A stretch of 51,275 nucleotides of DNA from an uncultured Hyphomicrobiales bacterium. Its GTDB lineage: Bacteria; Pseudomonadota; Alphaproteobacteria; Rhizobiales; Aestuariivirgaceae. Both the position numbers and the translations under genes were made by a program. A model generated the notes under the pieces. That model was given only the letters and a program-made list of their open reading frames with translations, was not told where the DNA came from and searched no databases. Positions 1-51,275 of this stretch are shown piece by piece (positions within the stretch are counted from its first letter, which is position 1; every line of letters starts with the position of its first letter). The DNA lies in the NCBI GenBank assembly GCA_903951595.1, contig CAJBCQ010000085.1, forward strand, positions 1 through 51,275, in the 5' to 3' direction.

Positions 1-142
1 AGCAGCACCCACAAAGGTGCATTGGCCCGCAAGCTGTCGGTCAACACCGGCAGAATCCGAGATGGGGCCAAAACAGGCGATAAGGACTTTGAAAGGCTCA
101 TGGCTGAAAAAATGCCAGTCGTAGGTTGATAAACATTGAACG

Positions 143-1228
143 CTAGTCTGAATTTGCATTTGTGAGTGTGCGCGAGATCGGCCCCATGGCTTTCCAAATG
201 GCATAGGTAATCATCCAGCCCACATAAGCATCCACCGCATAATGCCAGCCCAAAATGACCGAGCCGACAGCGATCACCGCTGCAAAAATGGTCATCGCCC
301 ACCCGAAGCCCCGGCTCACCTGAAATGCAGCCAGCGCAAACAGCAATGACGTCGCATTGTGCAGGCTCGGCATGGCCGAAATGCCCACGAAATTCTGGCC
401 CGTCTCATAACCGCGCCAAAGCATGTCCTGCACATTCACGGCCCATATGGGTACAGACTCGTTGGCAAGGCGCAGATAGTTCATGAGATCAGCATAAGGG
501 TCCGGAAGAAATCCGAGCCGACCATAAAAGCAAGGCCCAGCTGAAGAAAACAAGATCGCAAAAAAGCTTCCTGAAATCATCCAGCACAGGAAAAAGGAAA
601 TAAGAAACCGTAGGCGTAAAGCGGAGGGCTTTCTCTGGAAGGCAAAGAAAAGAAGCACACCCCACATCACAAAAAACCAGAGATTATAAACGACGTTCAC
701 CGCGAAGGTGATGTATGGATGGCCCAAAAACGGCTGCAGCCAAACATGCGGCAGGCTGCCGCCATGCAGCAAAAGATCTGCCCGGTAAAACCATTCATCC
801 CACTGAAACGGCTGAATTGCCGGTATCGCAGCCTTGATGGCGGTGAAATAATCCACGAACAGAAACAGCACGAGCAGCACATGCAAACCGTTCAAGCTGC
901 GGTCGGTGTCTTTGAATTCGGCCAGAATGGCCCGGATGGGGCTTTTGGGTCGCGTGGTCAGGGCAAGATGGACGGCCCGGACCGATACATATCCAACCAA
1001 AAGCGCCGTGGCGAGCGGTCCCATTCCCGCGATCGACGTCAAGACCGGCGGTTTCGATCGCTCCGGAAAACCCGCCATAATGATGCCGTAGACCAGCACG
1101 TAAGCCGCCAAAATCAACCAAAGCGGCCAGTTGGCGCTCAGGCTTCGGCGCAAGGGTGCAAAAGCACTTGCCTGCAGTTTGTCAATATTGGCAAAGGCTG
1201 GCTGGATCATGCGGGCATAAGACAGCAT
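143..1228 (-). CDS. Polytopic membrane protein of the PAP2 superfamily (PAP2_C / Aur1-like type)
   Basis: 361-aa ORF with many hydrophobic helices. C-terminal motifs SAMPSLHNA and GWHYAVDAY resemble the SxH / HYxxD signature of PAP2_C (inositol-phosphorylceramide-synthase-like) proteins. Family assigned from memory of the motif only. Confidence 0.6.
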   Translation of the reverse strand: MLSYARMIQPAFANIDKLQASAFAPLRRSLSANWPLWLILAAYVLVYGIIMAGFPERSKPPVLTSIAGMGPLATALLVGYVSVRAVHLALTTRPKSPIRAILAEFKDTDRSLNGLHVLLVLFLFVDYFTAIKAAIPAIQPFQWDEWFYRADLLLHGGSLPHVWLQPFLGHPYITFAVNVVYNLWFFVMWGVLLFFAFQRKPSALRLRFLISFFLCWMISGSFFAILFSSAGPCFYGRLGFLPDPYADLMNYLRLANESVPIWAVNVQDMLWRGYETGQNFVGISAMPSLHNATSLLFALAAFQVSRGFGWAMTIFAAVIAVGSVILGWHYAVDAYVGWMITYAIWKAMGPISRTLTNANSD

Positions 1229-1341
1229 TCAGGTTGAGATTTGCTGAAAGCCCTAGGCCCTCATACGACAGTCTTATTCACCGCCCCTTGCTTAAACCAT
1301 GCACAAGTTGGACATTCCCCGCCGATTGGGAGATTGCCGCC

Positions 1342-3240
1342 ATGAGCACATATCATCAGGTCTATGAGGGCTGGAAAGCCGACCGTCAGGGTTTCTGGGC
1401 CAAGGCCGCCAACGCCTTGGATTGGGTGAAGCCCTGGAGCAAGCCCTATGCGCGCATTGACGGGCTCGACCGCTGGTTCCCAGATGCCGAATGCAACACG
1501 GCTTGGAACTGCCTCGATCGGCATGTCAAGCAAGGCCGCGGCGATCAACTTGCCGTCATTTATGACAGCCCACTGACCGGCAAAAAGGCGACCTACACCT
1601 ATTCGCAGCTTCTGGATGAAGTGGCTGTGTTTGCCGCTGCCTTGCAGGATCTGGGCGTCAAGCGCGGCGACCGCGTGATCCTTTATATGCCGATGGTCGC
1701 CGAAAGCCTCATCGCCATGCTGGCTTGCGCGCGCATCGGTGCTGTTCATTCGGTGGTGTTCGGCGGCTTTGCGCCCAATGAACTGGCAACCCGCATCAAT
1801 GATGCCAAGCCTCGCGTCATCATCTCAGCCTCCTGCGGCATCGAGCCGGGGCGCGTCATCGCCTATAAGCCGCTGCTCGATCAGGCCCTGGAAATCGCCG
1901 CCCATGAGGTGGAATCTTGCGTCATCCTGCAAAGGCCGCAGGTGGAAGCCGAAATGGGTCCGCGCGATCATGATTGGCACGCGATATGCCAAGTGGCACG
2001 CGGGCAAGGCCGCTGGGCCGAATGTGTGAGTGTGAAAGCAACCGATCCGCTTTATATCCTCTACACTTCCGGCACCACAGGCCAACCCAAAGGCGTCGTG
2101 CGCGACAATGGCGGGCATATGGTGGCGCTGCATTGGTCCATGTCCGCCGTTTATGACATCAAGCCCGGTGAAGTTTTCTGGGCTGCATCTGATGTGGGCT
2201 GGGTGGTGGGCCATTCCTACATCGTCTATGCGCCACTGCTCATCGGTGCGACAACCATCGTGTTTGAAGGCAAGCCCGTCGGCACGCCCGATGCAGGCAC
2301 CTTCTGGCGTGTCGTATCCGAGCACAAGGTGGCAGCCCTGTTCACCGCCCCCACCGCCTTCCGCGCCATCAAGAAGGAAGACCCGGATGGCACGTTCATC
2401 GGCAAATATGATTTGTCATCTTTACGCACCCTATTCCTTGCAGGCGAACGCGCTGACCCTGATACGGTGAAATGGGCGGAAGAAAAGCTGAAAGTTCCGG
2501 TGGTCGATCACTGGTGGCAGACCGAAACCGGCTGGGCCATTGCCGCCAATCCCGTGGGTCTTGGCATGTTGCCGGTCAAGCATGGCTCGCCCACCGTTCC
2601 CATGCCCGGCTATGAAATCCAAGTGCTGGATGAAGCAGGCCATGAGGTAAAGCGCGGGGAACTGGGTGCCATTTGCATCAAGTTGCCCTTGCCCCCTTCC
2701 TGCCTGCCAACGCTGTGGCAGAATGACGAGCGTTTCCGTGAAAGCTATCTCTCCCACTTCCCCGGCTATTATGAAACTTCCGATGCGGGCTATATGGATG
2801 CCGACGGCTATCTCTACATCATGGCCCGCACCGACGACATCATCAACGTGGCAGGCCACCGTCTTTCAACGGGCGGCATGGAGGAAGTGCTGGCAAGCCA
2901 CCCGGATGTCGCCGAATGCGCCGTGATTGGTGCCGCCGATGCGCTCAAAGGTCAGGTGCCGATGGGCTTCCTCGTTCTGAAGGCGGGCGTCAGGGCCGAG
3001 AATGCGGTGATCGAAAAACAGGCCGTGCAATTAATCCGCGACAAGATCGGCGCCGTGGCCAGCTTCAAATTCGCCTGCGTGGTGCCGCGTTTGCCCAAAA
3101 CCCGCTCAGGAAAAATCCTGCGCTCCACCATGCGCAAAGTTGCCAATGCTGAACCTTTCAAAACACCGGCCACGATTGATGACCCGGCGATTTTGGACGA
3201 AATCGCCAACGCACTGCGCGCCAAGGGGCATCTGCCCTAA
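1342..3240 (+). CDS. prpE: Propionate--CoA ligase / acyl-CoA synthetase (AMP-forming)
   Basis: The ATG at 1342 is preceded by GGGAG. The N-terminus MSTYHQVYEGW..GFWAKAA..WFPDAECNTAWNCLDRHV is typical of PrpE/Acs. AMP-binding motifs YTSGTTGQPKG and YMDADGYLYIMARTDDIINVAGHR are present, plus the C-terminal PKTRSGKILR. The 62-codon extension in the ORF track (from 1156) overlaps the divergent gene and was not used. Confidence 0.8.
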   Translation: MSTYHQVYEGWKADRQGFWAKAANALDWVKPWSKPYARIDGLDRWFPDAECNTAWNCLDRHVKQGRGDQLAVIYDSPLTGKKATYTYSQLLDEVAVFAAALQDLGVKRGDRVILYMPMVAESLIAMLACARIGAVHSVVFGGFAPNELATRINDAKPRVIISASCGIEPGRVIAYKPLLDQALEIAAHEVESCVILQRPQVEAEMGPRDHDWHAICQVARGQGRWAECVSVKATDPLYILYTSGTTGQPKGVVRDNGGHMVALHWSMSAVYDIKPGEVFWAASDVGWVVGHSYIVYAPLLIGATTIVFEGKPVGTPDAGTFWRVVSEHKVAALFTAPTAFRAIKKEDPDGTFIGKYDLSSLRTLFLAGERADPDTVKWAEEKLKVPVVDHWWQTETGWAIAANPVGLGMLPVKHGSPTVPMPGYEIQVLDEAGHEVKRGELGAICIKLPLPPSCLPTLWQNDERFRESYLSHFPGYYETSDAGYMDADGYLYIMARTDDIINVAGHRLSTGGMEEVLASHPDVAECAVIGAADALKGQVPMGFLVLKAGVRAENAVIEKQAVQLIRDKIGAVASFKFACVVPRLPKTRSGKILRSTMRKVANAEPFKTPATIDDPAILDEIANALRAKGHLP

Positions 3241-3313
3241 TTATCATCGCCCCGCAAATAATCTGACTTTCAAAGAGCGAGTTTCCCGCCTGCGCGCGAA
3301 CCCGGCTTTGCCT

Positions 3314-5107
3314 TCATGCAAACTGCAATTTCGCCAGCCTTGCGTAAAGCCCACCCTTTTTCATCAACGCCCCATGACGGCCCTCGGCAATAATCTCGCC
3401 ATCTTGCATCACCAAAATTCGGTCCGCATTGCGTACCGTGGCAAGCCTGTGGGCGATGACCAATGTGGTGCGGCCTTGCATGAGTTTTTGGAAAGCCTCC
3501 TGCACCGCATGCTCGCTTTCGGCATCCAGCGCACTTGTCGCCTCATCCAAAAGCAAAATCGGCGCATCGCGCAAAATGGCACGCGCAATGGCAATGCGCT
3601 GGCGCTGGCCGCCCGAAAGGGTAATGCCGCGCTCGCCTACCTCAGTGTCAAACCCTTGTGGCAGTTTCTTGGCAAACTCCGTCACGCGGGCCGCATCCGC
3701 CGCGCGCCGCACCGCCGCCTCATCCGCATCCGGCTTGCCGAAGCGGATATTGTCGAGAATGGAGGCCGAGAAAATCACCGGGTCCTGCGGCACAATGGCA
3801 ATGCGCGCGCGCACATCATCCGGATCAGCCTCACGCACATTCACCCCATCCACCTCAACACTTCCCCGCTGCACATCATAAGCGCGCAGGAACAGCCCAA
3901 AGATCGTGCTCTTACCCGCCCCCGATGGCCCCACAATCGCCACCGTTTCACCGGCACCCGCATGCAAGCTCACCGCGCGCAAGGCCTTGTCCTTGGGCCG
4001 TGTGGGATAGCTGAAATGCACATTCTTCAAACATACTTCACCGCGTGACGTGGCCGGAAGCGGCTTGGGCTTGGCAGGGGCCGTGATCTGCGGCTTGGTA
4101 TCGAGCAATTCCGAAATGCGCTCGGCTGCCCCTGCCGCTAATTGCAGCTCACCCCAAACCTCACTCAACGCCCCCATCGCACCTGCCGCAAAGGCCGCAT
4201 AAAGCACGAACTGGGTGAGCGCCCCGCCGGTGAGATTGCCATCCAGCACATCGCGCGCGCCATACCACAACACGCCAACGATAGAACCGGTGGATAGAAA
4301 AATGATCGCCCCCGTCAACACCGCGCGCGCCAATGTGCGTTGGCGGGCCGTATCAAAGGCAAGAAAGGTCGCAGTCTCAAACATTTTCGTCAGGCGCGAT
4401 TGCTGGCCGAATGCCTGAATGGTCTGCACAGCACCAAGCGATTCCTGCGCCATGGCCGCACTGTCAGCCAGGGTATCTTGCGCCGCGCGCGACAATTTGC
4501 GAACGCGCCGGCCCGAGATAACCAGCGGCAAGATGATCAGCGGCAAAGCACCCAGCGTCATCAGCGACAATTTTGGGCTTGTATAGATCATCATGCCCAC
4601 GGCACCGGCAAGCAGCACCATATTGCGTAAGGCAATCGAGGCGGATGCGCCAAAAGCGGATTTGATCTGCGTCGTGTCTGCCGTCAATCGCGAGACAACT
4701 TCACCCGTCCGCACGGTTTCATAAAACGCTGCCGAAAGGGCCAGCAGATGCCGAAACACCGCATCGCGCAAATCCGCCACCACACGTTCGCCGATCCACA
4801 TGACGAAATAGAACCGCGCCGCACTGCCGACAGCCAGCGCCAGAACCACGCCGATCATGGTGCCGAAATATTGGTTCACCAACTCCAGATTGCCGCCGGA
4901 AAAGCCGTGGTCGATCACCCGACGCACCGCCACAGGCACGGCCAGCGATGCAGCAGACGCCACCAGCAACGCAACAAGGGCTGCCACCAAATGGCCCCTG
5001 TAAGCTGCCAAAAACGGCAAAAGCCGGGAAAGCGGGCGCAGGGATTTGGCCTTGGGGCGCGGGGCGGCAGGCTCGGCTTGGCTCAAGGGGCTATTCCATC
5101 TGTGCAA
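3314..5107 (-). CDS. ABC transporter, fused permease/ATPase (ABCB exporter type)
   Basis: N-terminal 6-TM region, then Walker A GPSGAGKST, signature LSGGQRQR and Walker B ILLLDEATSALD. The only start in frame is TTG at 5107, so the start is uncertain. Confidence 0.85.
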   Translation of the reverse strand: MHRWNSPLSQAEPAAPRPKAKSLRPLSRLLPFLAAYRGHLVAALVALLVASAASLAVPVAVRRVIDHGFSGGNLELVNQYFGTMIGVVLALAVGSAARFYFVMWIGERVVADLRDAVFRHLLALSAAFYETVRTGEVVSRLTADTTQIKSAFGASASIALRNMVLLAGAVGMMIYTSPKLSLMTLGALPLIILPLVISGRRVRKLSRAAQDTLADSAAMAQESLGAVQTIQAFGQQSRLTKMFETATFLAFDTARQRTLARAVLTGAIIFLSTGSIVGVLWYGARDVLDGNLTGGALTQFVLYAAFAAGAMGALSEVWGELQLAAGAAERISELLDTKPQITAPAKPKPLPATSRGEVCLKNVHFSYPTRPKDKALRAVSLHAGAGETVAIVGPSGAGKSTIFGLFLRAYDVQRGSVEVDGVNVREADPDDVRARIAIVPQDPVIFSASILDNIRFGKPDADEAAVRRAADAARVTEFAKKLPQGFDTEVGERGITLSGGQRQRIAIARAILRDAPILLLDEATSALDAESEHAVQEAFQKLMQGRTTLVIAHRLATVRNADRILVMQDGEIIAEGRHGALMKKGGLYARLAKLQFA

Positions 5108-5263
5108 CGGGAAACTGGAGGGTCAGACATACCAAGCCCGCCCCATAACTGTAACCAGACAAATTTGCACATGTCCTTGCGCCCCGCTTGGGGCTCCTGT
5201 ATGAACCCCTCCGAACTGGCGCCCCTGACGGCGCCTTGATGTTTTGAGGAAAGAGACCGAACC

Positions 5264-5488
5264 ATGAAGAAGGGCATCCATCCCGATTACCATCCCATCA
5301 CCGTTGTGATGACGGACGGCACGAAGTTTGAAACCCGCTCAACTTATGGTGCGACCGGCGACACCCTGTCGCTCGACATTGATCCCAAGTCCCATCCGGC
5401 TTGGACCGGCGGTCAGCAGACCATGCTCGACCGCGGCGGCCGCGTTTCGCGCTTCAAGCAGAAGTTCGGCTTCCTCGACGCGAAATAA
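5264..5488 (+). CDS. rpmE: 50S ribosomal protein L31
   Basis: 74 aa, [10 protein letters not shown]...SHPAWTG...RFKQKFG, the classic L31 sequence. GAGG-like RBS upstream. Confidence 0.95.
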
Positions 5489-5513
5489 TCGCTCAGAAAC
5501 ACCCGTATTAGAA

Positions 5514-5543
5514 CAAAAACCCGGCCTTTCAGCCGGGTTTTTT
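5514..5543. terminator. Bidirectional intrinsic terminator between rpmE and the DUF1465 gene
   Basis: The stem ACCCGGC(5519-5525)/GCCGGGT(5532-5538) has an A-run before it and a T-run after it. It sits between two convergent stops. Confidence 0.7.
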
Positions 5544-5550
5544 GTGTCTT

Positions 5551-6048
5551 TCAGCCCCCAAAGGCTTTCGCCAGCTGGTCGAGCTGCTGGCTCACCGGAT
5601 TTTCCCCGGCTTGCGCTTTCGCAGGGCTAGCAAACGACCGATCCAGCGTCAAAACCCGTTCATGCAAGCGCAGCGAGCGGGCAATGAGTAATGAAAGCCC
5701 CTCGGGAATCACATGGGATCCAACCAAGGGGGCAACATTGCCCACTTCTTCCAGGCTAATGCGGCGTTTTTCGGCCTGCGCGTCATCCTGCGTGATTTCG
5801 CCCGCCTGCATGGCCCGTTGCAGCAAAAGCCAAGAGGCAAGCTGCATCAGCCGTGTAGTCAGGCGCATGCTTTCGGTGGCATAGGCAACCGCCCCCTCCC
5901 GGTCGAGCAAGCGCGCATCCTTGCGGCCCGGCCCGTCGAGATAATCAGCCGTTTCCTCCACAAGCCCCATGCCTTCACGGAAAACGCGCTCGAAGGGCTC
6001 GGAGGACGCAAAGCGTGCCATGAAATCAACTGGCTTGTCCTCGTTCAT
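5551..6048 (-). CDS. rcdA: DUF1465 protein (RcdA-like regulator of CtrA degradation)
   Basis: Start taken at MNEDKPVDFMARFASSEPF (ATG at 6048). The helical protein with LMQLASWLLLQRA resembles the DUF1465/RcdA family of alphaproteobacteria. Recognised by eye. Confidence 0.65.
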   Translation of the reverse strand: MNEDKPVDFMARFASSEPFERVFREGMGLVEETADYLDGPGRKDARLLDREGAVAYATESMRLTTRLMQLASWLLLQRAMQAGEITQDDAQAEKRRISLEEVGNVAPLVGSHVIPEGLSLLIARSLRLHERVLTLDRSFASPAKAQAGENPVSQQLDQLAKAFGG

Positions 6049-6123
6049 CTTTGCCGCTCCTTCCCCCGCAAAACTGTACCAATCTGGCCACGAGTACCCT
6101 TCCAAGCAAGCACAGTGCCACAT

Positions 6124-6150
6124 AAAAAAAGAGCCACATAAAGCGGCTCT
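6124..6150 (-). terminator. Intrinsic terminator (minus strand), about 140 nt downstream of the DUF1192 stop
   Basis: On the minus strand: AGAGCC-GCTTTATGT-GGCTCT followed by TTTTTTT (plus-strand A-run 6124-6130). Confidence 0.55.
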
Positions 6151-6291
6151 TTGAGGTCAAACAGGGGCACGTCAAACAAGGCTGGTTGCCCAGCCCGGAG
6201 AAAATCCAAAATCTGGATTACAGTTAAATCAATAGACTGGAAAGGCTACTGAACGGTTAAGTCTTACACACATCTGCACGCCATACAGACC

Positions 6292-6477
6292 TCACAGCTT
6301 GAACACCGAATTGGCCGCCTCAGCGGAGGATTTCTTGGCCTTGATCGCCGCCTCCACCCGTATGATTTCGGCACGCAATGTCTCAATCCGAGCCTCAAGC
6401 TCATGGATGGACAGCGCCGACAAATCGCCACCCACCTGGATGGCTGCCTGTTTGCCGCGCGGTTCATCAGCTTCCAT
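6292..6477 (-). CDS. DUF1192 family small protein
   Basis: 61 aa from MEADEPRGK... The core DLSALSIHELEARIETLRAEIIRVEAAIKAKK..AANSVFK matches the DUF1192 coiled-coil signature. The longer 103-aa ORF would overlap the divergent qor start region. Confidence 0.7.
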   Translation of the reverse strand: MEADEPRGKQAAIQVGGDLSALSIHELEARIETLRAEIIRVEAAIKAKKSSAEAANSVFKL

Positions 6478-6526
6478 CGGGGACCTCGACTGGTTAGAGT
6501 TGCTGGTGAAAGCATAAAGGATCGCC

Positions 6527-7515
6527 ATGCCCCAATCCATCACTGCCATCACCGCACCCATCCCCGGCGGGCCAGACGCCCTGAAAAGGGTGGAATTGCC
6601 CATGCCCGTGCCGGGGCCGGGCGAATTGCTGGTGAAGGTGGCAGCGGCAGGCGTGAACCGGCCGGATGCCCTGCAACGCCAAGGCGGCTATCCACCCCCG
6701 CCGGGTGCCCCTGCAACACTGGGGCTGGAGATTTCCGGCACCGTGGCAGCCTTGGGCGAGGGGGCGGGCGCGCGTTTCGGCTTGGGTGCCGCGCTTTGCG
6801 CGCTGGTTCCCGGCGGCGGCTATGCCACTTATGCGCTGGTGAACGAAGCCAATGCCATGCCCGTGCCCCAAGGCGTCTCGCTGGAGGATGCCGCCGGCAT
6901 TCCGGAAACCTTCATGACCGTCTGGACCAATGTGTTCGAACGCGCCGGGCTCAAACCGGGTGAGGTTTTTCTCGTCCATGGCGGCTCCTCGGGCATTGGC
7001 ACACGGCCATCATGATGGCCAAGGCCCTGGGCGCGCGGGTTTTCGCCACCGCCGGATCAGACGAAAAATGCAATGCTTGCAAAGCGTTAGGCGCCGAAGT
7101 GGTGATCAACTACCGCACCCAGGATTTCGTGGAAATCATCAAGGCTGAAACCAAGGGTGGGGCGGATGTCATCCTCGACATGGTGGGTGGCAGCTATATC
7201 CCCCGCAACATTGCCGCCGCCGCGCGTGATGGCCGCATTGTCTCGATCGCTTTTCTGGAAGGCTCCAAAGCGGAGGTCGATTTCATGCCCATCATGCTGA
7301 AACGCCTCACCCTCACCGGCTCCACCCTACGCATCCGCCCTGTTGCCGAAAAAGCCGCCATCTGCCGTGCGCTGGAGGCCCAAATCTGGCCCCATATCGA
7401 AAAAGGCAACATTCGCCCCCAGATTTTCGCCCGCTTTGCGCTGGAAAAGGCAGCAGACGCCCACAGGCTTCTGGAATCCAGCACCCATATCGGCAAAATC
7501 CTGCTCATCCCCTGA
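6527..7515 (+). pseudogene. NADPH:quinone oxidoreductase (zeta-crystallin/MDR family), interrupted by a 1-nt frameshift near 7001-7005
   Basis: ORF 6527..7015 ends ...LVHGGSSGIGTRPS*. ORF 7012..7515 is in another frame and continues MMAKALGARVFATAGSDEKC... Read in the second frame, 7003-7011 gives TAI, restoring the canonical GGSSGIGT-TAI-MMAKALGA junction if one base is added in gcACACgg. Confidence 0.75.
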
Positions 7516-7631
7516 AAGGGGCTTGAAAACATTCTTCTTTTCAACTCGGGGAGGGCGGGGTATGAACGCTCATTCCCATTCACATATCGCCATAGCGGCA
7601 GGGCTTGAAGGCCCTGAAGGAGTGAACCCTT

Positions 7632-8360
7632 ATGTCAAACGCGCCCCTCATGCCCAAGGCCACCGCCGTCTGGCTCGTGGAAAATACCGGCCTCACCTTC
7701 AAGCAGATCGCCGATTTCTGCCATTTGCATGAGCTGGAAGTGAAAGGCATTGCCGATGGCGATGTCGCCCAGGGCATCAAGGGCATGGACCCGGTTTCCG
7801 GCGGCCAGCTTCTGCGCGAGGAAATCGAAAAGGCGGAAAAGAACTCCGATTACCGCCTGAACATCTTTGAATCCAAGGTTGGCATCTCGGTGCAAAAGAC
7901 CAAGAAGGGCCCGCGCTATACGCCCGTCTCGCGCCGTCAGGACCGCCCGGACGCCATTGCTTGGCTGCTGCGCTATCACGCGGAATTAACCGACGCCCAG
8001 ATCATGAAGCTCGTCGGCACCACCAAATCCACCATCGAGTCCATCCGCAGCCGCAGCCATTGGAACGCCGCCAATCTCAAGCCCGTGGACCCGGTGACGC
8101 TGGGCCTGTGCACCCAGATCGAGCTGGACTTTGCCGTCCAGAAGGCTGCCCGCAAGGGCCGTGGAGGCCGTGTGGAAGAAGCGCCAGAACGTCTGGCCAC
8201 CTTGCTTCCCGCCAGCGAAACCGTGGCCAAGGAAGCCCCCACCTCCACTTCCACCTTCGATCTTCCCGAAGCCGCCCCCAAGCCCAAGGAAGAGACCTAT
8301 GACGCCGACAGCGTGTTCGCCAAGCTGAAGGGCCTCAAAGTCGAACCGGACGAGGCATAA
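7632..8360 (+). CDS. DUF1013 family protein (TrcR-like cell-cycle regulator family, from memory)
   Basis: GAAGGAG RBS upstream of the ATG. The N-terminal MPKATAVWLVENTGLTFKQIADFCHLHELEVKGIADG is the conserved DUF1013 core. The C-terminal tail is acidic and low-complexity. Confidence 0.7.
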   Translation: MSNAPLMPKATAVWLVENTGLTFKQIADFCHLHELEVKGIADGDVAQGIKGMDPVSGGQLLREEIEKAEKNSDYRLNIFESKVGISVQKTKKGPRYTPVSRRQDRPDAIAWLLRYHAELTDAQIMKLVGTTKSTIESIRSRSHWNAANLKPVDPVTLGLCTQIELDFAVQKAARKGRGGRVEEAPERLATLLPASETVAKEAPTSTSTFDLPEAAPKPKEETYDADSVFAKLKGLKVEPDEA

Positions 8361-8367
8361 GCAGCAA

Positions 8368-8967
8368 ATGCGCATCCTCCTTGTCGGTGCCACAGGCACC
8401 ATCGGATCAGCGGTTGAGCGTGAGCTGGGCCTCCGCCATGACATCATCAAGGCGGGCCGTTCATCCGGTGATGTGATCGTGGACCTGATGAGTACCGATT
8501 CCATCCGCGCCATGTATGCAAAAGTCGGCAAGGTGGATGCGGTGATCGCCACGGCAGGCCACGCGCATTTCGGCCCGCTGGTTTCCATGACGAACGATCA
8601 GTTCATGGTGGGCCTGAATGACAAGCTGATGGGCCAGGTCAATCTCGTTCTGCTCGGCATTGAGCATGTGAATGACGCAGGCTCCTTCACCCTCACCTCC
8701 GGCATGCTCGACCGCGACCCTGTGCGCCTTGGTGCCAATGCGGCAACGGTGAACGCGGCCATCGGCGGATTTGTGGGTGCTGCCTGCCTCGAAATGCCCC
8801 GCGGCATCCGCATCAATGTGATAAGCCCCGGCGTTTTGGAAGAATCCGCCGCCAAATATGCCGGCTTCTTTGCCGGACATATCCCGGTGTCCTCCAAACA
8901 TGTCGGCATGGCTTATGCCAAAAGTGTCGAAGGCGCGCTGACGGGCAAAGTGATGATTGTCGATTGA
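8368..8967 (+). CDS. Short-chain dehydrogenase/reductase (short, atypical)
   Basis: The N-terminal Rossmann motif VGATGTIGSAV and its 199-aa size resemble the small SDR group. It lies 8 nt after the preceding stop. Confidence 0.7.
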   Translation: MRILLVGATGTIGSAVERELGLRHDIIKAGRSSGDVIVDLMSTDSIRAMYAKVGKVDAVIATAGHAHFGPLVSMTNDQFMVGLNDKLMGQVNLVLLGIEHVNDAGSFTLTSGMLDRDPVRLGANAATVNAAIGGFVGAACLEMPRGIRINVISPGVLEESAAKYAGFFAGHIPVSSKHVGMAYAKSVEGALTGKVMIVD

Positions 8968-9095
8968 GGCCAAGCCCCGGCCCGGCTCAGAGGCCGGGCT
9001 GACGAAAAAACAAAATCCACAAAATGTCATCCCGGCCGCAGCGTAGCGGAGAGCCGGGACAGGGCTTCTTCTGATCCCGACTTAAATGAACCGTC

Positions 9096-9128
9096 ATGCC
9101 CGGACTTGATCCGGGCATCCTTTTCCCC
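9096..9128 (+). terminator. Probable terminator of the SDR gene (formed by REP-like copy 2)
   Basis: 9-bp stem ATGCCCGGA/TCCGGGCAT followed by CCTTTTCCCC. Confidence 0.5.
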
Positions 9129-9164
9129 TTCGCTTTCTTTGCAAAGGGTTGATCTGGTCCACAA

Positions 9165-9212
9165 ATCTCAAAAGCGAAATACGAAAAGGATGGCCGGGTC
9201 ACGCCCGGCCAT
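9165..9212 (-). terminator. Probable terminator of the pnt operon (formed by REP-like copy 3)
   Basis: On the minus strand: ATGGCCGGG-cgtga-CCCGGCCAT followed by CCTTTTCGTATTTCGCTTTTG, 34 nt after the pntB stop. Confidence 0.6.
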
Positions 9213-9245
9213 GACGATTCAAGCAAAGCAGGGTGAGCCCGCCAC

Positions 9246-10649
9246 TCAATTCCCCATCGCCTTCACAATCTCTTCCACCATCTTCTTGGCATCGCCAAAC
9301 AGCATCATCGTGTTGTCGCGGTAAAAGAGGGTGTTATCGATCCCGGCATAGCCCGAAGAAAGCGACCGCTTGGAGAACATCACCGTGTTCGCCTTCCACA
9401 CTTCCAACACCGGCATGCCATAGATGGGCGAGGTCTTATCCTCCTTCGCCGCCGGGTTTGTTACGTCATTGGCACCGATCACGAACACCACATCCGTATT
9501 GGCGAATTCGGAATTGATGTCTTCCAACTCAAACACTTCGTCATAAGGCACATTGGCTTCCGCCAAGAGCACATTCATGTGCCCCGGCATGCGGCCCGCC
9601 ACGGGGTGAATGGCATATTTCACGCTCACCCCAGCCTTCTTCAAATGATCGGCCATTTCGCGCAATGCATGCTGCGCCTGTGCCACCGCCATGCCATAGC
9701 CCGGCACGATGATGACCGAACCGGCATTCTTCATCATATAGGCCGCATCCTCAGCAGAACCCTGCTTGACGGGCTTGGCCTCCCCACCCGAAGCCGCAGG
9801 CCCGGCCACTTCACCACCAAAGCCGCCAAGAATGACGGAGATGAACGAGCGGTTCATGCCCTTGCACATGATGTAGGAAAGAATGGCACCGGAGGAGCCC
9901 ACCAGCGCGCCCGTGATGATGAGCGCGATATTGCCGAGCGTGAAACCAATGCCTGCCGCCGCCCAGCCCGAATAGCTATTGAGCATAGACACCACAACCG
10001 GCATATCCGCACCGCCAATCGGAATGATGATCAATCCGCCCAGCACGAAGGACAAGGCAACAAGCGCCCAAAACACTATGGGCGACTGCGTGACATAGAA
10101 CACCCCCATCAGCACCAAAAGCGCGATGCCGAGGCCCAGATTAACCAGATGCTGGCCCTTAAACGTCACCGGCGAGCCTGAAACCAGCCCCTGCAATTTC
10201 GTGAAGGCAATCACCGAGCCGGTAAAGGTGATGGCCCCAATCGCCGCCCCCAGCGCCATTTCAATGAGTGACGCGCCATGAATGTCGCCCACCGTGCCAA
10301 TGCCAAAGGCTTCCGGCGCGTAATAGGCTGATGCGGCCACAAACACCGCCGCCAAGCCGACGAGCGAATGGAACGCGGCCACAAGCTGCGGCATCGCCGT
10401 CATCGCAATGCGCCGCGCGGTGACAGCCCCAATCACGCCACCAAGCCCAAGCCCGCCAATAATCAACAGCCACGCCATGAAAGAAGAAGGGGCCGCCATG
10501 GTCAGCGTGGTCACAATCGCAATGCCCATGCCGATCATGCCAAGCTGATTGCCCCGGCGCGAGGAAGCAGGGCTCGACAGACCGCGCAATGACAGGATGA
10601 ACAGCGAGCCGGAAACCAGATAAAGCAGCGAGGCGAAACTGACAGACAT
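9246..10649 (-). CDS. pntB: NAD(P) transhydrogenase subunit beta
   Basis: 467 aa with a multi-TM N-terminal half. The C-terminal dIII domain carries [16 protein letters not shown] and [23 protein letters not shown], which are diagnostic PntB motifs. Confidence 0.95.
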
Positions 10650-10652
10650 GGC

Positions 10653-11093
10653 TCAGCCCTTCTTCTTATACATGGCCAGCATGCGCTGTGTGACGAGGAA
10701 CCCGCCAAAAATATTTACCGAGGCAAGCACCAGTGCGAGGAAGCCAAAAATCATCGCCAATGTCGAACCCGTGGCAAGCGATCCTGCCGCCACCGCCAAA
10801 AGTGCCCCCACCACGATGACAGACGAGATGGCATTCGTCACCGACATCAAAGGCGTATGCAGCGCAGGTGTCACCGCCCAGACCACGAAATAGCCCACAA
10901 AGATCGACAGCACGAAAATGGCGAGCTGGAAGATGAAAGGATCAATGCCGGATGCCGCCGCCGCTCCATGCGACAGCGCATCCGCCCCCGCCAGCGCCTG
11001 TTCGGCAAATCCGCGCGCGGCCTCTGCCGCTTGGGCTGCCACATCCGCTGCCTCTTTGGCGCGTGCTGCGGCTTCTTCGGGTGTCATCGCCAT
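10653..11093 (-). CDS. pntA: NAD(P) transhydrogenase subunit alpha, part 2 (membrane dII piece)
   Basis: 146 aa. The C-terminal part, [42 protein letters not shown]...[10 protein letters not shown], is the PntAB signature. It is 3 nt from pntB. Confidence 0.9.
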
Positions 11094-11104
11094 GCGTTAG
11101 CCCT

Positions 11105-12220
11105 TCAAGCGTTGAGCAGCGGATGAACGGCGCTGCCTTGTTTCACCAATGCGGTGCCCTTGATGATCTCATCGTCCCAATCAATGGCAAGCGCGCCATC
11201 CTTGGTAACGATGAGATCGAGGAAATTCTGCAAATTGCGCGCGTAAAGCGACGAGGCATTACCCGCCAAAGCGCCCGCCAGATTGAGCGCACCGATGATG
11301 GTGACGCCATTGTGAATAATCGTTTCACCAGCCTTGGTGAGCGGGCAGTTGCCGCCACGTTCGGCCGCCAAGTCCACAATCACCGAACCCGGCTTCAAAC
11401 TCGTCACCATCGCCTCAGTCACCAGCACAGGTGCGGGCCTTCCGGGGATCAGGGCGGTGGTGATGATGATGTCTTGCGTCTTGATATGCTCAGCAATCAA
11501 GGCCGCCTGCTTGGCCTTGTCCTCGTCCGAAAGCTCCTTGGCATATCCGCCTGCGGTCGCGGCATCGGCCACATCGGCAAACACGAATTTGGCACCAAGG
11601 CTCTTTACCTGTTCTTCGGTCGCCTTGCGAACGTCGGTTGCAGAAACAATCGCCCCCAAACGCCGCGCGGTGGCAATGGCCTGCAAGCCGGCCACCCCAA
11701 CCCCCATCACGAACACCCGCGCCGGGCTTACCGTGCCTGCCGCCGTCATCATTTGTGGGAAAGCGCGCGAGAAATGTTCTGCCGCCGTAATCACGGATTT
11801 ATAACCCGCCAAATTGGCTTGGCTCGAAAGCACATCCATGCTCTGCGCGCGCGAAATGCGCGGCATCAGTTCCATGGAGAAAACACTCAGATCATTCCGG
11901 GCAAGGGCTTTCAGCTCATCCTTGCCATCATAGGGATTCATCTGGGCGATCAACACCGCCCCAGCCTTTGCCGCCTTGGCCACATCAGCTGAAGGCCGCC
12001 TGACGGTGAGGATGATATCGGCATTCTTCACGCAATCAGGCCCGGAAGCGATGGTGGCACCAACGGCCCGATAAGCTTCGTCGGTGAAATGGGCACCCGC
12101 ACCAGCACCCGCCTGCACGCTAACCGTGAGGCCGCGCTTTACATATGCCTTCACACTGTCCGGCGACGCCGCAACGCGGCTTTCACCAGATGCGGTTTCA
12201 GCCGGTACAGCGATTTTCAT
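11105..12220 (-). CDS. pntA: NAD(P) transhydrogenase subunit alpha, part 1 (dI, NAD(H)-binding)
   Basis: Start at MKIAVPAETASGESRVA (ATG at 12220). Alanine-dehydrogenase/PNT fold with the VFVMGVGVAGLQAIATARRLGA Rossmann motif. Confidence 0.9.
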   Translation of the reverse strand: MKIAVPAETASGESRVAASPDSVKAYVKRGLTVSVQAGAGAGAHFTDEAYRAVGATIASGPDCVKNADIILTVRRPSADVAKAAKAGAVLIAQMNPYDGKDELKALARNDLSVFSMELMPRISRAQSMDVLSSQANLAGYKSVITAAEHFSRAFPQMMTAAGTVSPARVFVMGVGVAGLQAIATARRLGAIVSATDVRKATEEQVKSLGAKFVFADVADAATAGGYAKELSDEDKAKQAALIAEHIKTQDIIITTALIPGRPAPVLVTEAMVTSLKPGSVIVDLAAERGGNCPLTKAGETIIHNGVTIIGALNLAGALAGNASSLYARNLQNFLDLIVTKDGALAIDWDDEIIKGTALVKQGSAVHPLLNA

Positions 12221-12224
12221 CGGC

Positions 12225-12515
12225 TTAAACGCTAACAGCGGTGAGAAGGCTGAACAGCACGAGGCCCGCCGTGGAAAGCGTCCACTTGCCTGCCCCGCTC
12301 TTGGCATCCAATACCAAAAGCAGCGTGCCAACGATCAACGTCACCCAGCAGATCAGCGTGCCCCAGGCCGCAAACGCCACCGCAGCCAGTGCCACCAGAA
12401 TATAAAGGCAGGCAATGGTGCCGATGATAGAGCCGGTCACAAAATTGGCATAGGTCTGCCGATGGGCTTCCATATGCTTGGAATGTTCGGTTGCGGCGGC
12501 GTGGTTCTCGGCCAT
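12225..12515 (-). CDS. Small membrane protein with an aa3-type cytochrome oxidase subunit IV-like N-terminus
   Basis: 96 aa. HMEAHRQTYANFVTGSIIGTIACLYILVALA resembles the COX4_pro_2 motif (H..TY..F + TM). Two more predicted TM helices follow. It sits directly upstream of pntA, 4 nt from its start. Confidence 0.5.
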   Translation of the reverse strand: MAENHAAATEHSKHMEAHRQTYANFVTGSIIGTIACLYILVALAAVAFAAWGTLICWVTLIVGTLLLVLDAKSGAGKWTLSTAGLVLFSLLTAVSV

Positions 12516-12553
12516 GTCGGACCCCTGAATCGTGGTTTTTTGCTGAAGCGAAG

Positions 12554-13936
12554 TTAGCCGCCGCCAGCCCGTGCTGCAACAGTCGATTGCGCCAGCCCCA
12601 CCCGCGTCAATGCCGCAGCCTGCCGGGCGGCCACATCCGCTGCCGAAAAGCCTTCCAGCGCCTCATTGAACAGGCGGTAAAAATTCAATTCCGCCCCCAA
12701 ATGGATGAAAACCCCACCCAAACCAATGGCCGCCCGGTCCATGAACACAAATTCGCGCGGCACCGTCACAGGCCCCTTTTCCTTCAAGGCCTGATGCACG
12801 CTGAAAGCCTGTTTGCGGCCATATTCGGCTGGCGAAATGTCACCGGCAATCTTACGCACCCGGTCATCCATCAACGGCCCATAGATAAACCGCGCCCAGA
12901 TATTGAGTATCTCTACCAACTCAGTAGACAATCCCTTGAAGCCCCAGATTTCATAGGCATGCACCACCCGGTCGCGGTCATCCTCTAAAAGCCCCCGGTA
13001 CAGATCGACCACCCCTTCCACAAATTGCGGCGGGAAAATGCGTACACAGCCATAATCGAGCAGGTTCAAGCCCTGCGGCTCGCCGGCGGCATCCGTGAAG
13101 GCCGAATAATTGCCCAAATGCGGATCCCCGTGAATGACGCCATGGGTGCAGAAGGGTTGCCACCAAGCCTCAAACAAGGCCCGCGCCAGCAAATTGCGTG
13201 TCGCAAGCGGGCTTTGCTTGAAATCGAGCAATTTGCGCCCCTCAAGCCAGCCCATGCTCAACAGCCGTGCGGTGGAAAGCGATGGCAAAACCTCCGGCAC
13301 GCGCACCTGCGTGCTGGCGCCAAGCATGTCACGATACAAAGCCGCATGCTGCGCCTCGCGCCGATAATCGAGTTCTTCGCGCAAGCGCGCGCCGATTTCG
13401 GCAAAGATTTCGCGCGTATCAATAGCCGAATCCATGCGCCGATGAATGCCAAACAGGATTTTCAGCTGCGCCAAATCCGCTTCCACGGCCGAATCCATGT
13501 CGGGATATTGCAGCTTGCAAGCAATCAACTGCCCTTCATGGGTGCGCGCCTGATGCACCTGCCCCAAGGACGCCGCAGCCGAAGCCTCCTGCCCAAATTC
13601 CGCAAACCGCCCCTGCCAATCCGGCCCCAATTCAGCCGCCATCCGCCGGCGCACAAAAGGCCAGCCCATCGCAGGGGCTTGAGATTGCAGCTGTGATAAT
13701 TCAGCCGCATATTCCGGCGGGATCACATCGGGAATAGTGGCAAGCAACTGCGCCACCTTCATAAGCGGACCTTTGAGCTTGCCCAAGGCTTCCGTTAAAA
13801 GCCGCGCCTCAGCCCCCAAATCCTTCTCACCAAACATCCGCCCCGCAGCGACCCGCAAGCCCGCCGCCCCGATGCCCGTTCCCACATTGGCATAACGCGA
13901 TAATCTGCCGGTGAAACTATTGTCTTCGTTGCTCAA
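12554..13936 (-). CDS. ABC1/UbiB-family atypical kinase
   Basis: Motifs GPLMKVAQLLAT, SLGQVHQA, IACKLQYP, HGDPHLGN and LLDYG are typical of ABC1 kinases. The only start is a TTG overlapping the pepF stop by 4 nt, so the start is uncertain. Confidence 0.85.
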   Translation of the reverse strand: MSNEDNSFTGRLSRYANVGTGIGAAGLRVAAGRMFGEKDLGAEARLLTEALGKLKGPLMKVAQLLATIPDVIPPEYAAELSQLQSQAPAMGWPFVRRRMAAELGPDWQGRFAEFGQEASAAASLGQVHQARTHEGQLIACKLQYPDMDSAVEADLAQLKILFGIHRRMDSAIDTREIFAEIGARLREELDYRREAQHAALYRDMLGASTQVRVPEVLPSLSTARLLSMGWLEGRKLLDFKQSPLATRNLLARALFEAWWQPFCTHGVIHGDPHLGNYSAFTDAAGEPQGLNLLDYGCVRIFPPQFVEGVVDLYRGLLEDDRDRVVHAYEIWGFKGLSTELVEILNIWARFIYGPLMDDRVRKIAGDISPAEYGRKQAFSVHQALKEKGPVTVPREFVFMDRAAIGLGGVFIHLGAELNFYRLFNEALEGFSAADVAARQAAALTRVGLAQSTVAARAGGG

Positions 13937-15729
13937 TTGCCCGCCCGGTCCAATGCTTCAATCTCGTGGATAAAGCCTTCGATCACACTGATACCCTTAT
14001 CCCAGAAGGCCGGATCACTGGCATCCAGCCCAAAGGGTGCCAGAAGCTCTTTGTGGTGCTGGGTGCCGCCGGCTTTCAGCATGGCGAAATATTTCTGCTG
14101 GAAGCCCTCGGCTGCCTCGCTATAGCGGGCATAAAGCGAATTCACGAGGCAATCGCCGAAGGCATAGGCGTAAACATAAAAGGGCGAATGAATGAAGTGC
14201 GGGATGTAGCACCAGAATGTCTCGTAACCCGGCTTGAAATCAATCGCTGGCCCCAAGCTCTCATGCTGCACATCCATCCAGATCTTGCCGATCTGTTCGG
14301 CCGTCAATTCACCTTGCTTGCGCGCGGTATGCACGCGCCGTTCAAACTCATAAAACGCAATCTGGCGCACCACGGTGTTGAGCATGTCTTCCACTTTGGA
14401 GGCCAACAGGCTCTTGCGCTTTTTGGGGTCCGTCGTCTCGCGCAGTACGGCTTGGAATGTCAGCATCTCGCCGAACACGCTCGCCGTCTCAGCCAATGTC
14501 AAAGGCGTCTGCGATAAAATCGGTCCCTGTGCCGCCGCCAACACCTGATGCACGCCATGCCCCAATTCATGCGCCAGCGTCATCACATCGCGCGTCTTGC
14601 CCTGATAGTTGAGCAATACAAACGGATGTGCGGAAGGCACCGTCGGATGTGCAAAAGCCCCCGGTGCCTTGCCCGGGCGCACGGGCGCATCAATCCAGCC
14701 TTCATCAAAAAACCGCTGCGCGATGGCACGCATTTCTGGGGCAAAATCGCCATAAGCCGACAGCACCAAATCACGCGCCTTGGCCCACGCCACAGGTGCC
14801 GTGTCTTCTTGCGGCAAGGGCGCGTTGCGGTCCCAGTGATTGAGCTTTTCCTTGCCCAGCCACTTGGCCTTCATCGCATAATAGCGATGCGACAAGCGCG
14901 GATAAGCCTTGCGTACCGCAGCGGTCAACGCCTCCACCACTTCGCGTTCCACCCGGTTGCCCAGATGGCGTGAATCGGCAATGTCCTCATATTTACGCCA
15001 GCGGTCAGAAATGTCCTTGTCCTTGGCCAGTGTGTTGGTGATGAGCGTGAACAGGCGCTGGTTCTTGCCAAATTCCAGCCCCAAAACTTCCGCCGCCGCC
15101 TGCCGCTTCTTTTCATCCGGGTCTTGCAGCAGATTGAGCGTTGGCTCGATGGCCAGCGTTTGCCCATCCACCACAAAGCGCATATCGGCGATGGTTTCAT
15201 CAAACAGACGGTTCCAAGCCGAATAGCCAGTGACAGATTTTTCGTGGAACAACTCTTCCAGCTTTTGATCCAGCTGATGCGGCTTTTCTTTCCGCAAATC
15301 CACAATCCACGGCCGATAACGCGCTAAGCCCTTGTCGGTAAGTGCCTTTTCCATCACCGCATCAGGAATGCGGTTGAGTTCGAGTTCGAAGAAAATGAGG
15401 CCTGCGGAAATGTCGGTGAGCTTCTGGCTGGTATCGCCATAAAATTTCGCCCGTGCCTCCTGCGTTGTATTGCCCACATAATAAAGCTGCGCGAAAGAGC
15501 CGATCCGGCCCAGCAAATCACTCAAAGCCTCATAATCGCGCACCGCCTGCACCAGCCAAGCCCCATCGGTGGCCACCTCAAGCTTGCCGCGGTAGCGGGT
15601 GCCAAAATCATGCGCCAGCGCCTCGGCCTTGCCGATGTCGGCGGCCAAATGGGCATCCCCAGGCCCGGCATAAAGATCACCCAAATTCCATTCAGGAAGG
15701 TCGCCTAAGCTCTGATTTGCCATGCTCAT
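13933..15729 (-). CDS. pepF: M3-family oligoendopeptidase F
   Basis: 598 aa with the zinc motif HELGHGVH and downstream ETASVFGE. The length and N-terminal helical domain are typical of PepF (M3B). Confidence 0.9.
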   Translation of the reverse strand: MSMANQSLGDLPEWNLGDLYAGPGDAHLAADIGKAEALAHDFGTRYRGKLEVATDGAWLVQAVRDYEALSDLLGRIGSFAQLYYVGNTTQEARAKFYGDTSQKLTDISAGLIFFELELNRIPDAVMEKALTDKGLARYRPWIVDLRKEKPHQLDQKLEELFHEKSVTGYSAWNRLFDETIADMRFVVDGQTLAIEPTLNLLQDPDEKKRQAAAEVLGLEFGKNQRLFTLITNTLAKDKDISDRWRKYEDIADSRHLGNRVEREVVEALTAAVRKAYPRLSHRYYAMKAKWLGKEKLNHWDRNAPLPQEDTAPVAWAKARDLVLSAYGDFAPEMRAIAQRFFDEGWIDAPVRPGKAPGAFAHPTVPSAHPFVLLNYQGKTRDVMTLAHELGHGVHQVLAAAQGPILSQTPLTLAETASVFGEMLTFQAVLRETTDPKKRKSLLASKVEDMLNTVVRQIAFYEFERRVHTARKQGELTAEQIGKIWMDVQHESLGPAIDFKPGYETFWCYIPHFIHSPFYVYAYAFGDCLVNSLYARYSEAAEGFQQKYFAMLKAGGTQHHKELLAPFGLDASDPAFWDKGISVIEGFIHEIEALDRAGN

Positions 15730-15826
15730 GGAGTTTTCGAAGCCTCTCTCACAAAGGGGGATACCTGCTTATCCCGCATTCACCCCAACCGCACAACCGC
15801 AGCTTTGTCCGAAAATCGTCCACTGT

Positions 15827-15842
15827 TTAAGTGACTGTTTAC
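15827..15842 (+). promoter_or_regulatory. CtrA-box-like motif (TTAA-N7-TTTAC) upstream of the sigma-54 regulator gene
   Basis: The sequence ttaa gtgactg tttac has one mismatch to the TTAA-N7-TTAAC consensus. It lies 80 nt upstream of the ATG at 15922. Motif match only. Confidence 0.25.
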
Positions 15843-15921
15843 GCTTGCCTGCGAAAGTCGCTTGCAACAAGGCGCGTGTTTACCAAGCGTCCACCCTTCA
15901 CTTTCAACCGACCGGACATCC

Positions 15922-17427
15922 ATGGCATCGCGCATTCTGATCATTGAAGATGAACCAGCCCAGCGCCGCATTCTGGAAGAAATGGTCAAACGCTTCGGTT
16001 TTGACCCCATTTTGGCCGAAAACGGCCAGCGCGGGCTTGAAATACTGGCCGGCTCGCAGGGCGGGGCCATTGAACTGGTCCTGCTCGATCTCGTCATGCC
16101 GGGCATGGATGGTCACGAATTCCTTGAGCGCATGACCGCCATCCGCGGTGATTTGCCCGTCATCATCCAAACCGCCCAAGGCTCCATCGAAACCGTGGTG
16201 CGCGCCATGCGGGCCGGTGCCGATGACTTCGTGGTCAAGCCCGTCAGCGCGGAGCGGCTGAAAATCTCGATCCAGAACCTGTTGAAGGTCACAGCCCTTA
16301 CCGAAGAAGTCCGCCGCCTGAAGCGCAAAGTGGGCGGCGAGCTGACTTTCGAGCACCTGATCGCGTCGGGCTTGGGCATGGCGCAAGCCGTCAAGCTCGG
16401 CCGCCGGGCTGCCCAATCGGCCATTCCGGTGCTGATTGAAGGCGAATCCGGGGTGGGCAAGGAAATGGTCGCCCGCGCCGTCCACGGTGAAAGCGAGCGT
16501 GCAGGCCGCCCCTTCATCGCCGTTAATTGCGGTGCGATTCCCGAAAACCTCGTCGAAAGCATCCTGTTCGGCCACGAAAAAGGGGCCTTCACGGGTGCCA
16601 GCCTGCGTCATGCGGGCAAATTCCAGGAAGCCGATGGCGGCACCCTGTTCCTGGATGAAGTCGCCGAGCTTACCCTCGACATGCAGGTGAAATTGCTGCG
16701 CGCCATTCAAGACGGGGTGATTGACCCTGTGGGGGCGCGCAAATCCGTGCAGGTCAATATCCGCCTCATTTCAGCCACCAACCGCAACATGATCGACATG
16801 GTCAAAGAGGGCCGCTTCCGCGAAGACCTCTATTACCGCCTGAACGTGTTCCCCGTCACCGTGCCACCTTTGCGCCAACGCACCGAAGACATTGGCCCCC
16901 TCACGCACCATTTCATCACCCGCTTTGCCGCAGAAGAAGGCCGCAAGGTGCGCGCCATTGAACCGCGCGCGCTCGAAATGCTGCAAACCTATGGCTGGCC
17001 CGGCAATGTGCGCCAGCTGGAAAACACCATTTTCCGCGCCATTGTGCTATCCGAAGGCGACACGCTGCTGATTGAGGATTTTCCACAGATCGCCAGCCTT
17101 GTGGATGGCTATGACGTTCGCTTTCCGCCCGCCCCACAGCCCACCCCCCGGCCCCAATTGCCGCAAGGCCACGCTGCCGTGATCGGCGGGCAAGCCACCA
17201 CCTCGCGCTCCGTCGGCCAAGCGGTTTCCGATGGCATGGCGCTTGGCATTCCGGTTGTCACCGATGGCGGGCATGTCCGGCGGCTGGAAGATGTGGAGGC
17301 CGACATGATTCGCTTGGCACTCAACCGTTATCGCGGCCAAATGTCAGAAGTTGCGCGCAAACTCGGCATTGGGCGCTCAACCCTTTACCGCAAGATGCGC
17401 GATCTCGGCCTTGAAGGTAAAATGTAA
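15922..17427 (+). CDS. Sigma-54-dependent response regulator (receiver + AAA+ + Fis HTH), TacA-like
   Basis: Start at MASRILIIEDEP. The receiver carries LLDLVMPGMDG. The AAA+ domain has GESGVGKE, the sigma-54 contact loop GAFTGA, and LFLDEV. The C-terminal HTH is RSTLYRKMR. Confidence 0.9.
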   Translation: MASRILIIEDEPAQRRILEEMVKRFGFDPILAENGQRGLEILAGSQGGAIELVLLDLVMPGMDGHEFLERMTAIRGDLPVIIQTAQGSIETVVRAMRAGADDFVVKPVSAERLKISIQNLLKVTALTEEVRRLKRKVGGELTFEHLIASGLGMAQAVKLGRRAAQSAIPVLIEGESGVGKEMVARAVHGESERAGRPFIAVNCGAIPENLVESILFGHEKGAFTGASLRHAGKFQEADGGTLFLDEVAELTLDMQVKLLRAIQDGVIDPVGARKSVQVNIRLISATNRNMIDMVKEGRFREDLYYRLNVFPVTVPPLRQRTEDIGPLTHHFITRFAAEEGRKVRAIEPRALEMLQTYGWPGNVRQLENTIFRAIVLSEGDTLLIEDFPQIASLVDGYDVRFPPAPQPTPRPQLPQGHAAVIGGQATTSRSVGQAVSDGMALGIPVVTDGGHVRRLEDVEADMIRLALNRYRGQMSEVARKLGIGRSTLYRKMRDLGLEGKM

Positions 17428-17517
17428 TACGATTTCTACCACGAAAGTGATCGGCCAGCCCATTGCGCCTTGGGGTCTGCGTGATTAGGTTAGAAGTCTG
17501 CTCCCAACGAGGTTCCC

Positions 17518-19419
17518 ATGCGCGCCAAATTTCTGTTCACCGCCTGTTTCCTTCCGGTCTTGCTGGCGCAGCAACCCGTTTGGGCCGCAACAGATGCCCC
17601 CGTGGTGATCAAGAAAAACTTCTCCGCCGCCCCCGCGACCGCCAATAGGCCCACCACTGGCCGCGGCGATCAGTTTAATTTTTTCGATAGCCTGTTCGGC
17701 GGCAGCAAGCGCAAATTCGTGATTGAAGATGTGCCGGATGGCCCGGTTGTTTCCAATTCCAATCCGGATGCGGGCTTTGAAGCCTACCAGCCCGAAAAAC
17801 GCCTGCCGCTTGTTGATACAAGCCTTTCGGGTGCCAGTTTCTTCGAGAAATTGTCGCCCGAAGTGCTGGCAACCCTGCGTGATGAAACCACCCCCATTTC
17901 AGTGCGCGCCGCCGAAAAGGCCGCCATTCTGGGCTTTTACGCCAATCGCGGTTTCAAGCCGGTTTGGGTTTCTCCACAAGAAGGCATCACCGCGAACGGC
18001 CGGGCGGTGCTCGCCCATCTCGCCACCGCCGATGATGAAGGCCTAGAGCCGGGCGATTACCTGCCCGTAGGCCTTTCCGGCTTCACCGATGACGGCAAAT
18101 CCCTCATCGGCAATGAACCCGCCCTTGGCCGCGCCGATGTCGCCATCACAGCCATGCTTGTGCGCTATGCCAATGAGCTTCATTCCGGCCGCGTTCTGCC
18201 CAAGCGTCTTTCCGGCTATTACGACATTGACCCGCCCACAGCCGACCTGACGCTGTTGATCGAGGACGCCGCCAAGGCCACCGACCCCGTTTCGGTGCTC
18301 GCCGCCGCTGCCCCGGTGCATCCGCAATATCAGGTGCTTAAATCCGAACTGGCCCGCCAGCGCGAAGTAGCCAAATCTGAGCCCGAACCCATTCCCGAAG
18401 GCCCGCGCGTCAAGCTCGGCCAGAAAGACCCGCGCATCCCTGTGCTGCGCGAGCGCATGCTGGAAGGCGGTTTCCTCACCACCGCCCCGGAAAGCTGGAA
18501 ACTGGAAGCCACCGCAGATGCAGCCCTCGATGAACCGCTTTCGGAAGCCCTGAAAGCCTTCCAGAAGAAAGCCGCCATCAAGCAAACCGGCAATTTCGAC
18601 AAGGCCACACTTGCCGCGCTAAATGACCATAGCGCCACGCGCAATGTCGAGCGCCTCGTCATCAACATGGAACGCCTGCGCTGGCTGCCGCGGGATCTGG
18701 GGCCGCGCTATATATTTGCCAACCAAGCCGCCTTTGAATTGCGCGTGATGAGTAATGGCGTTGAGGAATGGCAAACCCGCGTCATCGTCGGCAAGCCCAA
18801 CACCCAAACCAGTGTTTTCAATGATGAGATGGAATTTGCCGTGATCAACCCCACTTGGGGTGTGCCGCAATCCATCATCGTCAAGGAAATGCTGCCAGAA
18901 TTACAGCGCGACCCTAGCTATCTCGACAAGCAGGGCTTCCAGATTTCCGACAATGAGGGCAACATCATCCCCTCCAACCGGATCGACTGGTCGCAGTTTT
19001 CCAACCGCGTGCCGCTCAATGTCATCCAGCCCTCCGGCGATGACAATGCGCTGGGCGAGGTGAAGTTCATGTTCCCCAACAGCCATAATATCTACATGCA
19101 CGACACCCCCAAGCGGGAACTGTTTGATAGCGTGGTGCGCGCCTACAGCCATGGCTGCGTGCGCGTGAAAGACCCGCGCCGCTTTGCTGAAGTTGTGCTG
19201 GGCTGGACGAGCCAAGAGGTGGCCGACGCCATTGCCTCCGGCCGCAGCCAAACCGTGAACCTGCCCGAAAAACTGCCCGTCTATCTGAATTACTTCACCG
19301 CCTGGCCTCAAGCCGACGGAACGATCAAATATTATGATGATATTTACAACCGAGACGCGCGCTTAAGCCGGGCCTTCAACACCCTCGTGCAGGTTGCCGA
19401 GCAAACGCCAGCGCGTTAA
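17518..19419 (+). CDS. L,D-transpeptidase (YcbB/LdtD-like) with peptidoglycan-binding domain
   Basis: Signal peptide MRAKFLFTACFLPVLLAQQPVWA. The PG-binding repeat is LSEALKAFQKKAAIKQTGNFDKATLAALN. The YkuD catalytic motif is MHDTP...SHGCVRV. Confidence 0.85.
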   Translation: MRAKFLFTACFLPVLLAQQPVWAATDAPVVIKKNFSAAPATANRPTTGRGDQFNFFDSLFGGSKRKFVIEDVPDGPVVSNSNPDAGFEAYQPEKRLPLVDTSLSGASFFEKLSPEVLATLRDETTPISVRAAEKAAILGFYANRGFKPVWVSPQEGITANGRAVLAHLATADDEGLEPGDYLPVGLSGFTDDGKSLIGNEPALGRADVAITAMLVRYANELHSGRVLPKRLSGYYDIDPPTADLTLLIEDAAKATDPVSVLAAAAPVHPQYQVLKSELARQREVAKSEPEPIPEGPRVKLGQKDPRIPVLRERMLEGGFLTTAPESWKLEATADAALDEPLSEALKAFQKKAAIKQTGNFDKATLAALNDHSATRNVERLVINMERLRWLPRDLGPRYIFANQAAFELRVMSNGVEEWQTRVIVGKPNTQTSVFNDEMEFAVINPTWGVPQSIIVKEMLPELQRDPSYLDKQGFQISDNEGNIIPSNRIDWSQFSNRVPLNVIQPSGDDNALGEVKFMFPNSHNIYMHDTPKRELFDSVVRAYSHGCVRVKDPRRFAEVVLGWTSQEVADAIASGRSQTVNLPEKLPVYLNYFTAWPQADGTIKYYDDIYNRDARLSRAFNTLVQVAEQTPAR

Positions 19420-19500
19420 GGCGAAATTAAGCATAAAGGGCGGAAATGCCATAAGACGGAATGTGTCAAACACTGGCCGCATTCCTATGGCTATTGGGCA

Positions 19501-20865
19501 TTGCAGGGCGAGCCGCAACGGCTATGCTTTTGGCGATCAGGCAACAGGCGGGATCATTTATTGCTGTCACGGCTACGCAAATCGCTGATCGCCACCAGTG
19601 TTGCCGCCCTATGCGCGGCAGCCGTGGCCGGCTTTGCGCCTGAAGGCAATGCAGGTGGTGAAACCCGCACGCTGAACATGGTGCATGTTCACACGGGCGA
19701 AAAGCTCACCATCACCTACAAGAAAAACGGCCGCTACATTCCCTCGGCCATGGCGCGCATCAACTATTTCCTGCGCGACTGGCGCAAGAACAAGCCCACC
19801 ACCATGGACCCGCGCACCGTGGACCTCATGTGGGAGCTTTACGCCGATCTCGGTTCCAAAGTACCCATCCGCATCATTTCTGGTTATCGCTCCGCCGAAA
19901 CCAACGGCATGCTGAAGCGCATCGGGCGCAATGTGGCCAAGAAAAGCCAGCACACGGCTGGCAAAGCCATCGACATGTATTTCCCCGATGTGAAACTCGC
20001 CCGCATTCGCAACAGCGCCATCGTGCGTGAAGTGGGCGGTGTGGGCTATTATCCCGGCGGCGACGGTGGCTTTGTCCATATCGACAGCGGCAGTGTGCGC
20101 TATTGGCCAAGGCCGTCTGATAGCCAGCTCGCCGATATTTTCCGCGATTACAAAGACACGATCGGCGCGCGCGTGCGCGGTGGCGGCACCCTTTTGGCTT
20201 CTCGCGAAGTGGCAGAACCGGAAGAAGCCACCCCAACAGGCAAGAAACCCAAATCCGCCATGCAGATGGTGGCAAGCCTATTGTCACCGGATGCGGCGCA
20301 AGAAGAAACCGCGCCTGCGCCAACACCCACCAACATCACCCTGCCACGCGCCAAGCCTGCTTTGGCAACACTCGCCGAAGCACCCCCCGCCCTCAACGTG
20401 CCGCTGCCAAAATCGCGTCCGGTTTCCGTGGTCGCAAGCCTTGAGACACCCACAATCGCGCCCACAGCAGAATCCTTCAGCGACGATAATTTCCAAACCG
20501 CATCCACGACGCAAGCACTGGACCAAGACGATATCGCCATGCGCCCATCAACAGCCGCAGATGAACCCAGCGCGCAATCCAATCACGCTGCCAAGGCGGG
20601 CCTGCTTGGCCGCACGAACACACCAGAACCCTTGCGTATGGCAAGCCTTGAGCCTGCGGATCTTCGCAGCATGTTTGAACTGTTCCAAGAACAGGATCAG
20701 CACGACGATGAAGGCCAAGACCCCGCGACCAAGGGTGGACCCATATCCAACTTCCTTGCCAAGTCAGACCGTTTAGCCCCCGGCGATAGCATAAGCTTGC
20801 GCGTGCAGCGCGCCACCAAGATGGACTCGCTCTCCGCCGCCGACCAACCGCTGTCCTTCGACTGA
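19501..20865 (+). CDS. DUF882 / peptidase M15A protein (MepK-like murein endopeptidase) with a long low-complexity tail
   Basis: Tat-like NRRDHLL followed by a hydrophobic stretch. The M15 motifs SGYRS..TN, SQHTAGKAIDMYF and GGFVHIDSG are present. Residues from about 240 to 454 are P/A/S/T-rich. TTG start at 19501; start uncertain. Confidence 0.8.
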   Translation: MQGEPQRLCFWRSGNRRDHLLLSRLRKSLIATSVAALCAAAVAGFAPEGNAGGETRTLNMVHVHTGEKLTITYKKNGRYIPSAMARINYFLRDWRKNKPTTMDPRTVDLMWELYADLGSKVPIRIISGYRSAETNGMLKRIGRNVAKKSQHTAGKAIDMYFPDVKLARIRNSAIVREVGGVGYYPGGDGGFVHIDSGSVRYWPRPSDSQLADIFRDYKDTIGARVRGGGTLLASREVAEPEEATPTGKKPKSAMQMVASLLSPDAAQEETAPAPTPTNITLPRAKPALATLAEAPPALNVPLPKSRPVSVVASLETPTIAPTAESFSDDNFQTASTTQALDQDDIAMRPSTAADEPSAQSNHAAKAGLLGRTNTPEPLRMASLEPADLRSMFELFQEQDQHDDEGQDPATKGGPISNFLAKSDRLAPGDSISLRVQRATKMDSLSAADQPLSFD

Positions 20866-20866
20866 A

Positions 20867-22084
20867 CTAGACACGCCCGTTCAAATGCCGCGCGCGGCGC
20901 AATTGCGGGAACATGGCTGACCAGATGCCAGCCACCATCACCGTGCCAACACCCCCCATCACCACAGCCGCCTTGGCACCAATGAGGGCAGCAACCGTGC
21001 CCGCGCGGAATTCGCCAAGCTCGTTGGAAGCCCCCACGAACATGTTGTTCACCGCATTCACACGCCCGCGCAGCGCATCCGGTGTCCACACTTGGATCAG
21101 CGTCTCGCGCACATAAACGCTCACCATATCGGTAGCCCCCATGAGAATGAGGGCCATGACCGACAGCCAGATGATTTCCGAAAAACCAAAACTGACGGTG
21201 AAAATGCCGAACAGGGCGACAAAACCGAACATGATAAGCCCGGCATGATCGCGCACAGGATAGCGCGCCAGCCACAGGGCCATCGCAATGGCACCGATGC
21301 CAGGGGCAGCTCTCAGCATCCCCAAGGCTTCCGGTCCTGCATGCAGAATGTCGAGCGCATAAACCGGCAGAAGCGCGGTGGCCCCACCTAGCAGCACAGC
21401 AAACAGATCGAGCGAAATCGCTCCGAAAACCACTTTCTCGCGCCACACATAATGGAAGCCCGCCAACAACTCGCTCAGGCTCGTGGCCTGATGCGAAGAT
21501 AATTGCTGCGGGCGCGAGATCAGCAGCGTGACCAAGGCCGATCCGGCCAGCAACAACAGCGCCACGCCATAAGCGGCATAAGGGCTAATGCCATAAAGCA
21601 ACCCACCCAAAACCGGCCCCACAATCGTGGCCGATTGCCAAGCGGATGTCGAAAGCGCAATCGCACTCGACAATTCCGATTGTGGCACAAGATTGGGCAA
21701 CAGCGATGAGGAAGCAGGCCCATAAAAGGCCCGCGCAATGCCAAAGCTCAAAAGCACCACAAACACCGGCCACACAACACTCAAGCCCTCAAAGGTAAGC
21801 ACGATGAGAGCCGTGCAGCACAAAGCCTCCGCCGCCAAACACACGGTCAGAATGCTGCGCCGGTTCACCTTGTCAGCAACTGCCCCCGTCACCAGCACAA
21901 GTGCCAAGGCGGGCAGAAACTGCACAAGCCCGATGAGCCCAAGATCCAGCGGATCGCGCGTCAGCGAATAAACCTGCCAGCCCACCGCCACCGAAATGAT
22001 CTGCACCGCCAGCGTGGCGGTGAGTTTCGAGAAGAAGTAATGGCGAAATGGAGCATGCGCGAAGGCGCGCGAGGTGGAAGCCAA
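20867..22084 (-). CDS. MFS transporter
   Basis: 405 aa with about 12 predicted TM helices, and DKVNRR after TM2 (MFS loop motif). TTG start; start uncertain. Confidence 0.8.
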   Translation of the reverse strand: MASTSRAFAHAPFRHYFFSKLTATLAVQIISVAVGWQVYSLTRDPLDLGLIGLVQFLPALALVLVTGAVADKVNRRSILTVCLAAEALCCTALIVLTFEGLSVVWPVFVVLLSFGIARAFYGPASSSLLPNLVPQSELSSAIALSTSAWQSATIVGPVLGGLLYGISPYAAYGVALLLLAGSALVTLLISRPQQLSSHQATSLSELLAGFHYVWREKVVFGAISLDLFAVLLGGATALLPVYALDILHAGPEALGMLRAAPGIGAIAMALWLARYPVRDHAGLIMFGFVALFGIFTVSFGFSEIIWLSVMALILMGATDMVSVYVRETLIQVWTPDALRGRVNAVNNMFVGASNELGEFRAGTVAALIGAKAAVVMGGVGTVMVAGIWSAMFPQLRRARHLNGRV

Positions 22085-22088
22085 AATC

Positions 22089-22361
22089 TTATGCTCCGCC
22101 GCTCATGCCAAGGGCTGCCAGATATAGATCGAGAATGGCTTCCTCTTCCTGCCGCTCATTGGCGTCTTTCTTACGCAGGCTCACCACTTTGCGCAAAATC
22201 TTGGTGTCAAAGCCATTGCCCTTGGCCTCAGCATAAACTTCTTTGATGTCGCCAGCGATGGCCTTCTTTTCTTCTTCCAGCCGCTCAATGCGCTCCACCA
22301 GGCTTTTCAACTGGCCTTGCGCGAAGCTCGTCTTGTCATCAACAGGTGTCTTGGCGTCCAT
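22089..22361 (-). CDS. gapR: DUF2312 nucleoid-associated protein (GapR family)
   Basis: Start at MDAKTPVDD with an [73 protein letters not shown] is near-identical in pattern to GapR/DUF2312. Confidence 0.8.
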
Positions 22362-22387
22362 CTTGGGTTTCCTTTCGAAAGGCAAAT

Positions 22388-22672
22388 TCAGTGTGTCGGT
22401 TTCTTGAATTGGGCAAGCTGTTCAGGCGTGGCGTCGGGCTGGTGCTGGGCCTTCCATTCCTCATAAGCCATGCCATAGACGATCTCGCGCGCTTGGCCGC
22501 GCGTCACATCAAGCCCCTCGGCTTTGGCGGCCTCCTCATACCAGTTGGAAAGGCAATTGCGACAGAAGCCCGCCAGATTCATGAGGTCGATATTCTGCAC
22601 ATCTGAACGCGCCCGCAAATGCGCCATCAGGCGGCGCAACACGGCGGCTTCGATTTTGTCGGTGTCACTCAT
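22388..22672 (-). CDS. DUF1244 family protein
   Basis: 94 aa. The motif [14 protein letters not shown] is the DUF1244 hallmark. It overlaps the upstream gene's stop by ATGA. Confidence 0.7.
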
Positions 22673-23454
22673 GCGGCAATCTCCTTCAATACATGGGGCA
22701 GAATGCGCGAAAGCCGCTCAGCCCACGCAAGCTGGCCTGCCGCATCGGCAATCAGATCTTGCCGGATCTCGATGAGCGCATGTGCAAGCCCGCGCTGGGT
22801 GCCATGCGCGTTCATGCTGTCGCCCGCAAGCCCCCCGGCATAAGGCTCATTATCACCGACAACGAGGTCTTTTTCAGCCTCAAGTGCTGCCATCAGCGGG
22901 CGGGCAAAGCGATCATCCCCATCCCACAACACACCTGCATGCCAAGGCCGGGCAACCCCCTTCCAGAAGGGTGTGAAACTGTGGATGGAGCACAAGACAG
23001 GCCGCACCCCCAACCGCTCGGCTTCATCAATGAGACCGGAAAGGGCGCGGTGATAAGGGGTGTAATAGGTGTCAATCCGGTGCTGGCGCTCGGCCATCCC
23101 CATTCCCACATTCCCCGGCACCACCGCCCCATCCGATAGCTGCATGATGAGGGTGGGGTCCTGAATGCCCCGATTTGGGTCAATCAGCAAGCGGGAAAAC
23201 CCGGCAAAGATGCCCGCAACCCCCAGAAACCCACATAAGGCGCGCAACACCCCCTCCACCCCGATATCATAAGCGATATGGCGGCAAAGCTCGGCTTGCG
23301 GCAGGCCCAGCGTGCCATAAGCCTGCGGCAAGGCATTGCGCGCATGGTCAGCCACCAGGATCAACCCGCGGCTCAAGGCACCGGGCACAATCTCGAAAGC
23401 CGGGAATGCCGCAATGGCGGTTTGCGGTGCAAGGGATGGGCTGGTATTGGGCAT
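22669..23454 (-). CDS. N-formylglutamate amidohydrolase family protein (paralog 1)
   Basis: Start taken at MPNTSPSL. The motifs LVADHARNALP, RHIAYDIG, LIDPNRG and CSIHSFTP match FGase-family blocks. Confidence 0.7.
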   Translation of the reverse strand: MPNTSPSLAPQTAIAAFPAFEIVPGALSRGLILVADHARNALPQAYGTLGLPQAELCRHIAYDIGVEGVLRALCGFLGVAGIFAGFSRLLIDPNRGIQDPTLIMQLSDGAVVPGNVGMGMAERQHRIDTYYTPYHRALSGLIDEAERLGVRPVLCSIHSFTPFWKGVARPWHAGVLWDGDDRFARPLMAALEAEKDLVVGDNEPYAGGLAGDSMNAHGTQRGLAHALIEIRQDLIADAAGQLAWAERLSRILPHVLKEIAA

Positions 23455-23678
23455 GATCGGCAAACTATAATGGCCGTGTGATGCTGCGGCCAGCGCGCCC
23501 GCCCCGGCTTGGCGGTTTTCGCGGTGGATAACGGCAAATAAGCGGGGATGCCTTGCTTTGGCCGTTTTCAACAGCGGTTATTCGCCCCGCCCCCGACCGC
23601 ACCCAACAAAATGGGCGTGCATCGGATGGCGGGAATGCTACAAGGTGATTCGTGAGAGTTAGGGAGACCGAGCCCCCG

Positions 23679-24116
23679 ATGTTTTCGTTCCGCAGCGCAC
23701 TCGGCGGCGCAACGTTGATCGCAATGGCCCTATTCGCAACACCTGCGAAGGCCGATTTGAAACTCTGTAACAATACCGAAAGCCGCGTCGGTGTAGCCTT
23801 GGGCTATAGTGACAAAAAAGGCTGGGCGACCGAGGGCTGGTGGAATATCGCCCCCAATTCCTGCGAAACCCTTCTCAAAGGCGCATTGATCGCGCGCTAT
23901 TATTACGTTTATGCCGTGGATTATGACAAAGGTGGCTCTTGGGGCGGCAAGGCCGTGCTTTGCATCCGTGACAAGGAATTCACCATTCGCGGCAACATGA
24001 AATGCAAGGAGCGGGACTACCAGAAAGCTGGATTCCGCGAAGTTGACACCGGCGAGAAGATTGACTGGACTATCTCGCTTTCAGGGGAAAAGACAACACC
24101 GGCGGAACCACAGTGA
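23679..24116 (+). CDS. DUF1036 family exported protein
   Basis: Start at MFSFRSALGGATLIAMALFATPAKA (signal peptide). DLKLCNNT..VGVALGY..GWW is DUF1036-like. The stop overlaps the pyk GTG start. Confidence 0.65.
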   Translation: MFSFRSALGGATLIAMALFATPAKADLKLCNNTESRVGVALGYSDKKGWATEGWWNIAPNSCETLLKGALIARYYYVYAVDYDKGGSWGGKAVLCIRDKEFTIRGNMKCKERDYQKAGFREVDTGEKIDWTISLSGEKTTPAEPQ

Positions 24117-25531
24117 GAAGAAACCGAAAAGTCAAAATCATCGCGACCCTTGGCCCCGCTTCGGCCACTTCCGAACAGATCGAAAAGCTGTTTCTTGCGG
24201 GCGCGGATATTTTCCGCATCAATATGAGCCACACCTCGCATGAATTGCTGCGGCAATATCATGGCATCATCCGCAAAATTGAAGCCCGCATCGGCAGACC
24301 CATCTGCATCCTTGCCGATTTGCAAGGCCCGAAACTACGCATCGGCACTTTCGCGGAAAAGGAAGTGACGCTGAATGCGGGTGATATATTCGTGCTCGAT
24401 AGCGATGCAACACCCGGCAACGCCACCCGCGTATGCCTGCCGCATCCAGAAATCTTCGCCGCCGTCAAAATCGGCGATCATCTTCTTTTGAACGATGGCC
24501 GCATCCGCGTTGAAGTGACGGATGTTGCCGAAGGCCGCATCGCCACCCGCGTCATCTATGGCGGCGCGCTTTCAGCCCGCAAAGGCGTGAACCTTCCCGA
24601 TACCATCATTCCGCTTGCCGCCCTCACGCCCAAAGACCGGGCGGATCTGGATGCCGCTGCTGAACTGGGTGTGGATTGGATTGCCCTGTCCTTCGTGCAG
24701 CGTTCAGCCGATGTCGCCGAGGCCAGAAAGCTCATCGCAGGCCGCGCAGGCGTCATGGCCAAGATCGAAAAGCCATCAGCCCTCACCCATCTGGAAGCTA
24801 TTCTGGAATTGTCCGACGGCATCATGATTGCGCGTGGTGATTTGGGCGTGGAATTGCCGCTCGAACAGGTGCCCGGTCGCCAAAAACAGATCACGCGCGC
24901 CGCCCGCAAGGCAGGCCGCCCCGTGGTCGTGGCCACCCAGATGCTGGAAAGCATGATCCACGAACCCGTGCCCACCCGTGCCGAAGTCTCCGACGTGGCA
25001 ACCGCCGTTTTCGAAGGGGCTGACGCGGTGATGCTATCGGCCGAAAGTGCCGCTGGGGCTTGGCCCGAAAAGGCGGTGGAAACCATGGACAAGATCGCCC
25101 AGGAAGTAGAGCGTGACCCGCATTATCCCGGCATCATCCACGCTCAGCGCACCGACCCCGAACCCACCTCCGCCGATGCCATTTCCGCTGCCGCACGCCA
25201 GGTGGCCGAAACGCTGAAACTGGCAGCCATGGTCTGCTACACCTCGTCAGGCTCCACTGGGCTTCGCGCCGCGCGTGAGCGGCCTGAATTCCCCATTATC
25301 GTCCTCACCCCCAACCCGGCGACAAGCCGCCGCCTGTCGCTCGTCTGGGGCCTGCATTGCGTGCTGACCCCCGATGCGACCGATGTGGATGACATGGTGT
25401 CCAAAGCCTGCCGCATCTCGCGCGAGGAAGGCTTCGCCCAACCCGGCGATCGGGTAATCATCTCCGCTGGCGTTCCCTTCGGCACCCCCGGCACCACAAA
25501 CATGCTGCGTATCGCCTATGTGGGCGATTGA
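24113..25531 (+). CDS. pyk: Pyruvate kinase
   Basis: (V)RRNRKVKIIATLGPAS, FRINMSHT, LADLQGPKLR, IMIARGDLGVE and VVATQMLESM are diagnostic PK motifs. 472 aa. Confidence 0.95.
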   Translation: MRRNRKVKIIATLGPASATSEQIEKLFLAGADIFRINMSHTSHELLRQYHGIIRKIEARIGRPICILADLQGPKLRIGTFAEKEVTLNAGDIFVLDSDATPGNATRVCLPHPEIFAAVKIGDHLLLNDGRIRVEVTDVAEGRIATRVIYGGALSARKGVNLPDTIIPLAALTPKDRADLDAAAELGVDWIALSFVQRSADVAEARKLIAGRAGVMAKIEKPSALTHLEAILELSDGIMIARGDLGVELPLEQVPGRQKQITRAARKAGRPVVVATQMLESMIHEPVPTRAEVSDVATAVFEGADAVMLSAESAAGAWPEKAVETMDKIAQEVERDPHYPGIIHAQRTDPEPTSADAISAAARQVAETLKLAAMVCYTSSGSTGLRAARERPEFPIIVLTPNPATSRRLSLVWGLHCVLTPDATDVDDMVSKACRISREEGFAQPGDRVIISAGVPFGTPGTTNMLRIAYVGD

Positions 25532-25534
25532 GGC

Positions 25535-26116
25535 CTAAATCTGCTTTTCGAGCTTTGCGGCAAGTTCATCCGCTGCCTCCCGCGCGCCCGTCATGCGTGG
25601 ATAAACCGCCAGCGCGTCGCGGAAGGCTTTGAGTGCCTCCAGCTCGCGCCCCTGCTCTCGCCGCACAAGGCCCAATCCAGCCAGCGCCCCGAAATGGCGA
25701 GGCTCGGCGGCCAGAACCTCGGCAATATCAGCCGCCGAACGCTCATAATCGCCCAGCAGATAGTAAACAGTGGCCCGCTGGTTTACCGCCTCAATGAATT
25801 CTGGATATTGGTCGATCAGCGTGTCCAGAATGTCCAAAGCCGCCTCATATTCACGCGCGGCAAGGGCCGAAATGGCCTGCTCCAGCAGCAAATCCCCCGT
25901 GGGGCTGCCGGATTTACGAAATAAATTCAATATGTTCTGCTCAACTCGCTGGGCCGCCTCATAATCCTTGGCCTGCCGCAAGCGGGCAAAAAGCCGGTCG
26001 AGCGTTTCCGCGCGCGTGAGTGATTCCGATACAGGTGCGGGTTCTGGCACCTGCGCTGCTACGGCAACCGGGGCCAGCAGGCCGAACAGGACAATCCATC
26101 CGCAAAGCCGTTTCAT
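25535..26116 (-). CDS. Secreted TPR-repeat protein
   Basis: Signal peptide MKRLCGWIVLFGLLAPVAVAA. This is followed by TPR-like helical repeats (YEAALDILD..., YYLLGDYERSAADIAEVL, ALKAFRDALAVYP). Confidence 0.7.
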   Translation of the reverse strand: MKRLCGWIVLFGLLAPVAVAAQVPEPAPVSESLTRAETLDRLFARLRQAKDYEAAQRVEQNILNLFRKSGSPTGDLLLEQAISALAAREYEAALDILDTLIDQYPEFIEAVNQRATVYYLLGDYERSAADIAEVLAAEPRHFGALAGLGLVRREQGRELEALKAFRDALAVYPRMTGAREAADELAAKLEKQI

Positions 26117-26142
26117 GCCGCCATCCTAGCGCACCGCAACGC

Positions 26143-26182
26143 CAAAAGCCAAACGCCGCGCGAGGGGTGCCCGCACGGCGTT
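26143..26182 (-). terminator. Probable terminator of rpmJ
   Basis: On the minus strand: AACGCCG-(17 nt)-CGGCGTT followed by TGGCTTTTGG, 26 nt after the rpmJ stop. Confidence 0.45.
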
Positions 26183-26207
26183 CAAAGCAGAAAAGACCGG
26201 CTGAAAA

Positions 26208-26333
26208 TCAGCCCTGACGCGCCTTGAAGCGCGGGTTGGTCTTGTTGATGATGTAAACGCGGCCCTTGCGGCGAACCATGCGATTATCGCGGTGGCGTTT
26301 CAGCAAAGCCTTGATTGAATTACGAACTTTCAT
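26208..26333 (-). CDS. rpmJ: 50S ribosomal protein L36
   Basis: Not in the ORF track because it is under 60 aa. The minus-strand translation is [41 protein letters not shown], the non-zinc L36 form. GGTGGA RBS upstream. Confidence 0.9.
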
Positions 26334-26440
26334 GGTCCACCCGACAAATTAAAAGGGCCATCACAATGGCGACGCCCTGACTTTCGGGCCGGAACATAGT
26401 CACGGGGGGTTGGCCTGTCAACCGCACAAGCCACCCCTTA

Positions 26441-26890
26441 TCAGCTCAATTCCATGCCCCGCTTGGCGCACACCGCGCGCACAAAGTCATTCTGGCCTTC
26501 ATTGCCGCCAATATATTCGCGCAAAAACAGGCTGGAACCGACCAATTCGCCAGCAAAAGCGAGCTTTCGCCGCACCTCGATCTGCACATTCATGGCCTTG
26601 GCATAGCCACACACATAGACCTTGCCGCCCGCCGACACCGCCTGAACCTGGGTATATTCGGCGGCGGCCACATCCAGCTCAGCACCCTCTGCCACCGCAT
26701 TGCGAATATAAGGGTCCACATCGCGCCGAATGACCTCAAGCTGGGCCTGCGAAAGGGTGACTTTCTGCGGGTTTTCGAGGTTCGCAATGGTGGAGGGCGT
26801 GGGGTCGGACCCCGCACAGGCTGACAGGGCCGCTGCGGCACCTACGAGCAAGAGCGTTGTCAACAACCGGCTAGAAGTGCGTTGGCGCAT
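26441..26890 (-). CDS. Lipoprotein of unknown function
   Basis: Start at MRQRTSSRLLTTLLLVGAAAALSAC, with lipobox LSAC. No family recognised. Confidence 0.55.
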   Translation of the reverse strand: MRQRTSSRLLTTLLLVGAAAALSACAGSDPTPSTIANLENPQKVTLSQAQLEVIRRDVDPYIRNAVAEGAELDVAAAEYTQVQAVSAGGKVYVCGYAKAMNVQIEVRRKLAFAGELVGSSLFLREYIGGNEGQNDFVRAVCAKRGMELS

Positions 26891-27090
26891 GAAAACCTGT
26901 CCCGAAACGGATCCTAAGCTCAGGTTAGGAGCCAACCGCCTGAAGGATCAAGCAAATTCAAGCCCGGGCCACTGGGATTAACAAGGCAATTCCAAGTCAA
27001 GATTGTGGCCCAAGCAACTTATCGTCTGTTGGTTTAAGAAAATATATGTAATACTCCCAACCAATATACTTAATTTTTTTGGAGTTCATC

Positions 27091-28269
27091 ATGAAGTCGT
27101 CCATCATCAAATCGCTGCTTCTGGGCACCGCGCTCTCCTGCGCCTCGGTCTCCTTCGCCATGGCTGAAGACTATAACTGGTCGGGCATTTTCCTCGGCGG
27201 CACGGTGGGTGCGACCGACAGCAAGTCGGACTCCACGGTGGATTACGGCAGCGTGAGCACCGAAGATATCGACGGCAACTACACTGTGGGCTGGGAAAAC
27301 GGTTTCTTCACCGGCGGCATCTATGATGACCTCAACGATTTGGACATCGACGGCGAGATTACCGACGGTGGGCCTGTTGGTGTAATTGATACGGACCTAA
27401 CGAACCAGGATGCGCTCGATCTCTTTGACGACGTGGGCGGGCAGGCTCAACTCGAAGCTTGGGTGGACGCTTTCAATTCTTCGGAAATGAACTGGAGTGC
27501 TACTGCCATCCTCGGTGGCCAGATCGCTTCTGGCAGCTTGGTGTTCGGTGCCGAATTGCGCGGCACCTTCGGCGATTTCGACACCTCCACTTCCGATGAG
27601 TGGCTTGACACGGCACGAGGCGAGGACTTCGCCACCTGCACTGTGACCGAAGATACGTGCGACATTACCTACACGGCTGTCGGCACCAATTCGGGCGGCC
27701 ATATCAATTGGGCCGACCGCAGCACGGGCGTTGACACCGATTGGGATACCAATTTAGGTAGCATCAGTGCCGGTTATGAAGCAGAATATGCTCAGATCAA
27801 CAACTTTGCCTTCGGTGCAAGCTATGACAGCGTGTTTAGCCCGGTAGCCAAGCTTGGTTTCGCGGTCGGTCGCGTACACCTGTTCGCCATGGGCGGCCCG
27901 AGCTGGTCCAAGGTCAAGGCAACCACCTCTGCAAGCGCGAACGAAGTTGCACGGGTTGACGTTTTTTATAACGAATCTGACGAAACGGGCGTAGATGATT
28001 TCACCGGCGAGGAAGCGGTCGGCGTAGAAAATGGTGCAGCGAGCTATGACTGGTCTGGCTCCAACACCGAAACGCTCGCCGGCTACTCCGTCGGCGGCGG
28101 TATGGAATGGGCAGCCACCGACAACCTGATCCTGCGTGCCGAAGGCCTCTACACCGACCTCGGCAGTATCGATGTGACCGGCGTTTCTGATGAAACAGCC
28201 GCCACCTACACCGTGACCCAGGAACTGAACAGCGTGTCGGGTTCTGTCGGCATGCTCGTCAAGTTCTAA
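27091..28269 (+). CDS. Outer-membrane beta-barrel protein (Omp25/Omp31-porin-like ends) with expanded acidic loops
   Basis: GGAG RBS 7 nt before the ATG at 27091, behind an AT-rich upstream region. The signal peptide ends SFAMA. The first strand is a YNWSGIFLGG type. The C-terminus, LNSVSGSVGMLVKF, ends in Phe. The central about 200 aa are very D/E/T/G-rich (DIDGN, DLDIDGEITDGG). Confidence 0.75.
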   Translation: MKSSIIKSLLLGTALSCASVSFAMAEDYNWSGIFLGGTVGATDSKSDSTVDYGSVSTEDIDGNYTVGWENGFFTGGIYDDLNDLDIDGEITDGGPVGVIDTDLTNQDALDLFDDVGGQAQLEAWVDAFNSSEMNWSATAILGGQIASGSLVFGAELRGTFGDFDTSTSDEWLDTARGEDFATCTVTEDTCDITYTAVGTNSGGHINWADRSTGVDTDWDTNLGSISAGYEAEYAQINNFAFGASYDSVFSPVAKLGFAVGRVHLFAMGGPSWSKVKATTSASANEVARVDVFYNESDETGVDDFTGEEAVGVENGAASYDWSGSNTETLAGYSVGGGMEWAATDNLILRAEGLYTDLGSIDVTGVSDETAATYTVTQELNSVSGSVGMLVKF

Positions 28270-28293
28270 GCTTGAACTTCAAGGCTTGAAAAA

Positions 28294-28320
28294 GGGCATC
28301 CCGCCGGGGTGCCCCTTTTT
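28294..28320 (+). terminator. Intrinsic terminator after the OMP gene
   Basis: GGGCATCCC-gcc-GGGGTGCCC (9 bp, one G:U) followed by C+TTTTT, 25 nt after the stop. Confidence 0.8.
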
Positions 28321-28347
28321 GTTGGATGACCTCTGAGGAGTTGATCC

Positions 28348-29292
28348 GTGTTGTCCCTGCTGCCGCAAAGGAATCTAGTACTAGTTGTCGATGAAGCCCG
28401 CTGTGATCCGGCTGACTTCATCGATATTGCAAACCGTATCCGCTCGCAGGCCGCCGATATCCGCGTACAGGTCTTGCAGCCCAAGGTCATCCACAGCATA
28501 GCCCGCGATACATGGGACCATCCGACATTGTTCCTATGCCTCGTCAACCTTCCCGATTTGCGGATCAAGCGCGGCAATCTATTGGTCACCCGCCCCATCC
28601 CCAAGCTACAACAGTCCGAGATGATGAAGCTGGCCCATGTTCCAACACCACATGCAGAGCGCTATCGTTTCGGAATGGTGTTTGACGAAAAGCTATGGGC
28701 AAGCCATGTGATCCTCAAGCCGGAAGATCTTACACTCACATCGCATGGCACAGGCCTTGAAATCATCGCGACCAAAATACTTTCGAGAAAATGCGAACGA
28801 GACTTCCCACCCGATCATTTTGCGCGCAGCCACAATATGCTGGTGCAGAATTTCATTGATACGGGCCGCCAGCCAGTGCGTTACCGCGCCATGACTTTTC
28901 TAGGCGAAGTTCTCTATATCAGCAAAATTACCTACGCACCGCAAAAGGCAGCTGACGCAACCGAAATACCAGCAGATTTTCACAGCAAATCCTCCGCAAT
29001 CCGGCGAGAGTTTCAGTACTATCCGCATGTCTATGATTTTGCGAAAAAGGTGGCGGCCGCCTTTCGGCAAAGCCCCCTGCTTGGCTGCGATATTCTCGAA
29101 GAGCATACCACTGGAAATCTTTATGCCATCGAAGTGAATGCGGGTGGCAATGTCTGGCACTTCTCCTCACCCTACCTTGCCAAGCACCGCCAAGAACACC
29201 CGGAAGATAACGTCCCGCGTTTGACCCAATACAACGCATTCGACACTGCCGCCAAGGCGCTCATCAACGCCACACGCCGTCAGGCCATTTGA
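28348..29292 (+). CDS. RimK-type ATP-grasp ligase-like protein, paralog A
   Basis: The GTG start is preceded by GAGGAG at a 7-nt spacing. Blocks align by eye with E. coli RimK:
- KLQQSEMMKLAHVPTP aligns with DKLRSMQLLARQGIDLP.
- HVILKPEDLTLTSHGTGLEII aligns with PLVVKLVEGTQGIGVVL.
- MLVQNFIDTGRQPVRYRAMTFLGEV aligns with [24 protein letters not shown].
- ADFHSK aligns with GDFRSN.
- LLGCDILEEHTTGNLYAIEVNAGGN aligns with [23 protein letters not shown]. Confidence 0.75.
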   Translation: MLSLLPQRNLVLVVDEARCDPADFIDIANRIRSQAADIRVQVLQPKVIHSIARDTWDHPTLFLCLVNLPDLRIKRGNLLVTRPIPKLQQSEMMKLAHVPTPHAERYRFGMVFDEKLWASHVILKPEDLTLTSHGTGLEIIATKILSRKCERDFPPDHFARSHNMLVQNFIDTGRQPVRYRAMTFLGEVLYISKITYAPQKAADATEIPADFHSKSSAIRREFQYYPHVYDFAKKVAAAFRQSPLLGCDILEEHTTGNLYAIEVNAGGNVWHFSSPYLAKHRQEHPEDNVPRLTQYNAFDTAAKALINATRRQAI

Positions 29293-30234
29293 ATGTCACA
29301 CCTACTGCCGAAGAAAAATCTGGTCGTGATCGTGGACAGGTCGCGCTGCGATCCGGCTGATTTCGTAGACATCACGCGCCGAGCGCGGGCGCAAGCTCCC
29401 GACATCCGAGTGCAGCTTTTAATGCCCAGAACTTTGCACAAGCTTGCTCCGGTGACTTGGGATCATCCAACCCTTATCGTAAGCCAAGTGCGCTTGCAGA
29501 ATTTGCGCATCAAACGCGGCAAGCTCATGATGCCATCACCCATCCCAAAGCTGAAACAGGCCAAGATCATGCAAGCGGCTGGTGTCGCCACACCGCATGT
29601 GGTGCCATATCAATTTGGCATGACATTTGATGAATGCCTCTGGGGCAGCCACGTCATGCTCAAACCTGCAGATCTCGATTTTTCCTCCAAGGGAACGGGG
29701 CTTGAGGTCATCGCGGCGAAAGAACTGTCTGGAAAGCGCCAACAGGATTTCCCGCCCGATCATTTTGCAGGCTCGCACAAGATGCTGGCACAGAAATTCA
29801 TTGATTCAGGCCCCCAGCCGGTGCGTTACCGGGCCATGACCTTTATGGGCGAGGTTCTTTATGTAATGAAATCAACCTGTGCACCCATTAAATCACGGGA
29901 CGGCAAAATACCCGCAGACTTCCACAGCAAAGCCCCGGAACTGCGGCGCGAGTTTCTGCCTTTCCCCGAAGTGCGCGCCTTTGCCAGAAAAACAGCGGCA
30001 GCGTTCCCGAATTGGCCGCTGCTCGGCTGTGACATTCTGCAGGAGGCGGGAACGGGCGATCTTTATGCGCTGGAAGTAAATCCAGGCGGCAATGTCTGGC
30101 ACTTCTCCTCGCCCTACAACGCAAAGGATCGCGCGGCACACCCCGAATACAATGCCCTGTTCCAGAGCCAATATGGCGCCTTCGATGTCGCCGCCAAAGC
30201 CCTCATAAACGCCACACGGCGGCTGGCCGTCTGA
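29293..30234 (+). CDS. RimK-type ATP-grasp ligase-like protein, paralog B
   Basis: The ATG immediately follows the TGA of paralog A (tgaATG). It is about 55-65% identical to paralog A by eye along the full length and carries the same ATP-grasp blocks: MLKPADLDFSSKGTGLEVI, MLAQKFIDSGPQPVRYRAMTFMGEV, ADFHSK, LLGCDILQEAGTGDLYALEVNPGGN. Confidence 0.75.
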   Translation: MSHLLPKKNLVVIVDRSRCDPADFVDITRRARAQAPDIRVQLLMPRTLHKLAPVTWDHPTLIVSQVRLQNLRIKRGKLMMPSPIPKLKQAKIMQAAGVATPHVVPYQFGMTFDECLWGSHVMLKPADLDFSSKGTGLEVIAAKELSGKRQQDFPPDHFAGSHKMLAQKFIDSGPQPVRYRAMTFMGEVLYVMKSTCAPIKSRDGKIPADFHSKAPELRREFLPFPEVRAFARKTAAAFPNWPLLGCDILQEAGTGDLYALEVNPGGNVWHFSSPYNAKDRAAHPEYNALFQSQYGAFDVAAKALINATRRLAV

Positions 30235-30258
30235 ACTTAACTTGGGGCAAGAAGATGA

Positions 30259-30333
30259 TGGTGGGCGGTACAAGGTTCGAACTTGTGACCCTCACGATGT
30301 CAACGTGATGCTCTACCGCTGAGCTAACCGCCC
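30259..30333 (-). tRNA. tRNA-Val (anticodon GAC), CCA encoded
   Basis: The minus strand reads GGGCGGTTAGCTCAGCGGTAGAGCATCACGTTGACATCGTGAGGGTCACAAGTTCGAACCTTGTACCGCCCACCA. It folds by hand into a full cloverleaf: acceptor 7 bp, D stem GCTC/GAGC, anticodon stem TCACG/CGTGA with loop TTGACAT, and T arm ACAAG-TTCGAAC-CTTGT. Confidence 0.92.
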
Positions 30334-30414
30334 GGAACCATCCGGAAAAGCCTCAAAACCAGCTTTCGCCGCAGGGTATATCGGGAGAAATGTCGCCGCG
30401 CAAGCCTTCAAGGC

Positions 30415-30774
30415 TTACGCCGCCATCATGCGTTCCACCTCGGCCACCAAATCCTTCAAATGGAAGGGCTTGGAAAGCACCTTGGCATCCTTGGGCGCGC
30501 GCGAATCCGGGTTCAGCGCCACGGCGGCAAAGCCGGTGATGAACATAATCTTGAGCGCGGGATCGAGTTCTGCGGCCCGTCGGGCCAGCTCAATTCCGTC
30601 CATTTCGGGCATCACGATGTCGGTCAGCAGCAAATCGAAGGTCGCTTGCTTCACTTCCTCGAACGCGCTTGCGCCCTCGCCAAAGGATACGACTTCATGG
30701 CCGGCCTTTTCCAGTGCGCGCACCAGAAACCGCCGCATGTCTTCATCATCTTCGGCCAACAGAATCTTCGCCAT
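30415..30774 (-). CDS. cpdR: Single-domain response regulator CpdR
   Basis: The sequence is MAKILLAEDDEDMRRFLVRALEKAGHEVV...LLLTDIVMPEMDGIELARRAAELDPALKIMFITGFAAVALN...KVLSKPFHLKDLV. It closely matches the CpdR family as I remember it. Confidence 0.9.
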   Translation of the reverse strand: MAKILLAEDDEDMRRFLVRALEKAGHEVVSFGEGASAFEEVKQATFDLLLTDIVMPEMDGIELARRAAELDPALKIMFITGFAAVALNPDSRAPKDAKVLSKPFHLKDLVAEVERMMAA

Positions 30775-30899
30775 GAACTCAGAAATCCTCACGCAAAACA
30801 ACATTTCGATAAAAGCAAACCCGCAAGCGCCTGGGAAGGCTGAACTTGTCAGAATAGGCCTAGAGTCTCTATTATCTCGAAAAGAGGTAAATTTCTCGC

Positions 30900-31796
30900 A
30901 TGAAGAGCCTGGCGCATGTTTTTGATCCGCCCTTCCGGCTATCCCGGCCGCAAGATGCGCTTGTGCCCGTGATCGTCAATTCCCCCCATTCAGGTGCTTT
31001 TTACCCCGAATCCTTCCTCAAATCTGCCCGCTTGGATGCGCTTTGCCTGCGTCGTTCGGAAGATGCCCATGTGGCAGAATTATTCGCCGCCGCCCCCAAC
31101 TTGGGCGCTCCCCTCCTGCAAGCCTGCTTTCCGCGAGCCTTTCTGGATGTGAACCGCGAGCCTTGGGAGCTGGATCCGGCCATGTTCGACGGCCCGCTTC
31201 CGCCTTTTGCCAATACCAGCTCCATCCGAGTGGCAGCCGGCCTTGGCACCATTCCGCGCGTGGTGAGCGAGTTTGTGGAAATTTACAAAGACAAACTCAG
31301 CCCGGCGGAAGCCGAAGCCCGCATTTTGCAGCTGTATTTCCCCTATCACGCCGCCCTGAGCCGTTTGGCGGATGATATGCTGGCCCATTTCGGCGCGGTT
31401 TTGCTGCTCGACTGCCATTCCATGCCCACCAGTGCCGCCGCCGGAGGGCTCACCCAAAGCCGCCATCGCCCCGATGTGGTGCTGGGCGATCGGCACGGCT
31501 CGGCCTGCTCGGCCATGATCACCGCAACCCTGGAAAGCCTATTTGCCGCACAAGGCCTGAAAGTGGCCCGCAACCGGCCCTATGCGGGTGGATTCATCAC
31601 CCAGACCCACGGCAAGCCCCGCCAAGGCCGCCACGCCATCCAAATTGAAATCTGTCGCAGCCTTTATATGGATGAAACAACCTTGGCTAAAACCGATGGC
31701 TTTGAACCCCTGCGCACGGCCCTGACCGTGGTGATGCAAGGAATGTTCACAAGCCTCGCCCCCCTGCTCATGCCCGCGGGCCTGGCTGCCGAGTAA
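30900..31796 (+). CDS. N-formylglutamate amidohydrolase family protein (paralog 2)
   Basis: The FGase blocks are VIVNSPHSGAFYP, RRSEDAHVAELF, FLDVNREPWELD and LLLDCHSMP. Confidence 0.8.
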   Translation: MKSLAHVFDPPFRLSRPQDALVPVIVNSPHSGAFYPESFLKSARLDALCLRRSEDAHVAELFAAAPNLGAPLLQACFPRAFLDVNREPWELDPAMFDGPLPPFANTSSIRVAAGLGTIPRVVSEFVEIYKDKLSPAEAEARILQLYFPYHAALSRLADDMLAHFGAVLLLDCHSMPTSAAAGGLTQSRHRPDVVLGDRHGSACSAMITATLESLFAAQGLKVARNRPYAGGFITQTHGKPRQGRHAIQIEICRSLYMDETTLAKTDGFEPLRTALTVVMQGMFTSLAPLLMPAGLAAE

Positions 31797-31829
31797 GGCC
31801 GGGCAAGGGCAACGCGCCGGATTTCGGAT

Positions 31830-31872
31830 AAAAAAAGAGCCCGAACAATACCTTCGCAGGTAATTGTCGGGC
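31830..31872 (-). terminator. Strong orphan intrinsic terminator (minus strand)
   Basis: The minus strand reads GCCCGACAATTACCT-gcga-AGGTATTGTTCGGGC (a long imperfect stem) followed by TCTTTTTTTAT. No minus-strand CDS lies upstream of it. Confidence 0.7.
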
Positions 31873-31960
31873 CCAAGTCTAGGGAGGAAACGCCCCAAAG
31901 GGGCAACCGAATGAGCAATGCATCATCCGGATGCATAGTATTTGGCAGCGTAGCGGCAGA
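31830..31960 (-). ncRNA. Candidate trans-acting small RNA (5' end undetermined)
   Basis: Upstream of the orphan terminator on the minus strand are two hairpins, ATGCAT-ccggatg-ATGCAT and GCCCC-ttt-GGGGC. A single-stranded GUUUCCUCCCUAGA (anti-Shine-Dalgarno-like CCUCCC) follows. It sits in a 415-bp intergenic region with no credible ORF. Confidence 0.35.
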
Positions 31961-32211
31961 ATTACAAGCCCCAACACGGCCCTGCGACATTCTGCATTAA
32001 AACGCATGATTTCAGATGGTTAAGATATAATTTCTAACTATTGGCACTGTCGTTTTCTAGCCACCGATGTCTTTTTTTGACATGAGGCCGCGCCCAAGAA
32101 TGCATTCGGCACCTTTCAGACATGCAAGAAACGCATAACTGACGCAGGCTTGAGCCGCCACCCCATCTCGTCTAGGACTGCCATATCACCCGCGCCACAA
32201 AGGAAACCGCC

Positions 32212-33012
32212 ATGCCGCCAATTTCGCCTGAGAACTGGGATGAGTTGGCCCTTTTTGGGCGCAAACTGGCCGATGCGGCAGGTGAAGCCATTCTGCCCCA
32301 TTTCCGCATTCCGGCTGCGGTGGACAACAAATCCCAATCCGGCTTCGACCCCGTCACCATCGCCGACCGCAATGGCGAAACCGCCATGCGCCAGCTCATC
32401 GAGGCCCATTTCCCCGATCACGGCATCATCGGCGAGGAACATGGCGTGAAGCCCTCCAAATCCGGCTTCAACTGGGTGCTGGATCCTGTCGATGGCACGC
32501 GCTCGTTCATCCTTGGCGTGCCGCTCTGGACCACCCTCATCGGGCTGACCTTTGAAGGAGCACCCGTGCTGGGCGTGATGAACCAGCCTTTCGTGGGCGA
32601 GCGTTTTATTGGCGGCTTAGGCCAGAGCTTCTGGGAACGCGGGGCCGAACGGCGCAGGCTCAAGGTCAATCCGGCAAAATCACTCGCCACCGCAAATATC
32701 GCCACGGTGGCACCGGAAATCTACAAGACCCCGGCGCAGAAGAATGTGTTCGACAAGCTCACCCGCGCAACCCAGCTCACGCGCTTTGGCGGCGATGCTT
32801 ATTTCTATTGCCTGCTGGCTTCAGGCCTCATCGACATTGCGATGGATGCAGGCCTTGAAACCTATGATATCGCCGCCCTTGTTCCCATCATCGAAGGCGC
32901 AGGCGGCATTGTCACCACTTTCACCGGACAAGCAGCCACAGGCGGTGGCGACATCATCGCCTTTTCAAGCCTTGCCCTTCAGCAAGAAGCCATGGCGCTC
33001 ATCCGCGCGTAA
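32212..33012 (+). CDS. Inositol monophosphatase family protein (HisN-like histidinol-phosphatase candidate)
   Basis: The IMPase motifs are HGIIGEEHG and WVLDPVDGTRSFI, with a C-terminal WDIAALVPIIEGAGG-like block (YDIAALVPIIEGAGG). Confidence 0.8.
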   Translation: MPPISPENWDELALFGRKLADAAGEAILPHFRIPAAVDNKSQSGFDPVTIADRNGETAMRQLIEAHFPDHGIIGEEHGVKPSKSGFNWVLDPVDGTRSFILGVPLWTTLIGLTFEGAPVLGVMNQPFVGERFIGGLGQSFWERGAERRRLKVNPAKSLATANIATVAPEIYKTPAQKNVFDKLTRATQLTRFGGDAYFYCLLASGLIDIAMDAGLETYDIAALVPIIEGAGGIVTTFTGQAATGGGDIIAFSSLALQQEAMALIRA

Positions 33013-33016
33013 AGCT

Positions 33017-33952
33017 TCAGCCCGGCGGCGATAAGAAGCTTTCAAACGCCGCCCAAAACTGCGCCCGCACAGCATCTTTCTCCATCAGAATTTCATGGCG
33101 TGCGTCGCCGATGATGACCAGAGAAACATTCGCCACCCGGTTTGCGAAATCACGGCACGCCTCAGTCACCGTCACCCGCTCTCGGCCCGCCGCCACAATG
33201 AGCGTGGGCGCCAGAAGCCGCGTGCCAGGGGCAATCCGCGAAAGCTCACCCATCGAACGAAACGCACCATCAAGCCAGCCGATCGTGGCCCCACCAATGC
33301 TCAACCCAGGTGCAGCCTTCAAAACCCGTTGATCGCGATCGTAACGTAGCCGGTCGCCCGTCAGATCATTGCCAGCAAAATCATGCGGCCCCAAAGGTCG
33401 GGCAGGCCTTCCCGGTGCCAGAAAATCGCCAAAGCCAAACCGTGCCAATGAAATCGCCACAAACCGCGCCAAGGGCTTGGGCCATCGCCCAGTATTCACA
33501 TCGAGCATGGGCGAGGTGAGAACAGCGCGCGAAAACCAATTGCGCTTTTGCAAAGCGCGCAAGCCAACACAGCCGCCCATCGAATGGCCCAGCAGATAGA
33601 AAGGTGGCGGGCAATCAGGCAGCACATGGTGCTTCATGAAGCTTGCCAGATCATCATCGTAAAGCTTGAAGTCCGGCACATTGCTGCGAAACGCATCTTT
33701 CTGCAAACGTGGCGATCCGCCTTGCCCGCGGAAATCAAAACTGGCGGCGGAGAAACCCAGCGCATTCAGATCCCGAAACGTCTCGAAATACCGCTCCAGA
33801 AAATCGCCGCGTCCTTGTAGCACCACCACAGTGCCGCGCGCCTTGGCAATACGGCTCATGGCAAAGCGGAGCTTCAGGCCATCCGATGTCGGGAAATACC
33901 CCGACACGAGCCCTTGCGGCGGCTCGTTGCCGGGTGTGTGGATCAAACTCAT
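33017..33952 (-). CDS. Alpha/beta hydrolase (lysophospholipase/monoglyceride-lipase-like)
   Basis: Has the nucleophile elbow GHSMGG, VVLQGRGDFLERY, and a C-terminal DARHEI (catalytic His region). Confidence 0.8.
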   Translation of the reverse strand: MSLIHTPGNEPPQGLVSGYFPTSDGLKLRFAMSRIAKARGTVVVLQGRGDFLERYFETFRDLNALGFSAASFDFRGQGGSPRLQKDAFRSNVPDFKLYDDDLASFMKHHVLPDCPPPFYLLGHSMGGCVGLRALQKRNWFSRAVLTSPMLDVNTGRWPKPLARFVAISLARFGFGDFLAPGRPARPLGPHDFAGNDLTGDRLRYDRDQRVLKAAPGLSIGGATIGWLDGAFRSMGELSRIAPGTRLLAPTLIVAAGRERVTVTEACRDFANRVANVSLVIIGDARHEILMEKDAVRAQFWAAFESFLSPPG

Positions 33953-33991
33953 GGAAGCAAAGCTAGACCATTCCCAAGCCTGGCCGCAAGC

Positions 33992-34552
33992 TTAGGGTTG
34001 CTTGCGGACTTCCGTGATCTCACCGGTGGCCGCACTCACCTGAACCCGGTAGGTCTTACCGTCACGCAAGGCGGAAAAATCAAACAATTTGCCCGCACAA
34101 GTCACCGGTTTCACATTGCCAAAGCCATAGCCCGCCACGATTTCTTCCGCCTTGGCGCAACTTACAGGGCCGGAAGGGGCTGCCGTCGAGGCGGTTTGGG
34201 TCTTGGGGCCCGCGTTGGCCGATGCAGGCGGCGTCTCGCGCTGGCGCGGCAAGGGTGGTGGGGCATAGCCATAATCAGGCTGCCGCCAAGGCTCGCGATA
34301 GCCTCTCGGCGGTGGCGCATAGGCATAGGGATATTCTGGTTCCGCATAGCTGTAATAGGCTTGCGACGGGTAAAAATAGCCCGGCGGAGGCGGGGGTATG
34401 TAATAAACCGGCGGTGGCGCATAGCCATAAACACCCGGATCATAAGGCCCCGGCCCGATATAGCGATAATAGCCATATTCCTGCGCCTGCACGGCTGCAC
34501 CCGAAAGCGCCAACCCCGCCAAGGCCAAAAACACTCCGTTCCAAACGCGCAT
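33992..34552 (-). CDS. Exported Tyr/Pro-rich protein with C-terminal PepSY-like domain
   Basis: Start at MRVWNGVFLALAGLALSGAAVQA (signal peptide). About 90 aa of Y/P-rich repeats (YGYAPPP occurs three times) follow. The C-terminus is SCAKAEEIVAGYGFGNVKPVTCAGKLFDFSALRDGKTYRVQVSAATGEITEV. Confidence 0.6.
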   Translation of the reverse strand: MRVWNGVFLALAGLALSGAAVQAQEYGYYRYIGPGPYDPGVYGYAPPPVYYIPPPPPGYFYPSQAYYSYAEPEYPYAYAPPPRGYREPWRQPDYGYAPPPLPRQRETPPASANAGPKTQTASTAAPSGPVSCAKAEEIVAGYGFGNVKPVTCAGKLFDFSALRDGKTYRVQVSAATGEITEVRKQP

Positions 34553-34673
34553 CCCAAGCACTCCCCTTGAGCAAAACCCGGTCCATCCACCCCAGCATGT
34601 TCTGCTTACCGCAATCTGGCTGAACGGCAGGGCAAAACTGTGTTCACCGGGCGTTCATCAACAGGCCATCGGG

Positions 34674-34701
34674 CCTTGAAAGCCAAGCGGCTGAAACTAT
34701 C
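34674..34701 (+). promoter_or_regulatory. RpoH (sigma-32)-type promoter candidate for hsp20
   Basis: CTTG(34674-34677)-N17-aCTATCT(34695-34701) is close to the alphaproteobacterial heat-shock consensus CTTG-N17/18-CYTATNT, recalled from memory. It lies about 65 nt upstream of the ATG. Confidence 0.4.
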
Positions 34702-34766
34702 TGAGCAGGGCAGGTGCTTTTAAGGCCTGCGCGTTGATCCATCGCTTGCCTTGAGGAGGATGACCC
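34702..34766 (+). promoter_or_regulatory. ROSE-like RNA-thermometer candidate in the hsp20 leader
   Basis: The leader holds a GCAGG..CCTGC hairpin. The segment gatccatCGCTTGCCttGAGGAGGATgacccATG follows, in which a UUGCC tract (compare ROSE U(U/C)GCU) and ATCC can pair with the SD GGAGGAT. Fold not computed. Confidence 0.3.
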
Positions 34767-35246
34767 ATGTTTGACTTGACCCCCCTTTACCGTTCCACCA
34801 TCGGCTTTGACCGTCTGGCGCGCATGCTGGATGATGTTTCGGGCTTCGATGTTCCAGCCTATCCGCCCTATAATATCGAACGGCTGGATGAGGATGAATA
34901 CCGCATCACCATGGCGGTGGCGGGCTTTGCCCAAGACGATTTGGGCATCCATGTGAACGGCAATACGCTGATCATTTCCGGTAAGAAAACCACCGAAACT
35001 TCACAAGCCAGCACCAAGAGCCAGTTCCTGCATCAGGGCATTGCTTCACGCGCCTTCGAACGCCGTTTCCAGCTTGCCGACTTCGTGGAAGTGCGCGGTG
35101 CCGATTTGGAACACGGGCTGTTGCATGTGAAATTGAAACGCGAAGTGCCCGAAGCCATGAAACCGCGCTCGATTGAGATTCAGTCGAAGGGCAATGGCAA
35201 TAGCACCAAGCAAAAGCCGCATGTGATTGAAGGCAACGCGGCTTAA
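34767..35246 (+). CDS. Small heat-shock protein (Hsp20/IbpA family)
   Basis: MFDLTPLYRSTIGFDRLARMLD...YPPYNIERLDEDEYRITMAVAGF...RAFERRFQLADFVEV is a classic alpha-crystallin domain. Strong GAGGAGGA SD. Confidence 0.9.
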   Translation: MFDLTPLYRSTIGFDRLARMLDDVSGFDVPAYPPYNIERLDEDEYRITMAVAGFAQDDLGIHVNGNTLIISGKKTTETSQASTKSQFLHQGIASRAFERRFQLADFVEVRGADLEHGLLHVKLKREVPEAMKPRSIEIQSKGNGNSTKQKPHVIEGNAA

Positions 35247-35260
35247 GAATAGCGAAATGG

Positions 35261-35296
35261 AAAAGGACCCTCGGGTCGGGGCCCGAGGGTCCTTTT
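35261..35296. terminator. Bidirectional intrinsic terminator between hsp20 and ltaE
   Basis: AAAA + GGACCCTCGGG-tcgggg-CCCGAGGGTCC (11 bp) + TTTTC, between convergent stops. Confidence 0.85.
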
Positions 35297-35314
35297 CTGA
35301 TTTCGCTTATCTTC

Positions 35315-36370
35315 TCACGCCAAGCGCTTCGCCGCCGCGATGAGCGCATCGACATCGGCGTGCGTCGTGCGAAAACCCGTCACAAACCGCACAAAGATTT
35401 CACCTGCGCGCACATCATCCGTTCCTGGCCCATCCCCCGGCCAATCATAATAATGCGCCCCCGCCGCCAGCAACGCTTCGTGCAGCTTGACCGGCATGAT
35501 GGGGAAAACTTCATTGGCCTGTGTGGGCAAGGGCAGCCGCACGCCCGGCACCTGCGCCATGCCTTCTGCCAGCCGCTTGGCCATCGCATTGGCCTGCGCT
35601 GCATTGCGTAGCCAAAGCCCATCCTTCAGATAAGCCTCCATCTGGGCGCCGAGATAACGGCCTTTCGACAAAAGCTGACCCGCCCGCTTGCGTTTGAATT
35701 TGAAATCCTGCGCGAGGGCTTCATCAAAAAACACGACCGCTTCCAGCATCACCGCCCCATTCTTGGTACCACCAAAGGAAAGCACATCCACCCCCGCTTT
35801 CCATGTGACATCCGCAGGCGAGCAGCCCAGTGATGCCACCGCATTGGCAAAGCGCGCGCCGTCCATATGGACTTTCAAGCCCCGCCCATGGGCGAAATCG
35901 CAAAGCGCCTTCACTTCCGCAGGCGCATAAACCGTGCCCAGTTCCGTGGCCTGTGTGAGCGAGAAAGCGCAGGGCTTTACTTCATGCTCACCACGCACAA
36001 ACTGGTCGAGACGGGCCGACAATGTTTCCACCGTCAACTTCGCACCCGCACCCCCCATGCCAATGAGCTTGGCCCCGCCAGTGAACAATTCCGGCATGCC
36101 GCATTCATCGGTGTTGATATGGGCCTCGCGATGGCACAAAACCGCGCCATGCGGCGGCACCAGAGCCGACAGGGCCAGTGAATTGGCAGCCGAACCCGTG
36201 AGCACCAGAAAAGCCGTCACCGGCCGCCCAAAGACCGCCGAAAGGGCCTCCACCGCCCGGCCCGTCCACGGATCGGCCCCATAGGAATAGGTCGTCCCGT
36301 CATTGGCCGCCATCATGGCCGCCAAAATGGCCGGATCGGCCCCCTGCACATTGTCGCTAGCAAATTCCAT
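35315..36370 (-). CDS. ltaE: Low-specificity L-threonine aldolase (beta-eliminating lyase fold, PLP)
   Basis: MEFASDNVQGADP..., TGSAANSLAL, and LSFGGTKNG (PLP-lysine region). 351 aa. GGAGGGG RBS. Confidence 0.8.
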   Translation of the reverse strand: MEFASDNVQGADPAILAAMMAANDGTTYSYGADPWTGRAVEALSAVFGRPVTAFLVLTGSAANSLALSALVPPHGAVLCHREAHINTDECGMPELFTGGAKLIGMGGAGAKLTVETLSARLDQFVRGEHEVKPCAFSLTQATELGTVYAPAEVKALCDFAHGRGLKVHMDGARFANAVASLGCSPADVTWKAGVDVLSFGGTKNGAVMLEAVVFFDEALAQDFKFKRKRAGQLLSKGRYLGAQMEAYLKDGLWLRNAAQANAMAKRLAEGMAQVPGVRLPLPTQANEVFPIMPVKLHEALLAAGAHYYDWPGDGPGTDDVRAGEIFVRFVTGFRTTHADVDALIAAAKRLA

Positions 36371-36485
36371 CCCAAACCCCTCCGCTTTGCCCCAAACTAC
36401 CCAAGGACGCGGCGGGTGCGAAACATAATTTCAAAAATGACAGAATGAGGCATGAGAACTTGCGCGAAACCAGAAAATCTGGCAG

Positions 36486-36513
36486 AAAACAAAAAAGGAC
36501 AGGATGGCTGTCC
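36486..36513 (-). terminator. Orphan intrinsic terminator in the ltaE-gltB spacer (minus strand; weaker on plus)
   Basis: The minus strand reads GGACAG-ccatc-CTGTCC followed by TTTTTTGTTTTCTG. On the plus strand the same hairpin is followed only by TTTT. Confidence 0.6.
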
Positions 36514-36618
36514 TTTTAGGGAAGATGCCTCGCCAATGACCCGGTTGAATGCCAATCTGGATCTGACCCCGGCCACCAAGCCGGCGGCGACACTTGCCCA
36601 AACCAACCCGGCCCTCTC

Positions 36619-36652
36619 AAAACGAAAATAAGGGGCTCGGGTTGACCGAGCC
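36619..36652 (-). terminator. Second orphan terminator-like hairpin in the ltaE-gltB spacer (minus strand)
   Basis: The minus strand reads GGCTCGG-tcaac-CCGAGCC followed by CCTTATTTTCGTTTTG. Confidence 0.5.
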
Positions 36653-36738
36653 TGACGCATGAAATGGGTCTGCCGCCACTGGCAGTCTCCAAGGAAAGAA
36701 CGCTTGATCGTGCTGCATTGAAATAAGGATCGAAGGCC

Positions 36739-39700
36739 ATGACTTCCAGGCTCCCGCACAACACCACCCCCTTCGCACCCGAAGGCATGCCTGTTGCCCA
36801 TGGTCTGTATGATCCCAAAAACGAGCATGACGCCTGCGGTGTTGGCTTCATCGCCTCCATCCGCAATGAAGCGACCCACAAGATTATCTCCGACGGCCTG
36901 TTGATCCTGAAAAACCTAGAGCATCGCGGTGCCGTGGGTGCTGACCCCAAGGCCGGCGATGGTGCCGGCATCATGATCCAGATTCCGCACGGCTTTTTCG
37001 CCGAGGAAGCCAAGCGGCTAGGCTTTGGCCTGCCGCAACCCGGCCATTATGGCGCAGGCTTTCTTTTCATGCCGCGCGAGCCTGCCATTCGCGCCGAGAT
37101 CGAACGCATCTGGTGGGAAACGACCCGCGAAGAAGGCCTAAAAATTCTGGGCTGGCGCGATGTGCCCGTGGATGATGCTGTGCTGGGCTATTCGGTGAAG
37201 AAAACCGAGCCCTTCTCGCGTCAGGTCTTCATTGGCAAAGGCCCCACCATCAAGGATGAAGCGCATTTCGAGCGCAAGCTGTTTGTCTGCCGCAAGGTGG
37301 TTTCCAACCGAGTGCTGGAAGTGTTGGGCCCATCCGCCCGCGCTTATTACCCCGTTTCGGTTTCCACCCGCACCATGGTTTATAAAGGCCTCGTGCTGGG
37401 CGAAAACCTTGGCGCTTATTACACCGAGCTTTCGGATGCGCGCGTCACCTCGGCCTTGGCACTGGTGCATCAGCGTTTCTCCACCAACACCTTCCCGGCT
37501 TGGCCGCTGGCGCATCCTTATCGCTTCATCTGCCACAATGGCGAAATCAACACGCTGCGCGGCAATTATAACTGGATGGCCGCGCGCCAAGCCAACATGA
37601 CCTCGGCTGTGTTGGGCGGGGACTTGGAAAAGCTCTGGCCCATTTCCTATGAAGGCCAGTCCGACTCCGCCTGTTTCGACAACGCGCTCGAACTTCTGTT
37701 CATGGGCGGCTATTCCATGCCGCATGCCATGATGATGCTGATCCCAGAAGCCTGGGCGGGCAATCCCTTGATGGATGAAGACCGCCGCGCCTTTTATGAA
37801 TATCACGCAGCCCTCATGGAACCATGGGATGGCCCTGCTGCCATGGCCTTCACCGATGGCCGCATGATTGGTGCCACACTCGACCGCAACGGCCTGCGCC
37901 CCGCGCGCTATTGCGTGACCAAGGACGGCTTAGTGCTGCTGGCTTCCGAAATGGGCGTGCTGAACATTCCCGAACAAGACATCGTGCAGAAATGGCGCTT
38001 GCAGCCGGGCAAGATGCTGCTCATTGATTTGCAAGCTGGCCGCATTGTTTCAGATGAAGAACTCAAGCGCGATCTGGCGTTGAAGCACCCTTACAAGGAC
38101 TGGCTAAAGCGCACACAATTGACGCTGAAGGATTTGGCGCAAAGCAAAGCAAAGCCCCGCTCGCGCATCCCCGTGCCTCTACTCGACCGCCAGCAGGCCT
38201 TTGGCTACACGCAGGAAGACTTGAAGCTGCTGATGGCACCCATGGCCCAGACGGGCCAAGAAGCCGTGGGCTCGATGGGCAATGATACGCCACTTTCAGC
38301 ATTGTCCTCCCGCCCCAAGCTGCTCGACACCTATTTCAAACAGAACTTCGCACAGGTGACGAACCCGCCGATTGACCCTATCCGTGAGGAACTGGTTATG
38401 TCGCTCGTCTCTTTCATCGGCCCGCGCCCGAACTTGCTGGATCTGAAAGGCACCTCCACGCAAATGCGGTTGGAAGTAGCCCAGCCCATTCTCACCAATG
38501 AAGAACTTGAACGCATCCGCACCATCGGCATCGTGAAGGAAAACCCCTTCCGCGCGGTGACGATTGATGTGACCTATGATGTGGCAAATGGCCCGGCTTA
38601 TATGGAAGCCGCCTTAGAGGCCGTGTGTGCAGGTGCTGAACGCGCGGTGCGCGATGGCTATAACATCATCATCCTGTCAGATCGCGCCGTATCGGGCGAG
38701 CGCGTGGCAATCCCCTCCATCCTTGCCACCTCCGCCACGCATCATCATTTGATCCGCAAGGGCCTTCGCACCTCCGTGGGCCTTGTGGTTGAATCCGGTG
38801 AACCGCGCGAAGTGCATCAGTTCTGCATGCTGGCAGGCTATGGTGCCGAAGCCATCAACCCCTATCTGGCTTTTGAAACGCTGGAAGATGTGCTGGGCCA
38901 GATTGATGAAAAGATTTCCCGCGAAGAAGCCTTCAAGCGTTATGTGAAAGCGGTTTCCAAGGGCATTCTGAAGGTCATGTCCAAAATGGGCATTTCGACC
39001 TATCAATCTTACTGCGGCGCCCAGATTTTCGATGCGGTGGGCCTCAAATCTGATTTCGTGCAGCGTTATTTCACCGGCACCTCCACCACCATCGAAGGCG
39101 TGGGCTTGCAGGAAATTGCCACCGAAGCCTTCCGCCGCCATGAGGATGCTTTCGGCACCAACCCCGTTTTTGCCACCATGCTGGATGTGGGTGGCGAATA
39201 TGGCTACCGCACGCGCGGCGAAGCCCATGTATGGACACCCGACGCCGTGGCCGATTTGCAGCACGCCGTTCGCACCGAGAACCCAGAAAAATACAACGCC
39301 TATGCCGCGCATATCAACGATCAATCCGAACAGTTGATGACCCCGCGCGGGCTTTTCCGCATCAAGTCAGCTGAAGACATGGGCCGGAAGCCCATCGACA
39401 TTTCCAAGGTGGAACCCGCGCGCGATCTGGTGAAGCGTTTTGCAACAGGTGCCATGTCCTTTGGCTCCATCTCACGCGAGGCCCACACCACACTGGCTAT
39501 CGCCATGAACCGCATCGGCGCGCGCTCCAACACGGGCGAAGGCGGCGAGGAGTCCGACCGCTTCAAGCCGCTGCCCAATGGCGACAGCATGCGCTCGGCC
39601 ATCAAGCAGGTGGCCTCAGGCCGCTTTGGTGTAACAACCGAATATCTGGTCAACGCCGATCAAATCCAAATCAAGATCGCGCAAGGGGCAAAGCCCGGCG

Positions 39701-41436
39701 AAGGCGGCCAGCTCCCCGGCCACAAGGTGGATGCTTCCATCGCCAAGGTGCGCCATTCCACCCCCGGAGTTGGCCTCATCTCACCGCCACCGCATCACGA
39801 TATTTACTGCATCGAGGATCTGGCACAGCTCATCTATGATCTGAAGAACACGAACCCGCAGGCCGATGTGTCCGTCAAGCTCGTCTCCGAAGTAGGCGTG
39901 GGCACGGTGGCAGCTGGTGTTGCCAAGGCGCGCGCTGATCATATCACGATTTCCGGTTATGAAGGCGGCACGGGTGCCTCTCCGCTCACCTCGATCAAGC
40001 ATGCCGGTAGCCCTTGGGAAATCGGTCTTGCTGAAACCCAGCAAACGCTGGTTGCCAATGGCTTGCGTGATCGCATCGCCTTGCAAGTGGATGGTGGCTT
40101 ACGCACAGGCCGTGATGTCGTGATCGCCGCATTGCTGGGTGCTGATGAAATGGGCTTCTCCACCGCCCCGCTCATCGCAGCAGGCTGCATCATGATGCGT
40201 AAGTGCCATCTCAACACCTGCCCTGTAGGTGTGGCGACGCAAGACCCCGTGCTGAGAAAGCGTTTCAAGGGCTTGCCCGAACATGTCATCAACTATTTCT
40301 TCTTCGTTGCCGAAGAAGTACGCGCCCTCATGGCCGCGATGGGCATTGCCAAGTTCGAAAACCTGATTGGTGAAATCGCTTGGCTTGACCAACAAAAAGC
40401 TCACAGTCACTGGAAGGCGCAAGGGCTGGATTTCACCAAGCTTTTCGCCAAGCCCGAAAACTGGGGCGAAGGGGCCATCCGCCACACCACCCGCCAGAAC
40501 CACCATCTGGAAAAGGTGCTCGACCGCACGCTCATCGAAACAGCAGCCCCGGCACTCGATCATAAGACGCCCGTGAAAATCGAACTGCCGGTTCGCAATT
40601 TCAACCGCTCGGTGGGTGCCATGCTGTCAGGCGAAGTTGCCCGCCGCTACGGCCATGCGGGCCTACCCGATGACACCATCGCGGTAACGCTTAACGGCAT
40701 TTCAGGCCAAAGCTTCGGCGCGTTCCTGGCCCATGGCGTGACCCTCGATCTCATCGGGGAAGCCAATGACTATGTCGGCAAAGGCTTGTCGGGTGGCCGC
40801 ATCGTTGTGCGGCCTGACCCCAAATCCAGCATCGTGCCGGAAAAGTCCATCATCGTGGGAAACACTGTGCTTTACGGTGCCATTACCGGTGAAGTCTATT
40901 TCCACGGCGTTGCCGGTGAACGCTTTGCGGTACGTAATTCCGGTGCCTTGGCCGTTGTCGAAGGTGTTGGCGACCATGGCTGCGAATATATGACCGGCGG
41001 CGTTGTCGTCGTCATCGGCGAAACCGGCCGCAACTTTGCCGCTGGCATGTCCGGTGGTGTGGCTTACGTTCTGGATGAAGCGGGCGATTTCGAAAGCCGC
41101 TGCAATCTCGCCATGGTCGATTTGGCCCCCATTCCAGCCGAAGATGAAACCATCGAACGCCTGCACCATCATGGCGGCGACTTGGAATCGCACGGCCTTG
41201 TCGATGTGACCGCCGATATGACCCGCCATGATGCTGCGCGCATTTGGGAAATGGTGGTGCGTCATCACAAATACACCGGCTCCAAACGCGCCAAGACCAT
41301 CATCGACAATTGGGCAAGCTACTTGCCGAAATTCGTGAAGGTGATGCCGCTCGAATATCGCCGCGCGCTGGAAGAAATGGAAAAAGCGCAAAGCACCAGC
41401 GATGGCATGACCATCGGCATGAAGAAGGGAGCTTGA
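36739..41436 (+). CDS. gltB: Glutamate synthase (NADPH) large subunit
   Basis: 1565 aa. After propeptide processing the N-terminal Cys sits in CGVGFIA (Ntn amidotransferase). The FMN/Fe-S central domain and the C-terminal GXGXG beta-helix domain are both present. Confidence 0.97.
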
Positions 41437-41439
41437 GAC

Positions 41440-42858
41440 ATGGGCAAGATTACCGGCTTCCTCGAAATTGATCGGCAGGAGCAAACCTATGCGCCCGCCG
41501 CCGACCGTGTGCGCCATTACAAGGAATTCACCATTCCACTGGATGAACGCGACACCCAACGCCAAGCCGCGCGCTGCATGGATTGTGGCGTGCCCTATTG
41601 CCACACGGGCTGCCCGGTGAATAACCAGATCCCGGATTGGAATGATCTCATCTATCAGGGCAACTGGCAGGAAGCTGCAGCCAACCTGCACTCCACCAAC
41701 AACTTCCCCGAATTCACAGGCCGCATCTGCCCTGCCCCCTGCGAGGAAGCCTGCACGCTGAATTTGGAAAACGTGCCCGTCACCATCAAATCCATCGAAG
41801 GTGCCATTGCTGATCGCGCGTGGAATGAAGGGTGGATCACGCCGCAAATTCCAGAAGAAAAGACCGGCAAAAAAGTCGCCATTGTCGGCTCCGGCCCGGC
41901 AGGCCTTGCGGCCGCCCAGCAGCTTGCCCGCGTGGGCCATGATGTGCATGTGTTCGAGCGTGAACCCAAAGCCGGTGGCCTACTGCGTTACGGCATTCCT
42001 GATTTCAAAATGGAAAAGCAAAGCATCGATCGGCGCGTGGCGCAGATGCAAGCCGAGGGCGTGAGCTTCCATTATGGCGTGGAAATTGGCGTGGGCCGTC
42101 CCTTCCGCTCGCTCACCGACAATTATGATGCCGTCCTCATCGCGGCAGGCGCCGAAAAGCCGCGCGACCCAGAACTTCCCGGCACCGATACGCAAGGCTG
42201 CGAACTCGCCATGCCCTTCCTCACCCAGCAAAATCGCCGTGTGGGCGGGGAAGATGTCAGTGCGGAACGCCAAATCCTGGCGACCGGCAAGCATGTGGTG
42301 GTGGTGGGTGGTGGTGATACGGCATCCGATTGCGTGGGAACCAGCTTCCGGCAGGGTGCGCTTTCCGTCACCCAGCTCGACATCCGCCCCGTACCGCCAC
42401 AAATGGAAGACAAGCTCACCGTCTGGCCCTATTGGCCCACAAAATTCCGCACCTCATCTTCGCAAGCCGAAGGGGCAAACCGCGAATTTGCCTGCGCCAC
42501 TTTGGGCGTTGTGAGCCAAATGGGTAAAGTCACTGGCGTGCGCTGCGCGCGTGTGGATGAAAAGCGCGTCCCCATCGCAGGCACGGAATTCATCCTCAAG
42601 GCCGATCTCGTCCTCATCGCCATCGGCTTTGCCGGACCCAAGGAAGAAGGCCTTCTCTCAGAGCTTCAGGTAGAGCGCGACAAGCGCCGCAATGTGAAGG
42701 CCAATGAGCAGGATTATCTGACGAGCAGCCCAAAAGTGTTTGCTGCAGGCGACATCCGTCGCGGCCAATCACTTGTCGTCTGGGCCATCCGCGAAGGCCG
42801 TCAAGCGGCTCGTTCGATTGACGAATTCCTCATGGGTGAGACATCGCTGCCGCGCTGA
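41440..42858 (+). CDS. gltD: Glutamate synthase (NADPH) small subunit
   Basis: Fe-S cysteines ([19 protein letters not shown]) and FAD/NADPH folds ([27 protein letters not shown]). It lies 3 nt after gltB. Confidence 0.95.
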
Positions 42859-43852
42859 AATCATCCACACGACCGGGCTTGGGTGCAGGCCACTGGCCTT
42901 TCATAAAAAGGGCTTCAGCCGAACTGCCGGTGGCGGTTGATTCAATCAATCGCTCAACAAGCACACGCCCCGTCACCACATTGCCTTCTGCATCCGCAAT
43001 CAGCGTGGATGGTGGGCGATAGGCAGGCCGCATGACATTCTCCACACCATCGGTGGGCGAGACAAGCTGGCCGAACAATGGGCTTGCAGGCGCATCGGCC
43101 TGCGGCCCATCCGGTGAAAGGCCAGCAGCTTCCGCACTGCCGAAAGCCGCACCGATATCAGCCCGGATAGCTGCCAACAGAGCTTGCGCCAGCTTGTCAG
43201 AGCCTTTCGCAGTCAGGCTGATACCATCCCCGCCCTGGAAGGATTTAGCATCGGCCCCAAATACCGCGCGCATATCCAAGAACTTCACCCCCGCCGCCTC
43301 TACCCGCGCCTTCTGCACATCACGGATGAGGCTCATATTGGCATCCAGCTTCTTTGCACCAAGTGGCGGCAACCCCAGCCAATAAACCGCAGCCCCCTTG
43401 GCTTTCAGAATACCGACGAGCTCGTCTACCCGCGCGCCATAGGCGGCCTTCCATTCTTCATTGCCAAAAGCAACGCCACTTTCGCCAGCGCGCAGTGGCT
43501 GGCTGTCATTCAGCCCCAACATGATCACGGCAATATCAATGCCATTGCTTTCCTGAATCTTCGGCAAGGCTTGCGCCCAATCATGAATATCCGGCCGCGC
43601 AAGACCCGATTCCTCCTTGGTGCGCCCATCAACCTTGATGAGAGCATCCTGCTCAACCGCTACCTTCAATCTGGCAAGCACACCGCTCGCCAAGCCATCG
43701 CCGAACATGAAGATTTGATAGCTGTCGCGCGGTGCCCCCAGATAGCTGCCTTGCGGCATGGCACTTTGCGCAGCCTCAGGGGCCACGGTTTCGGTGGCAG
43801 CAACCGGAAGCGTCCACAACATCAGCAATGTGCAAACAATCCGAAACCGCAT
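42830..43852 (-). CDS. Exported SGNH/GDSL-fold protein (DUF459-like) lacking the canonical Ser and His
   Basis: Signal peptide [19 protein letters not shown]. Block III (GLND) is present. Block I reads FGDGLA (GDG instead of GDS; checked on the DNA: ttcggcgatggcttg). Block V reads DGISLT (DxxS instead of DxxH). The 3' end overlaps gltD convergently by 29 nt. Confidence 0.65.
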
Positions 43853-43858
43853 GAAACA

Positions 43859-45052
43859 TCAATCCCGCAAAGCCGCCAGAAGCTTGCGCCCCGGAAAACC
43901 ATCCACCTTCAACCCGCGCGCCTTCTGGAATGCAATGATCGCCTCATAGGTGCGCGCGCCAAACCGCCCATCCGTGCCGCCCGTCTCAAAGCCCTTCGCA
44001 ATGAGCCGCTTTTGCAATTCAACCCGCTCAGCAAAGCCAAGCTCGGCCACAGGCTCGCGCCATTCACCCTGAAAAGGCGCACCCCCCATGATCCGATCCC
44101 CCAGATGGCCCACCGCCACCGAATAGGAATGGGATTGGTTATAGGCCATGATGGCCATGAAATTCGCAGTGACGATAAAGGCCGGGCCATCCAGCCCCTG
44201 CGGCAACATCACAAAGCCCCTGGCTGAAGGGGCAGGAAGTTTGCCACCCTTGGCAGGCTGGATGCCGAGCTTGCCCCATTGCGCCATCGTCTTCCAAGTC
44301 TTGCGCCCGATAAGCCCGCGATCAAAACCAGAAGGCAGAACCACTTCAAGCCCCCAGGGCTGGGCGTCATTCCATCCGGCTTGTTTCAGATAATTGGCGG
44401 TAGAAGCCAGGGCATCGGCATGATTGCCCCAAATGTCGCGCCTGCCATCGCCATCCCAATCCACTGCGGACGCCAGATAGCTCGTGGGGATGAATTGCGT
44501 ATGCCCCATGGCACCCGCCCATGAGCCGTTGAAACGGGCCGGTGAAATGGCACCTGTCTTCAGCACGCGAAAGGCGGCGGCAAGCTGCGCGCGCCCATAA
44601 TCCTTGCGCCGCCCCGTATAGGCCAGCGTCGCCAGCGAGCGGATGACCTTCATCGAGCCGATATCGGCACCGAAATTGCTCTCCATGCCCCAAATAGCCA
44701 AAAGGATGCGGCGATCAACCCCATAACGCGCCTCAATGGCAGCCAGCAGCTTGGCTTGCGAGGCCAGATATTTGCGCCCATTGGCAATGCGGGCATCGGT
44801 GATGGCCTTGCCGAGATATTGCGCCGTGGTGGAGGTGAATTCCGGTTGCGTCTTCATCATTTCCAGAACGCGGCCATCCGGCTCTGTAATCCCGGCAATG
44901 GCCTGCTTGAATTGGCTTTGCGAAAGCCCAGCACGCTCAGCCATCTGCCAACCGGTGCTGTTGAGAAACGCCATAAACTTCGCATCCGCCGCTGGGGCAG
45001 GCACGGCAAGCAGAAAAAGGCCAAAGATGGCAGCAGCAAAACGCATCATCAT
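43859..45052 (-). CDS. Lytic murein transglycosylase (MltB/SLT_2 type) with C-terminal peptidoglycan-binding domain
   Basis: Start taken at MMMRFAAAIFGLFLLAVPAPAADA. The catalytic block is IWGMESNFG. The C-terminal PG_binding_1 domain is LQKRLIAKGFETGGTDGRFGARTYEAIIAFQKARGL. Confidence 0.85.
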   Translation of the reverse strand: MMMRFAAAIFGLFLLAVPAPAADAKFMAFLNSTGWQMAERAGLSQSQFKQAIAGITEPDGRVLEMMKTQPEFTSTTAQYLGKAITDARIANGRKYLASQAKLLAAIEARYGVDRRILLAIWGMESNFGADIGSMKVIRSLATLAYTGRRKDYGRAQLAAAFRVLKTGAISPARFNGSWAGAMGHTQFIPTSYLASAVDWDGDGRRDIWGNHADALASTANYLKQAGWNDAQPWGLEVVLPSGFDRGLIGRKTWKTMAQWGKLGIQPAKGGKLPAPSARGFVMLPQGLDGPAFIVTANFMAIMAYNQSHSYSVAVGHLGDRIMGGAPFQGEWREPVAELGFAERVELQKRLIAKGFETGGTDGRFGARTYEAIIAFQKARGLKVDGFPGRKLLAALRD

Positions 45053-45060
45053 CTGGCAAC

Positions 45061-46053
45061 TCATCCGGTACTGTTGCGCGCAGAAAGCTTGGCTTCCCAT
45101 GCCAAAGCCGAAGCCACAATGCCATCCAGATCATCGCGCGTTGGTTTCCAGCCCAGCACTTGGCGCGCACGCTCGCCCACCGCAACAATAGAGGCTGGAT
45201 CCCCCGCCCGACGCGGCGCATCCTTCACATTGACCTTCTTGCCTGATGCCCGCTCCACCGCCGCAATCACTTCCAGCACCGAAAACCCGCGCCCATAGCC
45301 GCAATTGAAAATGCCGCTCTCGCCACCGGCGCGCAAATAATCAAGAGCTGCCGCATGGGCATCCACCAGATCGGTCACATGGATGTAATCGCGGACGCAA
45401 GTGCCGTCGGGCGTGGGGTAATCGCGGCCAAAAATCTCCATGAACTTACGCTGGCCCAACACCGTCTGCGATGCCGCTTTGATAAGATGCGTGGCGCGCG
45501 GGGTCGATTGCCCACTGCGCCCTTGCGGGTCCGCCCCCGCCACGTTGAAATAACGCAGCACGGCATAATTCAAGCCATAAGCGGCCGCACTGTCGCGCAG
45601 CATCCACTCCGTCATCAGCTTGGAAGCGCCATAGGGCGACATGGGATTGGGTGTCGCATTCTCACCCACAGGCACGATTTCGGGGTTGCCATAAACGGCT
45701 GCGGTGGAAGAGAAAATGAAGCGCGGCACTTTGTGGCGCACAGCCGCTGCCATCAGGCTACGGGATTTAACCGTATTGTTGAGGTAATATCCCAGCGGAT
45801 CAGCAACCGAATCTGGCACCACAATGGAGCCTGCAAAATGGATAATGGCATCAAAACCACCCGCCCCCAGAATCTCATCCAGCAGCGCCTCATCCCCTAT
45901 GTCGCCTTTGACGAAGTTGACCGCGCCCGGCAGCACCCACCAGACCCCGGTGGACAAATTATCGAGCACGGTCACATCCTCACCCCGGTCCAGGAGCGCC
46001 AACACCATATGGCTACCGATATAACCCGCCCCGCCTGTCACCAGAACCGCCAT
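45061..46053 (-). CDS. galE: UDP-glucose 4-epimerase
   Basis: MAVLVTGGAGYIGSH, the YGASK catalytic motif (PYGASKLM), and FNCGYGRGFSVLEV. 330 aa. Confidence 0.9.
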   Translation of the reverse strand: MAVLVTGGAGYIGSHMVLALLDRGEDVTVLDNLSTGVWWVLPGAVNFVKGDIGDEALLDEILGAGGFDAIIHFAGSIVVPDSVADPLGYYLNNTVKSRSLMAAAVRHKVPRFIFSSTAAVYGNPEIVPVGENATPNPMSPYGASKLMTEWMLRDSAAAYGLNYAVLRYFNVAGADPQGRSGQSTPRATHLIKAASQTVLGQRKFMEIFGRDYPTPDGTCVRDYIHVTDLVDAHAAALDYLRAGGESGIFNCGYGRGFSVLEVIAAVERASGKKVNVKDAPRRAGDPASIVAVGERARQVLGWKPTRDDLDGIVASALAWEAKLSARNSTG

Positions 46054-46162
46054 AAATCCTCCGCCTTTGAGTTAACGATGGGTCAACCTGATATTGCTAG
46101 CCCATCTTTACTGGTTAAGGCAGAACATAGGCCAAACTCTGGCTGGGAGACTAGGTAGAACA

Positions 46163-47038
46163 ATGAAACGTCCAATCCGCAAAGCTGTTTTCCCCGTAGC
46201 CGGCCTCGGCACCCGCTTTTTGCCCGCCACCAAGGCAATCCCCAAGGAAATGCTGACCATTGTAGACCGCCCGGTCATCCAGCTTGCCGTCGATGAGGCG
46301 CGCGAAGCGGGCATTGAGCATTTCATCTTCGTGACGGGCCGCAACAAGGGCACGATCGAGGATCATTTCGACAAACAATATGAGCTGGAAGACACGCTGC
46401 GCCGCCGTGGCAAGCTGAAGGAACTGGAAGCCCTGACAAGGGAACTGCCCCAAGCCGGCCAGACGAGCTTCACCCGCCAGCAGGAACCGCTGGGGCTGGG
46501 CCATGCCGTTTGGTGCGCGCGCGAGCTTGTCGGCAACGAGCCCTTCGCCCTGCTCTTGCCCGATATGTTCATCCACGCAACACCCGGTTGCCTCAAACAG
46601 ATGATGGAAGTCTACCAAGAAACCCAGTCCAACATCATCGCGGTGGAAGAAGTGCCGTGGGAGGATGTTCACCGCTATGGCGTTGTCGCCAAGGGGGCGC
46701 AAATGGGCAACGCCTTCGAGATCACCGGCATGGTGGAAAAGCCCAAGCGCGAAGCCGCCCCTTCGAACCTCATCATCTCGGGCCGCTATATTCTGCAGCC
46801 AGAAATCTTCCCCGAAATCGCCGCCCAAGAACCCGGTGCCGGTGGCGAAATCCAACTCACCGACGCCATGATCCGCCTCATGGGCTCAAAGCCGTTCCAC
46901 GGCCTCAAATTCCAAGGCCAAACCTATGACTGCGGCGACAAATTGGGCTTCCTCGCTGCCAATGTGGCCTCAGGGCTGGCGCATCCGGAATTAGGCGCAA
47001 AGTTCAGGCAGTTGCTGGACGGCATGTTGAAGGGTTAG
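46163..47038 (+). CDS. galU: UTP--glucose-1-phosphate uridylyltransferase
   Basis: Start at MKRPIRKAVFPVAGLGTRFLPATKAIPKEML (the GalU signature), with VEKP and LTDA downstream. It is divergent from galE. Confidence 0.9.
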   Translation: MKRPIRKAVFPVAGLGTRFLPATKAIPKEMLTIVDRPVIQLAVDEAREAGIEHFIFVTGRNKGTIEDHFDKQYELEDTLRRRGKLKELEALTRELPQAGQTSFTRQQEPLGLGHAVWCARELVGNEPFALLLPDMFIHATPGCLKQMMEVYQETQSNIIAVEEVPWEDVHRYGVVAKGAQMGNAFEITGMVEKPKREAAPSNLIISGRYILQPEIFPEIAAQEPGAGGEIQLTDAMIRLMGSKPFHGLKFQGQTYDCGDKLGFLAANVASGLAHPELGAKFRQLLDGMLKG

Positions 47039-47077
47039 CTTCTATCGCGCCTGCGCGGGAATGGCATTTATTTTTGT

Positions 47078-47102
47078 GTCACTCCCGCGAAAGCGGGAAT
47101 CC
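47078..47102. repeat. REP-like hairpin element (gtcacTCCCGCgaaaGCGGGAatcc)
   Basis: Perfect 6-bp GC stem with a GAAA loop. It shares flanks (GTCA...ATCC) with the hairpins at 9026-9215 and lies inside the last 8 codons and stop of the NfeD ORF. Confidence 0.65.
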
Positions 47103-47534
47103 GGCTTCTGAGGGCTTCACCACCAACCGCGCCCCATCCGCCCCCGTCACTTCCACCCACGCACCCGCATCCAGATCCGGCCCGACAATCTCCCAGCGCG
47201 TATCATCAATGATGATCGCGCCCAGCCCATCGCGGATCGGCTCATGCAATTTGTAACGCCTGCCCACATGGGCAAGCTGGCGTTGGTTGAGGACAGGCAC
47301 CTCATCAACCACCCGCCGCTTCAACCACACCCGCCCCGCCAACGCAAAAGCCACCGCGAAAGCACCGAAGATCACAAGCTCCACGGCCAAATGCATCGGC
47401 ACAAAATGGTGCAGAATAGCCACCGCCGCTGCGGCAATGCCAAACCACACCAATAAAACCCCCGGCAAAACAAGCTCAGCGATCAACAGCAAGCCTGCCG
47501 CAATCCACCAGCCCCAATCGCCAAGGATCATCAT
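47079..47534 (-). CDS. NfeD-family membrane protein
   Basis: Three N-terminal TM helices and a C-terminal OB-fold-like WEIVGPDLDAGAWVEVTGADGARLVVKP. The start overlaps the SPFH stop (ATGA). The last residues, AGFPLSRE, are encoded by the REP-like element. Confidence 0.8.
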   Translation of the reverse strand: MMILGDWGWWIAAGLLLIAELVLPGVLLVWFGIAAAAVAILHHFVPMHLAVELVIFGAFAVAFALAGRVWLKRRVVDEVPVLNQRQLAHVGRRYKLHEPIRDGLGAIIIDDTRWEIVGPDLDAGAWVEVTGADGARLVVKPSEAGFPLSRE

Positions 47535-48523
47535 GTCGTGCTGCGCCCCGTTGTCGGAACGCTGGTGCTGCGCTTAGGCGCTGTAACGGCAGCGGTCTTT
47601 TCATCTCTAAAAGCTGCCCGTGCAATCTCGGCAATGCCGCCAATGGAACCCATGAGTGACGACGCCTCCAGTGGCATCATCAGCACTTTCTGGTTCGGCG
47701 CACTGGCAATAGCTTCCAGCGCCTTCACATAATTATTGGCGACGAAATAGTTGATCGCCTGAATATCGCCCAAAGCAATCGCCTCACTCACCATGCGGGT
47801 TGCAACAGCTTCGGCTTCAGCTGCACGCTCACGCGCTTCAGCATCCCGGAAGGCGCTTTCACGGCGGCCTTCCGCGGCCAGAACCGCTGACTGCTTCAAG
47901 CCTTCCGCCTTCAAAATCTCCGCCTGCCGCAAGCCTTCGGCTTCCAGAATGGCCGCGCGCTTGTCACGCTCGGCCTTCATCTGGCGGCCCATGCTCTCCA
48001 CCAGATCGCGCGGCGGATTGATGTCCTTGATCTCAATGCGCGTCATCTTCACCCCCCAAGGGGCAGCAGCCTGATCGACAACCGCCAGCAAGCGGTGATT
48101 GATCTCATCACGCTGCGACAACAGATTATCCAGATCCATCGAGCCCATCACCGTGCGGATATTCGTCATGGTGAGGTTGAGAATGGCATTCTCCAGATTA
48201 TTCACCTCATAAGCAGCCCTGGCCGCATCCAGCAGCTGATAGAACGCCACGCCATCCACCGTCACCATCGCGTTATCGCGCGTGATAACCTCTTGGCTCG
48301 GCACCTGTAACACCTGCTCCATCATGTTGAGCTTGGAGCCGATCTGGTCGATGAACGGCACGATGATGCCCAGTCCGGGATGCAGGGTTCGCACATATTT
48401 GCCGAAGCGTTCCACGGTCAGATTATAGCCCTGCGGCACAATACGCACCGCACGCACAAGCCCAAACGCCAGCACGGCGAACAACACGAGGGAAAATACG
48501 CTGAAACCTTCAAGCTCTAGCAT
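47531..48523 (-). CDS. SPFH/band-7 (stomatin-like) protein
   Basis: The ATG at 48523 is preceded by GGAG at a 7-nt spacing; the track's TTG at 48553 was not used. TM anchor, then VRIVPQGY..VERFGKY, ITRDNAMVTVDGVAFYQ, and a coiled-coil tail. Confidence 0.9.
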   Translation of the reverse strand: MLELEGFSVFSLVLFAVLAFGLVRAVRIVPQGYNLTVERFGKYVRTLHPGLGIIVPFIDQIGSKLNMMEQVLQVPSQEVITRDNAMVTVDGVAFYQLLDAARAAYEVNNLENAILNLTMTNIRTVMGSMDLDNLLSQRDEINHRLLAVVDQAAAPWGVKMTRIEIKDINPPRDLVESMGRQMKAERDKRAAILEAEGLRQAEILKAEGLKQSAVLAAEGRRESAFRDAEARERAAEAEAVATRMVSEAIALGDIQAINYFVANNYVKALEAIASAPNQKVLMMPLEASSLMGSIGGIAEIARAAFRDEKTAAVTAPKRSTSVPTTGRSTT

Positions 48524-48574
48524 GGCAATCTCCAAAGATTTTTCAATTGGCAAGCACGTTCAAGGCCAGAAAGG

Positions 48575-49615
48575 TCAGATCCACCCCTGTAGTTCTTCCT
48601 CACAAAGCTTCGCCAGCATGGCAACCGATATGTCGGAATCATTCAAGCAAGGCACAACGGAGAACTTTTCTCCGCCATTTTCCTCGAAAGTTTCCTTTAG
48701 GCCAATGCCCAATTCCTCCAGCGTTTCCACGCAGTCAGATGAAAAGCCCGGTGCCATCATGACAATTTTTTTGATGCCCTGCCCCGGCAATGCCTCAATC
48801 GTGTCCTGGGCATAAGGCTTCAGCCATTCTTCCGTGCCAAAGCGCGATTGGAAAACAACCTTCATCTGCCCCGGCTTCAACCCGGCCTTTTGCGCCATCA
48901 AGCGGGCCGTCTTGAAGCAATGGCAGTGATAGGGATCGCCTTCCATCAGATACCGCTTCGGCAAGCCGTGGAACGAAGCCAAAATCAAATCCGGTTTCCA
49001 TTTCAGCGTCTTCAAATGCGCCTTCAGGCTTGCCGCCAACGCATCAATATGCGCCGGATGGTCGGCATAGGGCGGCAATGTACGCAAAGCAGGCTGCCAG
49101 CGCATTTTCATCATATGCTCGAAAGTCTTGTCGAGAACCGTCGCCGTCGTGGTGGCGGAATATTGCGGATAAAGTGGCGCAATCAAAATGCGCTCGCAGC
49201 CCTGGTCTTTCAACGCCTGAAAGCGCTCGGCGATAGATGGAAAGCCATAGCGCATGGCCCAATCCACAATCACATTGGGGTATTTCTGAAACGCCTTCGC
49301 CACGCCCTCGGCTTGCCCGCGCGTTATCGTTTTCAGCGGGCTTTCATTGCGCTCTTTATTCCAGATTTGCTCATAGGCATGCCCGCTCTTGCGCGGGCGG
49401 GTGGTCAGAATGATGCCGTTCAAAAGCGGCCACCACAAAAGCCGGTTGATGTCGATGACGCGCCGATCGGAAAGGAACTCCTTCAGATAGCGCCGCATGG
49501 ACCAATAATCAGTGGCCTCCGGCGTGCCGAGATTGATGAGCAGCACGCCCACTTTGCCTGTCTTTACAACAGGATGATCCTTGGGAAGCGCCATGGCGGG
49601 CCGCTTGGTCAGCAT
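48575..49615 (-). CDS. hemH: Ferrochelatase
   Basis: GVLLINLGTPE, YPQYSATTT, FHGLP, FQSRFG and APGFSSDCVETLEE are diagnostic. The start is set at the ATG at 49615 (GAAGGG 7 nt upstream). The ATG at 49621 and the TTG at 49633 are also possible. Confidence 0.9.
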   Translation of the reverse strand: MLTKRPAMALPKDHPVVKTGKVGVLLINLGTPEATDYWSMRRYLKEFLSDRRVIDINRLLWWPLLNGIILTTRPRKSGHAYEQIWNKERNESPLKTITRGQAEGVAKAFQKYPNVIVDWAMRYGFPSIAERFQALKDQGCERILIAPLYPQYSATTTATVLDKTFEHMMKMRWQPALRTLPPYADHPAHIDALAASLKAHLKTLKWKPDLILASFHGLPKRYLMEGDPYHCHCFKTARLMAQKAGLKPGQMKVVFQSRFGTEEWLKPYAQDTIEALPGQGIKKIVMMAPGFSSDCVETLEELGIGLKETFEENGGEKFSVVPCLNDSDISVAMLAKLCEEELQGWI

Positions 49616-49728
49616 TGTCATACCCTTCGTCAATTCGCGTCACTTTCTTAACCGGGAATGAACGGCTTTTCCGCAATTTAAGCGATACCAACCGAAAGGA
49701 CAGCCCCCGCGTGCGGACAAACCTTAAC

Positions 49729-50559
49729 ATGCCTTTACCTCGGGTTCTACGCTCCAGCCCCTTGATGGATCTCGGTCTTTTGGCCGCAGTGGGCGTGGCG
49801 GCCGGGGCATTTTGGGAAGGTCCGGGGGTGGTGGTGGCCCTTCTGGCCGGCAGCATCACCATTCCCCGGCTGGCGCGCACCCAGCAAAAGCAAATCCGCC
49901 GCTGCAAAACCTTGCGCCGCCTCATCTTGCAGCGCCGCTCCATGCCGAGGGCTCACACCAATGCTCATTTGGCCGAGGAGCTGAAAACGCCCATCAACGC
50001 CATTATTAGCTTTTCAGCCCTTTTGATGGATGACCGCCATGACCCGCGAAAGCCCGCGCAAGGCGAATATGTTCAGGCCATTCATGCCGCCAGCCGCCAG
50101 CTCAAAATGCAGCTGGACGCCATGCTCGAACTCGAACGTATTCAGGATGGCAGCCTCATTCTCCAGGAAAGAGACGCCGACCCGGTAGAGCTTGCCCATG
50201 TCGCTTTGCGCCTGTGCCAGCCAGAGGCCCGCGCAGCAGGCGTTCTGGTTAGCTTTGCGGCCGGGCGCGACAGCGTGGAAATTCAGGGCGACATTCCACG
50301 GCTGCAACAAATCCTCACAAACCTGATCCAGACCGCCATCGCCGCAGCCCCCATGCCCAGCACCGTGCGGGTGAGCTTTATCGACGCGCCCCAAGATGGG
50401 CTCTCCTTTCAGGTGGAGACAGGCACCCAGAAGGTCTTTCCGGCCAATATCAGCATGAAACACGCCGCAGCACTTGCCGAACTTCATGGCGGCACACTCG
50501 ACCTTGCGCCGGGCTTGGCCCGCGTCACCCTGCCTGCAGCCCGCGTCAAACGCGGGTGA
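49729..50559 (+). CDS. Membrane-anchored histidine-kinase-like protein with degenerate phospho-acceptor and ATP-binding motifs
   Basis: Two TM helices, then a DHp-like H-box reading AHLAEELKTPINAIISFSALL (consensus ..SHELRTPLNAIIGFSELL). The N-box reads ILTNLIQTAI, with no NA Asn. The G1 region reads VETGTQ. An alternative GVG-type start (GTG) lies at 49711. Confidence 0.65.
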   Translation: MPLPRVLRSSPLMDLGLLAAVGVAAGAFWEGPGVVVALLAGSITIPRLARTQQKQIRRCKTLRRLILQRRSMPRAHTNAHLAEELKTPINAIISFSALLMDDRHDPRKPAQGEYVQAIHAASRQLKMQLDAMLELERIQDGSLILQERDADPVELAHVALRLCQPEARAAGVLVSFAAGRDSVEIQGDIPRLQQILTNLIQTAIAAAPMPSTVRVSFIDAPQDGLSFQVETGTQKVFPANISMKHAAALAELHGGTLDLAPGLARVTLPAARVKRG

Positions 50560-50599
50560 AGCTTGCAAGCCAAGGCCGGTTGGGGCTAGCTTCAAATCC

Positions 50600-51275
50600 A
50601 TGAGTCAGCGTTACAAACCGCCTCACCTTGCCTTTGTTGGTGCCGCCCATGTGGAAGGCCCAAAAGGCTGCCAAGCCGTGCTTTTCGGTGCCCCGCACGG
50701 CACGCCCTATCCCCTCATCAACAACCGCGTGCATGAGGATACCCCCCAAGCCCTGCGTGCTGCTCTGGCCGAGGATGCCCACTGGAAAAACCATTGGGAT
50801 TTTGATTTGGGCGGAACGCTCGACGGCGGGCGTGATTTCCGCTTCGGCGATTTGGGGGATATCCGCACCCTGCCCGATGACGGTCCCGGCAACCGCAATC
50901 TCATTGGCCAAACCACGACAGAAATTCTCGATGCCGGTGCCGTGCCCATCATGATCGGCGGCGATGACAGCACACCCATTCCCTTCATCGCAGCCTTCAG
51001 CAAACACGGCCCCCTCACCATCCTGCAGATCGACGCGCATATTGATTGGCGCGAGGAACGCCGGGGGGAACGCTATGGTTTCTCCAGCACCATGCGACGG
51101 GCTTCCGAAATGGGCCATGTGCAGACCATCATCCATGCAGGCACCCGCGCGCTTGGCAGTGCCCGCGAAGCTGATGTCATGGCGGCGCGCAATTGGGGTG
51201 CCCACATCATCACCGCCCGCCAAATCCTGGCCGAGGGCGTTGCACCCGTTCTGAACCTCATCCCCCAGGGTGCCA
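50600..51275 (+). CDS. Ureohydrolase (agmatinase/arginase family), 5' partial; runs off the window
   Basis: The frame is open from the ATG at 50600 to the window end, so it is absent from the ORF track. The motifs are IMIGGDDSTPIPF (GGDHS position, with D for H) and LQIDAHIDWR (DAHxD). Confidence 0.8.
   Translation, partial: MSQRYKPPHLAFVGAAHVEGPKGCQAVLFGAPHGTPYPLINNRVHEDTPQALRAALAEDAHWKNHWDFDLGGTLDGGRDFRFGDLGDIRTLPDDGPGNRNLIGQTTTEILDAGAVPIMIGGDDSTPIPFIAAFSKHGPLTILQIDAHIDWREERRGERYGFSSTMRRASEMGHVQTIIHAGTRALGSAREADVMAARNWGAHIITARQILAEGVAPVLNLIPQGA

Follow-up and report, generated by a model that had tools for sequence, protein, structure and literature searches.

The gene pair and its flanks

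The window analysed here is a stretch of 51,275 nucleotides from an uncultured Hyphomicrobiales bacterium. It contains two adjacent plus-strand genes for predicted ATP-grasp enzymes. ORF A (28348-29292) has a GTG start and encodes 314 amino acids; a Shine-Dalgarno-like GAGGAG can be read 7 nt 5' of the GTG (28335-28340, plus strand). ORF B (29293-30234) has an ATG start and encodes 313 amino acids. B is a paralog of A, and the identity between them (63%; BLASTP E 8e-150) falls within the 55-65% estimated by eye in the preliminary description. That description also placed the TGA of A directly against the ATG of B, and the plus-strand sequence at 29290-29295 reads so. Since the stop codon of A is followed at once by the start codon of B, without a change of frame, it is possible, judging from this junction, that the two genes are translationally coupled. 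The abutment is not kept in relatives; a spacer of 21 nt is found in one of them (locus L001). The neighbours of the pair are genes for an outer-membrane protein (OMP), a lipoprotein, L36, a TPR protein, pyruvate kinase, tRNA-Val, a response regulator and FGase. There is no LysW-like carrier or Lys/Arg biosynthesis gene among these neighbours, and rpsF is absent from the neighbourhood.

The OMP gene (27079-28269, plus strand) encodes an outer-membrane beta-barrel protein of 396 amino acids, with a signal peptide, acidic loops and a C-terminal ...VKF. Its only Pfam match is a weak one to Opacity porin. The same gene is present 5' of the pair in L001 and L125. Downstream of it is an intrinsic-terminator-like hairpin with a T-run (28294-28324, plus strand); the hairpin itself (28294-28314) has a 9-bp stem with 7 GC pairs. 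In L001 and L125 the stem is kept and the loop is variable. This hairpin had been described as a terminator that insulates the pair. The hairpin is real and conserved, but insulation is doubtful: only 27 nt lie between the T-run and the start codon of A, in the window and in L001 alike, which leaves no room for a separate promoter. A scan of 26900-30846 found no promoter-like sites on the plus strand; this is a weak negative, since the consensus was of the E. coli type and the OMP gene's own promoter was missed too. The hairpin is more probably an attenuator of transcription than an insulator of the pair, and the OMP gene is the probable transcription source. Read-through of the OMP terminator would transcribe the pair at a low level, with A and B coupled in translation.

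On the 3' side, the pair ends 24 nt from the 3' end of a convergent tRNA-Val, as had been noted from the sequence; the tRNA is tRNA-Val(GAC), at 30259-30333 on the minus strand. It keeps the same position in L001, L011 and L012, and it is the edge of a conserved backbone of tRNA-Val, response regulator, FGase and IMPase genes. Of 40 more distant loci, 27 have kept this backbone, and the pair is present in none of the 40. The pair is clade-specific and is located at a synteny breakpoint.

The pair is kept in four syntenic loci (L001, L011, L125 and L012) from three or more other genomes; L011 and L125 probably belong to the same genome, as separate contigs. Orthologues in these loci have 61-74% amino-acid identity. 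Each paralog has a dN/dS of 0.14 against its L001 orthologue, at a dS above 1. By this measure of substitution, A and B are shown to be under purifying selection, which supports their being functional. A reading as decaying duplicates is rejected on the dN/dS of about 0.14 together with the intact invariant residues described below.

Fold and family of the encoded proteins

Sequence profiles say little about A and B. Neither protein has a Pfam match at E<=1. Scans against NCBIfam, PADLOC and PHROGs gave nothing but a weak C-terminal match to NF038074 (STM4014) and one non-significant PHROGs match. Searches of PDB sequences, whether with a single protein or with the family profile, gave nothing significant; the best informative match was ITPK1 (E 0.06, family profile). 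The ATP-grasp fold proposed in the preliminary description is borne out by structure prediction and Foldseek. The AF2 model of ORF A has a pLDDT of 94.3 and a pTM of 0.91, and a Foldseek search against the PDB gave a probability of 1.0 and 238 matches at E<=0.001; the best 50 of the 238 are all ATP-grasp enzymes. At the level of the predicted structure, the ATP-grasp fold of both A and B is confirmed. The best matches are spread across Asp1/PPIP5K2, Ddl, LysX/ArgX, PsnB, RizA and ITPK1. Kinases and ligases score practically equally (E 1e-10 to 1e-9), with a TM of about 0.5 and 11-16% identity.

Across 62 family members, residues K86, K124, R180, D248, E262 and N264 do not vary, and Q167 hardly does. 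The six invariant residues are present in A, in B and in all 17 of the closest homologues (17/17), and B keeps all 17 family-invariant residues. Roles in ATP and Mg binding are assigned to the invariant Lys and the D...E-x-N residues from motif position. The LKP, VQxFI, R-strand and E-V-N blocks that had been aligned by hand are present; the fifth block, DF(H/R)S, is not conserved across the family.

Among 1.84 billion proteins, the family profile retrieves only 734 representatives (E<=1e-3). Family members fall into 112 clusters at 90% identity, all labelled "hypothetical" save one with a generic ATP-grasp label, and neither Pfam nor NCBIfam has a model dedicated to the family. Members are found mainly in Hyphomicrobiales/Aestuariivirga MAGs, and also in Ca. 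Methylopumilus. On the strength of these searches, A and B are tandem-duplicated members of a small, unannotated ATP-grasp family. One apparent fusion of a member to HisRS (P0065) results from a chimeric gene call where a contig ends, and it carries no information.

The pair had been called RimK-type. This label does not hold: there is no Pfam match at E<=1, the PDB sequence searches are null and the fold matches fall in several different ATP-grasp families. A and B do share with the RimK/LysX/GshB ligases (PF08443 and related) the three-domain ATP-grasp fold with its N-terminal pre-ATP-grasp domain, the ATP-binding Lys and the D/E-x-N Mg-binding motifs, and LysX/ArgX (5k2m) is among their best structural matches. 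However, neither protein scores against PF08443 at E<=1, neither has an rpsF/S6 or LysW-like partner gene, and the structural matches are at 11-16% identity. Searches with the family profile do not retrieve RimK, GshB or LysX-type proteins. Kinship of the family to GshB was rejected, as hhalign against bona fide GshB gave a probability of 0.1. Among the 62 members, PF08443 gives four weak matches (best E 3e-5); P0342, a distant representative, passes the thresholds of PF08443 (narrowly, with 23.9 bits against a cutoff of 21) and PF02655.

Two other comparisons were made. There is a weak local likeness to PF14397 (ATPgrasp_ST, sugar-transfer associated ATP-grasp) and STM4014 near the Mg-binding C-terminal motif, and the relatives of A and B are associated with glycosyltransferases; scores are far under the cutoffs (21 bits where NF038074 requires 175, and below the gathering score for PF14397). 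PF14397 matches 7 of the 62 members weakly, all below threshold, and A and B not at all. The PF14397 and STM4014 families are themselves uncharacterised, and no mention of STM4014 was found in the literature searched. The inositol-phosphate kinases (the PPIP5K/Asp1/Vip1 kinase domain and ITPK1) are the top-ranked structural matches, at E of about 1e-10; the TM is only about 0.5 at 14-16% identity, and ligases score nearly as well.

Gene neighbourhoods of relatives

Single-copy relatives adjoin a SunS-like GT2-TPR glycosyltransferase in 22 fetched loci, of which about 19 are distinct. P0317 is a natural fusion of GT2-TPR and ATP-grasp. In 22 loci there is a conserved small ORF immediately 5' of the GT2-TPR gene (HMM E 1e-18 to 1e-27); it encodes a peptide of 49-64 amino acids which ends in "AGN", carries conserved Ser/Thr and Asp/Glu and belongs to a family of 96 clusters. 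These cassettes also hold PqqD-like (RRE) genes. The relatives sit amid 3-5 glycosyltransferase genes (GT2, GT4, GT10, Mannosyl_trans3, Anp1) and genes for GDP-sugar dehydratase/epimerase. In two other lineages (L005 and L032) the gene is paired with a TIGR04267 aKG-HExxH peptide beta-hydroxylase (scores of 88 and 99 bits; cutoff 40); these contexts contain no glycosyltransferases, and L005 also encodes a 62-aa repeat peptide. OMP_b-brl genes recur in cassette loci: c9, found in 7 loci, has the orientation of the PqqD and GT2 genes there, and c52 occurs in 3-4. In L002, ATP-grasp genes flank a PEP-CTERM/VPLPA-CTERM secreted protein, and in L013/L014 a related cassette is located beside a phage-type integrase. 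Members in L015, L026, L033 and L035, and those in a transporter-like context (c25-c27), have no peptide-related neighbours.

A neighbour-joining tree groups the cassette clade L014/L016/L017 as the sister of the A/B clade. Independent duplications of the family gene are seen in other lineages, and no A-specific or B-specific substitutions were found among close homologues; orthology is ambiguous. The preliminary description had suggested a hetero-oligomer; an obligate one is unlikely, given the independent duplications and the single copies in cassettes. The tree and the neighbourhoods suggest that the ligase gene became detached from a cassette in the window's clade, that the duplication preceded the split of the window, L001 and L012 lineages, and that the pair came to sit directly 3' of the OMP gene.

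The window itself lacks the cassette. No gene for a carrier protein, a peptidase, a precursor peptide or a transporter is near the pair, as had been observed, and the ORF list, tblastn and a peptide HMM all agree on this. The intergenic space fits no peptide ORF, and the AGN-peptide HMM gave a best E of 2.9 over the window. No cassette components were found in the window by tblastn, save a generic likeness at the C-terminus of the OMP, which resembles that of c9 (tblastn E 4e-5; c9 itself matches PF13505 at E 2e-17). GT2-TPR, PqqD, hydroxylase and any glycosyltransferase were searched for in the window and none was found. Among the matches listed, the 1.86 Mb contig Ga0620617_000003 of a close relative has no AGN-peptide match and none of the best 120 GT2-TPR matches; the peptide link of the family may therefore not be transferable to the window's clade. 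The pair had been described as not belonging to a recognisable module. This needs qualifying: the window has no visible substrate gene, but the conserved peptide-modification cassettes around single-copy relatives give a functional lead.

The cassettes resemble two known systems in part. Graspetide ligases (MdnB/MdnC, PsnB) are ATP-grasp enzymes which modify ribosomal peptides encoded alongside; PsnB (7dro) is a structural match at E 2e-9, and the cassette relatives likewise adjoin a conserved small peptide with Ser/Thr and Asp/Glu. Microviridin clusters are described, in a passage of PMC12848669, as typically having two cooperating ATP-grasp ligases. The window pair differs in having no precursor peptide. 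The cassette partners (SunS-like GT2-TPR, PqqD, glycosyltransferases and aKG-HExxH) are not among the associations in the phylogenomic survey of graspetides PMC8939145, in which there is no occurrence of glycosyltransferase or HExxH. Macrolactone/macrolactam chemistry is a feature of graspetides, whereas the A/B family is known from genes and predicted fold. The second system is that of the glycocins: the best curated match of the cassette GT2-TPR is the SunS peptide S-glycosyltransferase family (TIGR04195; E 4e-18), and the gene lies directly 3' of a small conserved peptide ORF. However, the match is far under the family cutoff (65 against 350 bits), the cassette peptides do not have the Cys-rich glycocin pattern, and no part of the cassette is present in the window. 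In the SunS/glycocin literature that was found, ATP-grasp enzymes are named only as a separate RiPP class. Literature on STM4014, on glycocins with ATP-grasp and on PqqD with ATP-grasp and glycosyltransferase yielded no description of this system, and the cassette of ATP-grasp, SunS-like GT2-TPR, PqqD and "AGN" peptide is apparently undescribed.

Function of the pair

In standard ATP-grasp chemistry, a carboxylate is converted to an acyl-phosphate, which is then attacked by an amine or hydroxyl. The cassette with GT2-TPR, PqqD and AGN peptide, together with the aKG-HExxH contexts, is the ground on which the family is read as peptide- or protein-modifying; its members would be ATP-dependent ligases acting on a ribosomal peptide or protein. 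Since no substrate is encoded in the window, the pair would have to act in trans, on a peptide or protein whose gene lies elsewhere. A target elsewhere in the genome had already been proposed, and it is the most likely situation for two intact paralogs with catalytic residues and no visible substrate gene. Taken as a whole, the reading of A and B as functional, duplicated ATP-grasp ligases of a peptide/protein-modifying family, detached from the cassette, expressed by read-through and acting in trans has somewhat better than an even chance of being right. A more specific version is rather unlikely: that the pair is a stand-alone two-enzyme protein-modification module, taken over from a RiPP-like glycopeptide cassette and now directed at a protein encoded in the genome, for which the co-transcribed OMP or another envelope protein is the obvious candidate.

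The glycosyltransferase and GDP-sugar genes around the relatives could also indicate glycan amidoligases, which would add an amino acid or amine to a sugar carboxylate, for example a uronic acid of LPS, capsule or envelope glycan, in a way similar to the sugar-transfer associated ATP-grasp enzymes. The P0317 fusion to a GT2 domain, the weak PF14397 matches and the recurrence of OMP genes beside the loci, including the one directly 5' of the window pair, are consistent with this. However, every PF14397 match is below threshold, and the window has no glycosyltransferase. The cassettes hold a conserved peptide and PqqD-like RRE proteins, and L005 and L032 lack glycosyltransferases; what the two contexts have in common is a peptide rather than a sugar. 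A glycan substrate is unlikely.

It is less likely again that A and B are small-molecule enzymes, either ATP-grasp kinases (e.g. of inositol phosphates) or L-amino-acid/metabolite ligases. Asp1/PPIP5K2/Vip1 kinase domains and ITPK1 head the Foldseek matches, ITPK1 is also the best informative profile match in the PDB, and several family loci have transporter-like neighbours only (c25-c27, ABC systems). Against this, the structure search does not separate ligases from kinases. The inositol-monophosphatase-family gene near the pair is part of the ancient backbone and is present without the pair; the genomic contexts of relatives point to peptides and glycosyltransferases, not inositol metabolism. 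The GT2-TPR fusion and the co-occurrence of peptide and PqqD would be left unexplained.

A module that modifies the co-transcribed OMP, or another envelope protein, before export is improbable. The order of OMP, hairpin, 27 nt and pair is conserved, OMP_b-brl genes are recurrent in cassette loci, and L002 provides a secreted protein flanked by ATP-grasp genes. However, a generic C-terminal barrel signature is all that the OMPs of the various contexts have in common. Small OMP paralogs are numerous in Alphaproteobacteria, and chance adjacency is therefore plausible. ATP-grasp enzymes are cytoplasmic, whereas OMPs pass through Sec unfolded. Neither an acidic tail at the C-terminus nor a conserved acceptor motif was identified.

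The remaining alternative is a recent genomic island at tRNA-Val with accessory or selfish cargo. The position 24 nt from the tRNA 3' end, the absence of the pair from all 40 more distant loci and the integrase by the related cassette in L013/L014 would fit an island, as would base composition in part. The pair had been thought AT-richer than its flanks, with odd codons; GC content is mildly low (A 0.531 and B 0.560, whereas 30 other long ORFs average 0.591 with an sd of 0.019), with z scores of -3.2 for A, the lowest of the window's long ORFs, and -1.6 for B, but codon-usage deviation is mild (z about -1). There are no integrase or mobility genes among the window ORFs, and no att-like direct repeat of the tRNA-Val end was found. 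Any acquisition is ancient, since at least three other genomes share the arrangement at 61-74% identity and dS above 1. A recent island is thus improbable as well, and the island idea in general is weakly supported.

Well-known peptide and protein modifications by ATP-grasp ligases are RimK tails, LysW carrier chemistry and graspetide macrocycles. If the pair were a re-targeted module, it would represent a new ATP-dependent side-chain or C-terminal ligation in freshwater Alphaproteobacteria. The practical value of the window itself is modest, because no substrate of the pair is encoded there. At the level of the family, the combination of ATP-grasp, SunS-like GT2-TPR, PqqD and "AGN" peptide would, if the reading is right, define a new class of ribosomal glycopeptide, and the enzymology of this possible new class of peptides could then be tested directly. 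The duplicated pair without a cassette, 3' of an OMP gene, may illustrate the route by which a ligase leaves its biosynthetic cluster and is put to new use.

Locus organisation and distribution

Two proteins with 63% identity along their whole length (BLASTP E 8e-150) are encoded by ORF A (28348-29292, + strand, 314 aa, starting with GTG) and ORF B (29293-30234, + strand, 313 aa). The two ORFs share a frame, and the TGA of A lies directly against the ATG of B. A Shine-Dalgarno-like GAGGAG (+ strand) is found 7 nt 5' of the GTG of A, and the 3' end of a tRNA-Val(GAC) gene (30259-30333, - strand) lies 24 nt past the stop of B. The upstream outer-membrane beta-barrel protein (OMP) gene is followed by a terminator-like hairpin (28294-28314) with a 9-bp stem, including 7 GC pairs, and a T-run. 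This layout is as the preliminary description had it; the claim that the terminator insulates the pair is not supported. In both the window and L001, a syntenic locus, about 27 nt separate the T-run from the start codon of A, the Shine-Dalgarno sequence included. A promoter scan of the + strand from 26900 to 30846 gave no candidate site, which is weak evidence as the scan used an E. coli-type consensus. The hairpin is kept in L001 and in L125, a second syntenic locus; its stem is preserved and its loop is variable. We infer from these features that low-level expression of the pair would come from the OMP promoter by read-through. No terminator was found between B and the convergent tRNA gene.

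Homologues of A and B form 112 clusters at 90% identity, all but one named "hypothetical"; the exception has a generic ATP-grasp label from JGI. All 28 loci in GTDB species representatives are from MAGs of Aestuariivirga, Hyphomicrobiales or unclassified Alphaproteobacteria, and one MAG has at least four copies. Ca. Methylopumilus rimovensis also carries a pair of copies. The exact arrangement of the window recurs in L001 (on a 1.86 Mb contig), L011, L125 and L012: DUF1036, pyruvate kinase, TPR protein, L36, lipoprotein, OMP, A, B, tRNA-Val, response regulator, FGase and IMPase. L011 and L125 are from the same sample (ERZ28774741) and look like one genome with an assembly broken inside the pair; one contig stops in the second copy and the other starts there, probably because the paralogs confused the assembler.

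Orthologues at these syntenic loci share merely 61-74% identity with A and B, which evolve faster than the housekeeping genes flanking them. The dN/dS ratio is 0.14 for both A and B against L001, and 0.16 for A against B; both genes are thus maintained by selection.

Two FGase-family (PF05013) genes are present in the window, at 22672-23571 (- strand) and 30900-31796 (+ strand); their identity follows from synteny, since both counterparts in L001 carry the FGase annotation. The second is part of a widely conserved tRNA-Val/response regulator/FGase/IMPase block. Further downstream, the codon usage of the ORF at 33914-34567 (+ strand) is strongly deviant (z -4.25), and this ORF is probably spurious. 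It overlaps 33992-34561 (- strand), which encodes a signal-peptide-bearing Pro/Tyr-rich protein and is called as an ORF in L001 too.

Fold and family

Sequence profiles alone are nearly uninformative on A and B. There are no Pfam matches at E<=1, and NCBIfam gives a lone weak C-terminal match, to the uncharacterised STM4014 family, at 21 bits where the cutoff is 175. PADLOC gives no match, and the single PHROGs match is non-significant (E 0.27). Searches of PDB sequences by phmmer and with the family profile gave nothing significant, the best informative match being ITPK1 (E 0.06). The fold is settled by predicted structure: an AlphaFold2 model built from a 62-sequence alignment (pLDDT 94.3, pTM 0.91) has 238 Foldseek matches in the PDB at E<=0.001; ATP-grasp enzymes make up all of the 50 best listed. 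The top matches include Asp1/PPIP5K2/Vip1 kinase domains, D-Ala-D-Ala ligases, LysX/ArgX, the graspetide ligase PsnB, RizA and ITPK1, with near-equal scores (E 1e-10 to 1e-8, TM about 0.5, identity 11-16%). Both proteins have all 17 invariant residues of the family, including K86, K124, R180, D248, E262 and N264. These fall within the LKP, R-strand and E-V-N motifs previously found by hand. The original ATP-grasp call is correct.

The narrower label "RimK-type" is not supported. Matches to PF08443 are weak and limited to 4 of 62 family members; weak matches to R2K_3 (13), ATP-grasp_3 (7) and ATPgrasp_ST (7) are at least as frequent. In hhalign, no sign of a relation was seen between the family profile and a bona fide glutathione synthetase (probability 0.1). 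An exhaustive HMMER scan of 1.84 billion representative proteins returned only 734 at E<=1e-3; the family is thus small, has sharp bounds, and does not merge into the RimK, GshB, LysX or Ddl families. A distant representative (P0342) is just above the thresholds of Pfam ATP-grasp_3 and the RimK domain; this fixes the clan of the family, not the family itself.

Putative peptide-modification cassettes in relatives

Neighbouring ORFs were clustered across all fetched loci. Outside the window's clade, the commonest direct neighbour of the ATP-grasp gene encodes a GT2 + TPR glycosyltransferase (22 loci, about 19 distinct). Its best curated match is the SunS peptide S-glycosyltransferase family (E 4e-18, well below the family cutoff). 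In P0317, a database protein of 685 aa, GT2-TPR (residues 1-377) is naturally fused to a member of the ATP-grasp family (378-684). These loci also encode PqqD-like proteins, GT4 (stp1-like), Mannosyl_trans3, Anp1 and GT10 glycosyltransferases, unknown proteins of about 290 aa and, often, a small OMP_b-brl beta-barrel protein. Directly 5' of the GT2-TPR gene is a conserved ORF of 49-64 aa with the pattern ...(Y/F)xxPxxxS(F/L)xh(E/D)...G...AGN, then 0-7 variable residues. Examples among L007-L043 are L024:2674-2829 (- strand), L039:6417-6584 and L016:6039-6242 (- strand). With an HMM of this AGN peptide, 22 loci gave matches (E 1e-18 to 1e-27) and the rest of the fetched DNA gave none; the 96 database clusters of the peptide are all unnamed. 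The ORF appears to encode the precursor of a glycosylated ribosomal peptide that has not been described before. No SunS/glycocin-type system with an ATP-grasp enzyme is described in the papers searched, neither glycosyltransferase nor HExxH occurs in the text of a graspetide phylogenomic survey (PMC8939145), and no prior description of the cassette was found.

With at least 1294 proteins at E<=1e-10, cultured Labrys species included, the SunS-like GT2-TPR family far exceeds the ATP-grasp family in size; the ATP-grasp enzyme may therefore be an accessory part of just some of these systems. In L013 (5476-6735) and L014 (1101-2360), a phage-type integrase (Arm-DNA-bind_3 + Phage_integrase) is encoded a few kb from the ATP-grasp/GT2-TPR/PqqD cassette, so that this cassette type, at least, may be mobile.

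In a second, independent context, ATP-grasp genes lie beside an aKG-HExxH-type peptide beta-hydroxylase in L005 (Ca. Methylopumilus) and L032 (an alphaproteobacterial MAG). The hydroxylases score 88 and 99 bits against TIGR04267 (cutoff 40), and L005 also has a 62-aa ORF with IGAKIGK repeats. Enzymes of the aKG-HExxH type are documented RiPP tailoring enzymes (PMC12636437). The tandem L005 paralogs (L005:8959-12217, Ca. Methylopumilus rimovensis CP040985) are identical over the N-terminal ~183 aa and divergent thereafter, which suggests recent partial duplication or gene conversion.

What the two contexts have in common is a ribosomal peptide, not a sugar; a peptide or protein is thus the favoured candidate substrate. 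That A and B are glycan amidoligases is unlikely, and a role as a small-molecule kinase or ligase is more doubtful still.

Origin and role of the pair

The pair is a true orphan in its own neighbourhood, as originally proposed: no cassette components were found in the window. The 1.86 Mb contig of a close relative has no peptide match and none of the best 120 GT2-TPR matches, which is suggestive. The sister group of the A/B clade in a neighbour-joining tree is the cassette-embedded clade L014/L016/L017, and the A/B duplication is older than the split of the window, L001 and L012. Separate duplications occurred in L005, L021 and L002, and the cassettes hold one copy each, so there is no need to assume an obligate A:B hetero-oligomer. 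No substitutions were found that are fixed and specific to either A or B.

In the best-supported explanation, towards which we lean on balance, A and B are functional paralogous ATP-grasp ligases of an unmodelled family. The family would elsewhere serve peptide-modification cassettes; one gene would have become detached from such a cassette and then duplicated in the window's clade, and A and B would act on a target encoded elsewhere.

A minority hypothesis, that the pair is an OMP-directed modification module, is improbable. It is favoured by the putative read-through from the OMP promoter, by the repeated presence of OMP_b-brl genes at cassette loci, and by a PEP-CTERM-type secreted protein between the two copies in L002; however, OMPs of the different contexts are alike only in the generic barrel C-terminus. 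In L002 (6788-10978) the paralogs lie on both sides of this PEP-CTERM/VPLPA-CTERM-type protein and a Gly/Ala-rich secreted protein, with a ZnuA/DUF1007/NicO metal-uptake cluster alongside.

That the pair is recent island cargo is equally improbable. Loci anchored on the flanking FGase gene were compared (80 fetched, 40 with enough upstream sequence). Of the 40, 27 retain the tRNA-Val gene and 15 the response regulator, and neither the ATP-grasp pair nor the OMP is found in any of these more distant loci; the pair thus sits at a synteny breakpoint beside tRNA-Val and is clade-specific, not core. A has a GC content of 0.531 (z = -3.2) and B one of 0.560 (z = -1.6); the figure for 30 other long ORFs is 0.591 +/- 0.019. 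The earlier suggestion of an AT-rich tRNA-Val island gains a little from the breakpoint and the lower GC, but the shift in synonymous codon usage is only about -1 sd, the window contains no integrase, and no direct repeat of the tRNA-Val 3' end was found. Any acquisition of the pair is old, with no mobility signature left.

At the level of the family, the cassette looks new and testable.
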